A stretch of DNA of 64,000 nucleotides from an uncultured Ruficoccus sp. (GTDB lineage: Bacteria; Verrucomicrobiota; Verrucomicrobiia; Opitutales; Cerasicoccaceae). The first letter of the stretch is position 1. Each line of letters starts with the position of its first letter. Where the stretch lies: assembly GCA_965140785.1 (NCBI GenBank), contig OZ223489.1:32001-96000 (forward strand). The letters run 5' to 3'. Shown one piece after another: positions 1-64,000 of the stretch. The position numbers were made by a program, and so were the translations under genes. The notes below the pieces were generated by a model. The model searched no databases. It worked only from the letters and a program-made list of their open reading frames with translations, and had not been told where the DNA came from.

Positions 1-2
1 TC

Positions 3-713
3 AGCGCCCGTTTCCGGCTGCCGCTGGTTCCTTTGCTGGCCATCCTGGCCGGGGGGACGGTTCCGGCGCTGCGGGCTCTGGGCACCCGCCGCTGGATATG
101 GGGCAGTCTGGGGCTGGCCGCCGGGGTATTCCTGGTCAGTCTCACCAACAGCCTCTCCGCGCCCAATACATCAACCACGAGCGAGGACTGTCTGCTCATC
201 GCGCAAGCCTCCAATGAACTGGCCCGCGACGGGGAAACGCTCATCTGGGCCCGCCGCAGTTACGACAGACGCCCCACCCCCGCCGCTGCCGAACTGATCA
301 CGCTGGCCCAGTTCAACCTCTGGCTCAGCGGAAGCCTCCCACCGCCGAGTGCGGAAGCACTGCGGGGTTATTTCCCGCTCGCCCAAGAAGCCGCCCGCGC
401 CTCCCGGCAGGCCCGCTGGGTCCTGGGGGTCATGCGTTACAAAAGCGGCCAGCACGCAGAGGCGATTGAAATCTGGCAGGACCTCCTGGAGCCGAGGGAT
501 TCCACCGCGGGCGACGCCCTGGCCATGCTCGTTCTGGAGCGGGAGCAGCCACCCAGAGAAAAATGGGAACGCCCGCTGGCTATCACCGCTCACTCACCGC
601 TGTTGAAAATCGTGCTCCAGCGTCAGCGTTGGGGTCCCTCGGTCCTGACTGAGGGGCAACGGGACGCACTGGACTTTCTAACCGCTCCGCTCCCGCCTGT
701 GAATAAGCCGTAA
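3..713 (+). CDS. 3' part of ArnT/GT-C-like membrane protein with C-terminal TPR-like segment (5' truncated)
   Basis: Frame open from window edge: SARFRLPLVPLL motif, TM helices, then TPR-like LGVMRYKSGQHAEAIEIW. Confidence 0.55.
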   Translation, partial: SARFRLPLVPLLAILAGGTVPALRALGTRRWIWGSLGLAAGVFLVSLTNSLSAPNTSTTSEDCLLIAQASNELARDGETLIWARRSYDRRPTPAAAELITLAQFNLWLSGSLPPPSAEALRGYFPLAQEAARASRQARWVLGVMRYKSGQHAEAIEIWQDLLEPRDSTAGDALAMLVLEREQPPREKWERPLAITAHSPLLKIVLQRQRWGPSVLTEGQRDALDFLTAPLPPVNKP

Positions 714-784
714 AGCGGCTCTCACGGGCAAGGCCGGACTTGCAATCACCCCGGCGGCGGCCAAGACTCGGGCTTTGACTGATC

Positions 785-1735
785 ATGCACGCTGCCGCTG
801 AGCCCACCCCACGCCTTTCCTTCGTCATCCCTGTTCTCAATGAAGGTGAGACGCTGAGCACCCTGAACGAAAAAATCGCCGCCGTCGTGCAGGCCCGCGA
901 GCTGGGTTCCTTTGAGGTCATCTTTGTCGATGACGGCAGCACGGACCCCTCCTGGCAACGGATCTGCGACTTGAGCACCGAACACGGGCACGTGCGCGGC
1001 CTGCGCTTCCGGCGCAACTTCGGCAAAGCCGCCGCGCTGGCGGCGGGATTCGCCGAGGCCCGCGGAGAAATCGTTTTCACCCTCGATGCGGACCTTCAGG
1101 ACGACCCCGAAGAGATCCCCCGCTTCCTGGAAAAAATGGACGAAGGCTACGACCTCGTCAGCGGCTGGAAAAAGGACCGTCAGGACCCGCTGGAAAAGCG
1201 ATTGCCCTCGAAGCTGTTTAACGCCGTTGCCTGCCGGGCGGGCCGGGTCCGGCTGCATGACATGAACTGCGGCTTCAAGGCGTACCGGCGCGAGGTGCTT
1301 CCGCACCTCAACCTGTACGGAGAACTGCACCGCTACGTGCCGGTGCTGGCCCACGCCGAGGGCTTCAGCGTGACGGAGATCCCGGTCGTGCACCACCCCC
1401 GCGAGCACGGCGTCTCCAAGTACGGCTGGAAGCGCTACATCAAGGGCATGCTCGATCTGCTCACGGTGCTGGCCACTACGCGCTACCTCGACCGCCCCGG
1501 GCACCTCTTCGGCGGACTGGGGCTGGTTTCCTCCGCGGTCGGCTTTCTCATTCTGTTCTACATTTCCTGCATGAAGCTCATCGCGGGCATGCCCATCGGT
1601 GGACGGCCACTGTTCTTTCTGGGCATCCTGCTCCTGCTCCTGGGCTCACAGCTCATCTCACTGGGCGTAATCGGCGAGTTGCTTATCCGCTTCCAACGCC
1701 ACGACAGCAGCGCAAAAATCATTGAGCGCGTCTAG
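785..1735 (+). CDS. GT2 polyprenyl-phosphate glycosyltransferase (ArnC/GtrB/DPM-like)
   Basis: VIPVLNE, VDDGSTD, RNFGK, LDADLQDDP motifs plus two C-terminal TM helices. Confidence 0.9.
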   Translation: MHAAAEPTPRLSFVIPVLNEGETLSTLNEKIAAVVQARELGSFEVIFVDDGSTDPSWQRICDLSTEHGHVRGLRFRRNFGKAAALAAGFAEARGEIVFTLDADLQDDPEEIPRFLEKMDEGYDLVSGWKKDRQDPLEKRLPSKLFNAVACRAGRVRLHDMNCGFKAYRREVLPHLNLYGELHRYVPVLAHAEGFSVTEIPVVHHPREHGVSKYGWKRYIKGMLDLLTVLATTRYLDRPGHLFGGLGLVSSAVGFLILFYISCMKLIAGMPIGGRPLFFLGILLLLLGSQLISLGVIGELLIRFQRHDSSAKIIERV

Positions 1736-2883
1736 AGCACTTTCGCTTTAACCTCGGCAACCAGACCCTCCAGCTTATTGGCGAGGGTTTCCCAGCCCTC
1801 GTCGGAGGGCAGGTTGGCCAGCGCCCGGGTCATCGGCGGAAGCAGGTTCTCCTCAAATACCCGCTTCATGGCTGCGGCCAGGGCATCGGGATCGTCAGGT
1901 TTGACCAGCAGCCCTTCTCTCCCGCCCTGCATAGAGCCGGAAAAAGCCGGCAAGTCACTAGCGATCACCGGCGATCCCATCCCCAGCGCCAATTGCAGCA
2001 CGCCACTGCCGGTAGCCGTCCGATAAGGCAAAACCACAATGTCACAGGCTTTAAAGTAGGGCTCGATTTCCTCCATTGGGATATAGCGATCCACAAATTC
2101 CACCTCGTGCTCAACATCCAAAGACTGAGCCAGTTCCCGATAGGCTGGATCATCTTTCCAAATTTCCCCGACCACCAGAGCACGCAAAGCGAAGTTCATT
2201 TGTTTCAACTGAGCAAGCGCGCGAATCAACACATCCACTCCTTTGTATGCGCGCACATAGCCGAAAAATAAAACCACCCGTTCCCGAGGCGACAGGCATA
2301 AATGCTCCCGCGCTTTCTGGCGATTCCACTGCCGGCGGTTATAAAAGGCGTAACTGGGGTGGGCGTGAATCGCATAGGGCTTGGGGTGGCGCAGGATCGC
2401 CTTGAGCTTGTCGGCTTCGGTGTCGCTCTGCACGAGGAAGGCATCGGCCCGGTTGAAAATAAAGCGGGCCCCCAGTCGGGTAAGCAGGCCGGCCTCGTGA
2501 TCCTGCACGTTATGGCACAGCAGTACACGCACGGGCCCGCCCCGCGAGGCCCACAGGAAGAGCGCGTAGAACGGTACCCAGAATACGACCCACCAGGGCA
2601 GGATGACGGCGTCGTAGCCACGTGCTCGCCGCCCGGCCCGCCACCAGCTGAGGGGGCTATAGGTATCCAGGCAATACTCGATGCCCTCCCGGGCCATGTT
2701 AACCTGACCGGGCTCCAACTGCGAGCGGCCCGGGTACAGCCATTTCCAAAATTGCCGCCGATAGCCGAAAAAGTCCACCGTTGCGCGTTTGCGCAGCGTA
2801 TCATACAGGAGGGTGGAATAAGCTGCGATCCCACCCCGGAAGGGATGAGACGGACCGATCAGTAGGAAACGCGTGTTGGGCAT
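1732..2883 (-). CDS. GT4 family glycosyltransferase
   Basis: RGGIA N-terminus, FFGYVRAYKGVD, LPYRTATGSG, PVIASD. Confidence 0.9.
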   Translation of the reverse strand: MPNTRFLLIGPSHPFRGGIAAYSTLLYDTLRKRATVDFFGYRRQFWKWLYPGRSQLEPGQVNMAREGIEYCLDTYSPLSWWRAGRRARGYDAVILPWWVVFWVPFYALFLWASRGGPVRVLLCHNVQDHEAGLLTRLGARFIFNRADAFLVQSDTEADKLKAILRHPKPYAIHAHPSYAFYNRRQWNRQKAREHLCLSPRERVVLFFGYVRAYKGVDVLIRALAQLKQMNFALRALVVGEIWKDDPAYRELAQSLDVEHEVEFVDRYIPMEEIEPYFKACDIVVLPYRTATGSGVLQLALGMGSPVIASDLPAFSGSMQGGREGLLVKPDDPDALAAAMKRVFEENLLPPMTRALANLPSDEGWETLANKLEGLVAEVKAKVL

Positions 2884-2936
2884 TGTGCTCGCCAAAGGCA
2901 AGGGTTATGAATTTGTCTTTTGTATTTACGAAGACA

Positions 2937-3959
2937 ATGAAGGCGGAGCAAACAAAAGCGGAACCGCATGCCAAAGGCGTCAAGACGCCACCGTGGCGCA
3001 GAGCCGCCTCGGCACTGCTGGCCGTGGTGCTACTGGCCGGAATCGGCCGCCTGCTTTATGTCAACCAAGACCAGTTCCGGTCCATTCATCAGATTTCAAT
3101 TCCTCTGACTATTGTTATCGCGCTGAGCTTCCTGGTGGATTACGGGCTGATCGGCACGATTCTCAACACGTGCGCGCGCGCTCTGGGGTACCCGCTGCGT
3201 GCCCGCGAATATCTCGGTTTGAGCTATATGGGCGGCCTCTACAGCCTCGCCCTGCCGATGCAGGGCGGCCTATTCTTCAAGTCGTATTATCTTAAAGTCC
3301 ACCAGGGCATGCCGCTCAAGCTGTTTACCCTGATCTCGTTGCTGCAGATGCTGTTCTTCATACTGGTTTCCGCTGTCATGGGCGCGACCTTGATCGTATT
3401 TTCAGGCTACCCCATCAAGGACGAGTTACTGGTGATCCTGCTTTGCTTTGTGGGCATCGCCGTTGTGTCGGCCTGCATGATTAGCGGGCATCTACTGATC
3501 AAGCTGCTGGGAAGTAAATATGAGTTTATGCGGCAGTTTTCAGCCAGTTGGAAGCAGCTTGTTCATTCTCATCGATTTTGGAGCCTGATTGGGCAGAGCC
3601 TGCTACGCGCGTGCCTGGGGCCAATTCGTATCTACCTGACTTTTCATGCCCTGGGCCTGCCAGTCTCCTTCTACGATGTCATGATCGCAGGCTTCAGCCT
3701 AATGGTCATCGGCTGCTTTAGCATCACACCTGGTAACCTCGGCGTCCGCGAACTGGTTCTGGGTTTTATCATGACCCTGCTGGGCTACTCCGCCGCCCAG
3801 GTGGTACTGGTCGGTGTGGTAGAACGGGCGATCCAAATTCTGGTCTTAATTCCCAGCGGTCTGGGCTCGACTCTGCTGCTTTTTGGCCGGCTGTGGATTA
3901 CACGCTCAAGTCAGATACCATCAGCCGAGCCCGATTATACCCCAAACAAAAATGAATGA
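2937..3959 (+). CDS. Lysylphosphatidylglycerol synthase TM-like / UPF0104 flippase-like protein
   Basis: Polytopic, ITPGNLGVRE motif; start chosen at ATG 2937. Confidence 0.8.
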   Translation: MKAEQTKAEPHAKGVKTPPWRRAASALLAVVLLAGIGRLLYVNQDQFRSIHQISIPLTIVIALSFLVDYGLIGTILNTCARALGYPLRAREYLGLSYMGGLYSLALPMQGGLFFKSYYLKVHQGMPLKLFTLISLLQMLFFILVSAVMGATLIVFSGYPIKDELLVILLCFVGIAVVSACMISGHLLIKLLGSKYEFMRQFSASWKQLVHSHRFWSLIGQSLLRACLGPIRIYLTFHALGLPVSFYDVMIAGFSLMVIGCFSITPGNLGVRELVLGFIMTLLGYSAAQVVLVGVVERAIQILVLIPSGLGSTLLLFGRLWITRSSQIPSAEPDYTPNKNE

Positions 3960-3981
3960 GCCAATAGGGGCCTCAGCTAAT

Positions 3982-5694
3982 TCACTGAACCGGAACAGTG
4001 GCGGGGGCAGACGCCTCGTCAGCCTCCGGCGCCGAGGGTTCTGGGCTTTCCGCCTGGATGGATAACCGCCCACGCACGTCCTTGACCACAGCCAAGGGAA
4101 CGCCATAGCGCTCGACCACGTGGATGATCTTCCCGTTCATCCGCTGATCGAAATTCAACCGTGTCAGGCTGATAAAGAAATCCGGGTCGTCTTTCCATCG
4201 AACCAGCCTGAAGCGCTCAGGCAGCGACATCATGGCTAACCACACGGGAGCCGTCGTCGCGACTCGGTATTCACGCTGTGGCTCCGTGTGCCGGTCCAAC
4301 CACAGATTGGCCTCGCGCAGTGAGGTGCCCCAGTATTCAGTTTCGTAGCGCCCGGCTTTGTCCACCACCCCGCCGCCGAGCTGATTGAAGTACATGTATT
4401 CGTAGGGATGCAGACGGTACAGCACTACCATTTGGATGGCCATCATGGCCGCCAGTGCCCCCACCGCCAGGGTCCGCCAGTGTGGTCGTTTCCGCTCCAG
4501 GTAATCCAGCAGGCAAACCCAGGCAAAGGCCGCCAGGCAGGCCAGCGGCGGCAGCACAAAAAGCAAGTGACGTATCCCGTCATAGAGGATCGAATCGCGG
4601 GCAATTACGTAAACGAACGGAAAACAGACCGCCACCGCTACGACCAGCCAGGGCATACCTTGCGGCGAAAAAACCGTCCGCAGCGAATGGCGGAGATTCC
4701 CTGCGAACAGAGCCCCGCCCGTCATGAGTACGAGAAACAGAAAATCCGGAACGGTGATGCCCATCCACGTCAGGGGGTAATACCAGGGCAAATCCGCGGC
4801 CCGGAACAACGTTCCCTGAAAAAGCACATAGCCGCCCCAGGGATACTCCGAGACAACGGCCACGGCTTCATAGATTTTGTACAGCGGGTTGCTATGGATG
4901 GACGGCCACCAGGGGATGAGCACCAACACGGAAACACCGAGCATGACCACTCCATGTATCGATATTCTGAATACGTTCGCCATCCACTCCCGGCTGATGC
5001 GGCGCGCTGCAAATAATTCCCTCAGCAGGACGAGCCCGGCATAGCCGGCAACATATCCGAAAACGACAAGTCCGCCGATACGCAGAGCCAGGGTCAGGCC
5101 AATTACGACCCCCAGGGCGAGCGTAGCGCCCAGGCGGGGCCGAGGCAACCAGCGCCCCCAGCGCAACAGAAAATACAATGACCAGGTCATGCCGGCGGCA
5201 AAGGGGATATCCTTGGGATTGAAAAACATGTGCCCGTAGAAACGCGGCGTCATGCACAGAAACAACACACACCAGAACGCCAGCCGATCTCCCCCCAGCA
5301 AGCGACCGATCGCCCAGACCCCCACGAGCGCAGCCAATCCGAAGGCCAGACTGAAGCCATGTCCCACCGCCAGCAGTCCGAAGGGGAGCACTTCGTTGGC
5401 AAGCGCTACCGAAAGGTCAAACAACCCCGGATAGCTGTCCTCAGCCGGAAGTACCGCCTGCGCATCTCCGCCGGAGAGCAGGACTTTGTAATAGAGAAGT
5501 TTTTCCTGCCCCCCCTGCCAGCGAAAATACTCGTCCCAGCTCATGCCGTAGTCCGGCAGCGAATGCAGCCCCCAAGCCGCCACCACCACGAATAACAAGA
5601 GCGAAGCCCAGCGGTAAAAACGGACGGAGGCTGTAAGAGGCGACCGCTGAGGACAGGCCTCGTACTCGCAAAAGGAATCTGAGACCCGAGGCAT
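3982..5694 (-). CDS. ArnT/PMT-like GT-C glycosyltransferase
   Basis: DYGMSWDE luminal motif, FNPKDIP, YDGIRH, many TM helices. Confidence 0.8.
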   Translation of the reverse strand: MPRVSDSFCEYEACPQRSPLTASVRFYRWASLLLFVVVAAWGLHSLPDYGMSWDEYFRWQGGQEKLLYYKVLLSGGDAQAVLPAEDSYPGLFDLSVALANEVLPFGLLAVGHGFSLAFGLAALVGVWAIGRLLGGDRLAFWCVLFLCMTPRFYGHMFFNPKDIPFAAGMTWSLYFLLRWGRWLPRPRLGATLALGVVIGLTLALRIGGLVVFGYVAGYAGLVLLRELFAARRISREWMANVFRISIHGVVMLGVSVLVLIPWWPSIHSNPLYKIYEAVAVVSEYPWGGYVLFQGTLFRAADLPWYYPLTWMGITVPDFLFLVLMTGGALFAGNLRHSLRTVFSPQGMPWLVVAVAVCFPFVYVIARDSILYDGIRHLLFVLPPLACLAAFAWVCLLDYLERKRPHWRTLAVGALAAMMAIQMVVLYRLHPYEYMYFNQLGGGVVDKAGRYETEYWGTSLREANLWLDRHTEPQREYRVATTAPVWLAMMSLPERFRLVRWKDDPDFFISLTRLNFDQRMNGKIIHVVERYGVPLAVVKDVRGRLSIQAESPEPSAPEADEASAPATVPVQ

Positions 5695-5696
5695 TT

Positions 5697-7508
5697 CTAT
5701 GGTACGTTCTTGCCCCATACCTTCAGGTATTCCCCGACGTTTTTGTATGTTTCGGGCTCAATCAATTCGACGTTCTTCACATCGGTGATCCGCTTAAAGC
5801 TCACTTTGCGCATGTGCGTGTAGGCCTTCTCCCACACAGTCTCCGTAACGAAATCCTCATCCAGGTCACCTAATGAACTCGGCTCAAAAGTCCGCTGAAC
5901 CGGATTATAAACAGACGGAGAGAAATAGTAGATGGAGGGGCTGTTTGGCTGGCTGAGATAGTATTTGAATGCTTCCTTGCGCAGATTGGCCAGGGGTGTC
6001 GAGAGAACATCCGTGCCAAATAAAGTAAAGAACATGACATCATCTGCAATGATCATCATGCGCTCTCCCTCGTGCTCCTTGAGAAACTGCTCTGCCAGTG
6101 CATACTCGTGCGTCGCCTGATAGGTGAGTCCATACCGACGCTGTGAAGTGACCGGGAAAACGTAACCGATAAAATAGACGGCCAGAAGGATCGCGGTAAT
6201 GCGGTGGAATCGAACGCTGTGACAGTAGCCGAAAAGCAGATATGAACCCGCAATAGCGAAAGGGATCCCCAACGGCAGGCTCAAACGCTGAATAATAGGG
6301 TTATCAAATTCCCATCCATAGCACAGCAACAGCAAAAACAAGAGGACAAACCCTGAGATGAAAATAATCCCGGCCTGCATCAGGGGTGACAACTGGCGGA
6401 AACTGCGCCAGCGACGCGCCCCTCTCACCAGAAACAGCAGGAGGGCCACCAACCCAATCGCGGCCAGCAGCCAGGAATTGGGCGTGCCACTGCCGAAATC
6501 GAAAAAGAAGTTAACGGCGCGACCGATATTGTCATAAGCGTATTTAAAGCCGAATGGCTCCAGATCCCGTCCATTTGTCCCCATTTGCCACATTTGCTCT
6601 GACACCCGAAACACCCGCTGTTGCCACAGATAGGGAATGAGGAACACCGGGCACAGAATCAACAGCCACGGAACGATCAGCTCACGCATGCGTATCCAGG
6701 ACCAGATCACGATAAGCCCGACCGGAAGCACAAACAAAACGGTTTCATACCGGCACTGTGCCATCAGCAAGGCACTGTAAATGAAAGCCCCCAGCCGATT
6801 GTCATCTGGAGCCTTCAGGTAATATCCACCGAGCAGGCACGTCAGCAGAATTAAAAACATGTTCAGCGGCTGTAAGCCACCCCCCGCACACATGTACCCC
6901 AGCAACGGGACGGAACAAAAGAGCGCTACCGCCCCCGCACCCGCCAGTACTCCCCCCAGCCGTTCACTGAGGACATAAAGCAAAAACAGGAGGCAGGGGG
7001 TCAGCAGGATATTCAGATACACGCCATTGCGAGGCCGGAAACCGGTCAGGTCGTGAACCACCGAAACCAGAAACGGCTGCACAATCGGACGCTTGTCGAT
7101 GAAGCCCCGCAGCCCCAAAGGCTCAGCGTTCATCGAAATGATTCGGGTCAGGGTATAGGGCTCCCGCTCCTTATGCATAGTCATAGCCGTCGAGGCCAGG
7201 ATATGCTCATCCATCACGGTTTTAAAATCCCATGTTTCAGCCCGCAGTAAGACGACCGATCCCAGCACGGCGGCCAGCAGGCCAATTCGACCACTGCGCG
7301 AGCATACGTAGGTCCAGATCTTCGGCCAGGATTGGCGATACCCACGCCAAAGCCAGTAGAAGAAGAGGGCAAAATTAAGCGCTAAGACCCAATAGCCCGT
7401 ATACCGAAAAAAAACCAGCACCCGCTGATCGCTGAAGGCAATGAAACCAGTATAAAACGAGGCAATACCTATCAGGACGAATAATAAAACTCGCTTCCGA
7501 TTCTGCAT
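5697..7508 (-). CDS. GT-C-like polytopic membrane glycosyltransferase
   Basis: MDE motif after first TMs, KRP, RYE, many TM helices; directly downstream of pilin. Confidence 0.6.
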   Translation of the reverse strand: MQNRKRVLLFVLIGIASFYTGFIAFSDQRVLVFFRYTGYWVLALNFALFFYWLWRGYRQSWPKIWTYVCSRSGRIGLLAAVLGSVVLLRAETWDFKTVMDEHILASTAMTMHKEREPYTLTRIISMNAEPLGLRGFIDKRPIVQPFLVSVVHDLTGFRPRNGVYLNILLTPCLLFLLYVLSERLGGVLAGAGAVALFCSVPLLGYMCAGGGLQPLNMFLILLTCLLGGYYLKAPDDNRLGAFIYSALLMAQCRYETVLFVLPVGLIVIWSWIRMRELIVPWLLILCPVFLIPYLWQQRVFRVSEQMWQMGTNGRDLEPFGFKYAYDNIGRAVNFFFDFGSGTPNSWLLAAIGLVALLLFLVRGARRWRSFRQLSPLMQAGIIFISGFVLLFLLLLCYGWEFDNPIIQRLSLPLGIPFAIAGSYLLFGYCHSVRFHRITAILLAVYFIGYVFPVTSQRRYGLTYQATHEYALAEQFLKEHEGERMMIIADDVMFFTLFGTDVLSTPLANLRKEAFKYYLSQPNSPSIYYFSPSVYNPVQRTFEPSSLGDLDEDFVTETVWEKAYTHMRKVSFKRITDVKNVELIEPETYKNVGEYLKVWGKNVP

Positions 7509-7515
7509 AGGAAAC

Positions 7516-7546
7516 AAAAAAGCCGCTCATATAAAAATGAGCGGCT
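7516..7546 (-). terminator. Intrinsic terminator after pilin gene
   Basis: AGCCGCTCAT/ATGAGCGGCT 10-bp stem followed by U tract on minus strand. Confidence 0.75.
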
Positions 7547-7567
7547 GAAAATTAAACCGTCAATGTT

Positions 7568-7924
7568 TTAGTAGGTGAAAACGACGGACTCGCCACTTTT
7601 CATCGTGACCTTGAGGGTGCCCCCGGTTTCCTTAACGACAAGGGTACCGTAATTTTCGCCAGCCACTGTCGCAATGGAGGGGAAGTACTCATTAGAAGTC
7701 GGTCCAGCCAACTTCGCATATGCAACTTGATCGACGCCTTCTTCGAGGATATAGCGTTGACCGGCGGAAGAGACCTGGCGCAGGTTGTTCACGATGGTCT
7801 TTTCACGTGATTCCTGACGGACCTTGTTGAAGGCGGGGATGGCCATGGCGGCGAGGAGGCCGATGATGACCACGACAATCATAATTTCAACGAGGGTAAA
7901 ACCCTTCTTGCTATTCTTGTTCAT
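7568..7924 (-). CDS. Type IV major pilin-like protein
   Basis: Class III signal KKG|FTLVEIMIVVVIIGLLAAMAIPAF; AGGAG SD; own terminator. Confidence 0.9.
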   Translation of the reverse strand: MNKNSKKGFTLVEIMIVVVIIGLLAAMAIPAFNKVRQESREKTIVNNLRQVSSAGQRYILEEGVDQVAYAKLAGPTSNEYFPSIATVAGENYGTLVVKETGGTLKVTMKSGESVVFTY

Positions 7925-8064
7925 GATATTCTCCTGTATTGATTATATTATAGGCGAAGGGGCATGGCCCCATCTGACCTAACAGTAGTTACTGATAACC
8001 CCTTATTACAAGCATAAAAGTATCCCCATGCGGATTAGCATGATTTTTACTTATAATGACTTAC

Positions 8065-9066
8065 CTAATGAATCAAACGGGCGAAGATGAGCTTTCCGCC
8101 CGCCGAGGGCATGACGCTGATGACCTCGACATGCACCTTCTGCCCGACGATTTCACCGGCGTCATTGACCACTACCATGGAACCGTCGCTGAGGTAACCG
8201 ACCGCTTGGTCCGCCTCTTTGCCCGGCTTGACCAGCTCGATCTCGAACTTCTCCCCGACTCCGACCTCGGTGCTCAATGAACGGGCTAATTCGTTAATAT
8301 TCAACCAACTGACCCCCTGAAACTCGGCCAGCTTGGCCAGGTTGTAATCAGTGGTGAGGAGCTTGGCTTTAAGGCTGCGGGCGACGAAGATCAGCTTCTC
8401 GTCCACTTTCTGGCGCGAGCCGACCTCGCTCTCATGGATGGAAACGGGCACATGGGTGAGCTTGCGCAGCTCACTGAGCACCTGGAGGCCCTTGCGGCCC
8501 TTGGCCTGGCGTTGCGTGTCTTTGGAATCGGCAATCCGCTGGAGCTCGTCCATGATAAAACGCGGGATGACCAGCTCGGCGGAGAGAAAGCCGCTCTTGC
8601 AGATGCCGACCACCCGTCCGTCAATGAGGGCGCTGGTATCCAGCACCACCACCGCCATATCGACTTTTTGGGGCACGAATTTGACATAGGGGATGACCAG
8701 ATTGAACTCGTCGCGCCCGCGCAGGGCGATAACGGCCCCCAAGTACATGCTCACCACGTAGAGACTCAGCCGGACCAGAAAAATCGTTTCCGGGTCGCCC
8801 TGCTCCAGCAGCGGCGAGGTGGAAATAAGCAGGGCGATAAGGGCCCCCATGCCCAGCCCGAAGGTCAATGCGGTCAGCCCGCGCAGGGAAAAGCCTTTCA
8901 GGAAAATATCGATCAGGATCGTCAAGGCCCCCAGCAGGGCCCCGAAGAACAAGTACCACCAGAGGTTACCGGCGTCCACATCCGCAGCCGCATAATGGAT
9001 CAGCCAGGCCCCGATCACGCACAGGACGAAGAAAAAGATCCGGAGAATAAAGATCGTTTTTTTCAT
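8065..9066 (-). CDS. Membrane PIN/TRAM domain protein (YacL-like)
   Basis: 4 TM helices, VLDTSALIDGR PIN motif, GYLSDGSMVVV TRAM. Confidence 0.9.
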   Translation of the reverse strand: MKKTIFILRIFFFVLCVIGAWLIHYAAADVDAGNLWWYLFFGALLGALTILIDIFLKGFSLRGLTALTFGLGMGALIALLISTSPLLEQGDPETIFLVRLSLYVVSMYLGAVIALRGRDEFNLVIPYVKFVPQKVDMAVVVLDTSALIDGRVVGICKSGFLSAELVIPRFIMDELQRIADSKDTQRQAKGRKGLQVLSELRKLTHVPVSIHESEVGSRQKVDEKLIFVARSLKAKLLTTDYNLAKLAEFQGVSWLNINELARSLSTEVGVGEKFEIELVKPGKEADQAVGYLSDGSMVVVNDAGEIVGQKVHVEVISVMPSAGGKLIFARLIH

Positions 9067-9115
9067 AACACTCGGCCCGGCAGGCGACATGCGCCCATCG
9101 TCCCGACTACAATGC

Positions 9116-9256
9116 TTACTTTCCCAGGATTAGCCAGACGATTAAGGGCGCGAAGATGAACAGGGCCATCACCCCGTAGAGGATCCACTGCGCGCGTTCG
9201 GCGCGTGCCTGTTCCTCAGGGCTGGGTGGCTGGGACGGTGGAGTCTGCATCGGCAT
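9116..9256 (-). CDS. Small single-TM protein
   Basis: 46 aa with Pro-rich N-terminus and hydrophobic helix WILYGVMALFIFAPLIVWLIL; overlaps upstream gene end. Confidence 0.45.
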   Translation of the reverse strand: MPMQTPPSQPPSPEEQARAERAQWILYGVMALFIFAPLIVWLILGK

Positions 9257-11007
9257 GGTTCGAGGGGGGATTAAGGTTGGCGGCCAGACGGAAACCGCCC
9301 ATGCGGTCCCGGCGGCGCGGATTGTCGAGCGTGACGGGGACATCGGCCAGGACATCCACAGAGTCCTCAGCGGTTCCACCTGCGACATAGGCTTGTTCCT
9401 GAGAGAGAATTTCCTTCGAGGCGAGCCACTCCTCGACATTGCCCAGCAGGTCGTAAAAGCCCTGGGCGTTCGGCTCCTTGGTCCCCACGTCGTGGGTTTC
9501 GTCGCCCGAGTTGCTCGCGTTCCAGGAAATCTCGTCGAGGTTGACATAGCGCAGGCTGCCGACCGCCGCGTCAAACTCCTCCCGCAGCGGCAGGCGGGCG
9601 GGCAGGCCGAGAATCCAGGACACTTTCTGACAAAACTCCGTGGCTTCGTTCCAGTTCACCGAGTCGACCGGGAGTTTCTCGCCATTGTGGCGGCTGGGGT
9701 TGTTCAGCATGATGCTGTGGTAAAGGGCCTGTGAGACCTCGTAACGGGTGAGGTGCCAGCCGTTCGAGTCGGGGACGGGCACCAACTGGCCATAGATCCG
9801 GTCCTGCAGCAGGGCGATATCATCCTTGATAAACTTGAGGAAACGCAGCTTGATCACCGTTTCCTCCGTCAGCAAGGTGCTGCGCGGGTAGGATTCACGG
9901 AAGGCCTGGACCTTTTCGAAGAGGCCCGGGATGATCTCTCCGGCCTGCCAGACCTTACGGTCCCGCAAGCTCTGATCGAGCTCAGCGATTTCGGTGATGA
10001 TTTCCTCCCCGACTTCCCGGCTAAGGGCGTCGGTGGCGAGGTCGCGGAGTTCCTCCACGCGCTTGTTGGAGGCGAAGCGGCTCTGCGAGTGCTCCTGGTT
10101 GAGGCGGCGCTGGAGGCGGGAAGCGGCGTTGAGTTCCTCGGCGGCCACCTGGTAGTCCTTCTTGGCGAGGGCGTCTTTGCCCTTGGTCTCATGACTCTGA
10201 ATTTCCTCGTAGAGGTCGCTCGACTCCATCGAGGCCAGTTCCACCTGCAAGTGACTCAGGCGGGTGACGTCGGCATAATGCAACCCGCGAAACTCCAGGT
10301 TGAGTTCCTTCTGTAGGTGGATGGCTTCAGTCAACTGCTTTTTGGCCTCGGCCCAGTCCTCTTTTTCGGCGGCGGCCTTTGAGAGGCGCTCGGCCTCATT
10401 GGAGGCATCCCAGAGAGGCTGGGCGCGCAGTTCCTTGACCTTGCGCTCGAGTTGGGTCAAACGGCCGACATCGCGGCGGTTACTGAGGGGGTAATCCTCG
10501 TTGATCTTGCGCTGTAAGTCGGTTGCCTTGCGGTAGTTGCGCAGGGCCATTTCCAGGTCGTCCTGAGCCTCGTAGTTGTGCCCCTGGCGCTCGGCCACAA
10601 GGCTCTCCCGGTACTCCTGGGCGGCCAGGGTATCCTGATAAAGGGTCTGCAGGCTCTGGAGACGCTGGCCGGCCTCGGCATTGTAACCGCCGAGGGCCTG
10701 TTTATAGGCTTCCTGCTTGGCGATCGACTGTTCGAGCAGGGTGATGTCTTCCTCCGTGGGTTCGCGCAGGGCGGAAATTTCGACAAACTGATCCTCCAGC
10801 TTCTTGCTGTCATCCAGGAGCTTAAGCGTCTCCTCGGAGTTGGGAGCGGTGTATGTGATCTCGGAGGGATCAATGTTTTTCGGACCGAGCAGAGAGAGCG
10901 CGTAAGCGGCCCCCCAGGCCGACTCCGATGGCGAGAAAAACGGCCAGAATACGAAAGAGGATGCGATGACGGTACCAGAAACCCCGTTGTTTGCGATGAC
11001 GAGACAT
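9216..11007 (-). pseudogene. Membrane-anchored helical-repeat protein with C-terminal FGE-sulfatase (SUMF1) domain, frameshifted as given
   Basis: PVDSVNW, RLP..EF, YDLLGNVEEW, GFRL motifs; N-terminal TM frame joins after removing one base of the C6 run at 10910-10915. Confidence 0.75.
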
Positions 11008-11130
11008 AGAGAGGAAAAAAGTGCAGTAAAAGGAGCCCCCGAGGGAAATGCCAGTCAAAAGGCGAAGCCGAATTGGGCCCCCTGGTAAGGAAAAGAACAC
11101 ATTTTGGCTCGCCTGTTCCATCCCCCATGC

Positions 11131-11997
11131 ATGAAAAAGACAGCGATGTTCGGCAAACTGACGGTACTCGGGACGGGCCTGCTTGGGGCCTCGCTCATGC
11201 AGGCGGCCAAGGCAAGAGGCCTGTGCCGGGAGGCGCTGGCCTGGTCGCGACGACCGGAGACCCGCCTCAAATGCGAAGAGCAGAGCTGGTGCGACGGGGT
11301 CTTCCCCACCGCCGCCGAGGCCGTGGCCGAAGCCGATCTGGTCGTACTGGCCGTGCCGGTGGTCAACATCGTGCCTCTGCTGGAGGAGATAGCACCCGCC
11401 CTCAAGCCCGGAGCGCTCATCACCGATGTGGGGAGCACCAAGAGCCTGATCTGCCGCCACGGCACCGCTGCCATTCCTGAGCGGGCCACCTTTGTCGGCT
11501 CGCACCCCATGGCCGGCTCGGAGAAGACCGGCCTGGATTTCGCCCGCGAGGATCTTTTCGAGAAACGCGCCTGCTTCGTCACCCCGCTGGAAAGTACACC
11601 CGCGGAGGCCGTCGAAAAGATCATGCGCTTCTGGCGTGAACTGGGTATGGAGGTCGCCACCGCCAGCCCTGAGGCCCACGACGAGATCGTGGCCCACATC
11701 AGCCACCTGCCCCACATCCTGGCCTCGGTCCTGTGCGACACGCTGGCGGCGCGGGACACCTCCTGGCGCAACTACGCCGGGGGCGGCCTGCGCGACACCA
11801 CCCGCATCGCCGCCGGGGACCCCCACCTGTGGAAAGCCATCATTCTGGAAAACCGCGAGGAAATCCTCCGCGCCATGCAGGGCTTCGAGGAGCACTGGCA
11901 GCAGATGCGCGCCGCCATCACCAACAACGACCCCTTTGCCATCGTCAACCTGCTCGAACAGGGCAAAACCTACCGCGACGCCGTCCGCAACGACTAG
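11131..11997 (+). CDS. tyrA: Prephenate/arogenate dehydrogenase
   Basis: GTGLLGAS, TDVGSTK, HPMAGSE, SHLPH, DTTRIA. Confidence 0.93.
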   Translation: MKKTAMFGKLTVLGTGLLGASLMQAAKARGLCREALAWSRRPETRLKCEEQSWCDGVFPTAAEAVAEADLVVLAVPVVNIVPLLEEIAPALKPGALITDVGSTKSLICRHGTAAIPERATFVGSHPMAGSEKTGLDFAREDLFEKRACFVTPLESTPAEAVEKIMRFWRELGMEVATASPEAHDEIVAHISHLPHILASVLCDTLAARDTSWRNYAGGGLRDTTRIAAGDPHLWKAIILENREEILRAMQGFEEHWQQMRAAITNNDPFAIVNLLEQGKTYRDAVRND

Positions 11998-12017
11998 AGA
12001 TTTAGAAAATATAAATA

Positions 12018-12223
12018 ACCACTAAGACGCAAAGACACAAAGATGGAAGGCAGAGAACCCTTGTCGCTCTGCGTCCCCTCCCCTCACCTTAAATTCTACT
12101 CCACCCAGCAAATAAGGTAAATTTAAGCCAAGAGCGCACACCCAGCTTTTTGCATGACAATGACCACAATAAATAGGCCGAACACCGGAAAACTCATCCT
12201 TTGTGTCTCTGTGCCTTTGTGGT
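12018..12223. repeat. 9-nt-period inverted-arm intergenic element
   Basis: ACCACTAAGACGCAAAGACACAAAG ... CTTTGTGTCTCTGTGCCTTTGTGGT flanking an AT-rich core. Confidence 0.7.
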
Positions 12224-12280
12224 AAATATTAACTCCCCGGTATAACCGCAGCCACCCACCCTTTGCCCGAATCCATCCCG

Positions 12281-13621
12281 ATGGAGCCACTGACTCTGAA
12301 ACCTTTCCGCCAGCCGGTCGCCGGTACAGTGAGCCTGCCCGGCTCCAAGAGCATCACCAACCGCGCCCTTATCCTGGCCGCTCTCTCGCGCGAATCCCTC
12401 ACGCTGGAGGGGGCGCTCTTCAGCGAGGACACCGAGATCATGATCGCCGCGCTCCAGGCGCTGGGCTTCACCGTCTCGGCTGACGCCGCAGGCAAAACGA
12501 TCTTTATCGTCGGACGCGGCGGGGAGATCCCACAGCCGCAGGCCGAGCTCCAGGTGGGCAACGCCGGGACCGCCGCCCGTTTCCTCACCGCCCTGCTCGC
12601 CCTCAAACCCGGCGGCCACTACCGGCTCGACGGCTCGGAGGCCATGCGCAAGCGCCCCATGCGCGGCCTGCTCGATGCCCTCGCCCGCGCCGGAGCCGCC
12701 GAGGCCACCTTTGGCGGCAAGGAAGGATTTTTCCCCTTTGAGCTGAAAACGCAGGGCTTCGCCGGGGGCTCGCTGAGCGTGGATGCCTCGGCCAGCAGCC
12801 AGATTCTCTCCGCCCTGCTCATGGCCGCCCCGCTGGCCCGGGAGCCGCTCACCATCGAGTTGGCGGGGGAAACCGTCTCCAAGCCCTTCGTCGAGATGAC
12901 GCTGACCATGATGGCGCAGTTCGGGATCGAGCCGGAATCCGCCGCGGGCGGGCGCACCGCCTTCGCGGGGGGCAGCAGCTACTACTACAACCGCCCGGCC
13001 TACGTGATCGAGCCCGACGCGACCGCCGCCAGCTATTTCCTCGCCCTACCCTGGGTCACCGGCGGCGGGCTGCGGCTCCAGCGCCTCGGGCGGGTCTCGC
13101 TCCAGGGCGACATCAGTTTTACCGAAGTCATGGCCGCCCTCGGCGTGGAAACCTCCACCGACGGCGACGACCTCATCGTCTCGACCGGTCAGGCCCCTGG
13201 GGAGATACCGGCCAGCTTCGACTTTAACGCCATTTCGGACACTTTTCTGACTCTGGCCGCGCTCGCGCCGCTGCTGAACCAGCCGCTCACCATCACCGGC
13301 ATCGCCCACACCCGCAAGCAGGAGACCGACCGCGTCCACGCCATGGCGACCGAACTGCGTAAGCTCGGCCAGCGCGTGGACGAAACCGAGGATGCGCTCA
13401 CCGTTCACCCGGACCTGGCCGCGATGAAAGCCGCCACGGCGGACGCCCCCGTGGCCATCGACACCTACCGCGACCACCGCGTGGCCATGAGCTTCGGCAT
13501 CCTCGGCTGCCGCGACCTGCACGGCGACGGCCGCCCCTGGCTCACCATCAACGACCCCGGCTGCTGCGCCAAGACCTTCCCGAACTTTTTCGAGGTCCTC
13601 AAAAACCTCCGCCCGTCATGA
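12281..13621 (+). CDS. aroA: EPSP synthase
   Basis: LPGSKSITNR, GNAGT, SSQ, RKQETDR, DHRVAMS, KTFP. Confidence 0.96.
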   Translation: MEPLTLKPFRQPVAGTVSLPGSKSITNRALILAALSRESLTLEGALFSEDTEIMIAALQALGFTVSADAAGKTIFIVGRGGEIPQPQAELQVGNAGTAARFLTALLALKPGGHYRLDGSEAMRKRPMRGLLDALARAGAAEATFGGKEGFFPFELKTQGFAGGSLSVDASASSQILSALLMAAPLAREPLTIELAGETVSKPFVEMTLTMMAQFGIEPESAAGGRTAFAGGSSYYYNRPAYVIEPDATAASYFLALPWVTGGGLRLQRLGRVSLQGDISFTEVMAALGVETSTDGDDLIVSTGQAPGEIPASFDFNAISDTFLTLAALAPLLNQPLTITGIAHTRKQETDRVHAMATELRKLGQRVDETEDALTVHPDLAAMKAATADAPVAIDTYRDHRVAMSFGILGCRDLHGDGRPWLTINDPGCCAKTFPNFFEVLKNLRPS

Positions 13622-14079
13622 GTACGCCCACCCCCGTTATCGCCTTACGGTACTTACTACCGCTGCTACTAACCTTATCTTGCCTCAGTGCCTCCGCCGA
13701 TGAGAAGGCCGCCTATCTGGAGAAAAACAATCTGAGCCTGGACGATTTTTTCCATTTCAACCTCACCTCAGTTGATACCGAAATTTACTATTATGACCGC
13801 ATATTAACCCAGTTGATGGGTTTTCACACCGATGCGTTCAGAAGGGATAACCCGACCCTTGAAGATAACGAAAAAGAGGCAAAAATCACTGAAATCATCA
13901 AGGGATACGAAAGTGAAAAGGCGGATTTCAATAATCGCTTAGAAGAATTCGTAGAAGGTCTTCCAGCGGGTTATTCCTTGTACTTTGTTTCATTTCGCAC
14001 AGAAGGCAGAAAGCAGCTTGAAGGGTACTATGCGATCAAAGATGGCGTACTTGTGCGTAAAGATTTAATAGAATTTTGA
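13618..14079 (+). CDS. Hypothetical exported protein, AT-rich insertion
   Basis: Signal-peptide-like N-terminus, visibly AT-rich codons, flanked by 15-bp direct repeat. Confidence 0.6.
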   Translation: MSTPTPVIALRYLLPLLLTLSCLSASADEKAAYLEKNNLSLDDFFHFNLTSVDTEIYYYDRILTQLMGFHTDAFRRDNPTLEDNEKEAKITEIIKGYESEKADFNNRLEEFVEGLPAGYSLYFVSFRTEGRKQLEGYYAIKDGVLVRKDLIEF

Positions 14080-14087
14080 TTTATTTC

Positions 14088-14768
14088 ATGACCCAGACCC
14101 CCGTTATCGCCGTGGACGGCGGCGCCGCCAGCGGCAAGTCCTCCACCTCGCGCCGCCTGGCCGCCCGTTTTAACCTGATGCATGTGGACACCGGTTCGCA
14201 CTACCGCGCCGTGACCTTCGCGCTCGTGCAGGCCGGGGTCAGTCCCGGCGACGAGGCCGCCATCCAGGCGCAGCTCGCACAACTCCAGCTCGGACAGGAA
14301 ATCGACGGTCAGAGCGCCCGCATCAGCATCGGGGGCCGCGTCCCGCGCGAAGAAGACATTCGCTCGGAGGCGGTCAACGCCGCGGTCTCGCCCTTTGCCG
14401 CCGTGCCCGCAGTGCGGCAGTTCCTCTTCGACTACCAGCGCTCGCAGGCCGGCGTGGCCGCGAAGGAGGGCTTCAACGGCCTGATCATGGAGGGCCGCGA
14501 CATCGGCTCGGTCATTTTCCCGGACGCGAAGCTGCGCTTTTTCCTGGAGGCGGACGAAGCCACCCGCGCCGCCCGTCGCGCCAAGGAGGGCCAGACCGAC
14601 TCCATCGCCGAGCGCGACCGGATCGACTCCTCCCGCAAGACCGCCCCGCTGGTCTGCCCGGAGGGCGCCCGGCGCGTGGACACCTCTCACCTCACCCTCG
14701 ACCAGGTCGTGGACCTGCTGGCCGGGGAAATCGAACAGGCTACCGGACTGGCCGCCGCCCAGGCATGA
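14088..14768 (+). CDS. cmk: Cytidylate kinase
   Basis: VIAVDGGAASGKS, DTGSHYR, EGRDIGSVIFPDA. Confidence 0.95.
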   Translation: MTQTPVIAVDGGAASGKSSTSRRLAARFNLMHVDTGSHYRAVTFALVQAGVSPGDEAAIQAQLAQLQLGQEIDGQSARISIGGRVPREEDIRSEAVNAAVSPFAAVPAVRQFLFDYQRSQAGVAAKEGFNGLIMEGRDIGSVIFPDAKLRFFLEADEATRAARRAKEGQTDSIAERDRIDSSRKTAPLVCPEGARRVDTSHLTLDQVVDLLAGEIEQATGLAAAQA

Positions 14769-15412
14769 AAAATCCCGGCACCAACAGCATTTACCGGGGT
14801 GGCTGGGCACTCTCGCGCTTCATCTTCGACTATTTCACCCGCTGGGAAATCTACGGCACCGAGAACATCCCGAAGGAGGGGCCGTTCCTGCTGGCGGGCA
14901 ACCACGCGAGCTTTTTCGACCCGCCGGCCTTCGGCTCGGCCTGCCCGCGCGAGCTGCACTACTTCGCCCGCAGCACGCTCTTTGTGGGCAGGTTCGGCAA
15001 CCTCATCCGCCAGTGCCGAGCCATCCCGGTGGACCGCGACGGCGGCAACGACCTCCAGGCCTTCCGCGAGGTCTTCAAGGTCCTGCGCAGCGGCGGCGGG
15101 CTGCTGGTCTTCCCCGAGGGCACTCGCTCGGACGACGGCGCCCTGCGCGAGGCCCGGCCCGGCGTGGGCATGATCGCCGTGCGGGCCAAGGTCCCGATCA
15201 TCCCGGCCCGCATCCACGGCAGCTTCCGGATATTCAGCCGCCACCACAAGCTGCCCGACCTGAAAAACCGCCTCAGCGTGGTCTATGGCCCGCCCCTCGA
15301 CGTGGCCGACCTCGACCCCGGCGACACCGCCCCCCGGCGCTTTCTGACCATCAGCCAGCGCGTCCTCGACGCCATCGGCCAGCTCAATCCACCGCCCCGG
15401 CAGGAGGTTTGA
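14765..15412 (+). CDS. plsC: 1-acyl-sn-glycerol-3-phosphate acyltransferase
   Basis: NHASFFD and FPEGTRS motifs; follows cmk. Confidence 0.9.
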   Translation: MKNPGTNSIYRGGWALSRFIFDYFTRWEIYGTENIPKEGPFLLAGNHASFFDPPAFGSACPRELHYFARSTLFVGRFGNLIRQCRAIPVDRDGGNDLQAFREVFKVLRSGGGLLVFPEGTRSDDGALREARPGVGMIAVRAKVPIIPARIHGSFRIFSRHHKLPDLKNRLSVVYGPPLDVADLDPGDTAPRRFLTISQRVLDAIGQLNPPPRQEV

Positions 15413-15421
15413 GAAAACGCT

Positions 15422-15583
15422 CACGAAGAGCACAAAGAAGACACGAAGGGCACGAAGACTTTTTTCATATACTCTATCAGCCAAAGCCTTTCCTCACAGA
15501 AAGCAGAGCCATTGAGGACTCAAAAAAACTTCTGGGCGGCAAACTCCTTCGTGCCCTTCGTGTCTTCTTCGTGCCCTTCGTGA
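15422..15583. repeat. 9-nt-period inverted-arm intergenic element
   Basis: CACGAAGAG CACAAAGAAGA CACGAAGGG CACGAAG ... CTTCGTGCC CTTCGTGTCTT CTTCGTGCC CTTCGTG. Confidence 0.8.
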
Positions 15584-15643
15584 CCCATTCCGCCCGCTCA
15601 ACCCGCGCTTGACTTGAACCGTAGCTGCGCAAAAGTGAGCATC

Positions 15644-15952
15644 ATGTCCTCCGATATCGTTCAATTCTCTGACGGTGATAAAGAATTCGTCTGCGCCTTC
15701 GTCGGGCCGCTCAACGCCGAACGCTGCCAGCAAGTTCAGGACGACCTGATCAAGAAGATCGAAAGCACGGAGGACGTCGTGAACTTCGACATGAAGGAGG
15801 TCACCTTCGCCTCCTCGTCCTTTCTGCGCATCGTGCTGACCGTCAACAAGCGCGTCGGCAAGCACCGGCTCAAGATCAGCAACGTCGATCCCCAGGTCAA
15901 AAAGGTCTTCAAGATGTCCGGCCTCTGGGACGCCCTCGAAATGGGCAAATAG
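15644..15952 (+). CDS. STAS-domain anti-sigma factor antagonist
   Basis: FDMKEVTFASSSFLR, VKKVFKMSGL. Confidence 0.85.
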   Translation: MSSDIVQFSDGDKEFVCAFVGPLNAERCQQVQDDLIKKIESTEDVVNFDMKEVTFASSSFLRIVLTVNKRVGKHRLKISNVDPQVKKVFKMSGLWDALEMGK

Positions 15953-16180
15953 GTCCGGCTGGACCAGCATTCAGGGGCTGCGCCCCTGCGACAGGTTTCA
16001 CCTGCGGGCATTCAGGGGCTGCGCCCCTGCGACAGGTTTCACCTGCGGGCATTAAGGGGCTCCGCCCCTACGACAGGTTGCACCTGCGGGCAATGAGGGG
16101 CTCCGCCCCTACGACAGGTTGCACCTGCGGGCAATGAGGGGCTGCGCCCCTGCGCCGCCAGAAAGGCGGCTACCCCGGGA
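15950..16180. repeat. REP/BIME-like array, 41-bp period
   Basis: Five AGGGGCT(G/C)CGCCCCT hairpins in units starting 15967, 16008, 16049, 16090 and 16131, alternating with CAGGTT(T/G)CACCTG hairpins. Confidence 0.85.
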
Positions 16181-16460
16181 CGCTCATTCAGAGAAGGGCA
16201 ACGCACCTGCTTTGCCCTGTTACCGTTTAATAGGCTCGGCAGCTCCGCCCACCCATCGAGTTTAATCCGCGCACATGCGCGTTTCATCCGTGGCTACAAT
16301 AAAAATACCCTAAAGGCTTTACAGCGGGCGGCTCGATCCCAAGCCTGCTCCGCTTCCCGTTGACCGGGACGCTTTCCTTGCCTGTCACCGTATCTTCCTT
16401 CGGAGGCCCAGAACGCCGCTCCGGCCCGCCCCTGGCCGGACGAACACGCCCAGAAGGATC

Positions 16461-18161
16461 ATGCTCAATTTTTTCCGTAAACGCTCCGCCAACCTCAAGG
16501 ACGACCTGCTCTCGGGTCTGACCGTCGCGCTCGCCCTCGTGCCCGAAGCCATTGCTTTCGCGTTCGTCGCCGGGGTCTCGCCCATCATCGGGCTGTACTC
16601 GGCCTTTTTCATGGGACTGATCACGGCCATCTTCGGCGGGCGACCGGGGATGATCTCCGGCGCCACCGGAGCAGTGGCGGTCGTACTGGTCCCGCTGGTG
16701 GCCAAGTACGGCGTGGAGTACCTCTTTCCGACCGTCATCCTGTGCGGCCTGATCCAGATGCTGGCCGGGGTTGGCAAGCTGGGGCAGTTCATCCGCATGG
16801 TGCCCCACTCGGTCATGCTGGGCTTCGTCAACGGGCTGGCCATCGTGATCTTCATGGCGCAGTTCGGCAGCTTCAAGACCATCAACAGCGTGGGCGAGCT
16901 GGTTTTCCTGCAAGGGCCCGCCCTCATCCTCATGCTCGCGCTGGTTGGCCTGACCATGCTCATCATCTGGCTGCTGCCGAAGTTTACCCGCGCCGTGCCC
17001 GCCTCCCTGGCAGCCATCCTCGTCATCACGGGTCTGTCACTGGCCATTAACAAAGCCGCCCCTGAGAACTGGAGTGCCAACGGCCAGACCCACGCCCTCC
17101 TGACCGTGGGCGACATGCTCCGCGCCAATACCACCGCCCGCGCCACGGCCGAGATCCGCGAAGAGCTCGGTGAGGACGCCGTGCCGCACGACTACACCGC
17201 GCTGGTCACCGAACGGGTCGATGCCGAGGGCGGCATTTCCGCCGGTTTCCCCAAATTGTTTTTCCTCGACGACAAGTACGAGATCCTGCCGCCGCTGAAC
17301 CTGCACACGCTCTGGATCATCCTGCCCTTTGCCCTCACCATGGCCGGGGTCGGCCTGATCGAGTCCCTCATGACCCTGAGCCTGATCGACGAAATTACCG
17401 AGACCCGCGGACGCGGCAACCGCGAATGCTTCGGGCAGGGCTTGGCCAATATCGTCAGCGGCCTCTTCGGCGGGATGGGCGGCTGCGCCATGATCGGCCA
17501 GTCTCTCATCAACGTGAACTCCGGAGGGCGGGGGCGCGCCAGCGGAATCACCGCCGCCCTCTGCCTGCTGTCCTTCGTGCTGGTGCTGGCTCCGTGGATC
17601 GAGATGATCCCCATGGCCGCGCTGGTCGGGGTGATGTTCATGGTCGTGATCGGCACCTTCGAATGGGCCAGTCTGCGCACCTTCCGCAAGATCCCGCTGA
17701 GCGACGTGCTCGTCATGATCGTGGTGGCCGGATACACGGTGGTCATGCATGACCTGGCCACAGCGGTGATCATCGGCGTCATCATTTCGGCCCTGGTCTT
17801 CGCCTGGCGGCACGCCACGCACCTGGGCGCGGAATCCTACGAAAACGAGGCCGGGAGCCGCGTTTACCAGTTGCACGGCCCGTTGTTCTTCGCCTCCGTC
17901 AGCTCGTTCAAAGAGTTGTTCAACCCGCAGGAAGACCCGGACGACGTGGTGATCGACTTCTATTTCACCCGCGTCTATGACCAGTCCGGGCTGGAGGCCA
18001 TCAATACCCTCGCCGACAAGTACCGCACCCTCGGCAAGCGCCTCCACCTGACTCACCTCTCCCCCGAATGCCGCAAACTGCTCGACAAGGCCGGGGACAT
18101 GATCGAGGTCAACCTCTCCGAAGACCCCCAGTACCACGTCGCCACCGACCGCCTCGGCTAG
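16461..18161 (+). CDS. SulP family anion transporter with STAS domain
   Basis: [36 protein letters not shown]. Confidence 0.93.
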
Positions 18162-18268
18162 GTCCGGCTGGACCAGCATTCAGGGGCTCCGCCCCTACGC
18201 GGGTGCGTGACCGCACCGGACATCCAAGGGCTCCGCCCCTACGCGGCCAGAAAGGCCGCTACCCGGGG
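18159..18268. repeat. REP/BIME-like hairpin mosaic (same family as 15950-16180)
   Basis: GGTCCGGCTGGACC, AGGGGCTCCGCCCCTAC, GTGCGTGACCGCAC, GCGGCCAGAAAGGCCGCTAC. Confidence 0.8.
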
Positions 18269-18412
18269 AGGGGAGTTTGAAGGTTTGGGGTTTGAGAGTT
18301 TGAAAGTTATGTTGGGGGTGATGAGGGAGGAATCGGGCGTGGAAGGACACAGCCCCTCGCGCAAAGGGCGGATCGTTTGGAGACAGGCCCTTGGAAACAG
18401 GCCCTGACGGCC

Positions 18413-19261
18413 TTACGGCATTTTCGCCAGGAAGAACCGCTCGCGCTTGCTCAGGTCGGGCACGCTCTCGGTCTCGACGAAACCAGCCTCGCGGGCCAGC
18501 TCCGCCAACGCCGCGTGCTGGGCGATCCCCGTCTCCAGCGCCAGCCAGCCGCCGGGCGCAAGGTGGGCGGGAGCGGCGGCGAGAATCTTTTTTAAATCAT
18601 CGAGCCCGTCCATACCGGCGGTCAGGGCGCTCTTCGGTTCCCATTGCCGTACCTCGGGCTCGGCCTGCTCCCATTCGTCCTCGGTCAGGTAGGGGGGGTT
18701 GGACACGATCAGGTCAAAGGTTTCCCCCGCCAACGCAACGAACCAGTCCGACTCGGCGAAGCGCACCCGCTCGGCCAGCCCGGCGCTCTGGGCGTTCTCG
18801 CGGGCCAGGGCGAGGGCGTCTGCAGAGGCGTCCACCGCCGTGACCGCCGCCTGCGGGAAGGCCGCTGCCAGCGCCAGCGCGAGGGCCCCGGTTCCGGTGC
18901 CCAGGTCGCAAACACGGGCGGGCGGCTGGGCCCCAAAACGCTCCACCAGCAGTTCGACCAGTTCCTCGGTTTCCGGGCGCGGGATGAGGGCGCGGGCATC
19001 GGCCTTGAGCACGAGGCCGTGGAAGTGCGCCTCCCCCAGCAGGTACTGCAAGGGCTCGCGCTTTCCGCGACGCGCCACCAGCGGGCGCATGGCGGTCAGC
19101 TCGTCCTCCCCCAGCAGGCGGTCGAACTGCAAATACAGGTCCAGGCGCTTGCAGCCCAACACGTGGGCGATAATCAGCTCGGCGTCGAGCCGCGCCTGGG
19201 GCACACCTTTTTGCTGGAAAAATGCCGTGGTTTTCTGGAGAATATCGAGCAGCGATTGCAT
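18413..19261 (-). CDS. prmC: Release factor glutamine methyltransferase
   Basis: [28 protein letters not shown]. Confidence 0.95.
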
Positions 19262-19363
19262 GAACGCCTTCTAACTTGAAAGGATTGCTGCCACCTGACG
19301 ACATAGAATCTGCACCAATTTCACTCCCTTTCCTTTTCCTTCGTCGCCCAGCCCCCCGCCACG

Positions 19364-19636
19364 ATGTTCAAGTTTTTCCTCAAACACGCCCTGAGCTGCC
19401 GAGATGCCACCCGGCTGATCTCCGAGGCGCGCGAACGCCCCCTGAGCTTCGGCGAAAAGCTCAAACTGAAGATCCTCTGCCGGTACTGCTGCTACACCGA
19501 TCGCTATCGCCAGCAGATCGAGGCCGTCTGTACCCAGGTACACGAGCAACCCGAATGCTGCGAGGAAGCCCTGCCCGAGGCCTGCCTGTGCGAGGAATCC
19601 CGCGCCCGCATCAAGGCCAAGCTGCGCGAAGAGTAA
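19364..19636 (+). CDS. zf-HC2/ZAS-like Cys-rich anti-sigma factor
   Basis: LSCRDATRLISEARERPLS..E, CRYCC, L.EESRARIK. Confidence 0.7.
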   Translation: MFKFFLKHALSCRDATRLISEARERPLSFGEKLKLKILCRYCCYTDRYRQQIEAVCTQVHEQPECCEEALPEACLCEESRARIKAKLREE

Positions 19637-19801
19637 GACGAACCGCGCCGGAAAAAGCATTCCTTCCCCGAAAAGCATTTAACAGGAAGCGACCTCGCAG
19701 GGGCATTAATTAATGTGTTCCCACTCAGCAATTCACCTAATAGACGTGTAAAACATTTCCCGCCACCCCGATACGGTGCGAATTATGCGGCACTTCGGGG
19801 C

Positions 19802-20872
19802 ATGACACAGACGCTGGAAACCGGATATGGGAAACTGACGGGCATCACGAGTGCCATGACCTTTAAAGACGGCTCCCTGAAGTCGTGCATGCTCAACGCC
19901 GAGAACCGGGTGCACACGCCGGTCGGGGAAATCGTCCCGCAGTATCGAATGGCCGAGCTGGGCGAGCGGCAGAGAAAGCACCGCGCCTCGCTGAGCTTTC
20001 ACGCCAACGGTCGGCTCAAGAGCGCGTCCCTGGACCGGGCGACCTCGCTCCAGACGCCCATCGGCCCGTTCAAGGCGGAGTTCGTCACCTTCCACGAGGA
20101 CGGTTCGCTCAACCGCCTCTTTCCGCTCAACGGCCAGATCGACGGCTTCTGGACCGAGCAGATGGAGCGGGAACTGGCCGAGGTGCTGGACTTCGACCTG
20201 CCAGTGGGGAAGTTCAGCGCGAAAGTCATCAGCCTGCACTTTTACCCGGACGGCGCCCTCAAGTCGCTCACCCTCTGGCCCGGCGAACGCCTCACGATCG
20301 AAACACCCGTCGGGGCCATGCGCATCCGCACCGGTTTCTCCCTCTATGAAAACGGCTCGATCCGCTCGGTCGAGCCCGCCGGCCCGGTCGAGCTGGCCAC
20401 CCCCATCGGCCTGGTCAAAGCCTTCGACCCGGAAATGATCGGCATGAACGCCGACCAGAACTCCGTGCAATTCGATCCCGACGGCCTGCTGACCTCGGTC
20501 AAGACGATCCACACCGGTCTGTGCGTGACCGCGCCGGGTCAGCCCGAAACCGTCATCGAGCCGCTCGAAACCGAGAGCCTGATCGAGATGGCCGCCATGC
20601 GCACGGTGCCGATGCAGATTGATTTTACGGCTGGTACGGTGCAGGTCGTCGCCGCGCGCGAGCACAGCTTCGATCTCCCGACCGTCACGCTGGCGACCTT
20701 CGAGCGCGAGCGGGTCATCCGCGAATCCTGCGGCTCCTGCAACGGCTGCGAGGGCGACGCCAGCGACAAAGGCGACGACAGTTCCTCCTGCTGCGGCGGT
20801 GGTTCCTGCGGAGGAACCGACGAGCGCTGCGCCGACTGCAAGGACGACGAGACCTGTTGCCGGAATCAATAG
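19802..20872 (+). CDS. Hypothetical beta-repeat protein with Cys-rich C-terminal tail
   Basis: Repeated (F/Y)xxxGxLKS...TPxG units; tail with CGSCNGC, CCGGGSC, CADC, CC. Confidence 0.7.
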   Translation: MTQTLETGYGKLTGITSAMTFKDGSLKSCMLNAENRVHTPVGEIVPQYRMAELGERQRKHRASLSFHANGRLKSASLDRATSLQTPIGPFKAEFVTFHEDGSLNRLFPLNGQIDGFWTEQMERELAEVLDFDLPVGKFSAKVISLHFYPDGALKSLTLWPGERLTIETPVGAMRIRTGFSLYENGSIRSVEPAGPVELATPIGLVKAFDPEMIGMNADQNSVQFDPDGLLTSVKTIHTGLCVTAPGQPETVIEPLETESLIEMAAMRTVPMQIDFTAGTVQVVAAREHSFDLPTVTLATFERERVIRESCGSCNGCEGDASDKGDDSSSCCGGGSCGGTDERCADCKDDETCCRNQ

Positions 20873-20917
20873 GCCCTATGGCATTTCCCCAAGAAATGCC
20901 ATTCTGGTGCGCAGCAA

Positions 20918-21520
20918 CTAAGGTGAAGGACGGCGTCCTTCCAGAAAATTTTTCTCCAAACACTGGCGCAGGGCCATGCGGGCGCGGTGGAGGATGGTCC
21001 ACAAGTTCTGCGGGGTGATGTCCATCTGTTCGCAGATCTCGGGGCTGGGCATGCCGTCGATCTCACGCAGGATGAAAACCTGGCGAATCTTGTCCGGGAG
21101 CTTGGCCGCGCAGGCGTGAAAGTGCTGCATGAACTCGGCCCGGTCGAGCTTCTGCACGGCCTCGGGCGTCCAATCTCCCGGCACGGCCTCGTTGGTGTAG
21201 TTCCACGCGCCGTCCTCGCTGAAGAGTTCGCTCTCCTCCTTTTCGAAGAAGCCGGCCAGCTCGCTCATCGACTGGGTGCGGTTCTTTTTGCGGTAGTAGT
21301 CGATGATCTTGTTCTTGAGAATGCCGGTCAGCCAGGTCTTGACCGAGGAACGCCCGGAGAAGTTCTCCTTCGCCTTCATCGCGGCCAGAAAGGTGTCCTG
21401 CACCAGGTCCTCGGCCAGCGTCGGGTTGTTGACGCGGAAATAGGCGAAGCGGTACAGGGCGTCCCCATACTCGTCCACCCAGTCAGCCGGGTCGGGCGCC
21501 GTGGTATTATCCGCTGGCAT
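20918..21520 (-). CDS. ECF RNA polymerase sigma factor
   Basis: AEDLVQDTFL, TWLTGILKNKIID, LREIDG, LHRARMALRQCL. Confidence 0.92.
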   Translation of the reverse strand: MPADNTTAPDPADWVDEYGDALYRFAYFRVNNPTLAEDLVQDTFLAAMKAKENFSGRSSVKTWLTGILKNKIIDYYRKKNRTQSMSELAGFFEKEESELFSEDGAWNYTNEAVPGDWTPEAVQKLDRAEFMQHFHACAAKLPDKIRQVFILREIDGMPSPEICEQMDITPQNLWTILHRARMALRQCLEKNFLEGRRPSP

Positions 21521-21612
21521 GGAATCCGCTTCGTGTAACAGGTTCAGTGATAATTTCCGCGCGGGGAAAGTTAGGATTAACCTCTCCGCATTCTCCTGCT
21601 ATTCAACCTGTC

Positions 21613-22473
21613 ATGAAGGAATACTACGAGCAAAATCAACTCCCTCATCCCCATCTGCCAGCCTGCCCGATCGACCGCAAGCTGGCCGGGCAGAAAGCGC
21701 TTGTGACCGGGGCCAACTCCGGCATCGGCGAAGCCGTCGCCATCGCCCTGGCCAAGGCCGGGGCCGATGTGTGCATCAACTACGTCACCCGTCCCGAAGT
21801 GGCCCAGCAGGTCGCCGACAAGGCCGCCGAGTGCGGCTCGAAGGCCATCATCGCGCAGGCCGACGTCAGCCAGGAGGACCAGGTGCAGGCCATGTTTAAA
21901 AAGTGCTTCGACGAGTTCGGCACGCTCGACATCGTCGTGCCCAACGCCGGGGTCCAGATCGACCACCCGATCGAGGAGATGAGCGTCGAACACTGGGACA
22001 AGCTCATGGGCATCAACCTGCGCGGTCAGTTCCTGTGTTGCCGCGAGGCGATCAAGGAGTTCAAGCGCCGCGGCGTCGTCCCCGATGTTTCCTGCGCCGC
22101 CGGCAAGATCATCTGCATGAGCAGCGTGCACGACATCATCCCCTGGGCCGGGCACGTCAACTACGCCTCGTCCAAGGGCGGCATTTCCATGATGATGAAA
22201 AGCATCGCCCAGGAGGTTGCCCCCTTCCGCATCCGCTGTAACGCCATCTGCCCCGGCGCCATCCGCACGCCCATCAACCATGAAGCTTGGTCGAACCGCG
22301 AGGCCTACGACTCGCTGATGAAGCTCGTCCCCTACAAGCGCATCGGCGAACCCGAGGACATCGGCCGCGCCGCTGTCTGGCTGGCCAGCGACGAGAGCGA
22401 CTACGTCACCGGCACCAACCTCTACGTGGACGGCGGCATGACCCTCTACCCCGGCTTCGAAACCGGCGGTTGA
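21613..22473 (+). CDS. SDR oxidoreductase, glucose 1-dehydrogenase-like
   Basis: TGANSGIG, SSVHDIIPW, YASSKGG, PGAIRTPIN. Confidence 0.88.
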   Translation: MKEYYEQNQLPHPHLPACPIDRKLAGQKALVTGANSGIGEAVAIALAKAGADVCINYVTRPEVAQQVADKAAECGSKAIIAQADVSQEDQVQAMFKKCFDEFGTLDIVVPNAGVQIDHPIEEMSVEHWDKLMGINLRGQFLCCREAIKEFKRRGVVPDVSCAAGKIICMSSVHDIIPWAGHVNYASSKGGISMMMKSIAQEVAPFRIRCNAICPGAIRTPINHEAWSNREAYDSLMKLVPYKRIGEPEDIGRAAVWLASDESDYVTGTNLYVDGGMTLYPGFETGG

Positions 22474-22498
22474 GCTACGACTCGATGCTTTTAATAGC

Positions 22499-22531
22499 AA
22501 AAAAACGGCGGTTTATCACCGCCGTTTTTTT
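22499..22531. terminator. Bidirectional intrinsic terminator
   Basis: A7-CGGCGG...CCGCCG-T7 between convergent genes. Confidence 0.85.
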
Positions 22532-22619
22532 AGGCCCATGCGCCGGAAAAGGCTCTGGGCAAATACTAATTTTGTTCACGTCCGCCTACCATGAACGGTT
22601 AAAGCATCGGAAACAGACC

Positions 22620-23201
22620 TTAGCTTCGGCGGCGGCGACGCAGCACCACCAATGAGGCCAAGCCCGCCAAAGCCAGCGTCACGGCAAAATGTCCGGGCTC
22701 AGGAATGACGCTCCACTGTCCCAGGATTTTCCCGCTGCCTGAACCTCCGTTTCCAACTGTGATATCACCCGTGCTGCCAAAGGCGATCTCGACTCCGGAC
22801 ATATCCAGAGAGGATGCACCGATAAAAGCGACCTGATCCGTAGTATAGTTAATATCAGAAAAAGTTTCAGGCGCACCCGTAGTGTTTTTCAAGTACAAGT
22901 TAGTATTAGTAGAAGAATTCTCAGCCGTACTAAAATCGGCGTCTATCCCAATAGGAGCCAATCCGGGGCTCAACTCAAATGTATTAAATATACCTTCCTC
23001 TTGAAAGAAATCTTGAAGAGTTATGCCTATTGCAAGGATGCTATCGCTATCATTAACAGCAGAGTAATTATCTGTCGCCGTGATTTTCACATCAGCCATA
23101 TTGCTGATATCAATGATGAGCAGCACGTCGGCTCGAGCCGACAGCGTAGACACGGTAAACCCGATTAATAGACAGATCCAAACATTGAGCACACATTTCA
23201 T
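22620..23201 (-). CDS. PEP-CTERM exosortase substrate
   Basis: Signal peptide; C-terminal IPEP + TM + RRRRRS; AT-rich. Confidence 0.88.
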   Translation of the reverse strand: MKCVLNVWICLLIGFTVSTLSARADVLLIIDISNMADVKITATDNYSAVNDSDSILAIGITLQDFFQEEGIFNTFELSPGLAPIGIDADFSTAENSSTNTNLYLKNTTGAPETFSDINYTTDQVAFIGASSLDMSGVEIAFGSTGDITVGNGGSGSGKILGQWSVIPEPGHFAVTLALAGLASLVVLRRRRRS

Positions 23202-23316
23202 ATATATCTCACTCCAAGAGAATCGTTTAGCGAGATCAAGACTCTTTCTGCACAAATCAAAGTATTCGCTCTTAAAACTGCTTGCACGCTCACTTCATGC
23301 ACCATTTTCATGACGT

Positions 23317-24114
23317 ATGCGAAATGAACTGCCCGTCGCCCTCACCATCGCCACCTCCGACAGCGGAGCCGGGGCCGGCGTGCAGGCCGACCTGCTGACT
23401 TTTGCCGCCCGCGGCGTGTACGGCGTGACGGCTTTCGCCGCCCTCACCGCGCAGAACCCCGACGGCGTCAGCGCCATCGAAGAGCTCCCGCCGGAGTTCC
23501 TCCAGGCTCAGCTCGACCAGCTCGCCGCCTACTTCCCCATCCGCGCACTCAAGACCGGGATGCTCTTCTCCGCGCCCCTGATCGAGATGACCGCCCGGTT
23601 CATCGAGCGCGAAAGCATTCCCGCCGTAGTCGATCCGGTCATGGTCTCCACCTCCGGCGCGGTCCTGCTCCAGCCCGCAGCCATCGCCACGCTGGAAAAG
23701 AAGCTGCTCCCGCGCGCCGTCCTTATCACCCCCAACCTCGACGAGGCCGCTGTCCTGCTCGGGCGCGAAGTAAAGAGCGAAACCGATCTCGCCGCCACCG
23801 CCGCCGAACTGAGCGAGCGCTACGGCACCGCCGTCCTGCTCAAGGGCGGCCACCTGCCCGGCGGCACGCTCATCGACACCCTCTCCCGGCCCGGCGAGGC
23901 ACCGCTCCAGCTCACATCCGAACGTATTGAAAATATCAATACACACGGCAGCGGCTGCACCCTCTCCGCCGCCATCGCCGCCGAGCTGGCCAAAGGACTT
24001 TCCCTGCCCGATGCCGTCCGCGCCGCCCACGCTTATCTGCAGGCAGCGATGAAGCAGCCGGTCCTCGTTCGCGGGGAGCGCTTCATCGGACACGGGGTGG
24101 GATTAAATTCATGA
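23317..24114 (+). CDS. thiD: Hydroxymethylpyrimidine/phosphomethylpyrimidine kinase
   Basis: SDSGAGAGVQADL, TPNLDEA, LKGGH, THGSGCTLS. Confidence 0.93.
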   Translation: MRNELPVALTIATSDSGAGAGVQADLLTFAARGVYGVTAFAALTAQNPDGVSAIEELPPEFLQAQLDQLAAYFPIRALKTGMLFSAPLIEMTARFIERESIPAVVDPVMVSTSGAVLLQPAAIATLEKKLLPRAVLITPNLDEAAVLLGREVKSETDLAATAAELSERYGTAVLLKGGHLPGGTLIDTLSRPGEAPLQLTSERIENINTHGSGCTLSAAIAAELAKGLSLPDAVRAAHAYLQAAMKQPVLVRGERFIGHGVGLNS

Positions 24115-25812
24115 ATGGATAGAGCCATGCCCGCCCCGCTGACCGATGGACCCGCCGCCCGTTCGCAAGGACATGCGCCGTTGGTATGGCTGGCCGCGCC
24201 GCTGGTCTGGGGTTACGTGCTGGCACGGGAGCTGGGCACGGATATTTCGCCGGGCTGGCTGGTTGCGTTTGGGATGGCCGTGGCCCTGACCGCACTGCTG
24301 CTGACGCTGCGCGAGCAGTGGTTCGTGCGACCGGCATGGGGCTTTCTCCTGGTGCTGGCGGGAACGTTTCTGTGCTGGGCGTATTATCTGGTGCGCGAGC
24401 CGCCGCCGGTCCCGGCGGGGGAGTTTCTCCCGCGCGAGGCCGAGGTGGTGCTGGAGGTCGAACGGCTCTTCCAGACCGACCCGGCCTTTCCCCGGCTGAG
24501 CGGACAGGCGATAGTCGTGGAAGCCCCGGCCCGGCAGCCGGAGCTGCGCGGCCAGCCGCTGGCCTTCTCGTTGTGGGCAGAGAATATCGCCCGCGCCCAG
24601 GCGCTGCCGGGCGCGCACATCCGCGCGCGCGGAAAAGTCACTCGGCTCGATCCGGCGGCGGAGCTGAGCGACTTCGAGCGCTACCTGAGCGACAGCGGCA
24701 CGGCCTTCTGGCTCGGACAAGGAAACGTTCTCGCGGTGGATCGGCCCGCCGGGGCCTTTCGTCAATGGTGCCACCGGATCAACCGACGCATTGCCGACAC
24801 CCTCAAGCGCGGGGCCGACACCCCCGGGACACAGGCGCTGGCCGGGGTCGCCACCGCGATGTTTCTCGGGGATAAAAGCGCCCTGCAGCGGCAGCAGAAG
24901 GAAACCTTTATCGCCAGCGGGACGATGCACCTGTTCGCCGTCAGCGGGCTGCACGTGGGAATCATCGCCGGGGCGCTCGCGCTGATGCTGCGGGTGTTAC
25001 GCGTGCCCGGCCCGGCGGCGGCGGGGCTCGGGCTGGCGCTCCTGTTGCTCTACGTGCAGATCATCGGCGTGCCGCCCTCGGCGCTGCGGGCGTTTCTGAT
25101 GGTGGCTTTTTACTGGGGGGCGCAGGTCGTCCGGCGCAAGCCCGCTCCCTTCTCCGCGCTGCTGGCCTCGGCGGTAGCCGTGCTCCTGATCGACCCGCGA
25201 CAGCTGTTCGGAGCGGGCTTCCAGCTCTCGTATCTGGTGGTGGCCGCGCTGCTGCTGTACGCCGCGCCTCTGACCGAGTGGGCCAACGCCTGGCTCGACC
25301 CGTACCGGCTGATCCCGGAGGGCAGCCTGAGTCGCACGCAACGCCTGCTGCGCAAAAGCCTCCACGTGCTCAACGGCTCGCTGGCGGTCTCGGTGGCGGC
25401 GTTCATTTTCGCCACGCCACTGACGATCGAGTATTTTCACATTTTCGCTCCCGGCGCCATTCTCCTGAACCTGATCCTGATCCCGCTGGCGACGGCGGTC
25501 ATCGTCGTGGCGCTGGTGGCGGCCGTGCTCGGGCTGGCCGGAGTCGGCCTGCTCAGCGGCTGGCTCAATCCCCTGGCCTGGGCGGCAGTCTGGGAAATGT
25601 GGGTCGTGGTCAGCGCCGCCGTGCGCCTGCCCGGCGGTTTCTGGCAGGCGGAGTTTGCGGCTTCGTGGCTGCCGCCACTGGCCGCGCTGTTCCTGCTGGG
25701 GAGCCTGCTCATCGTCGCCCGCTGGGCCCGCACGCGCCCGGTCGTCTTTTTGCTGCCGCCGGTAATTCTCGCCCCCGTGCTTGTCTTCGGGGCGAATTTC
25801 GCCAACCTTTGA
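24115..25812 (+). CDS. comEC: ComEC/Rec2 competence protein (no C-terminal MBL domain)
   Basis: GTMHLFAVSGLHV, PSALRA, GFQLSY. Confidence 0.9.
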   Translation: MDRAMPAPLTDGPAARSQGHAPLVWLAAPLVWGYVLARELGTDISPGWLVAFGMAVALTALLLTLREQWFVRPAWGFLLVLAGTFLCWAYYLVREPPPVPAGEFLPREAEVVLEVERLFQTDPAFPRLSGQAIVVEAPARQPELRGQPLAFSLWAENIARAQALPGAHIRARGKVTRLDPAAELSDFERYLSDSGTAFWLGQGNVLAVDRPAGAFRQWCHRINRRIADTLKRGADTPGTQALAGVATAMFLGDKSALQRQQKETFIASGTMHLFAVSGLHVGIIAGALALMLRVLRVPGPAAAGLGLALLLLYVQIIGVPPSALRAFLMVAFYWGAQVVRRKPAPFSALLASAVAVLLIDPRQLFGAGFQLSYLVVAALLLYAAPLTEWANAWLDPYRLIPEGSLSRTQRLLRKSLHVLNGSLAVSVAAFIFATPLTIEYFHIFAPGAILLNLILIPLATAVIVVALVAAVLGLAGVGLLSGWLNPLAWAAVWEMWVVVSAAVRLPGGFWQAEFAASWLPPLAALFLLGSLLIVARWARTRPVVFLLPPVILAPVLVFGANFANL

Positions 25813-25816
25813 CCCT

Positions 25817-26083
25817 ATGAAGAGCGCTTACGAACTTGCCATGGAACGGCTCGAAAAGCAGGAGCCGACCGCCAAGCTGACCGAGGAACAGAAGACCGAG
25901 CTTGGAAATATCGACATGAAGTACGACGCCAAGATCGCCGAGAAGGACGTCTTTCTCAAAGAGCAGATGGCCAAGGCCCAGCCCGAGGAACGCCAGGCGA
26001 TCGAAAAACAACTCGTCAACGAGCGCGCCCGCCTAAATGAGGAGCGCGAAGCGGCCAAGCAGAAGATTCGCTCCGGCGAATAA
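25817..26083 (+). CDS. Hypothetical coiled-coil protein
   Basis: MKSAYELAMERL..., host-like codon usage. Confidence 0.7.
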   Translation: MKSAYELAMERLEKQEPTAKLTEEQKTELGNIDMKYDAKIAEKDVFLKEQMAKAQPEERQAIEKQLVNERARLNEEREAAKQKIRSGE

Positions 26084-26214
26084 CGTCTTGCAACTGCCGG
26101 ACTAGCCGCCTGTCTGGCGGCGTAGAGGCGCGGCCCCTCAATCTCGAATGCCGCAAGCCCCGTGGGCAAAGCCACATAAATCCAGGTCCACCCGGACCCG
26201 TCACAGCCGGAGCG

Positions 26215-26243
26215 CAAAAAACGCCGCCCTTGGGAGGCGGCGT
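26215..26243 (-). terminator. Intrinsic terminator of L36-L31 operon
   Basis: ACGCCGCC/GGCGGCGT stem with U tract on minus strand. Confidence 0.75.
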
Positions 26244-26271
26244 CCGGAAAGAAAAAAGTGAGCCGTGAGGC

Positions 26272-26523
26272 TTACTTGCCGCGGCGGCGGCGGAACTTGT
26301 TCTGGAACTTTTCCACGCGGCCGGCGGTGTCCACGAAGCGCTTCTCACCGGTAAAGGCCGGGTGCGAGTGGCTCGTCACGTCGCAAACCATCACGCCGTA
26401 CTCGACGCCATCGATGGTTTCCTTCTGGCTGGCACGAGCGGTGGAACGGGTCAGAAACTTGTTGCCCGTTTCGACGTCCACGAAGGCGACGGGCTGGTAC
26501 TTGGGATGAATATCTTTTTTCAC
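26272..26523 (-). CDS. rpmE2: 50S ribosomal protein L31, type B
   Basis: MKKDIHPKY, SHPAFTG, VDTAGRVEKF; no CxxC pairs. Confidence 0.93.
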   Translation of the reverse strand: MKKDIHPKYQPVAFVDVETGNKFLTRSTARASQKETIDGVEYGVMVCDVTSHSHPAFTGEKRFVDTAGRVEKFQNKFRRRRGK

Positions 26524-26539
26524 GGTTACGCCTGAAAGG

Positions 26540-26665
26540 TTAGCCCTGCCGCGCCTTGAAGCGGGGGTTGGTTTTGTTGATCACGTAAATGCGGCCACGA
26601 CGGCGGACTACCTGGCAGTCCGGGTGCCGGTTCTTGAGCGACTTGATGGAGGATACGACTTTCAT
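26540..26665 (-). CDS. rpmJ: 50S ribosomal protein L36, type B (absent from ORF track)
   Basis: Hand translation [41 protein letters not shown]. Confidence 0.95.
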
Positions 26666-26818
26666 GGGTCTGAAATTGATGGAAAGCGGACGAAAAAAGA
26701 CCTCCGCGCCAGTAATGTCAAGCGACTATTTTCCCCGATTGCAGGTTACACCTGCCAGCATTCATGAGGCTCCGCCCCATCGCTCTCAGTTAATGGTAAT
26801 TTGCCTACAGATTTCGTG

Positions 26819-26947
26819 CCCTACCTGTGCGGGACGAGTGAGATTTGTTTGAACTGGCGACAATCACCATGGCCCATGCCGCCGCGTTAGCGGCGGCATC
26901 AGTGATGCCTGAGCATCACAGGTGCAGGACTATGTCCTGCCGCTCCC
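26819..26947. repeat. Structured dispersed repeat, copy 1 (copy 2 at 55577)
   Basis: 80-bp core matches 55577-55656 with 6 mismatches; shared TCACAGGTGCAGGAC. Confidence 0.8.
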
Positions 26948-27030
26948 TGAAGGTAGCTGCCCCATGCGTCGTTTTCCGACTCTCGAACACGATCTACACG
27001 AGGATAGTCCCCCTGAAGCTAGTACAGCGG

Positions 27031-27139
27031 CGCCCGGGGTAGCGGCCTTTCTGGCCGCGTAGGGGCAGCGCCCCTCAGTGCCCGCAGGTGCAACCTGCCG
27101 TAGGGGCAAAGCCCCTTTATGTCCCGTGCGGTCACGCAC
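27031..27139. repeat. REP/BIME-like hairpin mosaic, inverted orientation
   Basis: GTAGCGGCCTTTCTGGCCGC, GTAGGGGCAGCGCCCCT, CAGGTGCAACCTG, GTGCGGTCACGCAC. Confidence 0.8.
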
Positions 27140-27866
27140 TCCAGATGCCGAGGGCTTCGAGCTGGGCGGTAGCCTGGGGGGCCCAGCCGCGGTTGGCGAT
27201 GGGGCTGGCCGGACTGGGGTGCAGGACGGTACCGATCTTCGGGCCGCCGGAGCCAAGCGCCTCGCGGGCGCGCCCCTCGGCGAACTTACCCACGCCGATC
27301 ACCCACTCGGGCTGGAGCGCGGCGACGACGGCGCGCAGGTGCTCGTCGCAGAGGGCCAGGAGCGGGGCCAGATCGGTCGCGGAGAGCTTGTCGGGGGCGA
27401 TGTTGCGGCAGCCTTTTGCGTCGGCCTGGAGAAAGAGTAGCGGGATGTAGTTGGCCACGAAGTGCTCGCGAAAAAAGTTCTCCGCCGAGCCGAATTTCTC
27501 CGCGAAAAGCCCCCAAAGCCGCCGCCCGCTGACCTCGGAGCGGGTGCAGGCGAAGCCGTCCACCGGGCGCTTGGGGTGCTCGACGGGGGGCTTGCCGACC
27601 GGGGCCTCGATGCCGACCCACTCGCGTACGGCGGCGATTTCGCCAAAAGGCACGCCGGTCTGGGCCATGCCGAAGGGGCCGGGATTCATGCCGAAAAAGA
27701 GCACACGCTTGCGGGTGGCGCCCCATTTTTTCAGGTACTGGGCGTGCGGCTCCCAGGCGTAATCCAGCGGCTGGTAAACATGCGTCACGGGCGGGCCGAA
27801 GCGCAGGTCCGCAAGTTTTTCGCGCAGGTGAAGGGCTGAGCTTTGCAGTTGTTCGGAGATCGACAT
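27132..27866 (-). CDS. SMUG1-like uracil-DNA glycosylase (UDG family 3)
   Basis: GMNPGPFGMAQTGVPFGE, SEVSGRR, HPSPASP. Confidence 0.92.
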   Translation of the reverse strand: MSISEQLQSSALHLREKLADLRFGPPVTHVYQPLDYAWEPHAQYLKKWGATRKRVLFFGMNPGPFGMAQTGVPFGEIAAVREWVGIEAPVGKPPVEHPKRPVDGFACTRSEVSGRRLWGLFAEKFGSAENFFREHFVANYIPLLFLQADAKGCRNIAPDKLSATDLAPLLALCDEHLRAVVAALQPEWVIGVGKFAEGRAREALGSGGPKIGTVLHPSPASPIANRGWAPQATAQLEALGIWSA

Positions 27867-27963
27867 GGGATTAGGGTGGCGGTGAAAATCTTTTTGGAAC
27901 AAGCAGGCTCGAACGCGGCCTGAATTTATCAAACTCGTCTGGATTCATGCCGGAAACCCTCCC

Positions 27964-29220
27964 ATGCGCAAGCTCGCACGCACCCTCACCGCCTTTCTGT
28001 CCGTCTTTCTGCTCAGCCAAGCCCTGCTCCTGCGGGCCGAACAAATGACCAGTCTCGGCCAAAGCCCCGTGTGGAGCGAGCTGGACAAGTACCAGCGCAC
28101 ACTCACGCGGAAGGAGTTTTTAGACCGGCTCGACACGCTCTACGCCCCCGGCGGCGCCTGGCGCGAGACCATCGTCATCACCGATGAGGTCGCGCTCATC
28201 CGCACGGGCGATGGTACCCGGGCCTACCGGCTGGCCTTCGCCGCGAGTCCCGAAACCGCCGCCCCTGTCCCCCGACTCTGGCGCGCGCCGGAGGAGTTGT
28301 TGTCCGCCGCACCGGCGGACCAGCCGCTGACCGGCTGGAGAATCGCGCTCGACCCCGGCCACCTCGGCGGGAAATACGGCCCCATGGAAGGGCGCAGCTG
28401 GCGCATCGGCGAAGGACCGGTTATCCAGGAGGGCGACCTCGTGCTGGCCGTGGCCGAAGTTTTACGGGACAAACTCGAAAGCCTCGGGGCGGTCGTCAGT
28501 CTTGTGCGCAAGGGGCCGGGACCCGTTACCACCGAGACGCCGGAGTCCCTGCGTCCACAGGCCGAGGCGTGGTATGCCGACCTTCACCCGGATGGTCCGC
28601 CACCGGAGGAAGCAGACATCCAGAAGTTGAGCGACCTGCTTTTTTACCGGGTGAGCGAGATTCGCGCCCGCGCCGAGCGTGTCAATGAAGCCATCCGGCC
28701 CGACCTGGTCCTCTGCCTGCACCTGAACGCCGAGGATTTTCCCGACCCCGAGCACCCCACCCTGCTGGAGCCCAACCACATGCACGCGCTGGTCAACGGC
28801 GCCTACAGCGCAGAGGAACTGGCCTACGACGACATCCGACAGCAGATGCTGGTCAAGCTGCTCAATGGCTCCGGCCCGGTCGAGACCGAGGTGGCAGTCG
28901 CCGTCACCGCCTCCCTGGCCGATGCTACCGGGATGCCGCCCTTCACGTATACCGGCTCGAATGCCGTGGCCGTGCCCGGCCAGCCCTATGTGTGGGGACG
29001 CAACCTGCTGGCCAACCGCCTCTACGCCTGCCCGGTCGTCTTTCTGGAGCCCTACGTGGCCAACAGCCGGGCGGTTTACCCGCGGCTCCAGGCCGAGGTG
29101 GAGGCCGGCCAACCGCTGCCCGACGGCCTGATCGAGGAATACGCCGAGGCCGTCACCCAAGGGCTGCTGGCCCTGCGCACCACCATCACCGAGTCGGACG
29201 AAAAAGGCACGGAGCATTGA
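27964..29220 (+). CDS. Exported N-acetylmuramoyl-L-alanine amidase (Amidase_3-like)
   Basis: IALDPGH, E, LCLHLNA, VFLE Zn-amidase motifs; signal peptide. Confidence 0.7.
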   Translation: MRKLARTLTAFLSVFLLSQALLLRAEQMTSLGQSPVWSELDKYQRTLTRKEFLDRLDTLYAPGGAWRETIVITDEVALIRTGDGTRAYRLAFAASPETAAPVPRLWRAPEELLSAAPADQPLTGWRIALDPGHLGGKYGPMEGRSWRIGEGPVIQEGDLVLAVAEVLRDKLESLGAVVSLVRKGPGPVTTETPESLRPQAEAWYADLHPDGPPPEEADIQKLSDLLFYRVSEIRARAERVNEAIRPDLVLCLHLNAEDFPDPEHPTLLEPNHMHALVNGAYSAEELAYDDIRQQMLVKLLNGSGPVETEVAVAVTASLADATGMPPFTYTGSNAVAVPGQPYVWGRNLLANRLYACPVVFLEPYVANSRAVYPRLQAEVEAGQPLPDGLIEEYAEAVTQGLLALRTTITESDEKGTEH

Positions 29221-29317
29221 CGGAGCACGGTTCCGTCCGCCTTTTCGCCGCTTTTTCGACGCTTTTTGCGTCCGGTATTCGGTGCACAGAGCAGTTTTTT
29301 TAAAGAAAATGCAAAAT

Positions 29318-29339
29318 CGTAACGCGCCCGTAACATTCG
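29318..29339 (+). promoter_or_regulatory. Pho-box-like direct repeat
   Basis: CGTAAC repeated at 11-bp spacing upstream of pstS, followed by -10-like GATAAT/TATACT. Confidence 0.45.
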
Positions 29340-29378
29340 CCTGATAATATACTGCGTTTTTAGCCGATAGTCTTTGCC

Positions 29379-30257
29379 ATGAAACACCTCCGTCACCGCA
29401 TCCGCCTGAAAGCGCCGGGCCTGATCCTGCTCGCGTGCGGGTGGCTGGCCGCGTCGGCGGGCGCCTCGGACAAGATTGTGGTCAAGGGCTCGGACACCCT
29501 CGGAGCCAAGCTCATGCCGCGGCTCAAGGAGGAGTTTATCGCCATGAAAAAGGCCAAGGGCGAGACGGTGACCTTTGAAATCTCGGCCGAAGGCTCGCGC
29601 ACCGGCATCGCGGCCATCATCGACGGCAAGGCCGACCTGGCCATGTCCAGCCGCGAGCTTCAGAGCACGGAGCTGACCGAGGCCCGCTACAAGGGCGTCA
29701 ACCTCAAGGCCATCCCGGTCGGGGTGGACGGCATCGCCGTCATTGTCAACGAGGACAACCCGGTCAACAAGCTCGGCCTGCGCGAGGTGGAAATGATCTT
29801 CACCGGGGACATCGACGACTGGAGCGCGATCAGCCCGGTCCGCGGAAAGATCTCCACCTACACGCGCAATACCTCCTCGGGCACCTACAGCCTTTTTCAG
29901 AATCTGGCCCTGCATCAGCGCAACTACTCGCCCTTCGCCCAGAAGCTGGCCGGCAACGAACAGATCGCCTCCGAGGTGGCGAGCAACCCGCACGCGATCG
30001 GCTATGTCGGGCTGGCCTACACGCACACCCCCGGCGTCAAGGTCCTGCCCATCGACGGGAAAAAGCCCTCCAACGAGGGCTACCCGCTGGCCCGCCCCCT
30101 GTATTTTTATGTCAACGTGAACGAGGAGCACCCGCCCGCCGTGCAGGAGTTTATCGACTTTATCCTGAGCCCGGAGGGCCAGGCCGTGGTGGAGAGCGTG
30201 GACTTCCTGCCCGCCTCGCGCCTGAAGGAGATTTATCCCGAACTGGCGGCCGACTGA
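29379..30257 (+). CDS. pstS: Phosphate ABC transporter substrate-binding protein
   Basis: KGSDT, GSRTGI, AMSSR, RNTSSGT, YPLARPLY. Confidence 0.93.
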   Translation: MKHLRHRIRLKAPGLILLACGWLAASAGASDKIVVKGSDTLGAKLMPRLKEEFIAMKKAKGETVTFEISAEGSRTGIAAIIDGKADLAMSSRELQSTELTEARYKGVNLKAIPVGVDGIAVIVNEDNPVNKLGLREVEMIFTGDIDDWSAISPVRGKISTYTRNTSSGTYSLFQNLALHQRNYSPFAQKLAGNEQIASEVASNPHAIGYVGLAYTHTPGVKVLPIDGKKPSNEGYPLARPLYFYVNVNEEHPPAVQEFIDFILSPEGQAVVESVDFLPASRLKEIYPELAAD

Positions 30258-30421
30258 GCCGCCCTGCCTGCCCCCGTGAGCACGCCCGATGTCAACGGTC
30301 CGGACACATTCCGGGATTGCGATTGGCGGCGGTTTGCCCAAAAGCTTGGATCGACTACCCGCGCCGGGCGGCCTGACCGCCGGGGCGCTGATTCCCGCCG
30401 CACTCCGGTAAAACGCCTGCC

Positions 30422-31990
30422 ATGACCGGCTCCTCCTCCCAGCCACCGCTCAATCTGCGCCGCCGGCGCGACGCCCGTTTATTCGGCGTCGGACGCCAGG
30501 GTCTGCTGAAGGCGTTTTTCGGGGGCAACGCCATCGTCGCGGTGATCGTGCTGCTGTTGATCACGTTTTTCCTCTTCCGGGAGGGGTTGAGCTTTTTCCC
30601 GCAGTACCGGCAGGATATGGAGCTGTACCGCCGCAGCGGCATGGAGTACGCCTCTCTGGTCAAGCAGGAGCACGACCGCTTCAACGAGCTGCTCGGCCAG
30701 CTCGTCGATATCCGCAAGAAGCAGATCCGCCTGCTCGAGTCCGAGGGAAAGAGCCGGGACGAAATCGCCGCGCTGACCGCACCCATGCAGGCGTATTTCT
30801 ACACCTTCAGCGACCTGATTATCCCGCTGCGCGACTACCGGATCACCGTGCGCAACCTGGCGGCGGAGACTTACAAGCAGGCCCAGATCGCCGCAAGCCA
30901 ACAGCGGCTCGGTCACGGTCAAGATGCCGACCTGCAGGCGCACGCCATCGACTACGCCGGCACCATCGCCGAGATCAAGGCCACTTTCCCGCAGTTCACC
31001 GCGCTCAACAACCAGCTCGAGTCGGATATGCTCCAGGTCCTGCGCCGCTTCCCGCCGCAGGAGGAGCCCGCGCTCAAGGCCATGGCCGAGCGCTTCCGCA
31101 AGGACGCCATCGCCTTCACCGCCGGACTGCCGCGCTACGGGGCCACGCTGGCCGAGTGGGAGCCGGAGCGCCACGTGGGCCTGCTGGAGGCCATCAAGAG
31201 CTTTCTTTTCGGCCGCCACTGGATCGTCAACAACAACGGGCACAGCCTCTTCGGACTGTTGCCACTGTTGACCGGTTCGTTGCTGGTGACGGGCATAGCC
31301 ATCCTGCTGGCCATTCCCTTCGGCGTAGGCGCGGCCATCTACACCAACCAACTGGCCCGGCGCGGCGAGTCGAGCCTGATCAAGCCGTGCATCGAGTTCA
31401 TCACCGCCATTCCCTCGGTCGTGATCGGCTTTTTCGGGATCGCGGTCTTCGGCACGCTGGTGCGCGAGCTTTCCCAGGTCGCCTGGCTGGAGTGGCTGCC
31501 GGGCTTCCCCATCGCCGAGCGCCTGAACGCCTTCACCGCCGGGTGCCTGCTCGCGCTGATGGCCATCCCGACGATTTTCACCCTCTCCGAGGACGCCATC
31601 TCCCGCGTGCCCCGCGTCTATGCCGAGTCGTCGCTCGCGCTCGGGGCCACGCGCTTCCAGACCACGATGCGGATCATCGTCCCGACCGCGGTCAGCGGCA
31701 TCGTCTCGGCGGTGCTCCTGGGCATCGGGCGCGTCATCGGCGAGACGATGGTGGTGCTGCTGTGCGCGGGCAACCGCATCCGCATCCCGGACTTCACTGA
31801 GGGGCCGGGCGTGGTCTTCCAACCCGTGCACACCATGACCGGCATCATCGCCCAGGAGATGGGCGAAGTCGCCCAGGGCGGCATCCACTACCGGGCGCTG
31901 TTCTGCGTGGGCGTCGTGCTGTTTTTACTCACCCTGCTGATCAACTTCGCCGCGCAGCGGATCTTCCGCCACACCCGCGTGGGCGAATAA
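30422..31990 (+). CDS. pstC: Phosphate ABC permease with large extracytoplasmic insertion
   Basis: AIPSVVIG, GRVIGETMVV. Confidence 0.92.
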   Translation: MTGSSSQPPLNLRRRRDARLFGVGRQGLLKAFFGGNAIVAVIVLLLITFFLFREGLSFFPQYRQDMELYRRSGMEYASLVKQEHDRFNELLGQLVDIRKKQIRLLESEGKSRDEIAALTAPMQAYFYTFSDLIIPLRDYRITVRNLAAETYKQAQIAASQQRLGHGQDADLQAHAIDYAGTIAEIKATFPQFTALNNQLESDMLQVLRRFPPQEEPALKAMAERFRKDAIAFTAGLPRYGATLAEWEPERHVGLLEAIKSFLFGRHWIVNNNGHSLFGLLPLLTGSLLVTGIAILLAIPFGVGAAIYTNQLARRGESSLIKPCIEFITAIPSVVIGFFGIAVFGTLVRELSQVAWLEWLPGFPIAERLNAFTAGCLLALMAIPTIFTLSEDAISRVPRVYAESSLALGATRFQTTMRIIVPTAVSGIVSAVLLGIGRVIGETMVVLLCAGNRIRIPDFTEGPGVVFQPVHTMTGIIAQEMGEVAQGGIHYRALFCVGVVLFLLTLLINFAAQRIFRHTRVGE

Positions 31991-31999
31991 TCTTTTACC

Positions 32000-33055
32000 G
32001 TGAAGCCAACCCAAATCCGTCCCGCGAACAATCCCTTCCTGCCGCAGCCCTCGGGCACGCGGCGGGTGGAGAAGCTCGTGCGCTGGGTCCTGCGGGGGCT
32101 GACTTACTTCATCCTGGCGTGCATCTCGGCCATCATCCTGACCATCGCGGTCAGGGGCGCGCAGACGGTTTTCCAGCTCTCGTGGCCGTTCGTCAATGTC
32201 GAGTTCCTGACCCAGGCACCGGAGACGCTGCACGTCTTTGAGGTGGACGGACAGACGGTGGAGATGAGCGACTCGCAGTTCCGGGCGACGTATGAAGAGC
32301 AGGGGCTCAAGTCGCCCCCCACCCGGACCTACGCCCACGCCGGGGGCGGGATTTTCCCCGCCATTATCGGGACGCTTCTGCTGGTGGCCGGAGCGATGAC
32401 CATCGCCATGGCTCTCGGAATCGCCAGCGCGATCTTTTTGAGCGAATACGGCAAGCGCGGCCCCCTGCTGCGGCTGATCCGGCTGTCGATTCTCAACCTG
32501 GCCGGGGTGCCGTCCATCGTGTACGGGCTCTTCGGCTTCGGGCTGTTCGTCATTTTCCTGGACTGGAACATCTCGCTGCTGGCCGGGTGGTTCACGCTGG
32601 CCTTCATGGTGCTGCCGGTCATCATCGCCGCCAGCGAGGAAGCCCTGCGCAGCGTGCCCACCGGCTTCCGCGAGGCCTCGCTCGCGCTCGGAGCCACCCG
32701 CTGGACCATGATCCGCACCAGCGTCCTGCCCTATGCCACGCCGAGCATCCTCACCTCCTCGATTCTGGGCATCGCCCGGGTCGCGGGGGAGACCGCGCCC
32801 ATCATGTTCACCGCCGCCTACCTGCTGCGCGACCAGTTGCCCTGGGAGGGACTGGACCACTGGTACGACTTTTTCTTCCAGGGCGTCATGGCCCTTCCCT
32901 ACCACCTGTATGTGGTCAGCGCCAAGCTCCCGCAAAACGCCTACACCGAGCGCATGCAGTACGGCACGGCCTTCGTCTTTTTGGCCATCGTGGCGGCCAT
33001 GGCGTTGACCTCGATCATCCTGCGCACCAAGATCCGTTCCCGCCACAACTGGTAA
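32000..33055 (+). CDS. pstA: Phosphate ABC permease
   Basis: [23 protein letters not shown]. Confidence 0.93.
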
Positions 33056-33888
33056 TGACTTCCGCTCCCATGGACACGTCCCCGACAGCCCGCCCGGCCT
33101 CCAGCCCAACCTCCGACGCTAAAAGCCGGGCGCAGGCGCTGATTGAAATCGAGCACTTCGACTTTTTCTACGGGCAGACCCAGGCGCTCAAGGACATCAA
33201 CCTGACCGTCCAGGAAAACAGCGTAACCGCCCTGATCGGCCCTTCCGGCTGCGGCAAGACCACCCTCCTACGCTGCCTCAACCGACTCAACGACCTGACC
33301 GACTCGGCCCGCGTGGCCGGGGGGCGCATCCTCATCGGCGGCTACGACATCTACGACCGCGAGATCGACGTGATCGAGCTGCGCAAAAAGGTCGGCATGG
33401 TCTTCCAGAAGTCCAACCCCTTCCCCAAGTCGATCTACGACAACATCGCCTACGGCCTGCGCATCCAGGGTGTGCGCAACCGCGACCGGCTCGACGACAC
33501 CGTCGAAAAGTGCCTGCGCGCCGCCGCCCTCTGGGACGAGGTCAAGGACCGCCTCAACGACAGCGCCCTGACCCTCTCCGGCGGCCAGCAGCAGCGCCTG
33601 TGCATCGCCCGCGCCCTCGCCGTCGAGCCCGAGATACTGCTCATGGACGAGCCCTGCTCGGCCCTCGACCCGGTCGCCACCTCCAAGGTCGAGGAGCTCA
33701 TCCACTCCCTGCGCCTGGAGTACACGATCGTCATCGTCACCCACAACATGCAGCAGGCCGCCCGCGTCAGCGACCACACCGCTTTCTTCTACTTGGGCCG
33801 CATCGTCGAGCACAACGTGACCGAGGCCATCTTCATGAACCCCAAGGACCCCCAGACCGAAGCCTACGTCAGCGGCCGCTTCGGTTAG
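33055..33888 (+). CDS. pstB: Phosphate ABC ATPase
   Basis: [33 protein letters not shown] coupling to pstA. Confidence 0.95.
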
Positions 33889-33973
33889 ACGGAGAGCCTC
33901 CGCTGGCACTGAGGGGCTGCGCCCCTACGCGGCCAGAAAGGCCGCTACCCCTGATTGCTGGTCCAGCCGGACC
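33889..33973. repeat. REP/BIME-like hairpin mosaic
   Basis: AGGGGCTGCGCCCCTAC, GCGGCCAGAAAGGCCGCTAC, GGTCCAGCCGGACC. Confidence 0.75.
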
Positions 33974-34140
33974 CTGCACTTTCTATGCTCCGCATCGGCA
34001 TAAACTGTACTCGCAAGGGTTGAGTGCAGGTACGCCTCAGTAAAGACTTCAAGGTCGGTCCAGCGTTTGGGCGAAGCCCGGACGCTGGACCGAAAGTGCA
34101 GGCTGTGCCTGCCGCGGGGTGTGGGGGTGCGGAGCCCCCA
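33974..34140. repeat. Multi-branched structured element, copy 1 (copy 2 at 46039)
   Basis: CTGCACTTTC...GAAAGTGCAG closing stem; shared blocks with 46039-46285. Confidence 0.75.
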
Positions 34141-34146
34141 CAAACC

Positions 34147-35028
34147 TTACCCCAGCAGGATGCCGAGCGAGAGCAGGACGCCGTAGGCGAGCAGGAGCTG
34201 GGCGGTGCGGGCCAGCAGCCAATCGAAATCGCGCGGGCGATGGCCGCGGGAAAAAAGCACACAGAGGATGGCCGCGAAGGGCAACAGCAGGAGGGTCAGC
34301 AGTACCCAACCGCCGTAGCCCAGGCGCAGGAGCAGGTCCGGCACCGCGAACGCCACCAGCGCGCTCAAGCTATACTGGATGACGGCGTAGCGGTAGCCGA
34401 AGCGGACCGGCAGGGTGCGCTTGCCCACTTCGCGGTCGGTCTTGATGTCGCGGGCGTTGTTGACTACGAGAAGGTTGACCGAGAGCAGGCCGCAACCGGT
34501 GCCAGCCCAGAAGGCCCCCCAGGAGAAGGCGCCGGTCTGCACGTAGTCGGTGAACATAACCGCCACCAGCCCGAAGAAAATGAAGACAAAGATGTCGCCG
34601 AGGCCGTTATAGCCCAGCGGGTACGGGCCGCCGGTGTAGGCGACGGCGCAAAGGATGCTGAGGATGCCGACCGCAACCAGCCACCAGCCCCCGTAAATGA
34701 CCAGCAGCAGGCCGACCGCAAAGGCCGCGCCGAGCACAATCAGCGTCGCCCGCCACATCGCCTGGGGCGAAACCAGCCCGGTGGCCACGGCGCGCATGGG
34801 GCCGATCCGCTTGTCCGTGTCCGCCCCGTGGCGGAAGTCGAAATAGTCGTTGGCGTAGTTCGTGCCGATCTGGATCAGCAGGGCGAAAATCAGACAGATA
34901 AAGGCCGGGATGAAGCGAAAACCGCCCGCGTGGACCGCCACCGCCGTGCCCAGCAGGACGGGGACCACCGCCGCCGGCAAGGTCTTCGGACGGGCCGCAA
35001 GGAGCCAGATTTTCCAGGATTTTTTCAC
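34147..35028 (-). CDS. menA: 1,4-dihydroxy-2-naphthoate polyprenyltransferase
   Basis: ARPKTL, NYANDYFD, YTGGPYPLGY, NNARDIKTD. Confidence 0.93.
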   Translation of the reverse strand: MKKSWKIWLLAARPKTLPAAVVPVLLGTAVAVHAGGFRFIPAFICLIFALLIQIGTNYANDYFDFRHGADTDKRIGPMRAVATGLVSPQAMWRATLIVLGAAFAVGLLLVIYGGWWLVAVGILSILCAVAYTGGPYPLGYNGLGDIFVFIFFGLVAVMFTDYVQTGAFSWGAFWAGTGCGLLSVNLLVVNNARDIKTDREVGKRTLPVRFGYRYAVIQYSLSALVAFAVPDLLLRLGYGGWVLLTLLLLPFAAILCVLFSRGHRPRDFDWLLARTAQLLLAYGVLLSLGILLG

Positions 35029-35156
35029 ACGTACAGTTGTTGCGGAGCGTCGCTTCCACGCTTACAGCAAAGCACCAGCAGGCGAGTTATCTACCCGCGA
35101 CACCATGCCCTAAGCACGGAAATAGAAGCACGAAATGGACAACCTGTCCACCCCGC

Positions 35157-36128
35157 TCAGAGCGGTTCGCTCATAATGTACACGCGGCGCGTGAACGTCT
35201 GACCGTAGGTGTCCTTGAACTGATCCCAGTCCATACCCACCTCGTCCCAGTGGCCGGTATCCACCATGTTGGCGCCCTCGTCGCCGAGAACGGTCATCTT
35301 GACATCGGCATAGACGAGGTGGCCGTCCACGTGTGTGCTGTAAGGGGCAGAACCATCCGGGCTCTGGGAGATATAGATACCGTCGGCCACAACGAAGGCC
35401 CAAGGCGTCCCCGAAGCAGTTCCGTCACTCGTAATCGCTTTTATTCGGCGGGCTTGGTTAGGCTCATTCTCGTCGTAGTAGTAGAAGATTATCTGGAAGT
35501 TGACGACATTGGCACTGAGGTAGTTATCATCGCTCAGCAACTGACCGTCACCGTTTCCAGATATGCTCTGCCAGTAACTGGAATACAGCTTGTCCGTCGG
35601 AAAATCCGACATGCTCATGACGTCATCAAAGGTCGTCTCGGCATCAACCACTTTGCGGTAGAGGCCGTACTTCTGACCATCCGCCTCTGTGGCGCTATTG
35701 CTGCCTTCCGGATCAAAGGGGTTTTGAAATGCGGTCGCGTAGCCTACGGTGCAATAGTCTCCGGCCCTGCTACGGTCACGGTCCGTCACCGCGCAAAAGA
35801 AAAAGAGCTGCGTCTGAAAGGCGGCTTGCCCGACGGTGACATACCGCGCTTCCATCCAAGCCAAGCCCCGGGAATTGAAATACGCGGCCTCCAGATCCTG
35901 GTTGAGAAAGTCCAGGCCGATGCGGGCTTCGTAATTCTGCGCGAGCCGGTCGGAGGAGAAGTTCCAGGTGTTGAGCACGTTGCCGGTCAGGCTCAGTACC
36001 AGCAGGATAACCGCGACCATGATCCCGGTGGCCGCCATAATCTCCACCAGGGTGAACCCCCGGCGACCGGATGCCGCCTGGCGGGCGGGGAAAGATTTCG
36101 AATGCGTATCCTGGGAAAGGGTATTCAT
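35157..36128 (-). CDS. Prepilin-type protein (GspJ/Verru_Chthon C-like)
   Basis: RRG|FTLVEIM signal. Confidence 0.75.
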   Translation of the reverse strand: MNTLSQDTHSKSFPARQAASGRRGFTLVEIMAATGIMVAVILLVLSLTGNVLNTWNFSSDRLAQNYEARIGLDFLNQDLEAAYFNSRGLAWMEARYVTVGQAAFQTQLFFFCAVTDRDRSRAGDYCTVGYATAFQNPFDPEGSNSATEADGQKYGLYRKVVDAETTFDDVMSMSDFPTDKLYSSYWQSISGNGDGQLLSDDNYLSANVVNFQIIFYYYDENEPNQARRIKAITSDGTASGTPWAFVVADGIYISQSPDGSAPYSTHVDGHLVYADVKMTVLGDEGANMVDTGHWDEVGMDWDQFKDTYGQTFTRRVYIMSEPL

Positions 36129-36140
36129 AGAAGGGAGCAA

Positions 36141-36767
36141 TTATCTCAGTTTAGCCGAGGGATAGGAAAGGACACGGGTGCTTTCATTAAGGGACTGTTC
36201 CGGATTGGCAGTATTGAACCTCGCATCCATATCCAACTGATAAATCGTCACCAGGAAGGGGACATAAGCCTCGGTATCCGTATCCGCATAATCATACCCA
36301 TCAAGGGTCAACCGCTCGAACTTAACCACAAAAGCCGGGCCGGCCATGTTGGCGCGGTCGTCACTGGGCTCATTGACATTCGAGGTCCCGCCGTCCGCAT
36401 TGACTACGGTCGTTCGGCCGGGCTGACCTGTTTGCGGCTCAGACATGACGATATCAATGGTGCCATCTCCCATGTCACGCTCCCAGGCGTAGGCGTACAG
36501 GTCGGCAGTCCCGACGGGAGTCACATCGTCGTAGTCCATGTCGTTGTTGACCTTCGAATTGATCATGCCGACGAGAGCGGTGGCCTTGTTGCCGTCCACC
36601 ACCTCTTTGACCGAACCCATGGTGGGCGCGAACAAGCCCAGCATCGCCACCACGGCGAGCGAAAGCACGCCGATAGCCAGCACCACCTCGATGAGAGAGA
36701 ATGCCCGCGGGCGCCGGGAAAAGGTACCGGACCGGAGCGGAAAGGAAGTAATTGAAGGGCGTGCCAT
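36141..36767 (-). CDS. Prepilin-type protein (GspI/Verru_Chthon B-like)
   Basis: RA|FSLIEVVLAIGVLS..VAMLGL. Confidence 0.75.
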   Translation of the reverse strand: MARPSITSFPLRSGTFSRRPRAFSLIEVVLAIGVLSLAVVAMLGLFAPTMGSVKEVVDGNKATALVGMINSKVNNDMDYDDVTPVGTADLYAYAWERDMGDGTIDIVMSEPQTGQPGRTTVVNADGGTSNVNEPSDDRANMAGPAFVVKFERLTLDGYDYADTDTEAYVPFLVTIYQLDMDARFNTANPEQSLNESTRVLSYPSAKLR

Positions 36768-36786
36768 GTCCGTATTTACTGATTGT

Positions 36787-37488
36787 TTAATCAAGGTCGT
36801 TGTATTCGGCCAAGCTCACACTGCCAGTCCTGCGAATGTAGAAGCCGGTAACAGCATAGGGGTTGTCAAAGACCAGCTCGGGAATGTCGCCGGCGTAACC
36901 ACCCACACTGCCGGCGGCGAACACCACCTTATTGTTTGCCATGTTGGAGAAAAGCCCGTTGCTGTCGAATTGGAAAACATAGGCGTTCATCCTCACCCGG
37001 ACAGTCGAGGTTTCCGTCGGGCGGAAAGTGACCGCGGTGGTGCCGGTGTTATCGCTTTCCACCACCACCTGGCTATCGGTAAAATCGCTGCGCTGGGGGT
37101 AATAGTAAACTCCCTGCGGCAGGTAGGTACCGGCATTGGCGGCCACCCATATGTCCTGCGGGGTCGGGGTGCCACTGCCATCGTCCACCATCTCGGTGCC
37201 CGTGTAGTAGATGACCTGCATGAAGCGCAAGTACTTGGCCGCGTCGGTATCAGCGCCATTGCTCCCGTAGATCAGCACACGGGTCTTGGTTTGCTTAAGC
37301 ACGGCGATGGAGCGGGCGGACTGGAAGATACCGGCGGCGATGCGCTGGCTGCTGCCCAACGAGGTGGTGGCATTGCCTCCGCCCAGGGAAACGCCGATGA
37401 CCGTGGCCATGACTGCGATGATGCCGATAACGGCCAAGAGCTCGACCAGGGTAAACGCCCGGCGGGATTTTTCTGAAAAACGTCTCAT
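36787..37488 (-). CDS. Prepilin-type protein (GspH/Verru_Chthon D-like)
   Basis: RRA|FTLVELL; ARSIAV; FQFDSNG. Confidence 0.75.
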   Translation of the reverse strand: MRRFSEKSRRAFTLVELLAVIGIIAVMATVIGVSLGGGNATTSLGSSQRIAAGIFQSARSIAVLKQTKTRVLIYGSNGADTDAAKYLRFMQVIYYTGTEMVDDGSGTPTPQDIWVAANAGTYLPQGVYYYPQRSDFTDSQVVVESDNTGTTAVTFRPTETSTVRVRMNAYVFQFDSNGLFSNMANNKVVFAAGSVGGYAGDIPELVFDNPYAVTGFYIRRTGSVSLAEYNDLD

Positions 37489-37494
37489 ACTCGT

Positions 37495-38064
37495 TTATTC
37501 CCAGGAATAGACGCCCTCATAGCCCTCGCCATCGTTCTCCACGCTCCAGATAACGACCTTGGCGCGGGGGTCGTTTTTCACGGAACCGTCCCTCAGGCCA
37601 TTAATGGTTATTTTCCCATCCCCGTCCGTGTCGACCAGGATGACGATGTTGGAGTTGCCAAATGCGTCGTTGAGCACATTGCCCGTATTGACATCGAACT
37701 CGTCTTCAGCGAAGGAATAAAATGGCGCCGCCCGACGATTACCGCCTTCCTGGATCGGGTTGCCATTTTGCATATTACGTCCGGAGAGCGTCTCGACAAA
37801 CTCCCGGCTATTGGCAGTTGAACTGAGTGAGTACTGAGTATCCTCATCCAGAAAATCCGGGTAATAGCCGTAAGTACTTTTAAAGCTCTGAATGGCATTG
37901 GCCCAGCCGGTGAACTGGGCCTTGGTCTTGGCCTTGTTGGCGGCCTTGCGGGCAGCGCCGACCGTCGGGATGAGGATACTGGCCAAGATGCCGATGACCG
38001 CGATCACGGTCAGCAGTTCGATCAGGGTAAAGCCGCGGCGGCGGGGGCGAAGGGTCTTTTTCAT
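37495..38064 (-). CDS. Prepilin-type pseudopilin (GspG-like)
   Basis: RRG|FTLIELL; YGYYP; DAFGN. Confidence 0.8.
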   Translation of the reverse strand: MKKTLRPRRRGFTLIELLTVIAVIGILASILIPTVGAARKAANKAKTKAQFTGWANAIQSFKSTYGYYPDFLDEDTQYSLSSTANSREFVETLSGRNMQNGNPIQEGGNRRAAPFYSFAEDEFDVNTGNVLNDAFGNSNIVILVDTDGDGKITINGLRDGSVKNDPRAKVVIWSVENDGEGYEGVYSWE

Positions 38065-38081
38065 AGGGCGGATAAAGAAGG

Positions 38082-38753
38082 TTACTGAATTTCGAGGCCG
38101 TAAATGAGGTTGTCCGCTTTTTTATTGTTGTTGCTGATTTCACCAGCGTAGTCGTTCCCGTTCTGCGGGAAGGTACCGTCAGAGAAATCATAACCGTCAC
38201 CACTGGCGCCGCCCATATCGCGATCCGGTCCCAGTGACAGCAGGACGAAGCCCGAGTGATTCCAGGGGCTGGTGGCATTACTTTTATAATAGTATTTGTA
38301 GGGGCTGCCCCAGGGGTCGACAAAGTACAGATTCTCGCCATTACCGGCCGTCTCGATCAGGTTTTCGTCAATAAGGGCTGCCACGGGCTTTTTAGCCGCA
38401 GTGGAATCGTCGAGGTTGACCATCGTATAGTTGGCCCCCTGCTTGCGCAGGACCCGCTGCCCGGTGAGAACCTTGAACAAGTCTCGATCAACCGCCGAAT
38501 CCGTATTGTTCGCGGTCTGTGCACTGCCGGACAGCCAGGGGTAATCGCCGTATTTGAGCTTAAAAGTCTCCAAAGCGTTGGAAATGGCCTGGAGGTCGGC
38601 CTTGGCCCGGGCCTGCGACTGCTGATGATAAACACCGCGCTGCACGCCGACGACAATTCCAGCCAGGATCAGGATAACGCCCATCACCACCAGCAACTCG
38701 ATCAAAGTGAAGCCGGGGGTCGACTTCCGCATCTTCATAAGGGGGAACTTCAT
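38082..38753 (-). CDS. Prepilin-type pseudopilin (GspG-like)
   Basis: G|FTLIELL; YGDYP; DPWGSPYKY; LLSLGPD. Confidence 0.85.
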   Translation of the reverse strand: MKFPLMKMRKSTPGFTLIELLVVMGVILILAGIVVGVQRGVYHQQSQARAKADLQAISNALETFKLKYGDYPWLSGSAQTANNTDSAVDRDLFKVLTGQRVLRKQGANYTMVNLDDSTAAKKPVAALIDENLIETAGNGENLYFVDPWGSPYKYYYKSNATSPWNHSGFVLLSLGPDRDMGGASGDGYDFSDGTFPQNGNDYAGEISNNNKKADNLIYGLEIQ

Positions 38754-39091
38754 AGGGTAAGAATATAGGAGTCTGACACTGTCGCGCGTGCTGTCAATTG
38801 AGAAGCCACGCGGCTTTATCAGCCTCTTGGCTTAATATAGTATAGCCCGTCCGGGGCGAATTTGCATCCCTGCCCCCCGCTAAAACCCGAAAAACAGCCG
38901 CCGGAAAGCTGACGCTCGGAAAATTTGGGCTTGATTCTCCCGCATCGCCCTGAGAGCCTGTGTGCATCCGGGACGAACTTGTTCTACCCGCCCGGTGGCC
39001 CCTGAGGCCCGTCGCCGCAATGTCGCGGCAGACCCTTTTCCCCTTTTGCTCGCAGCCAGCCCTTCGGCTCCGCTACGCGAACCTCTTGTTT

Positions 39092-40222
39092 ATGAGCGAA
39101 AACCACTCGCCTGAGAATCAGATTGCCGTGGAAGGCATCTTCGAACCGTCTAACAACAAGACGGGGCAACTGCTTGACCCGTCCAAAAACGGGCGGCAGC
39201 GCCATAGCGATCCCTTCATCCCCCGGGAGCTGGTCCGCCGCTTCAAGCTCAAGCGCGGCCAGTGGGTCAGTGCCAACGCCATCCACGACGGGCGCTTCCC
39301 CAATCCCAAGGTCCGCTACATCGAGGCCATCGATGGGCTCAGCGTCGAGGACCGCCGCCGGCGCTACGACTTTTCCCAGCTCACCACCATCGCCCCCAAC
39401 GAACGGCTCAACCTGGAGTGCAAGGACGGACGCCTCACCACCCGCGTAATTGACCTGTTCTGCCCCATCGGCAAGGGCCAGCGCGGCCTCATCGTGGCCC
39501 CGCCCCGCACTGGTAAGACCACCCTGCTCAAGGACATCGCCGAAGGCGTGATCGAGAATCACCCCGAGTGCACCGTCATGGTCCTACTGGTGGACGAGCG
39601 GCCCGAGGAGGTGACCGACTTCCGCCGCGAGCTGCCCACGGCCGAGATTTTCGCCTCCTCCAACGACGAGGAGCTCGAGAGCCACATCCGCATCGCCGAC
39701 ATCGCCATTGACCGGGCCAAGCGCCAGATGGAGGTCGGCAAGGACGTGGTCCTGCTGCTGGACTCGATCACCCGCCTTTCCCGCGCCCACAATGCCAACC
39801 GCAGTTCCGGGCGCACCATGACCGGCGGTCTCGACGTGCGCGCCCTGGAAAAACCGCGCCAACTCTTCTCCTCCGCCCGCAATACCGAGGAGGCCGGCAG
39901 CCTGACCATCATCGCCTCCGCGCTCATCCAGACCGGCAGCAAGATGGACGACCTGATTTTCGAGGAGTTCAAGGGTACCGGAAATATGGAAATGGTCCTC
40001 GACCGCAAGTGCGCCGAGCTGCGCTTGTGGCCGGCCATCAACATCAACTCCTCCGGCACCCGCAAAGAAGAACTGCTGCTCGACGCCAAGACCCTCGACA
40101 AGGTCGGTTTCTTCCGCCGGGCCCTGGCACCGATGAAAATCGAGGACGGCTGCGAAACCCTGATCGAACGTATGGGCAAGACCAAGAATAATGCCGAACT
40201 CCTGCGGCTGCTGGAGGGTTAG
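39092..40222 (+). CDS. rho: Transcription termination factor Rho, short form
   Basis: PIGKGQRG, APPRTGKT, DERPEEVTD, LLDSITRL, FEEFKGTGNME. Confidence 0.92.
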   Translation: MSENHSPENQIAVEGIFEPSNNKTGQLLDPSKNGRQRHSDPFIPRELVRRFKLKRGQWVSANAIHDGRFPNPKVRYIEAIDGLSVEDRRRRYDFSQLTTIAPNERLNLECKDGRLTTRVIDLFCPIGKGQRGLIVAPPRTGKTTLLKDIAEGVIENHPECTVMVLLVDERPEEVTDFRRELPTAEIFASSNDEELESHIRIADIAIDRAKRQMEVGKDVVLLLDSITRLSRAHNANRSSGRTMTGGLDVRALEKPRQLFSSARNTEEAGSLTIIASALIQTGSKMDDLIFEEFKGTGNMEMVLDRKCAELRLWPAININSSGTRKEELLLDAKTLDKVGFFRRALAPMKIEDGCETLIERMGKTKNNAELLRLLEG

Positions 40223-40431
40223 GCAATGGCCCCAAATTCCGGCACCGGCGCCGGATTCATCCGTCCGGGTCCAGGGCACGCCCCCGGCCCAATGACCGTT
40301 AGGGTAAAAACGGCAGCGGAAGGGCGTGAATGACCTCGCTTTTGATCAATCCGATGGCCGTTTTTTCCAAACGGCCTTATGATCAATTGATTTTCCATCA
40401 ATCGGAAACCGATGGCATTAAGCTCTGCTAA

Positions 40432-40447
40432 TGGCACGAATAAAGCT
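40432..40447 (+). promoter_or_regulatory. Putative sigma-54 promoter
   Basis: TGGCACGAATAAAGCT (GG-N10-GC) about 60 bp before ORF 40509. Confidence 0.5.
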
Positions 40448-40508
40448 AACGTAAAATAACGTTTGCCAGGTTAACTCAGGCCGGCCGGGCTCCGATATTA
40501 AAATATCC

Positions 40509-40748
40509 ATGAAGACGGTATCCAGCCAACAGAGCGACCTGCGCCGCTTGTTTCACGACATCAATGGGGAGATATTCCTCATTCGCGGTAATGCCGATAT
40601 GGCCCTAATTGGCCTCCCGGAAGATTCCCCACTGAAAATCCAGCTTCAGGAAATCATCACTCACGCGGAGATTTTGGGTGAGCGCCTTCAGCAAACTCAC
40701 GACATTTGCGTGAGCGAGGACTCTATTCCCCAGGAAAAAGCATTATAA
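40509..40748 (+). CDS. Stand-alone HisKA/DHp-like small protein
   Basis: H-box-like LFHDINGEIFLIRGNADM then second helix; no HATPase domain. Confidence 0.55.
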   Translation: MKTVSSQQSDLRRLFHDINGEIFLIRGNADMALIGLPEDSPLKIQLQEIITHAEILGERLQQTHDICVSEDSIPQEKAL

Positions 40749-40799
40749 GCGATTTTTCTCTTAAGGAGCGGTCAAGCCGCCCGATAAGGCTAACTAACC

Positions 40800-40988
40800 A
40801 TGCTGCCTAGAATAGAATATTCCAACGTGAACGCCCCGCTCCCGCCGCGAAGCGGGCAATACCGCGCGCCCTCTGGTAAGATACGGCGCGAAAAGGTGTT
40901 GCTGGGGCAGCGATTGATGGCGGATCCCGATTATCCCGGTCGCGATGCCCTGCGGGGTGTCGCCAGAGCGATGATCGAGAACTGCTGA
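40800..40988 (+). CDS. Small hypothetical protein, weakly FlgM C-terminus-like
   Basis: IRREKV....LMADPDYP pattern. Confidence 0.35.
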   Translation: MLPRIEYSNVNAPLPPRSGQYRAPSGKIRREKVLLGQRLMADPDYPGRDALRGVARAMIENC

Positions 40989-41223
40989 ATATCGCTCCAG
41001 TAACCCGCAATAGATCGGTGCTTTCCTGTCACGGCGCCGGCGGAACGGCTTGGCCAGCCAGCCAAGACCGAAAAAATCCAACTCTCACGCCTTTCGTGTG
41101 GACGCCGGGGTTTTTGTCATTAGGCTGCGGGGCTCAAACGCAAACTTGAGCTTTTAGCTGGCGACGCCTTTGTGCCCCCCTTGTCAGGGTCAAAGGTCCG
41201 CCTAACCCTTACCCGAGATTATT

Positions 41224-42801
41224 ATGAGTTGGAGCCGCTTCAAAGAGTATTGCCTGAATATCCCTTCCCTGGACCTGATGCTGGACGTCAGCCGTGTTGA
41301 CTTCCCGGAGACCTATTTCGCGGAAATGCAGCCGAAGATCACCCAGGCCATCGCCGATATGGAGGCCCTCGAAGGTGGCGCCATCGCCAACCCCGACGAA
41401 AACCGCATGGTCGGCCACTACTGGCTGCGCAACGCCGCCCTCGCCCCCGAGGCCTCGATCACCGAGGAGATCTCGCAGACCCGCCAGCGCATCAAGGATT
41501 TTGCCGCCCAGGTCCTCTCCGGCGAGATCGCCGGTCAGGACGGCCCCTTTAAGAATATCCTCTGCATCGGTATCGGTGGCTCCGCCCTGGGCCCGCAATT
41601 TGTTGCCCAGGCCCTCGGTAACCCCGCCACCGACCCGGTGAAGGTCTATTTCTTCGATAATACCGACCCGGACGGCTTCGACATCGTCCTCAAGCAGTTG
41701 GAGGGCAAGCTCGGCCAGACGCTGGCCGTCGTCACCACCAAGTCCGGCGGCACCCCCGAGACCCGCAACGGCATGGTCGAGGCCGAAGCCGCCTGGAAGG
41801 CAGCCGGCCTGGACTTCGCCAAGCACGCCGTGGCCATCACCGGCAAGGACAGCAAGATGGACAAGGTCGCCGTCTCCGAAGGCTGGATCGAACGCTTCCC
41901 GATGTGGGACTGGGTCGGTGGACGCACCAGCGAGCTCGCCGCCGTGGGCCTCGTCCCCGCCGCCCTCTCCGGCTTCGACATTGACGGCATGCTCGACGGC
42001 GCCGCCGCCATGGACGAAGTCACCCGCGAGAAGGATTTCCGCAAAAACCCCGCCGCCCTGCTCGCCCTCATGTGGTACCACCTGACCGGCGGACGCGGTG
42101 CCAAGGACATGGTCATCCTGCCCTACAAGGAGCGCCTCTCGCTCTTCGCCAAGTACCTCCAGCAACTCGTTATGGAGTCCCTCGGCAAGGAAAAGGACCT
42201 CGACGGTAACGTCGTCCACCAGGGCATCGCCGTTTACGGCAACAAGGGCTCGACCGACCAGCACGCCTACGTGCAGCAGTTGCGCGACGGCGTCGCGAAC
42301 TTTTACGCCACCTTTATCGAGGTGCTCAAATCCCGCGACGGCGACTCCATAAAGGTCGAGGGCGAGCACACCGCCGGAGACTTCCTCCAGGGCTTCCTCC
42401 TGGGCACCCGCGACGCGCTCTACGAGAATGGCCGCAACTCCATTACCATCACGGTCGGAGAGGTTACGCCGTTCACCGTGGGCATGCTGATCGCCCTCTA
42501 TGAGCGCGCCGTCGGCTACTACGGCTCGCTGGTCAACATCAACGCCTACCACCAGCCCGGCGTCGAAGCGGGCAAAAAGGCCGCCGCCGGCACCCTCGAA
42601 CTGCGTCAGGCCATCCTCGACACCCTCCGGGCAGCCAAGGGCGAAAGCTTCACCGCCGAGACCCTGGCCCAAAAACTAGGGCGCGAACCCCAGACCGAAC
42701 TGATATACAAAATCCTTGAGAATCTGGCCGCCAACCCCTCCAAGGGCGTGCAAAAAAGTGCTGGCCAAGCCTTCTACGACAATCAATATTCGTGCGTTTA
42801 G
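41224..42801 (+). CDS. pgi: Glucose-6-phosphate isomerase
   Basis: [40 protein letters not shown]. Confidence 0.96.
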
Positions 42802-42832
42802 CCCCAAGTAATCCAGTTCAGTTACCCGCTTT

Positions 42833-43735
42833 ATGAAAATGGTTTCTATCCTCCTCCGCGTTATCGCGATCCTCGGTGCCTGCGCCGCCGTTGCCGGTTG
42901 GGTCCTCACCCAGGGCAAGGTCAACGAGGCCAATGAAAAACTTGCCCAAAAGGACAAGCAAGTCCAGGCCGCTAAGGCCCAGGCCAGCGATGCCCAGGGC
43001 CAGCTCGAAGGACTGCAGGGACAGATCCGCAGCCTCGACTCCGACCTCGGCGCGATCAAGGACCGCGAAGCCAAGGCCCGCTCCCAGTACGCCAAGGCCA
43101 GCCGCGACATCACCGGCCTCCAGTCCGACCTCGACAAGGCTCAGAAAGATCTCAACGACCTGAAGAGTAAAAACGAGAGCCTGAAGCGCGAGTTGATCGA
43201 CCAGCGTACCCGCGTGCCCGGCACCGATGCCACCATGGTCACCGACTACGAGGCGAAGATCGAAAAGCTCGAATCCCAGATCAGCGCTCTGAGCACCCAG
43301 CTCGCCGACGCCAACAAGAAGCTTCAGGAGGCCTCCGCTACCGCCGCTTCCGTGGCCGCCACCGTGCCCTCGACCCGCTCCACCTACGGCAGCACGACCT
43401 ATAACCCCGGCACCACCACTGCCGGCACGACGACCACGACCACTGTCGCTAATGCCGACGGCACGCCGTCGGCCGCCCCGATTGTCACCACCTCCGTCAT
43501 CGGCAGCGCCTCGATCCTGAAGGCCGACCACGAGAAGGGCATTCTGATCATCAGCCGTCCCCAGCGGGGCGACTTGCAGAGCCAGAGCGAGTTCGGCATC
43601 GTCAAGGGCCTGGAAAAACCCGTTCGCCTGAAAGCTACCAAAGTTGAGCCGACCTACGTGATCACCAACATCATTCCCGGCGATAACAACGCCCGCATCT
43701 ACAAGGAAGGTGACCAAGTTTCGATCATCCAGTAA
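42833..43735 (+). CDS. Membrane-anchored coiled-coil protein with Thr-rich linker
   Basis: N-terminal TM, heptad region, T-rich stretch, C-terminal beta-rich domain. Confidence 0.75.
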   Translation: MKMVSILLRVIAILGACAAVAGWVLTQGKVNEANEKLAQKDKQVQAAKAQASDAQGQLEGLQGQIRSLDSDLGAIKDREAKARSQYAKASRDITGLQSDLDKAQKDLNDLKSKNESLKRELIDQRTRVPGTDATMVTDYEAKIEKLESQISALSTQLADANKKLQEASATAASVAATVPSTRSTYGSTTYNPGTTTAGTTTTTTVANADGTPSAAPIVTTSVIGSASILKADHEKGILIISRPQRGDLQSQSEFGIVKGLEKPVRLKATKVEPTYVITNIIPGDNNARIYKEGDQVSIIQ

Positions 43736-43742
43736 ACGTACT

Positions 43743-43910
43743 ATGTGGAAAAAATTGCTGTGTCTGAGTGCTCTCGCCCTCGCCGCCCTCGCGATCAGTG
43801 GTTGCGAGAGCGATCCGGATGAATCCAACATCCCTTGGGGTCGCCCGGCCTCCTGGGAAGGCGGTCCCGCCGGTTACGGCGACGCGCTCCCCGGCAAGGA
43901 AAGATACTGA
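43743..43910 (+). CDS. Small lipoprotein
   Basis: Lipobox ISG|C; IPWGRPASWEG. Confidence 0.7.
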   Translation: MWKKLLCLSALALAALAISGCESDPDESNIPWGRPASWEGGPAGYGDALPGKERY

Positions 43911-43933
43911 TTTTAGCGTCCTCGGACGCATCC

Positions 43934-43965
43934 AGCAGGTTCCGGTCACCGGAACCTGCTTTTTT
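43934..43965 (+). terminator. Intrinsic terminator
   Basis: AGCAGGTTCCGG/CCGGAACCTGCT stem plus T tract. Confidence 0.85.
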
Positions 43966-44028
43966 GTGCCCAAGCACAACCCGGTCTTGAGCCTGCCGAC
44001 GGACCGGTCTATGCATCGTGACTCTGCC

Positions 44029-44754
44029 ATGAGTGACCCCCTTTCAGCCGAATCGTCCGCCCCGGCCCTTGAGCCCGCGCTCTATGTCGTCGGTACTCCG
44101 ATTGGCAATCTGAGCGACTTGAGCCAGCGGGCCATCGACGTGCTCTGCGGGTGCGACGTGATCGCCTGCGAGGACACCCGCAAGACCGGGCATCTCCTGG
44201 CCCGGATCGGCAGCACCCGCCCCACCCTCTCCTGCCACGAGCACAACGAGCAGCCCCGCGCCTCAGAGCTGGCCGACAAGGTCGCCGCCGGGCAGGCCGT
44301 GGCCATCGTCTCCGACGCGGGCACGCCCGCCATCTCCGACCCGGGCTTCCGTGCCGTGCGCGAGTGCCGCCGCCGGGGCCTGAGGGTCATCCCCATCCCC
44401 GGCCCGAGTGCTGTCATCGCCGCCCTTTCGGCCTCCGGCCTGCCGACCAACGGTTTTCTCTACGTCGGCTTCCTCCCGCCCAAAAGCGCCGCCCGCCGAC
44501 GCTTTCTGGAGGAGCACCGGAACTTTCCGTACACCCTGGCCCTCTACGAATCCTCCCACCGCATCGGCAAGTTTGCCGCCGAGATGGTGGACGTACTCGG
44601 CCCGCAGCGTGTCGTCTGCCTGGCCCGCGAGGTGACCAAGCTGCACGAGACCTTCCTCGTCGGCCCGGTCGAGCAGGTGGCCGCCCAGCTCACCGGCAAC
44701 AACCTGAAAGGCGAATTCACGGTCCTGATCGCGCCGGATACGTTCGAGCTCTAA
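44029..44754 (+). CDS. rsmI: 16S rRNA C1402 2'-O-methyltransferase
   Basis: TPIGNLSD, ACEDTR, SDAGTPAISDPG, REVTKLHE. Confidence 0.95.
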   Translation: MSDPLSAESSAPALEPALYVVGTPIGNLSDLSQRAIDVLCGCDVIACEDTRKTGHLLARIGSTRPTLSCHEHNEQPRASELADKVAAGQAVAIVSDAGTPAISDPGFRAVRECRRRGLRVIPIPGPSAVIAALSASGLPTNGFLYVGFLPPKSAARRRFLEEHRNFPYTLALYESSHRIGKFAAEMVDVLGPQRVVCLAREVTKLHETFLVGPVEQVAAQLTGNNLKGEFTVLIAPDTFEL

Positions 44755-45066
44755 GCGTCAGAGCAGAGACCTGACGCAGTGACGCACTGCGTCACTGCTG
44801 CCACTGCCAACACGGCGACATCAGCGACGGCAGTTGACGCTAGCTCAAACGCACGCCGCTTTGCCCAGGCTTAAAACTTTTTAGGTACGTGGGTATTGAC
44901 GGCGAGAAGTCGCCATCCCCGGCGAATGGCATCGACCAGCCCTCAGGCGTATTGACCACTGCCGCCGGAAAAATGACGGAGAGCGGCATGTAAATTCCCC
45001 CCGCCCACCGTCTTCTCCGTGACTCCGGGGTTCTTTTGTGCTTAATAGGGATTCACTTTCCCCCTC

Positions 45067-45990
45067 ATGAGAATCGGCGTCATCGACATCGGAAGCAATT
45101 CCATCAAACTCCTCGTGGCCGAAACCGGCTCCACCCTGGCCGCACTTTACCAGACCACACTGGAGACCCGTATCAGCGCCGGCATTGGCAAGGACCAGCC
45201 CGTCCTTAGCCAACCCGCCATGAAGGCCGCCACCGAGGCCGTGATCAAGCTGATCAACGAGGCCCGAAAATTTGCCCCGGAGAGCTTCGCCATCGTCGCC
45301 ACCAGCGCCGTCCGCGACGCCGTCAACCGCAAGGATTTCATCCAACGCATCGAAGACGCCACCGGCCACCGCCTGCGCGTCCTCACCGGCGAGGAAGAGG
45401 CCGCCTACATCGGGCGGGCCATCACGACCGATCCGGCCTTGGCTGAGTACCGCGCCTTCACCCTGTGCGACCTGGGCGGCGGCAGCCTGGAGTTTATTCG
45501 GCTGGAGGACGGCAACCTGACCGAGAAGGTCAGCCTCCAGCTCGGCGCGGTCCGGCTGCTGGAACGCTTTGTCAACGACCCGACCGCACCCCTGGCGCCG
45601 CGCACCGCCGCCCGCATCGCCGACTACGTGCGCCAGAAGGTGACCGAGTCGGGCTTTCGCGCCATCAAGGGCCAGAAGCTCCTCGCCGCCACCGGCGGGG
45701 CGGTCAATGTCGCCCGCGCCGTGCGCGCCGGCTGGCTGGGCCGCAAGTACGCCGAGACGCCCTCGACCATCACCGTGAATTTCCTGCGCTACCTCGGCGA
45801 AGAGCTCAGCGCCGCCACCCTGGAGGAGCGCCAGCGCATCCCCCAGCTCCCCGCCGAGCGCGCCGACATCATGCCGGTGGCCTGCGTCATTCTGCTCACC
45901 GTGGCCGAGCTTGCCGGGGCCGATCATTTCGTCCACTCCCTGCACAACCTGCGCTACGGCATCGCCGCCGAAGCGGGCGAAGGCGGGTAA
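45067..45990 (+). CDS. ppx: Ppx/GppA family exopolyphosphatase
   Basis: IDIGSNS, ATSAVRDA, GEEEA, DLGGGSLE. Confidence 0.88.
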   Translation: MRIGVIDIGSNSIKLLVAETGSTLAALYQTTLETRISAGIGKDQPVLSQPAMKAATEAVIKLINEARKFAPESFAIVATSAVRDAVNRKDFIQRIEDATGHRLRVLTGEEEAAYIGRAITTDPALAEYRAFTLCDLGGGSLEFIRLEDGNLTEKVSLQLGAVRLLERFVNDPTAPLAPRTAARIADYVRQKVTESGFRAIKGQKLLAATGGAVNVARAVRAGWLGRKYAETPSTITVNFLRYLGEELSAATLEERQRIPQLPAERADIMPVACVILLTVAELAGADHFVHSLHNLRYGIAAEAGEGG

Positions 45991-46038
45991 GGGGAGGATT
46001 TCTGGGCTTATGCAGCCCAGACCCGCAGCAGACGAAGT

Positions 46039-46285
46039 CTGCACTTTCGATGCTGCGCATCGCGTCGGCGTTCGTGGGAAAGAGCGATCGCTCTTTCCCA
46101 CAAACGCCGAGGGAGCATCAAAACTGGGTCGCCACCTTTTTACTCCGCTCGCGACCCGTATTTAGCTGGGCAGGCCGTGCGTCAGAAGAGACTTCAAAGT
46201 CGGTCCGGCGTTTGTGCGCAGCACGAACGCCGGACCGGGGGTGCAGGCTTCGCCTGCCGCGGGGTTTGGGGGCGCGGAGCCCCCA
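46039..46285. repeat. Multi-branched structured element, copy 2
   Basis: Shares ends and internal hairpins with 33974-34140. Confidence 0.75.
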
Positions 46286-46301
46286 ACATCTCCCCCCCAC
46301 C

Positions 46302-47543
46302 CTACCCGCGCAGGTCGCCCAAACGCGGGCCGCCCTGGGCCTTGGCACGGGCGCGCAAGCGCAGGCCCTGGAGGTGGATGAAGCCGCTGGCGTCGTCAGG
46401 GTTGTAGTCGCTTTTGACGCCTTCCATCGAGGCGATGTTCTCGTCGTAGAGCGAGACGGGGGACTTGCGCCCAACGGTGATGATGTTGCCCTTGTAAAGT
46501 TTCAGGCGGACGGTGCCGTTGACGTTTTTCTGCGACTCGTCCACGAAGGCCTGAAGCGCCTCGCGCTCGGGCGCGTACCAGAACCCGTAGTAAACCAGCT
46601 CGGCGTACTTGGGGATGAGGCTGTCGCGCAGGTGGGCAAGGTCGCGGTCGAGGGTCAGGGACTCGACCTGGCGGCGGGCGTGAAGGAGGATGGTACCGCC
46701 GGGGGTCTCATAGACGCCGCGGCTCTTCATGCCCACGAAGCGGTTCTCGACCAAGTCCACACGGCCGATGCCGTGCTTGCCGGCGAGGGTGTTGAGCTTT
46801 TTGAGGACGCCGGCGGGGCTGAGGGCCTCACCGTTGACGGCCACACAATCGCCCTTTTCAAAGTCCAGCTCGACGTATTCGGCCTGGTCGGGGGCGTCCT
46901 CGGGGGAGACGGAGAGCTTGAACATGGCCTTGTTCTCCGGCGTGGTCGGGTCGAACCACGGATCTTCGAGAATACCCGCCTCGTAGGAAATGTGCAGCAG
47001 ATTGCGATCCATCGAGTAGGGCTTGGACGCGCTGGCCTCGACGTTGACGCCGTGCTCGCGGCACCAGTTGATCATCTCCTTGCGGCCCGGGAAGGCGTGG
47101 CGGAACTTGTCCATGCGCCAGGGCGAAATGATTTCGATGTCCGGGGCAAGCGCGGCGTAGGTCAGTTCGAAACGGCACTGGTCGTTGCCCTTGCCGGTCG
47201 CGCCGTGGGCAACATGGGTCGCGCCCTCCTTGCGGGCGATCTCGATGTGGTGCTTGCCGATGAGCGGGCGGGCGATGGAGGTGCCCAGATAGTACTGGCC
47301 CTCGTAGATGGCGTTGGCGCGCATCATCGGGTAAATGAAGTCGCTGGCGAACTCCTCGACCAGGTCGAGCGTGTAGTGCTTGACCGCACCGGTGGCCTTG
47401 GCCTTTTCCTCCAGCCCGTCGAGCTCCTCCTGCTGGCCCACGTCGGCCGCAAAGGTCACGATCTCGGCGGAGTATTCTTCTTTCAACCACTTGACCAGGA
47501 CGGACGTGTCGAGCCCGCCGGAATATGCCAGGACAATCTTCAT
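46302..47543 (-). CDS. argG: Argininosuccinate synthase
   Basis: [29 protein letters not shown]. Confidence 0.97.
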
Positions 47544-47612
47544 AAGCCCTCGAAAAGATGAGATTCCCGGGGTCAAGTCAATGCTGGACGCCAGTCCGAA
47601 GCATAAAGAACC

Positions 47613-47735
47613 AGCCACAGAGAGCATGGAGAATACACAGAGTTTTTAAAAAAACTCGAAAGGCAGCGATTCAACTAAACAACCTCCCAAAATGATAAAT
47701 TCCCTTCCCCTTTCTGCCTTTGTGTCTTTGTGGTT
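47613..47735. repeat. Degenerate 9-nt-period inverted-arm element
   Basis: GCCACAGAGAGCATGGAG... / ...CCTTTGTGTCTTTGTGGTT. Confidence 0.5.
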
Positions 47736-47854
47736 AATCATCTTTAAATGAAGAATCAACCTCCCGCACAAAGCGTATCTGATTCTCGTCTTTTCGTGCA
47801 TTAGCGCATTTTACTGTTTCCAAGCGGGCGAAAATCCCGACAATAGCCCGCGCT

Positions 47855-49084
47855 ATGACGCCGAAGAAAGTTGGAATCCTTACCGCCGGGGGGCTCGCGC
47901 CCTGTCTGTCGTCCGCCGTGGGCGGCCTGATCGAACGCTACACCGAGATTGCACCGGATATTGAGATCATTTGCTACCGCAGCGGCTACAAGGGCCTGCT
48001 GCTGGGCGACTCGATCAAGGTCACGCCCGAGATCCGCGCCAACGCCGCCATCCTGCACCGCCACGGCGGCAGCCCGATCGGCAACAGCCGCGTGAAGCTC
48101 ACCAACGTCAAGGACTGCGTCAAGCGCGGCCTGGTCAAGGAAGGCGAGAACCCGCAGAAGGTCGCCGCCGACCAGCTCGTCAAGGACGGGGTGGACGTGC
48201 TCCACACCATCGGGGGTGATGACACCAACACCGCCGCCGCCGACCTGGCCAAGTTCCTCCACGAGAACGACTACGAGCTGCACGTCATCGGCCTGCCCAA
48301 GACCATCGACAACGACGTCATCCCGATCAAGCAAAGCCTCGGGGCCTGGACCGCCGCCGAGGAGGGCGCCAAGTACTTCCGCAACGTCGTGGCCGAGCAC
48401 AACTCCAACCCGCGCATGCTCATCGTGCACGAGGTCATGGGCCGCAACTGCGGCTGGCTCACCGCCGCCACTGCCAAGTACTACCGCGAAAACATCCTCG
48501 GCGACCGGGGCTTCCTGCCCGAGATCGGCCTGGGCAAGAGCAACCTCGACGTGCACGCTATTTTCGTTCCCGAGATGGAGATCGACTTCGCCGCCGAGGC
48601 CAAGCGCCTCAAGGCGATCATGGACGAGGTGGACTGCGTGAACATCTTCGTCAGCGAAGGAGCCGGTGTCTCCAGCATCGTCAAGGAGATGGAAGCTGCC
48701 GGTAAGGAAGTCCAGCGCGACGCCTTCGGCCACATCAAGCTCGACACCATCAACCCCGGCCAGTACTTCGCCAAGGAGTTCGCCAAGAAGCTCGACGCCG
48801 AGAAGACGATGGTGCAAAAGAGCGGCTACTTCTCCCGCGCGGCCCCGGCCAACATCGACGACCTGCGCCTGATCAAGTCCTGCACCGACCTGGCTGTGCA
48901 GTGCGCCTTCGAGGGCAAGAGCGGCGTCATCGGCCACGACGAGGACCAGAACTTCGTCCTGCGCGCGATCGAGTTCGACCGCATCAAGGGGGGCAAGCCC
49001 TTTGACATCGACCAGCCCTGGTTCGAGGACCTGCTCGGCGCCATCGGCCAGTCCAAGGGCACCAAGGTCGAAGTCGAGCACTGA
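47855..49084 (+). CDS. pfp: Pyrophosphate-dependent phosphofructokinase
   Basis: TAGGLAPC, GGDDT (Asp diagnostic of PPi use), PKTIDND, EVMGR. Confidence 0.93.
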   Translation: MTPKKVGILTAGGLAPCLSSAVGGLIERYTEIAPDIEIICYRSGYKGLLLGDSIKVTPEIRANAAILHRHGGSPIGNSRVKLTNVKDCVKRGLVKEGENPQKVAADQLVKDGVDVLHTIGGDDTNTAAADLAKFLHENDYELHVIGLPKTIDNDVIPIKQSLGAWTAAEEGAKYFRNVVAEHNSNPRMLIVHEVMGRNCGWLTAATAKYYRENILGDRGFLPEIGLGKSNLDVHAIFVPEMEIDFAAEAKRLKAIMDEVDCVNIFVSEGAGVSSIVKEMEAAGKEVQRDAFGHIKLDTINPGQYFAKEFAKKLDAEKTMVQKSGYFSRAAPANIDDLRLIKSCTDLAVQCAFEGKSGVIGHDEDQNFVLRAIEFDRIKGGKPFDIDQPWFEDLLGAIGQSKGTKVEVEH

Positions 49085-49165
49085 GCCCGGCTACCGATTT
49101 TTTGAATCCACAGCCGCCAAGATCGCGCTCGACAATTTAAGGGTAAGCACCTATAAGGTCACATC

Positions 49166-49846
49166 ATGGGGAAATTAGCCGCTTTACTTACCGTGGTCGC
49201 GTGCGGACTGACCGTTAACGCTTCCGCGCAGAACCTGCTCGCGTACTGGAATATGGACTCCGTGTCCGTCAGTGGGAAGCTCGAAGCTGACAACGGCAGC
49301 CAGCAAGGTAACGTCTCCATGGCGGCCAAACCCGAAGGTATCTTTATCAATTACCTGACAACCGGCACCGGTACTGAGATTAACATCTACCCGTCGAGCA
49401 CGATTACCCCCGGCAACCAGGCGCTCATTGTTAGCTCGGTCGCTGACATCGGCCAGGCCGCTTACCTCGAGATATCGGGACTGAACTTTACAAACCAGAC
49501 CGATGGTGTCATCTCTTTTGCGATCAAGAGCGAGGACGGGCTGATCTGGAATCAACACATCGATCTCGGCTACAAAGTCGGCGCGGGAACGTGGCAAGAC
49601 TGGGACACCACCGGAACGATTCAAAAAACCGACTGGGAGCTGACTACCTTTGACATCCCCGACGCTGTCAATGGCCAGAGCGATGTCAGTGTGCGAATTG
49701 AAATCATCGACTGGCTTGCTTTCGTTCACGAACTCGGCATCGACAACATCCAGATCACCGCAGTGCCGGAGCCGGGCACCTGGGCGCTGATGGCCGGAGT
49801 CGGAGCCGCCGGGCTGTTGCTCCTGCGCCGCCGCAAGCGCGGGTAA
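49166..49846 (+). CDS. PEP-CTERM exosortase substrate
   Basis: Signal peptide; VPEP + TM + RRRKR. Confidence 0.9.
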   Translation: MGKLAALLTVVACGLTVNASAQNLLAYWNMDSVSVSGKLEADNGSQQGNVSMAAKPEGIFINYLTTGTGTEINIYPSSTITPGNQALIVSSVADIGQAAYLEISGLNFTNQTDGVISFAIKSEDGLIWNQHIDLGYKVGAGTWQDWDTTGTIQKTDWELTTFDIPDAVNGQSDVSVRIEIIDWLAFVHELGIDNIQITAVPEPGTWALMAGVGAAGLLLLRRRKRG

Positions 49847-49883
49847 GGCCGACGAAGCTTCGCTATTATTTTTCAAGATCCCG

Positions 49884-49912
49884 AGGCCGGAGCATTTCGC
49901 TCCGGCCTTTTT
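49884..49912 (+). terminator. Intrinsic terminator
   Basis: AGGCCGGAGC/GCTCCGGCCT plus T tract. Confidence 0.8.
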
Positions 49913-50199
49913 CGTGCCCATCGGTCGGGAAATCTGGGGTTCTCTTCCCGCAGGAGCGCCTGCGCGTGGCCTCCGAGCTCCATCGTCGCCCCACTCCCCC
50001 TGAAAACCGGGACCTCTCGTGCCGACTGAAAACAGAACAGGCCGGGAGAAACTCCCGGCCTGCACCATTTATAGCTAAGAAACACCGGATCCACTCCGGC
50101 GCAAAGAGAAAGCATTTTTGCTATCTATATATAGACCGGGGAAGGCAGGCAATATTCAATCCGTGCCCGCCTCTCCCCGGCGGAAGGTTGATGGAGCGT

Positions 50200-51291
50200 T
50201 TACAGGTCGTCGTCGTCCACGGACTCCAGCGCCGAGGCCTTCTGGTATTCGGTCACGCGGCCCTCGAAGAAGTTCTGCTCCTTCTTCATATCAATGGCCT
50301 CGGAGAGCCAGGGGAAAGGATTGGTGACGCCGGGGTTGAGGATGGGCAGGCGGCAGCCCTCCAGGCGACGGTCGGCGATGTAGTCGATGTACTGCTCGAA
50401 CTCCTCGGCGGAGAGGCCCAGGGCGTTGACCGGCAGGCAGTCGCGGATGAATTCCTTTTCCAGCGAAATGGCCTCCTTCATCATATCGACCAGTTCCTGG
50501 CGGAACTCCGCAGTCCACATCTCGGGATTTTCGTCCACCAGGGCGATGAAGAGGTTGCGCAGCAGCTCGATGTGGTTGGACTCGTCACGCAGGGTGTAGC
50601 GGAACATCTGCCCGATGCCGGGGAACTTGTTCTGGCGGTAAAGGGAAAGCACCATGCCGAAGAGCCCGTAGAACTGCGTGCCCTCCATGCACTGGCCGAA
50701 GAGGAACATGTTCTTGGCTAAGTCCTGCTTGTTGCGGGTGTCGGTCAGGTCGATGTCGCGGCGCATGGCGCGCGAGTTGGAGACGACGAAGTGGGTCTTT
50801 TTCTCGATCGTGGGAATATCCGAGAACATGGCTTCGCACTCGTGCGGATTAATCCCGAGCGAGCTGACCATGTAAACGAGCGAGTCGGCGTGGATATTCT
50901 CCTCATGGGCGTGGCGGCCCAGCACGAGCTTGAGCTCGGCGGCGGTAACGAGCTCGCGCACGACGTGGATGATGTTGTCCCCGACAATGCCCTCGGCAGC
51001 GGAGAAGTACCCAATGGCCATTTTGATGATCCAGCGGTCGATCTCGGAGATGGCCTTGGAGGTGTCGCGCCACTGTTCGCAGTCCTTCTGCATGGGGACG
51101 TCCTCGGGTTCCCAGTGGTTGGCCTTCATGTTCTTGTACAGGTCGTAGGCCCACTGATACCGCAGCGGCAGGATATTGAAAAACATCGTGTCGCGGCCGT
51201 TGATGACGGCCTTGGCCGCCAAGGCCTTTTCGGCTTTGTCCTTGTCGAGGACGAAGGTCTTGTTCCCAATCGTGATCGTCGTGGTTTCCAT
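50200..51291 (-). CDS. nrdB: Ribonucleotide reductase beta subunit, class Ic (R2c)-like
   Basis: WEPEDV, EENIH, MEGTQFY, RDESNH, NFFEGRVTEY. Confidence 0.93.
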   Translation of the reverse strand: METTTITIGNKTFVLDKDKAEKALAAKAVINGRDTMFFNILPLRYQWAYDLYKNMKANHWEPEDVPMQKDCEQWRDTSKAISEIDRWIIKMAIGYFSAAEGIVGDNIIHVVRELVTAAELKLVLGRHAHEENIHADSLVYMVSSLGINPHECEAMFSDIPTIEKKTHFVVSNSRAMRRDIDLTDTRNKQDLAKNMFLFGQCMEGTQFYGLFGMVLSLYRQNKFPGIGQMFRYTLRDESNHIELLRNLFIALVDENPEMWTAEFRQELVDMMKEAISLEKEFIRDCLPVNALGLSAEEFEQYIDYIADRRLEGCRLPILNPGVTNPFPWLSEAIDMKKEQNFFEGRVTEYQKASALESVDDDDL

Positions 51292-51424
51292 GCGTCTAGT
51301 TCGTGAAATCAGGGTTTGCGGGTGAGAGAAGCGGCGTTATTCGCAACGTCATATTGTCGTAACATAGCCGCAGAGAGCGTATGGAGGGCAGCATGGGGCG
51401 GACTGAGTAAGCTGTCAACATCGC

Positions 51425-51471
51425 CCACTATATCTAGCCAAGTATTAGAAAAATCACACTAGATATAGATC
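51425..51471. promoter_or_regulatory. Tandem NrdR boxes
   Basis: CCACTATATCTAGCCA and ACACTAGATATAGATC, 31 bp apart, upstream of nrdB. Confidence 0.8.
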
Positions 51472-51570
51472 ATTTCAGGCAAAACTCATAAGCGCCGGCG
51501 GGCCGCCCTTCTGGCATTTTTACCAGTTCACGCCGTCGCCGTGAGCCTCGCAACGGTAAATTATTTTTTC

Positions 51571-51590
51571 TTGTCCACGAGTTATTCACA
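51571..51590 (+). promoter_or_regulatory. Two DnaA-box-like 9-mers
   Basis: TTGTCCACG and TTATTCACA. Confidence 0.45.
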
Positions 51591-51848
51591 GCAGGGCATG
51601 CCCTGCGGCCCCAGACCGGTGGCTGCCCCGAATACGAGGTTCCAGAAGTAACCAATAGATAGGGTCACGCCGCGTTCTCTCACCTGCACACGACGTTCGC
51701 CTCCAATGACCAAGGACCAATAACCAATAACTAATGGGCACTACCGAAACTTTTGGGGGCGGGAGGGGTTACACGTCGTGTGAATAATGCTCTTGCCAGC
51801 CCGCTTCCGGCTTGGCTGCCGACCCGGACCATGCCTACAGTATCTGCA

Positions 51849-52416
51849 ATGCCCGCCCCGAACGAGCACTGTGACGATCCCGACGCCGCCCTCATGTTGG
51901 AAGCCGCCGGCGGGAACGAACAGGCCCTGCGCATGCTGATCGAGAAATGGCAGAGCCCGCTGATCAACTTTTTCTACCGCTCACTCGGCTCGGTCGAACA
52001 GGCCGAGGATCTCGCGCAGATGGTCTTCATCCGCGTGTACCGGGCGGCGGCCAGCTACGAACCCCAAGGCCAAGTTCTCTACCTATCTTTTTCACATCGC
52101 CCGCCGCCTGCTCATCAATGAGTACCGCCGCCAGTCCCGCAAACCGCTGGAGGCGGTGGACCCGGCTGACTTGCAGGCCGACACGCCGGGCCGCGACAAG
52201 CTGGCCCTGATGGAGATCGAAGAAGCCTTTGAACAGGCGCTCGAAACCTTGCCCGAAAACCAGCGCACGGCCATTCTTTTACTCAAGCAACAGGAACTCA
52301 GCTACGAAGAAATCGCCCAGGCTATGGACACGACCGAAAGCTCGGTCAAAAGCTGGATTCACCGGGCCCGCCAGAAGCTGAAAGCCGAACTGAAAGATTT
52401 TTACCACGCCTCATGA
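51849..52416 (+). pseudogene. ECF sigma factor, frameshifted as given
   Basis: AEDLAQMVF then YEP|KAKFSTYLFHIA restored by deleting one C at 52062-52065; LSYEEIA, VKSWIHRAR. Confidence 0.85.
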
Positions 52417-53093
52417 ACTCCGATCCGACAGGCAAAGATCCGCTTGAGCGGCTGCTGGGCAGCCAGCCCGTCCGCCCCTCGCCCGGCTTTACCGAGAAAA
52501 CCCTGGCCCGCCTCCGGGCCGAGGGCACGGAGAAGCTGTCCGAGGAGGAACTGGACCGGCGGCTCGACGCCTGGCTGGCCGACAGGCCGGCGGCAGCGAG
52601 CGAGGACTTCAGCCGCCGCGTGCTGGCCGCGGCCACCGCTTCCCGCCCGGTCCGTCGTTTCCTGGGCCTGCCCGTCTGGGTGGGCGGCCTTGCCGCCGCG
52701 CTCGCCATCGGTGGGTTCACCACGTTCGCGGTCCTGCGCGAGCAGCCGAGTCCGCAGCCGCAGACCTTCGCCGAAGCGGAGGAACTTTCCCCGGTCGCCG
52801 GCCCCAAGGCCTCCGCCCCCCTGATGGCCAAAATGTCCGTGGCCGCCGACACCGCCCCCGTCGCCAACCGGGCCGCCCCGAGCGCACGTATGATGGCCGT
52901 CGCCTCCACGCCCCTCGCCGTCGAGGAGGTAGCCGTGACGGAAGAGGAAACGCCGGACTTTCTCTTCGTCTCCCGCACGGACGCCGAGACCGACGAACTC
53001 GCCGACCTCATCCTGATGCAGGACGCGCTGGTCGAAGTCGCCGCCCTGAGCGACGCCGACACGATCGAGGCCCTCGACCTGCTTGTGAACTGA
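52413..53093 (+). CDS. Putative single-TM anti-sigma factor
   Basis: ATGA overlap with sigma gene; duplicated PSxxF..R.LA motif; one TM. Confidence 0.65.
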   Translation: MNSDPTGKDPLERLLGSQPVRPSPGFTEKTLARLRAEGTEKLSEEELDRRLDAWLADRPAAASEDFSRRVLAAATASRPVRRFLGLPVWVGGLAAALAIGGFTTFAVLREQPSPQPQTFAEAEELSPVAGPKASAPLMAKMSVAADTAPVANRAAPSARMMAVASTPLAVEEVAVTEEETPDFLFVSRTDAETDELADLILMQDALVEVAALSDADTIEALDLLVN

Positions 53094-53118
53094 AATTCTT
53101 TTCGCTCATCACTCACCC

Positions 53119-53862
53119 ATGAAGCCGACACTCAAGATTCACCTGCTGCGCCTCGCCCTGCTGGCGGGAGCGCCCCTACTGTTCGGCTCCCCTGTCATGC
53201 TGGCCGCTGACAGCTCAGACTCCGACCAGACACCCGCCGTGACCGCCCCAAGCCCGCCTCCCAACGACCGGCCGCCTCCCCCACCCCCGGACGAGTTCAG
53301 CCCCGATGACAGCCGCAGCCGCCATCACCGCCCTGAACGGCAGCCCCCCAGCCGCCGTCCCGAGGGCATGACCAAGGAACTGGCCGCGGTGGAGAAATTT
53401 CTCGATATGTCGCCCGAGCAACTGGCCATGATCCGCAACCTCATCGCGCGGATCGAGCAGATGAGCGACGAGGAAAAAGAAGAGCTGCGCGCGCGCATCC
53501 GCAAGATCCGGGAGATGGACGCCGACCGTCGACAGGAACTGATGGAAAGTCACCGCCAGATTCCCTGGGAAGAACGCATGGTCATGCACCAGTACTGGCG
53601 CAGTCTGCCGGAAGCCGAGCGCAAGCAACTGTGGGAGGAAATGAAGAACCTCAGCCCGGAGGAACGCCTCGCCCACCGGCAGGAAATCCTCAAGCGCGCC
53701 CGGGCCGCAGGCTTCGACGAAACCACCTTGCCACCTCCGCCCGAACGCCCTTTTTATAAAAGACTCCGTCCGGATAATACGTCCGGTGAAAATGCCCCTG
53801 GAACCTTCCCCACCGACAAACCGCAACCGACACCCGCAAATTCCTCCAACGACACCGAATAG
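53119..53862 (+). CDS. Exported helical protein, DUF3106/Spy-like
   Basis: Signal peptide; repeated (M/L)S/P.E.R helices; third gene of ECF operon. Confidence 0.6.
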   Translation: MKPTLKIHLLRLALLAGAPLLFGSPVMLAADSSDSDQTPAVTAPSPPPNDRPPPPPPDEFSPDDSRSRHHRPERQPPSRRPEGMTKELAAVEKFLDMSPEQLAMIRNLIARIEQMSDEEKEELRARIRKIREMDADRRQELMESHRQIPWEERMVMHQYWRSLPEAERKQLWEEMKNLSPEERLAHRQEILKRARAAGFDETTLPPPPERPFYKRLRPDNTSGENAPGTFPTDKPQPTPANSSNDTE

Positions 53863-54034
53863 CGCAACCCCATCTGGGACCGGGACATAGCGTTGTAAAA
53901 AAAGTGTGTTTTTTATGAATACATTGGATTTTTCCGTTAAGTGGACTATAGTAGATAAAGAACATCCCGATACCCCAGATAGTTAAAAATTTTTCTGAAA
54001 CAAAATCCCCATTTACACGTCTAACTTAACAGAA

Positions 54035-54170
54035 CACTTTGCCTAATCCCGAATGGGAAAACGGCAGATAGTAGCGTAGCATAGCAACCGAAGTAGCGAG
54101 ACAGATTCCATAGCAGAGATTCTGTCGAATTAGTGGAGCCACCTTCCCGTCCCCCCGGGAAGGTGGTTTT
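54035..54170 (+). ncRNA. Candidate sRNA with UAGC repeats
   Basis: Five TAGC motifs, hairpins and terminator in ORF-free AT-rich spacer. Confidence 0.45.
54139..54170 (+). terminator. Orphan intrinsic terminator
   Basis: CCACCTTCCCG/CGGGAAGGTGG plus TTTT. Confidence 0.8.
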
Positions 54171-54267
54171 GCTTAAGAAACTCTCACTTTAATGATCGAC
54201 CCGAAATTCATGAGCGGCGATGCTCGGAGCTTTCCGTCCCGGAACTCATCCCGCCATCCCCTTGACC

Positions 54268-54747
54268 ATGCCTGAGCGATACCTTCTGTTCGTCTGCACC
54301 GGCAACTACTACCGGAGTCGGTTCGCCGAAGCGGTCTTCAATCACCAAGCCGAAGCCGCCGGCCTGAACTGGCGCGCGTTTTCCCGGGGTCTGTTCCCCG
54401 GCTGGGTGGAGGATGACAACGACCTTTCGCCGTACACACGTTCCGCCCTGGCCGAGCGCGAGATCCCCTTGCACCACACGGGTAAGAAACGCACGCAACT
54501 GACAGTTGAGGACTTGGAACGTGCGGACCACACCATCGTCCTCAAAAAGACCGAGCACCACCCGATGATGCTAAAGGCCTTCCCCAAGCTGGCCGACAAG
54601 GTCGAATACTGGGAAGTGCACGACCTCGACTTTGCCGAACCCGAAGAAGCGTTACCGGAAATCGAACAACACGTCGAAAAGCTGGTCCAAAACCTGAGGG
54701 AAGATCCCGAGGGGAATTTTCTTCGCTCGGACACCCACAAGCTTTAA
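54268..54747 (+). CDS. Low molecular weight protein-tyrosine phosphatase family
   Basis: FVCTGNYYRSRFAE (CX5R). Confidence 0.88.
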   Translation: MPERYLLFVCTGNYYRSRFAEAVFNHQAEAAGLNWRAFSRGLFPGWVEDDNDLSPYTRSALAEREIPLHHTGKKRTQLTVEDLERADHTIVLKKTEHHPMMLKAFPKLADKVEYWEVHDLDFAEPEEALPEIEQHVEKLVQNLREDPEGNFLRSDTHKL

Positions 54748-54784
54748 GTTTGACCCTTCACCCTCGATAACAAACAACCACGTT

Positions 54785-55501
54785 ATGAGATTGTACATCG
54801 CAAAAACCCTCACCGCACTGGCTGCCGGTAGCCTCATCGCCCTGAGCGCGAGCGCCCAGCCCAACCAGCCTGGACAGGCGACTCAAGCCGACGACACCGA
54901 GCTGATCAAGAACTACGGCTGGCTCGTCACCCCTGATCCCGACCGCCTCGGCATTACCGAGGAAGAGAAAGCCGCCTTTTTGGCCGGTGTCCAGGCTCAC
55001 CTGAACGGTGAAGCCGGCCCGGACGATCCGCAGGTCGCCTGGCAGGATATCCAGCAGGCGTTGAGCCAGCGCTTCGTCAAGATCAACCAGCAAAAGGGCA
55101 AGCAGTTCCTCAAGGATCTGGACTCCAACCCGAACGTCAAGAAGTCCCCTACCGGTCTGTACTACGAGATCATCGAAGAGGGTGAAGGCCCCAAGGCCGG
55201 CCCGAACGACACCGTCAAGGTGGACTACGTCGGCACCCTGGTGGACGGCACGGAGTTTGACAGCTCCTACAAGCGCGGCCAAGCCGCCACCTTCCCGGTC
55301 TCGGGCGTCGTGCCCGGCTTCGGCGAAGGCGTCCAGCTCATCGGCAAGGGCGGCAAGGTCAAGCTGTACATCCCCTCCGATCTCGGCTACGGCGACAGCG
55401 CCCAGCCCGGCAGCCCGATTCCTCCGGGCTCGACCCTCATCTTTGAGGTCGAAATGGTCGAAGTGAACCCCTCCCCGCAGGGCGGCCCCACCACCAAGTA
55501 G
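54785..55501 (+). CDS. FKBP-type peptidyl-prolyl isomerase (FkpA-like)
   Basis: GLYYEII, YVGTLVDGTEFDSS, IPSDLGYG, TLIFEVE. Confidence 0.93.
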   Translation: MRLYIAKTLTALAAGSLIALSASAQPNQPGQATQADDTELIKNYGWLVTPDPDRLGITEEEKAAFLAGVQAHLNGEAGPDDPQVAWQDIQQALSQRFVKINQQKGKQFLKDLDSNPNVKKSPTGLYYEIIEEGEGPKAGPNDTVKVDYVGTLVDGTEFDSSYKRGQAATFPVSGVVPGFGEGVQLIGKGGKVKLYIPSDLGYGDSAQPGSPIPPGSTLIFEVEMVEVNPSPQGGPTTK

Positions 55502-55527
55502 TCCGCGTCTTCAACGCTTTTTTTCCC

Positions 55528-55559
55528 AAAGGGAGTCCCACACACGGGGCTCCCTTTTT
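55528..55559 (+). terminator. Intrinsic terminator
   Basis: GGGAGTCCC/GGGGCTCCC plus T5. Confidence 0.75.
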
Positions 55560-55576
55560 GCAGGGCACGCCCTGCA

Positions 55577-55744
55577 CCCTACCTGTGTAGGACGAGTGAG
55601 ATTTGTTTGAACCGGCGACAACCACCATGGCCCATGCAGCCGCGTTGGCGGCGGCACTCCGGCTGGAGCAGCAATCGTGATCCGTCAGGATCACTGGTCC
55701 AGGGCAAGCCCTGGTCACAGGTGCAGGACCGCGTCGTGCCTCCC
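55577..55744. repeat. Structured dispersed repeat, copy 2
   Basis: Matches 26819-26947 with extra inserted hairpins. Confidence 0.8.
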
Positions 55745-55887
55745 TTTTAGTCGCTCCCCGATGTCGAGGTGGTGAGCGGAAGTGCAGGCTGGGGTCGCAC
55801 CGCTGAGGTGAGAACTGCTTTTCAGGCCTAAAGGTCGTGCTGTAGGCAGGCCAGGCGACCTAGGCACGCCAGAAGGTCTGGCACTAA

Positions 55888-55920
55888 AATAGTTCAAAAG
55901 TAAACTATTGTTAATTGACA
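55888..55920 (+). promoter_or_regulatory. Putative MarR operator and -35 box
   Basis: AATAGTT-N8-AACTATT inverted repeat followed by TTGACA. Confidence 0.55.
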
Positions 55921-55972
55921 TATTGGCTATTGCTGGTAGTTTATTCCATTCACTCAGCGAAAGCCTTCCCTC

Positions 55973-56449
55973 ATGACAAAGCGCATCCACACGCCGGAAA
56001 GCCAGACTCAGGCCGATTTGACATCGGCGCTGCTGCCTGCGCGACGGGCGTGGATCCAGGCCGCCGACAACGCAATGGGCGTGCGCGAGGCTTCCACTTC
56101 GCTGACAATTGTCGCGCTGATGGTCTCACGTCTGGGGCCGGATGTGCAGCAGAAGACGCTGGCGCGCGAGATCGGCGTCAACGCCGCCGCTATCGTGCAC
56201 CTGCTTGATCAGGGTGAAGAGGCGGGGCTGCTGACGCGCACCGAGCTGCCAGAGGACCGCCGCTGCAAGGGCATCAACCTGCTCCCCAAGGGGCAGGCAC
56301 TGGCCGAGGGGATGGAGGTGCGCCTGTGCGACCTGCGGCGAGAGCTGCTCGCCGACGTGCCGGCGGAGGATATTGCAACCGCGACACGGGTGCTGCGACT
56401 GCTTGAGGAGCGGAGCCTGGAGTCCCTGAAGTGCGATAAGGTGCAATAG
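55973..56449 (+). CDS. MarR/SlyA family regulator
   Basis: QKTLAREIGV, GLLTR, DRRCK wHTH. Confidence 0.9.
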   Translation: MTKRIHTPESQTQADLTSALLPARRAWIQAADNAMGVREASTSLTIVALMVSRLGPDVQQKTLAREIGVNAAAIVHLLDQGEEAGLLTRTELPEDRRCKGINLLPKGQALAEGMEVRLCDLRRELLADVPAEDIATATRVLRLLEERSLESLKCDKVQ

Positions 56450-56455
56450 CGGCCC

Positions 56456-58432
56456 ATGAAATTCAAAGCGGCCCATTGGCTGTTCGCGCTCAAGCTGTAC
56501 CTGGCGATCATGCTGGCCTTTTTCCTGTCCTCACGGATGGGGCTGGCTCAGACGTACTGGACGGTGGTGACGTGCTGCGTGGTCATGAACCCGATGAGCG
56601 GGGCCATGCGCTCTAAGGCGGCCTACCGCTTCACCGGCACGCTGTGCGCGGGGATTGTCGCGCTGGCGCTGGCCTCCTGGCTGGCGCATGCGCCGCTGCT
56701 CATGCTCATCAGCGTCGGGTTGATCGGCTCGGCGGCTTTTGGGGCTTCGCTGCTTGACCGCACACCGCGCAGCTATGGGCTCCAGCTCTTTGGCCTCACG
56801 CTGGTCATCATTGTCGTGCCCGCGGTGAATGCTCCCGGCACGCTCTTCGACACCATGGTGACGCGGCTGTGCGAGATCGGCCTGGCCATCATCTGCTGCA
56901 CGGTCGTTGACAGTGTGATCTTCCCGCGCTCGCTCTGGCCGACCGTCCTCGGGCGGCTCGACAAGTGGCTGGCCGATATGGAGGAGTGGCTAACCGACGC
57001 CTTCGCCGGGCGACAGGCCGATACCGCAGCCACGCACGATCGGCTCAGTGCGCTGGCCGACATCGGCTCGCTCTCTGTCATGGCGGCGCAACTACGCTAC
57101 GACCCGCTCGTGACCCGACAGGAGCGGCGGACGGCCTTTTGCATCCAGGCGCGCCTGCTTCAGATGGTGCCGCTGCTCTACGCCATCTCCGAACGCGTGG
57201 CCGATGCCGCTCCGGAAACGCAGGAGAAACTGCGTGGCCCGCTCAGCGAGGTGGTGAAGCGGGCCCATGCGGGCGAGCCCGCCGACAAGACTTTTCACCA
57301 GCAAGTGACGGCGATCGAAGTCCCCGAGGGGCCCGCCGCACTCTGGCGGGGGCTGGTGCGCGATAACCTGGCGGAGCTGGCCGAGAGGGTGCTCAAGCTT
57401 TGGGCGGAGGTGCAGGTTTTTAAGCGAGCGTTGGAGAAGCACGAGCCGCTGCCGGAGGAGCTGGCGGCGGAGGTGAAGCGTATCCGGACCTTTCCGCTGT
57501 GGCCGGACCTCTATCTGGCCCGTCAGGTGTTCCTCGGCTGCGTGCTGACCTACACCGCACTGATTACGATGTGGGGGCTGACGGGCTGGCCGCAGAGCAC
57601 GCTGGCGATTTTTCAGGGGGTCGTGACGCTGGCTTTCTGCGGGGGCAGCGACGAGGCAGACCAGGCTGTCCTGCAGATGGGCAAGGTGCTGGCCTACGCG
57701 CTGCTCGCGGCCGGCGTATTCAGCTACGGGCTCCTCCCGCTGGCCAAGGACTTTCCGACCTTCGCGGTCGTGATGGCGCTGTTTGTCCTGCCGATGGGGG
57801 CGCTGACCGCGAAGAACCCGATCATGATGCTGGTCATGGCCGCCGGGTTCAGCAGCATCAACTTCCAACGGGTGTACGCGCCGTATGACTTTGGGTACTT
57901 TCTGGATGTGTGCCTGGCGACAATGGTGGGTGTTTTCGCCGCGTTTTCCTGCGTGGGCCTCGTGCGCGTGATGGGCAGTAAGCACGCGCTGGACCGTCTC
58001 CGGCGCTGGGGCCTGCGCGATATTCTCAAGTTAACCCACCATGCCACGCCGCGTGACCGGGACTTGTTCCTGAACCGCGCCCTGAACCGCATAGGACTGC
58101 TGGCCGGGAGGCTGTCCACGGCGGGTGAGGTCCGCCAGAGCAAGAGCATCATGCAGCGTATGCGGGCCGGGGTGTGGATCGCCGAGCTGCGGCAGCTGGA
58201 GAGCGACCTGAGCAGCGAGGAGCGCACGGCGTTCGAGGGAATGTTCGAGACACTGCGGCGGGAGCTGCCCGAGCCAGAGGTGACGGAACGCCTGCTGACC
58301 CGCATCGACGCAACCCTGAGCGCGGCCTGGGGCGGGGGAAGGCGCTCCGCCTGTGATCCTTTCATGCGCAGCCTGATCGGGTTGCGGCTAGTTTTATTCG
58401 AATTTGCCGAGGCCTGGAGGCCGACACGATGA
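56456..58432 (+). CDS. FUSC family efflux membrane protein (AaeB/FusC-like)
   Basis: YW.VVT, P.SGAMRSKAAYRF.GT, TRLCEIGLAI. Confidence 0.88.
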   Translation: MKFKAAHWLFALKLYLAIMLAFFLSSRMGLAQTYWTVVTCCVVMNPMSGAMRSKAAYRFTGTLCAGIVALALASWLAHAPLLMLISVGLIGSAAFGASLLDRTPRSYGLQLFGLTLVIIVVPAVNAPGTLFDTMVTRLCEIGLAIICCTVVDSVIFPRSLWPTVLGRLDKWLADMEEWLTDAFAGRQADTAATHDRLSALADIGSLSVMAAQLRYDPLVTRQERRTAFCIQARLLQMVPLLYAISERVADAAPETQEKLRGPLSEVVKRAHAGEPADKTFHQQVTAIEVPEGPAALWRGLVRDNLAELAERVLKLWAEVQVFKRALEKHEPLPEELAAEVKRIRTFPLWPDLYLARQVFLGCVLTYTALITMWGLTGWPQSTLAIFQGVVTLAFCGGSDEADQAVLQMGKVLAYALLAAGVFSYGLLPLAKDFPTFAVVMALFVLPMGALTAKNPIMMLVMAAGFSSINFQRVYAPYDFGYFLDVCLATMVGVFAAFSCVGLVRVMGSKHALDRLRRWGLRDILKLTHHATPRDRDLFLNRALNRIGLLAGRLSTAGEVRQSKSIMQRMRAGVWIAELRQLESDLSSEERTAFEGMFETLRRELPEPEVTERLLTRIDATLSAAWGGGRRSACDPFMRSLIGLRLVLFEFAEAWRPTR

Positions 58433-58641
58433 TCTCAGAACTCGATATCGCCGGGGTATTCGTTTCCCCGCTTCTGCTGTGCATGCTCGTAGCTCTGGTG
58501 CTGCGGGTGGCGCTTTCGCGCGGCCTTGATGCGCTGGGCCTGTACCGGGTGGTGTGGCATCGTCCGCTCTTCGACATTTCCCTATATTTCATCCTGCTGG
58601 GCCTCTCGTTCGAGGGGCTCAAGTACTTTACCAAAATCTGA
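58429..58641 (+). CDS. DUF1656 (AaeX-like) protein
   Basis: ELDIAGVFVSPLL, VWHRPLFD. Confidence 0.9.
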   Translation: MISELDIAGVFVSPLLLCMLVALVLRVALSRGLDALGLYRVVWHRPLFDISLYFILLGLSFEGLKYFTKI

Positions 58642-58648
58642 TCCGACG

Positions 58649-59557
58649 ATGAAGCGACATATAACCGCAGTCCTGAAAGTCCTGTTCACATGTGTACTGG
58701 CCGCGCTGGCCGTGGTGGTGCTGTGGCGACTGTACGACTACTATACCTACGCGCCGCAGACGCGGGACGGAAAAATCCGTGCCGACATCGTACCCCTGGC
58801 CGCCGATGTCTCCGGGCGGGTCGAGGCCGTCTATGTGCGCGACAACCAGACGGTGCGCAAGGGTGACCTGCTTTTCTCCCTTGACAAGGAGCGGCTGAAA
58901 AACGCCCTCGCGCAGAGCGAGGCGGTGCTGGCCCACGCCAAGTCCGCGCTGGGGGCTGCTGAGCGCGAGTCCGACCGCTACAACAAGATCGAGGAGGGCG
59001 TCGTCTCCAAGCAGGAGCAGGACGACCGCACCTCAGCCGCCGAGCAGGCCCGCGCCAACTACGAGCAGGCCGTGGCCGACCGCGACTTAGCCAAGCTCAA
59101 CCTTGAGCGTTCCGACGTGTACTCGCCCGTCAACGGCATCGTGACAAACTTCTCGCTGCGCCCCGGTGTGTACGCCACCACAGGTCAGCCGGTAATGACG
59201 CTGGTGGACACGGACAGCTTTTACATCGTGGGCTACTTCGAGGAGACCAAGCTCAAGCACATCCGCATGAACATGCCGGCCTCGATCCGGGTCATGGGTG
59301 AGAGCCAGGACATCCGCGGGCACGTGGTCGGCCTGGCCGCGGGTATCGCCGACAGCGAATACCAGACCGAGAGCCACACGCTCCTGCCGGACGTGAACCC
59401 GACCTTCAGCTGGGTGCGACTGGCGCAGCGCATTCCCACGCGTATCGCTATCGACAAGGTGCCCGAAGGACTGACCCTGGTTGCAGGCCGGACCGTCAGC
59501 GTCACGCTCCAGGACGATACCGCGATCGAGGGGCCGCGGATCGCCACGGTAAACTAG
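58649..59557 (+). CDS. HlyD family membrane fusion protein (AaeA-like)
   Basis: TRDGKIRAD, DVSG, SPVNG, LPDVNPTFSWVRLAQRIP. Confidence 0.92.
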   Translation: MKRHITAVLKVLFTCVLAALAVVVLWRLYDYYTYAPQTRDGKIRADIVPLAADVSGRVEAVYVRDNQTVRKGDLLFSLDKERLKNALAQSEAVLAHAKSALGAAERESDRYNKIEEGVVSKQEQDDRTSAAEQARANYEQAVADRDLAKLNLERSDVYSPVNGIVTNFSLRPGVYATTGQPVMTLVDTDSFYIVGYFEETKLKHIRMNMPASIRVMGESQDIRGHVVGLAAGIADSEYQTESHTLLPDVNPTFSWVRLAQRIPTRIAIDKVPEGLTLVAGRTVSVTLQDDTAIEGPRIATVN

Positions 59558-59572
59558 CCAGCAATAATTCCA

Positions 59573-59967
59573 TCACGCACCCACCGTCAGCCGGATGTGG
59601 TTGAGGGCGTTGCTCGTGGAGACGGCTTTGCCGTCCAGCTTGATCCGATTGCCGATGAGATGGATGTGCTCGTAATCCGTGTCGTAGTGATTAACCGCTA
59701 CAAACTGCTCAAAGCCATAGTCGTCGGCTATCTGCTGAGCGAAGGTAGCCCTTTGAGCGATTCGCCCGTTTTTAAAGAGAATGCCAGATGGGCGACGGGC
59801 TTCTTGCAGCGGGAGTTCAGACCGGCAAGCTGGCCAAACTCGACAATGATGCCCTCGGGGTCCGTAGCGGAAAGGTTGCCGCCGACAATCTCCGGGCCTT
59901 TGGTCGGTTTCATGGCATAGCCCACGACTCGACCGAAGGATTCCCGATAGTTGATCCGGGCAATCAT
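59573..59967 (-). pseudogene. MOBP-type relaxase, frameshifted and truncated
   Basis: MIARI...VGY, PVAHLAFSL in one frame; HYDTDYEHIHLIGNRI (HUH) in another. Confidence 0.8.
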
Positions 59968-60215
59968 AGCCGCCCTCCTTTCTCTTGCCCAAGCAGGCTG
60001 GCCCGGATTAATGCCAGTTGTTGCCGTAGCTCGGCTAGCGTTTCCAGCACGCGCCCTGAGTTCGGACTAGCCTCGCTGATATGACAGAGGTGAGTAAGCT
60101 GGTTGAGGTTAGCCGCCACCTTGGACAACGCCCGCCACTGGTCCCCATTGATTGTTGGGATGGCCGGGCTCACCTGCACGTGGGACGCCAAGGCGGCGTC
60201 ACGAAGGAAGGTGCT
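59964..60215 (-). pseudogene. MobC relaxosome protein, 5' truncated
   Basis: STFLRDAAL and LSKVAANLNQL motifs; stop overlaps relaxase ATG. Confidence 0.75.
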
Positions 60216-60252
60216 GTGAAGAGAACCGGATATACGAGTAGGCGTTTTTCAT
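60214..60252 (-). pseudogene. N-terminal stub of a serine recombinase
   Basis: MKNAYSYIRFSSQ matches the Y-x-R-x-S catalytic motif. Confidence 0.55.
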
Positions 60253-60460
60253 GTTTTCAGTCATCATGCTTGTAGGCATATTATAAGAATACGCTCGCAA
60301 AAGCTCGCTGCCCCGGATGCCGTTGGAGTTGAAACGCGAAAACCCATGAGCCGCGAATGGCACTGATGCAAAGCTAAGAAAAGCATCTGTGTCTGTCAGC
60401 GTAATCCTCGGTTAATTTCCCGGCCATCCACACAAAGGTGAAGAGACCTTTGCTTATCCA

Positions 60461-60502
60461 AAAAACACAAAGGCCCCCCGCAGCCGAAGCTACGGAGGGC
60501 CC
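60461..60502 (-). terminator. Intrinsic terminator with C(UUCG)G loop
   Basis: Minus strand GGGCCCUCCGUAGC-UUCG-GCUGCGGGGGGCCU-UUGUGUUUUU. Confidence 0.8.
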
Positions 60503-61510
60503 TTGAAAAGTGGGAGTGGGCGTTCGCCACGCGCTCTTCCCCGATTGACGACATTAGGCGCTCTTGGCCCCGGAGGGGGGGCAGGCTGTCGTCTCCCCGA
60601 CGCTATTCCCGTTGGCATCGTACGGGTCGGCGGGCTCATAGCAGGCCCGTCAGAGAGGTTGCCCTCTCTGAGATTCTCGGGTGAGGCCTTTCAGCGCGGT
60701 TCGGCATCGTCCCCGTCGGGACAAATCGCTCGCCGCACCAGGCCGAGGTGACGCTGTCACGCCGCCTTGGCCTTGTCTCCGGGAGGTCGGCCTCCGAGCG
60801 CGAAGGCTCGGAGCGTTGGCCCCTCGGTTACGGGTCTTGCCTCTTAGGTCCTGCCTTGCGGCCCGGCGGGTCCACAGCCTTGTACGGGGCCGCTTGCCGC
60901 CGCCGGTCCAACTCCTTTTCAGGGGAATTGGCCGGGGACATCCCTCAGGAAGCATTTCGCGCCAGACAGCGCCGTCGAAGCGGTTTTACGCTCCGCCGAC
61001 GTTTTCCTGTGTGTCGGAACAATCGCGTGCGCCTTGCCCGGCGCCCGCTGTCCCGCGCCCCGTCAGCCGACCTTTTCGCGTTCCCGGAGAGGAACCTTTT
61101 GGCGACGTGCCGTCGCCGGTCGTTGGCACTGTGGGGGACTGGCTCACGGCAGCTTCTCTTCGACCCTCTTGGCAGGCGCAGGGGTCGCCGTGTATCAGCC
61201 AAAGACCCGGATACGGTCCGAGGCTTGACTCGAGTCGCGCGCCTTATCCGTTCGGCCGCTCCTCGCCTCCTTCCTTTCTTCGTGGTGGTAACCCGCAAGG
61301 TCACGACACCCGCGGGCGGAAGGGGTGACATATGCCTGAACAACCCATCGCAAGGATGTGCTGCCAGGGGCCGGAACCGCCAGTTCAGTTTCCGACCTTT
61401 GCCCGGTTACCCGGGATTATCCTAGGGATGATGGAGGTCTCCTTCTATCGTCAGGGACAAGCCCGGACGCGAATCGGAGAACCTTTTTCCCGTTCTGTCA
61501 AAGAACGAGG
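60465..61510 (-). ncRNA. Candidate ~1-kb highly structured ncRNA (possibly MISL-like)
   Basis: Dense hairpins with GNRA/UUCG loops and G-U pairs favouring minus strand; no credible CDS; flanking promoter and terminator. Confidence 0.7.
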
Positions 61511-61512
61511 AT

Positions 61513-61542
61513 AAGGTAAATGCAACAAACGCCTCCGGTCAA
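61513..61542 (-). promoter_or_regulatory. Putative sigma-70 promoter for the large RNA
   Basis: Minus strand TTGACC-N18-TACCTT preceded by an AT-rich tract. Confidence 0.4.
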
Positions 61543-61789
61543 ACAAAAAAATTGCATAAATGCCTGAAAATCACATACTTGTGAATAACTTTAACTCCAA
61601 GAAAAACGCTCCTGTTAACAAGTCTGTAACCGATTGAAGGGGATTTTATTACGAATGTTACGACGGTGAACATCTTCAGAGGCTCTAAAATGGCCCCGGT
61701 GAATAAGTTCGTAAGTCGCGTTTGAGGTGTTTTTGGGGAGCGGTTTTTTGGACAAAGCGGAGCATTTTAACGAAATAGGCCCATGAGTT

Positions 61790-61861
61790 TAACCACGGAT
61801 TACACGGATGGACACGGATAGGCTGGAAATAATCTGTGCCCATCCGTGAAATCTGTGGTTA
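61790..61861. repeat. Inverted-arm short-period element after folC
   Basis: TAACCACGGATTACACGGATGGACACGGAT ... ATCTGTGCCCATCCGTGAAATCTGTGGTTA. Confidence 0.8.
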
Positions 61862-61889
61862 AAATAGGCGTCTAGGCGACGCAATGGCC

Positions 61890-63173
61890 TCAAATCGCGT
61901 CCTGCAGGCAGCTTCCGCCGGGCACGCCGTCGGCGTAGAGGCGGGCGCAGATTTCGCCCACCAAATAGATCGACCCGGCCACCACGAGAGCCTCGTCCGG
62001 GCCGCCCGCCGCGCACTGGCCGGGTGCGGGGAACAGCTCCTCCACCGTGCTGGCGCGGACCGTCCCCTCAAAATCCGCCGGGATAAACGTCCGCAACCGC
62101 TCCGGGGTGAGGGCGCGGGGCTGGTCCGGCTGGAGCAGGACGAGCCCGCCCGCGTGGCGGGCCATGACCGGGAGCAGCGCGGCGGCGCGCTCTTCGCCGA
62201 GAATGCCGGTCAGCAGAACCGGCTTGCGTCCGGTCCGGGCGACGAGCTGGGAAAGGTTGTTCTCCAAGGCGCGGGCGCCCTCGGGGTTGTGCGAGCTGTC
62301 GAGGATGAGCAAGCGACCGTCGCGCAGCTTGACCCGCTGCCAGCGCCCGGCCCAGTCCACCTCTGAGAGCGCGGCCTCGGACACGGCCTGAGTGACGGGG
62401 AAGCGCCCTTGCAGCACCCGCACCACGAGCGAGGCGACGGCGGCATTGCGGCGCTGGAAGTCGCCTTCGAGGTTCGTCTCGGGGAAGTTCGCCTCCTCCC
62501 CGAAAGTCTCGCGCACGCTGTGAACCACGCACCCGCGCTCAGTCGCCACCGCGCGGATGACCGCCTCGGCCTCCGGCGGCAGGCAGCCGATGACAACCGG
62601 GCGGCCCGGCTTGATGATGCCCGCCTTTTCCCCGGCGATAGCGGCCAGGGTTTTGCCCAGAATGTCGGTGTGGTCCAGCCCGATCGACGTGATGACGGAG
62701 ACCTCGGGATCGACGACATTGGTGGCGTCCAGCCGTCCGCCCAATCCGGTCTCGAAAATGGCCACCTCCACCTGCTCGGCGGCGAAATGCAGCATCGCCA
62801 TGCCCGCCATGAACTCGAAAAAGGTCGGGTGGTCCTGCGCATCGGCGGAGGCAAGTTTTTCGCCCACCGGGCGCATCTGCGCCACATAGGCCTCAATCTG
62901 CGCATCGGTAAGCGGCTGGCGATTGACCTGAACCCGCTCGCCCAGCCGGATCAGGTGCGGCGAGGTAAAGAGCCCGGGGCGGTAGCCGGCGCGGCGGTAA
63001 ATGCCCTCCAGCATGGCGCAGACCGAGCCCTTACCGTTGGTCCCGGCGACGTGGATAACCGGGTAACGCCGCTCAGGATGCCCGAGGGCTTCGGCAAAGA
63101 CCGCCATGCGCTCGAGGCCGTACTTGGAGCCGCGGTTGCGCAGGCCGTAAAGGTAGCGTTCCGTCTCGGTCAT
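61890..63173 (-). CDS. folC: Folylpolyglutamate/dihydrofolate synthase
   Basis: HVAGTNGKGS, FTSPHL, ETGLGGRLDATN, EKAGIIK. Confidence 0.95.
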   Translation of the reverse strand: MTETERYLYGLRNRGSKYGLERMAVFAEALGHPERRYPVIHVAGTNGKGSVCAMLEGIYRRAGYRPGLFTSPHLIRLGERVQVNRQPLTDAQIEAYVAQMRPVGEKLASADAQDHPTFFEFMAGMAMLHFAAEQVEVAIFETGLGGRLDATNVVDPEVSVITSIGLDHTDILGKTLAAIAGEKAGIIKPGRPVVIGCLPPEAEAVIRAVATERGCVVHSVRETFGEEANFPETNLEGDFQRRNAAVASLVVRVLQGRFPVTQAVSEAALSEVDWAGRWQRVKLRDGRLLILDSSHNPEGARALENNLSQLVARTGRKPVLLTGILGEERAAALLPVMARHAGGLVLLQPDQPRALTPERLRTFIPADFEGTVRASTVEELFPAPGQCAAGGPDEALVVAGSIYLVGEICARLYADGVPGGSCLQDAI

Positions 63174-63226
63174 GACAGTGGGCGACCGGCGGCAAGCCGG
63201 GCAGGACAGGTCGTTTATAAAACCCG

Positions 63227-64000
63227 TTACTCGGCCCCGTGGCCGCCGAAGGCGCGCAGCAAGGAGGCGATCCGGGACTTCATCTGGTGCCGGTGTACGA
63301 TCTGGTCAATCAGCCCGTGCTCGATGAGAAATTCCGAGGTCTGGAAGCCCGGAGGCAGATCCTGCTGGGTGGTTTCCTTGATCACACGCGGCCCAGCGAA
63401 GCCGATCAGTGCGCACGGCTCAGCCATTATCACATCCCCGAGCGAAGCGAAACTGGCCATGACGCCCGCCATGGTCGGATTCGTCAGAACGGCAATGTAG
63501 GGCAGTCCGGCGTCGGCGAGACGCTTGAGGGCGGCGCTGGTCTTGGCCATCTGCATCAGGCTGAGAATGCCCTCCTGCATGCGGGCGCCACCGGAGGCGC
63601 ACACGATGATGACCGGACACTTGTTTTTCAGCCCCCGCTCGATGGCGCGGGTGATTTTTTCCCCGACCACGGAGCCCATGCTCGCCCCGATGAAGCTGAA
63701 GTCCATCACCGCGATACTGACGGGCAGGCCCTCCAGCTCGCCCATGCCGCAGACGACGGCGTCCTTTTCGCCGGTCTTCTGCTGGGCCTGGGTCAGGCGC
63801 TGCGGATAGGGCTTGCTGTCCTTGAACTCCAGCGGGTCGCCCGACACGAGATCCGCGTCGTACTCCTCGAAGGTGTCCTCGTCGATCAGCAGCTCGATCC
63901 GGCGGCGGGCCTTGAGCGGAAAATGGTAGCCGCTCTTGGGCACAACCATCCAGTTCTGCTCCAGTTCCTTGTTAAAAATAATTTCCCCGCTCTCGGGACA
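63227..64000 (-). CDS. accD: Acetyl-CoA carboxylase carboxyltransferase beta (5' truncated)
   Basis: [35 protein letters not shown]. Confidence 0.96.

Follow-up and report, generated by a model that had tools for sequence, protein, structure and literature searches.

Gene Content of the Locus

The window, i.e., the whole 64,000-nucleotide stretch of DNA from an uncultured Ruficoccus sp. that was analyzed here, carries a region on its minus strand (60460–61506) that we identify, with a probability of roughly 0.9, as a single-copy gene for MISL RNA (RF03079), a free-standing, large, folded non-coding RNA. Downstream of its terminator are ORFs for MobC and for a truncated relaxase, in agreement with the decayed mobile element that an initial annotation, made from the letters alone, had placed next to the RNA. 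The features of the locus are compiled in Table 1.

Table 1. Features of the MISL locus, in coordinates of the window
Feature	Position	Strand	Details
Predicted MISL transcription unit, predicted start to terminator U-run	60460..61506	-	~1,045 nt; start from conserved -35/-10 spacing, end from terminator scan
MISL core, RF03079 positions 1–751	60519..61422	-	covariance-model match; 904 nt; 103 pairs
Lineage-specific inserted domain, 95 nt, predicted closing stem and three hairpins	60847..60941	-	within the long-range helix, flanked by GAGGG and UAAGAGG
5' leader with predicted hairpin, boxA-like element to model start	61423..61491	-	RNA-library contigs reach 61483 and 61489
boxA-like element GTTCTTTGACAGAAC	61492..61506	-	predicted RNA 5' end; conserved across loci
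Promoter-like site: -35 TTGACC 61542-61537, 17-nt spacer, -10 TTACCT 61519-61514	61514..61542	-	putative function
DnaA-box-like 9-mer TTATTCACA, perfect	61580..61588	-	82 nt upstream of the initial G of the boxA-like element (83 if counting starts one base later)
Second DnaA-box-like site TTATTCACC, 1 mismatch	61698..61706	-	genus equivalents TTGTTAACA and TTGTTCACA, with one or two base changes
Intrinsic terminator: 17-pair stem (60505-60468), UUCG loop, U-run	60458..60505	-	terminator scan
C-rich short 3' tail (CACUCCCAC...), model end to terminator	60506..60518	-	similar in most homologs

Assignment to the MISL Family

The initial annotation had put forward two alternatives for the RNA, a relative of MISL or a new class, and had suggested a covariance search against Rfam. 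Run in E-value mode, this search aligned 60519–61422 of the minus strand to MISL over its full length (RF03079, model positions 1–751 of 751, not truncated) with 258.5 bits and an E-value of 2.9e-77, all conserved MISL blocks following one another in order, and returned no GOLLD, ROOL, or OLE match up to E 10. The five other Rfam matches (RefA9, mir-639, MIR1846, sR14, and BASRCII26; E 2.5–6.8) were at chance level and were dropped. A search of the whole genome gave the same covariance-model result, as its single MISL match.

At gathering thresholds, Rfam found no match in the whole 64-kb window. The curated gathering cut-off of RF03079, which is a curation threshold and not a biological feature, is 274.6 bits, and the MISL of the window falls 16 bits short of it; scores within the genus straddle the cut-off (277.5, 256.0, and 251.0 bits). 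The default cut-off misses this MISL because of a 95-nt extra domain inside the long-range helix. As the shortfall coincides with this insert, we treat it as technical and file the RNA as a member of MISL, the full model being aligned in both sequence and structure at a significant E-value.

If the RNA formed a new large-RNA class with no kinship to MISL, this would agree with the empty default scan of the window and with its length, which exceeds that of the Rfam model by ~150 nt. We consider this alternative to have a vanishingly small probability, given the end-to-end alignment with every conserved block in place, the alignment of the RNA with 20 homologs, 13 of which are over the cut-off, the presence of one same-genus species at 277.5 bits, and a low score that is accounted for by the insert. 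Of the two alternatives in the initial annotation, the MISL relative was thus right, with homologs from related genomes above the cut-off, and the new class fails. The RNA class is already catalogued in Rfam, and there is no novelty of class.

Compared with the MISL family as modeled, the RNA of the window is alike in all 751 model positions, in the order of helices and blocks, in phylum, and in its one copy per genome. It differs in its score, in a three-hairpin domain of 95 nt that is common only to its family, and in a transcript that adds a leader of ~85 nt with a boxA-like element as well as a tail and terminator of ~60 nt outside the model. The large RNAs GOLLD, ROOL, OLE, and raiA share with MISL the size class and a dense conserved structure. 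MISL differs from these phage- or Firmicutes-associated RNAs in that it is single-copy, chromosomal, and restricted to Verrucomicrobiota, and the RNA of the window has no Rfam match to any of the four up to E 10.

The MISL motif reportedly comes from the supplement of the 2017 paper by Weinberg et al. The name “MISL” is absent from the main text of that paper; the description of the motif is probably in the supplement, where prior remarks on its promoter, boxA, or DnaA boxes may stand. A literature search combining MISL, Verrucomicrobia, and RNA motif found no paper, and the Ribonanza preprint uses MISL RNA as an Rfam test molecule.

Conserved Fold and a Lineage-Specific Domain

The hairpins singled out by the initial annotation are all present on the minus strand, and most of them correspond to helices in the MISL alignment of Rfam: CCCGG-GUAA-CCGGG (61402–61415), CUCCGAGC/GCUCGGAG (60792–60813), and the 9-bp GCAA hairpin (60650–60671). 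The GAAA-loop stem (60903–60935) and GCC-GCAA-GGC (60853–60862) lie inside the inserted domain. The comparison of folding energy with dinucleotide shuffles, which had been recommended together with a covariation test, gave -428.2 kcal/mol for the minus-strand core (z = -3.75), and none of 20 shuffles of the 904-nt core folded as well; the z-score of the plus strand is -1.72.

For the covariation test, which required homologs to be collected, 20 MISL homologs were gathered and aligned with the sequence of the window, yielding a structure alignment of 21 sequences, 13 above the cut-off. RNAalifold predicted 100 pairs on this alignment, with compensatory changes in 73. Adding three pairs of the long-range helix gave the set of 103 pairs that was used for counting, in which both sides have changed in 74 pairs and 91.9% of the cells are paired across the 21 sequences. 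Shuffled controls reached 73.7 ± 0.6% paired cells (0 of 500 attained 91.9%), and moving the 3' partner by 1–3 columns left 34–44%, so that the compensatory changes in 74 of 103 pairs stand far above both controls. In the long-range helix, the middle pair (740-1100) is AU in 12 sequences, GC in 8, CG in 1, and broken in none. The helices of RF03079 are thus kept, and covary, when the RNA is aligned with above-cut-off members.

The inserted domain sets the family apart. At the insert site, the six members of the window's family all have 87–154 nt, whereas the 15 homologs from outside the family all have a single nucleotide between GAG(A/G/C)G and UAAGAGG. Infernal opened a 130-nt insertion at the 95-nt domain of the window and thereby lost the adjacent conserved block CCUGAGGG. 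An RNA-library contig (60826–61084, with 1 difference) spans the domain, and contigs of relatives diverge exactly at its boundary (60846/60847). By analogy, the domain may be viewed as a peripheral expansion, much like an expansion segment of rRNA.

Transcription Unit and Genomic Neighborhood

The independent transcription claimed by the initial annotation is supported, since promoter architecture and terminator are conserved irrespective of the neighboring genes. The promoter-like site noted there as TTGACC/TACCTT is present (as TTGACC and TTACCT with a 17-nt spacer) and is preceded by a T-rich tract. A simple consensus promoter scan did not list it because the -10 hexamer fails the scan rule; the distance from TTGAC to the boxA-like element is constant among the MISL loci compared. 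The predicted C(UUCG)G terminator was recovered as a 17-pair stem followed by a T run, and by inspection a GC-rich hairpin with a T run occurs ~10–110 nt past the model end in 20 of 20 homologous loci with downstream sequence. Leader length ranges from 38 to 304 nt among the 21 loci.

The neighbors vary. A folC-like Mur ligase gene is located upstream on the same strand in four members of the genus and one other genome (5/21), and other MISL loci are flanked by genes for helicases, tRNA synthetases, transporters, and others. In two same-genus species, an FKBP isomerase gene lies downstream of MISL instead of the MobC and relaxase ORFs.

Parts of the stretch are contained in 21 RNA-library runs from about 20 studies; these are assembled contigs, which speak for presence only and not for ends, strand, or level, from libraries that may contain DNA. 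In four metatranscriptomes, all matching contigs fall within 60510–61489, with zero-difference contigs in three of them, and the two contigs that extend into the leader are those given in Table 1. Contigs are absent over 59800–60447 and 61501–62200, which, as these are assemblies, is no evidence of transcript borders or of silent neighbors.

The region might instead be protein-coding, or might be a long 3' UTR or operon tail of the upstream folC-like gene. Plus-strand ORFs of 215–225 aa and a minus-strand ORF of 132 aa do cross it, and in the genus the gene upstream of it, folC, does have the same orientation. The ORFs across 60465–61510 have no Pfam match, however, and their frames contain 2–3 stops in same-genus homologs and as many as 7 within the family; indels among the homologs are not multiples of three. 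As for read-through, folC is the upstream neighbor in only 5 of the 21 loci, its 3' side is followed by a repeat element and by a hairpin resembling a terminator, and MISL has a conserved promoter region of its own. Taken together, we regard either version of this explanation as highly improbable.

A boxA-like Element at the Predicted 5' End

The element GTTCTTTGACAGAAC starts seven nt after the -10-like hexamer and would therefore be expected at about +1 to +15 of the predicted RNA; the RNA-library contigs stop at 61489, short of it. It is present in 21 of 21 aligned loci and, among the matches listed in a scan of public genomes (described below), in 64 of the 69 loci with enough upstream sequence, with 12 of its 15 positions invariant among these listed matches. 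The full GTTCTTTGACAGAAC is unique in its own genome.

The leader and the 16S-23S spacer of rRNA operons (rrn) are the classical places of boxA, the Nus-factor antitermination signal. In the single rRNA operon of this genome, GTTCTTTGAAAGTTA occurs 130 nt before 16S and GTTCTTTGACAGTTC in the 16S-23S spacer, and the first 12 bases of the MISL element are all identical to the spacer boxA. Across this genome and four relatives, rrn leader and spacer have GTTCTTTGA(A/C)AG at the canonical places. The 4.36-Mb genome contains five copies of GTTCTTTGANAG, against an expectation of about 1.1: one each in the rrn leader, in the rrn spacer, and at MISL, and two at other places. In the four relatives, a 15-letter pattern has 12 matches (4 MISL 5' ends, 5 in rrn leader or spacer, and 3 elsewhere), and the reversed-pattern control has 5. 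The element thus matches the boxA of its own rRNA operon in sequence, and in the five genomes the motif hardly occurs outside rrn and MISL.

The γ-proteobacterial boxA consensus is given as GYTCTTTAANA in the portion used here of Baniulyte et al. (2017; PMC5725501), which leaves non-coding RNAs aside. The MISL element fits 10 of the 11 positions of the consensus as given there, and the lone difference is common to the rrn boxA of the same genome. Genes for NusB and Rho are present in the genome. From these sequence comparisons, transcription probably starts at or beside an rrn-type boxA, and we infer that MISL transcription may use Nus-factor antitermination.

The likeness to the rrn boxA (NusB/NusE/NusA/NusG/SuhB) extends from the 12-base motif to its setting: the motif follows closely on a putative promoter of the TTGAC type that has a T/A-rich tract upstream, and a long untranslated structured RNA comes after it. 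Unlike the rrn boxA, the MISL element is located at the predicted +1, has a self-complementary 3' flank (AGAAC), and comes with no recognized boxB or boxC and no conserved leader-trailer helix. The latter was sought by a duplex search of the leader against the first 30 nt past the model in 20 loci, as a helix resembling that of rRNA precursors, and was rejected because the partners were inconsistent and mostly consisted of terminator sequence.

These differences leave some room for another explanation, in which the 5' element is a terminal stabilizing hairpin or the DNA operator of another protein, and its resemblance to boxA is due to convergence or coincidence. The element is self-complementary (GUUC...GAAC), unlike the rrn copies, which end in TTA or TTC; its AGAAC is invariant in 58 of 64 loci among the matches listed; and it would lie at the very start of the transcript, whereas the rrn boxA is further inside the leader. 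Since its bases never vary, covariation proves neither a hairpin nor a boxA. On the other hand, the putative stem (GTTC..GAAC in the DNA) has only 4 pairs, with position 5 usually unable to pair with position 11, and a plain stabilizing hairpin would be expected to covary, not to stay invariant throughout the phylum. With twelve consecutive bases that match the spacer boxA of the same genome, and a motif almost restricted to rrn and MISL, we favor the rrn-type boxA and hold the alternative to be the less plausible, though not a negligible, one.

DnaA-type Boxes Upstream of MISL

Sequences that fit the DnaA-box pattern TTATNCACA are concentrated upstream of MISL. In the 21 loci, perfect matches number 15 in the 8.4 kb of upstream sequence (400 nt per locus; at least one in 11/21), 0 in the 17.4 kb of RNA body, and 0 in the 50.1 kb of the other flank. 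With one mismatch allowed, the density is 5.0/kb upstream (600 nt per locus; at least one in 21/21), 0.29/kb in the RNA body, and 0.39/kb in the other flank; the genome-wide density in the window's own genome is 0.385 per kb. In 13 of the 21 loci, the 5' element has a box 82–83 nt ahead of it, and in 15 a box 80–83 nt ahead. GTTATTCACAAG occurs only once in the window's own genome, at 61588–61580.

A second set of loci was obtained by scanning public genomes with a motif from the 3' part of the RNA, which gave at least 120 stretches and 80 listed loci. The pattern was re-found in 79 of the 80, and 58 have a recognizable start and 5' element; species overlap with the first set is possible. For these 58 loci among the matches listed, one-mismatch boxes amount to 9.1/kb in the 300 nt upstream, 0.38/kb in the RNA, and 0.15/kb in the flanks, and perfect boxes number 35 upstream, 0 in the RNA, and 1 in the other flanks. 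A box at -90 to -75 is found in only 20 of 57 loci among these matches, other lineages having theirs at other positions and in the opposite orientation. Over the two locus sets, the upstream enrichment is 13- to 60-fold relative to flanks and RNA body.

The perfect 9-mer of Table 1 also precedes dnaA, 27–34 nt ahead of its start codon, in all 4 genomes that have upstream sequence, and one of these, G039, shows 6 boxes within 1 kb upstream of dnaA. The regions upstream of rrn have no enrichment of DnaA boxes. Taken by itself, the genome of the window has only 3 boxes over about 280 nt upstream of MISL, a density equaled at many other places, and the case for DnaA boxes therefore rests on their conservation across genomes. 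No 300-nt window of this genome has more than 4 boxes, which is uninformative on oriC-like clusters, as the dnaA contig is only 10 kb long.

DnaA-box promoters such as that of dnaA, known for autoregulation, are alike in that the MISL 9-mers fit TTATNCACA and an identical 9-mer precedes dnaA. They differ in that the target at MISL is the gene of a large non-coding RNA, in that the boxes lie upstream of the -35 and not over the promoter, and in that the control of MISL is so far a prediction. A literature search for DnaA box and Verrucomicrobia gave, by title and the start of the abstract, no paper on the DnaA boxes of this phylum or on MISL.

Judged from these patterns, the DnaA-type boxes at fixed upstream positions may tie the synthesis of MISL to the status of DnaA, a proposal to which we give even odds. 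A less favored explanation is that the TTATNCACA boxes serve another factor, or that they form a DnaA-titrating or -reactivating site beside a strongly transcribed gene. The boxes lie about 35–250 nt upstream of the -35, arrayed and in both orientations, an arrangement that recalls clusters of DnaA-binding sites no less than operators, and in 4 of 4 genomes checked MISL is 156–563 kb from dnaA, i.e., origin-proximal in most. Against this, one box keeps a fixed distance to the promoter, with 82–83 nt in 13 of the 21 loci, which points to contact with the transcription machinery, and the boxes accompany MISL regardless of the neighboring genes. Three of the genomes have MISL 156, 281, and 563 kb away from dnaA, and the fourth has it at a distance of about 220 kb (size rounded), for genome sizes of 2.6–5.8 Mb. 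MISL is not at the origin itself; it may lie close to it, for which these four related genomes give weak evidence.

Distribution and Dispensability

Among 41 relatives, including the window's own genome, 15 have one full-length MISL match, 8 of them over the cut-off. A phylum-wide sample of 151 genomes contains 9 with one full-length match (one outside the order), again 8 over the cut-off, and 14 control genomes have no MISL match. Consistent with a taxonomic range limited to Verrucomicrobiota, 76 of the 80 records among the matches listed for the MISL 3' motif carry Verrucomicrobiota labels, and the remaining 4 are metagenome-assembled genomes that are labeled otherwise.

Within the window's family, the covariance model did not find MISL in 10 of 16 genomes, one of them of the same genus. 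BLAST of the 1,046-nt stretch against 5 of these 10 genomes (G003, G009, G012, G013, and G005) gave only a 31-nt match (E 0.0096). The same-genus species without MISL, whose genome is 97% complete, has folC, then about 250 nt, and then the FKBP gene at the syntenic site. As it is absent from this species, MISL is not essential; it is dispensable or replaceable.

Proposed Model and Implications

The best reading of these sequence features is that MISL would be a stable, trans-acting RNA made in the style of rRNA, with a strong promoter, boxA/Nus antitermination, an intrinsic terminator, and control through DnaA boxes. In this model, the nascent MISL RNA would load NusB/NusE and other Nus factors via boxA, as on rRNA operons, and RNA polymerase would thus be carried across the ~1 kb of structured RNA, which is not translated, while Rho-dependent termination is avoided; the loading of Nus factors might also aid the folding of the RNA. 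Synthesis would be linked via the DnaA boxes to replication initiation or growth, and the transcription unit would end at the intrinsic terminator.

Since conservation lies in junctions and loops, the helices covary, and there is no conserved target-like neighbor, the mature MISL could be a stable scaffold or the core of a ribonucleoprotein and not an antisense regulator, a view for which we see about an equal chance either way. The combined picture, which we put forward as speculative, is of an RNA made like rRNA yet wired to DnaA, i.e., a stable RNA coupled to growth or replication, possibly the core of an undescribed ribonucleoprotein, with rRNA-like expansion domains.

For the family of the window, the expansion domain of 95–154 nt, set against the Rfam cut-off, is the reason why annotation pipelines would leave MISL blank. 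The transcript exceeds the Rfam model, and its conserved 5' element, if it acts as the boxA of rRNA, would offer a handle on how a 1-kb untranslated RNA escapes Rho. Likewise, the array of DnaA boxes, present in two locus sets and absent at the rrn promoters, may provide, through a coupling to replication or growth, the first handle on the function of MISL, for which the sister species that lacks MISL at the usual site is a natural knockout for comparison.

Surroundings of the MISL RNA

In two genomes of the same genus, the 3' neighbor of the large structured RNA MISL is an FKBP isomerase gene, in place of the MobC and relaxase open reading frames (ORFs) found in the window (see table below), and we therefore infer that a mobile-element remnant was probably inserted downstream of the window's MISL. 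On the other side of MISL, the heptamers of the imperfect palindrome that follows the folC-like gene occur across the organism's own genome as tandem pairs (58 occurrences on 16 contigs), and because of this dispersal the palindrome looks like a REP-like repeat, as judged from sequence. It may possibly be the folC terminator.

Features of the window and of the organism's rRNA leader
Feature	Location	Context
MobC ORF of 75 aa; relaxase ORF of 139 aa, truncated and with a partial domain	window 59573-60191	directly past the MISL terminator
Imperfect palindrome of six ATCYGTG/CACRGAT heptamers	window 61794-61857	between the folC-like gene end and the MISL upstream region
Three tandem promoter-like modules	L151 (own rrn region) ~980-1400 (G000:C10)	own genome, 5' of the 16S gene

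boxA-like words and other regulatory elements

Each promoter-like module of the rRNA leader consists of an A-rich tract, TTGACG, and a conserved TCTTCTTTATGGGC, with a boxA-like word after it (GTTCTTTAAAAG, GTTCTTTTCAAG, and GTTCTTTGAAAG respectively). Such words, belonging neither to rrn nor to MISL, are also present at G000:C40:63847 and G000:C47:94643 in the own genome, and in relatives at G007:C1:2428397 and 3024553 and at G001:C1:1478646. The word at G000:C40:63847 is located at the beginning of a 509-aa open frame, and might mark a Nus-regulated leader.

The window's contig also contains a 422-aa open frame in which window 39128-39286 (plus strand) weakly matches the Rho RNA-binding domain (23.5 bits, below the Pfam cut-off of 27). 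The main rho gene is found elsewhere, on contig C23.

A perfect TTATTCACA is located 34 nt 5' of the dnaA start (L022, the own dnaA region, on G000:C33, a contig of only 10 kb), and three relatives have a perfect copy at the equivalent place upstream of dnaA. This position immediately 5' of the gene fits dnaA autoregulation, a role predicted from the motif and its placement.

MISL under other taxonomic labels

Among the matches listed, 4 of the 80 public contigs with the MISL 3' motif (L047, L050, L065, and L074) come from metagenome-assembled genomes labeled Bifidobacteriaceae, Bifidobacterium, Dongiaceae, and Saccharimonadales. It seems more likely that these are mis-binned contigs of Verrucomicrobiota than that they represent a true occurrence of MISL outside this phylum.
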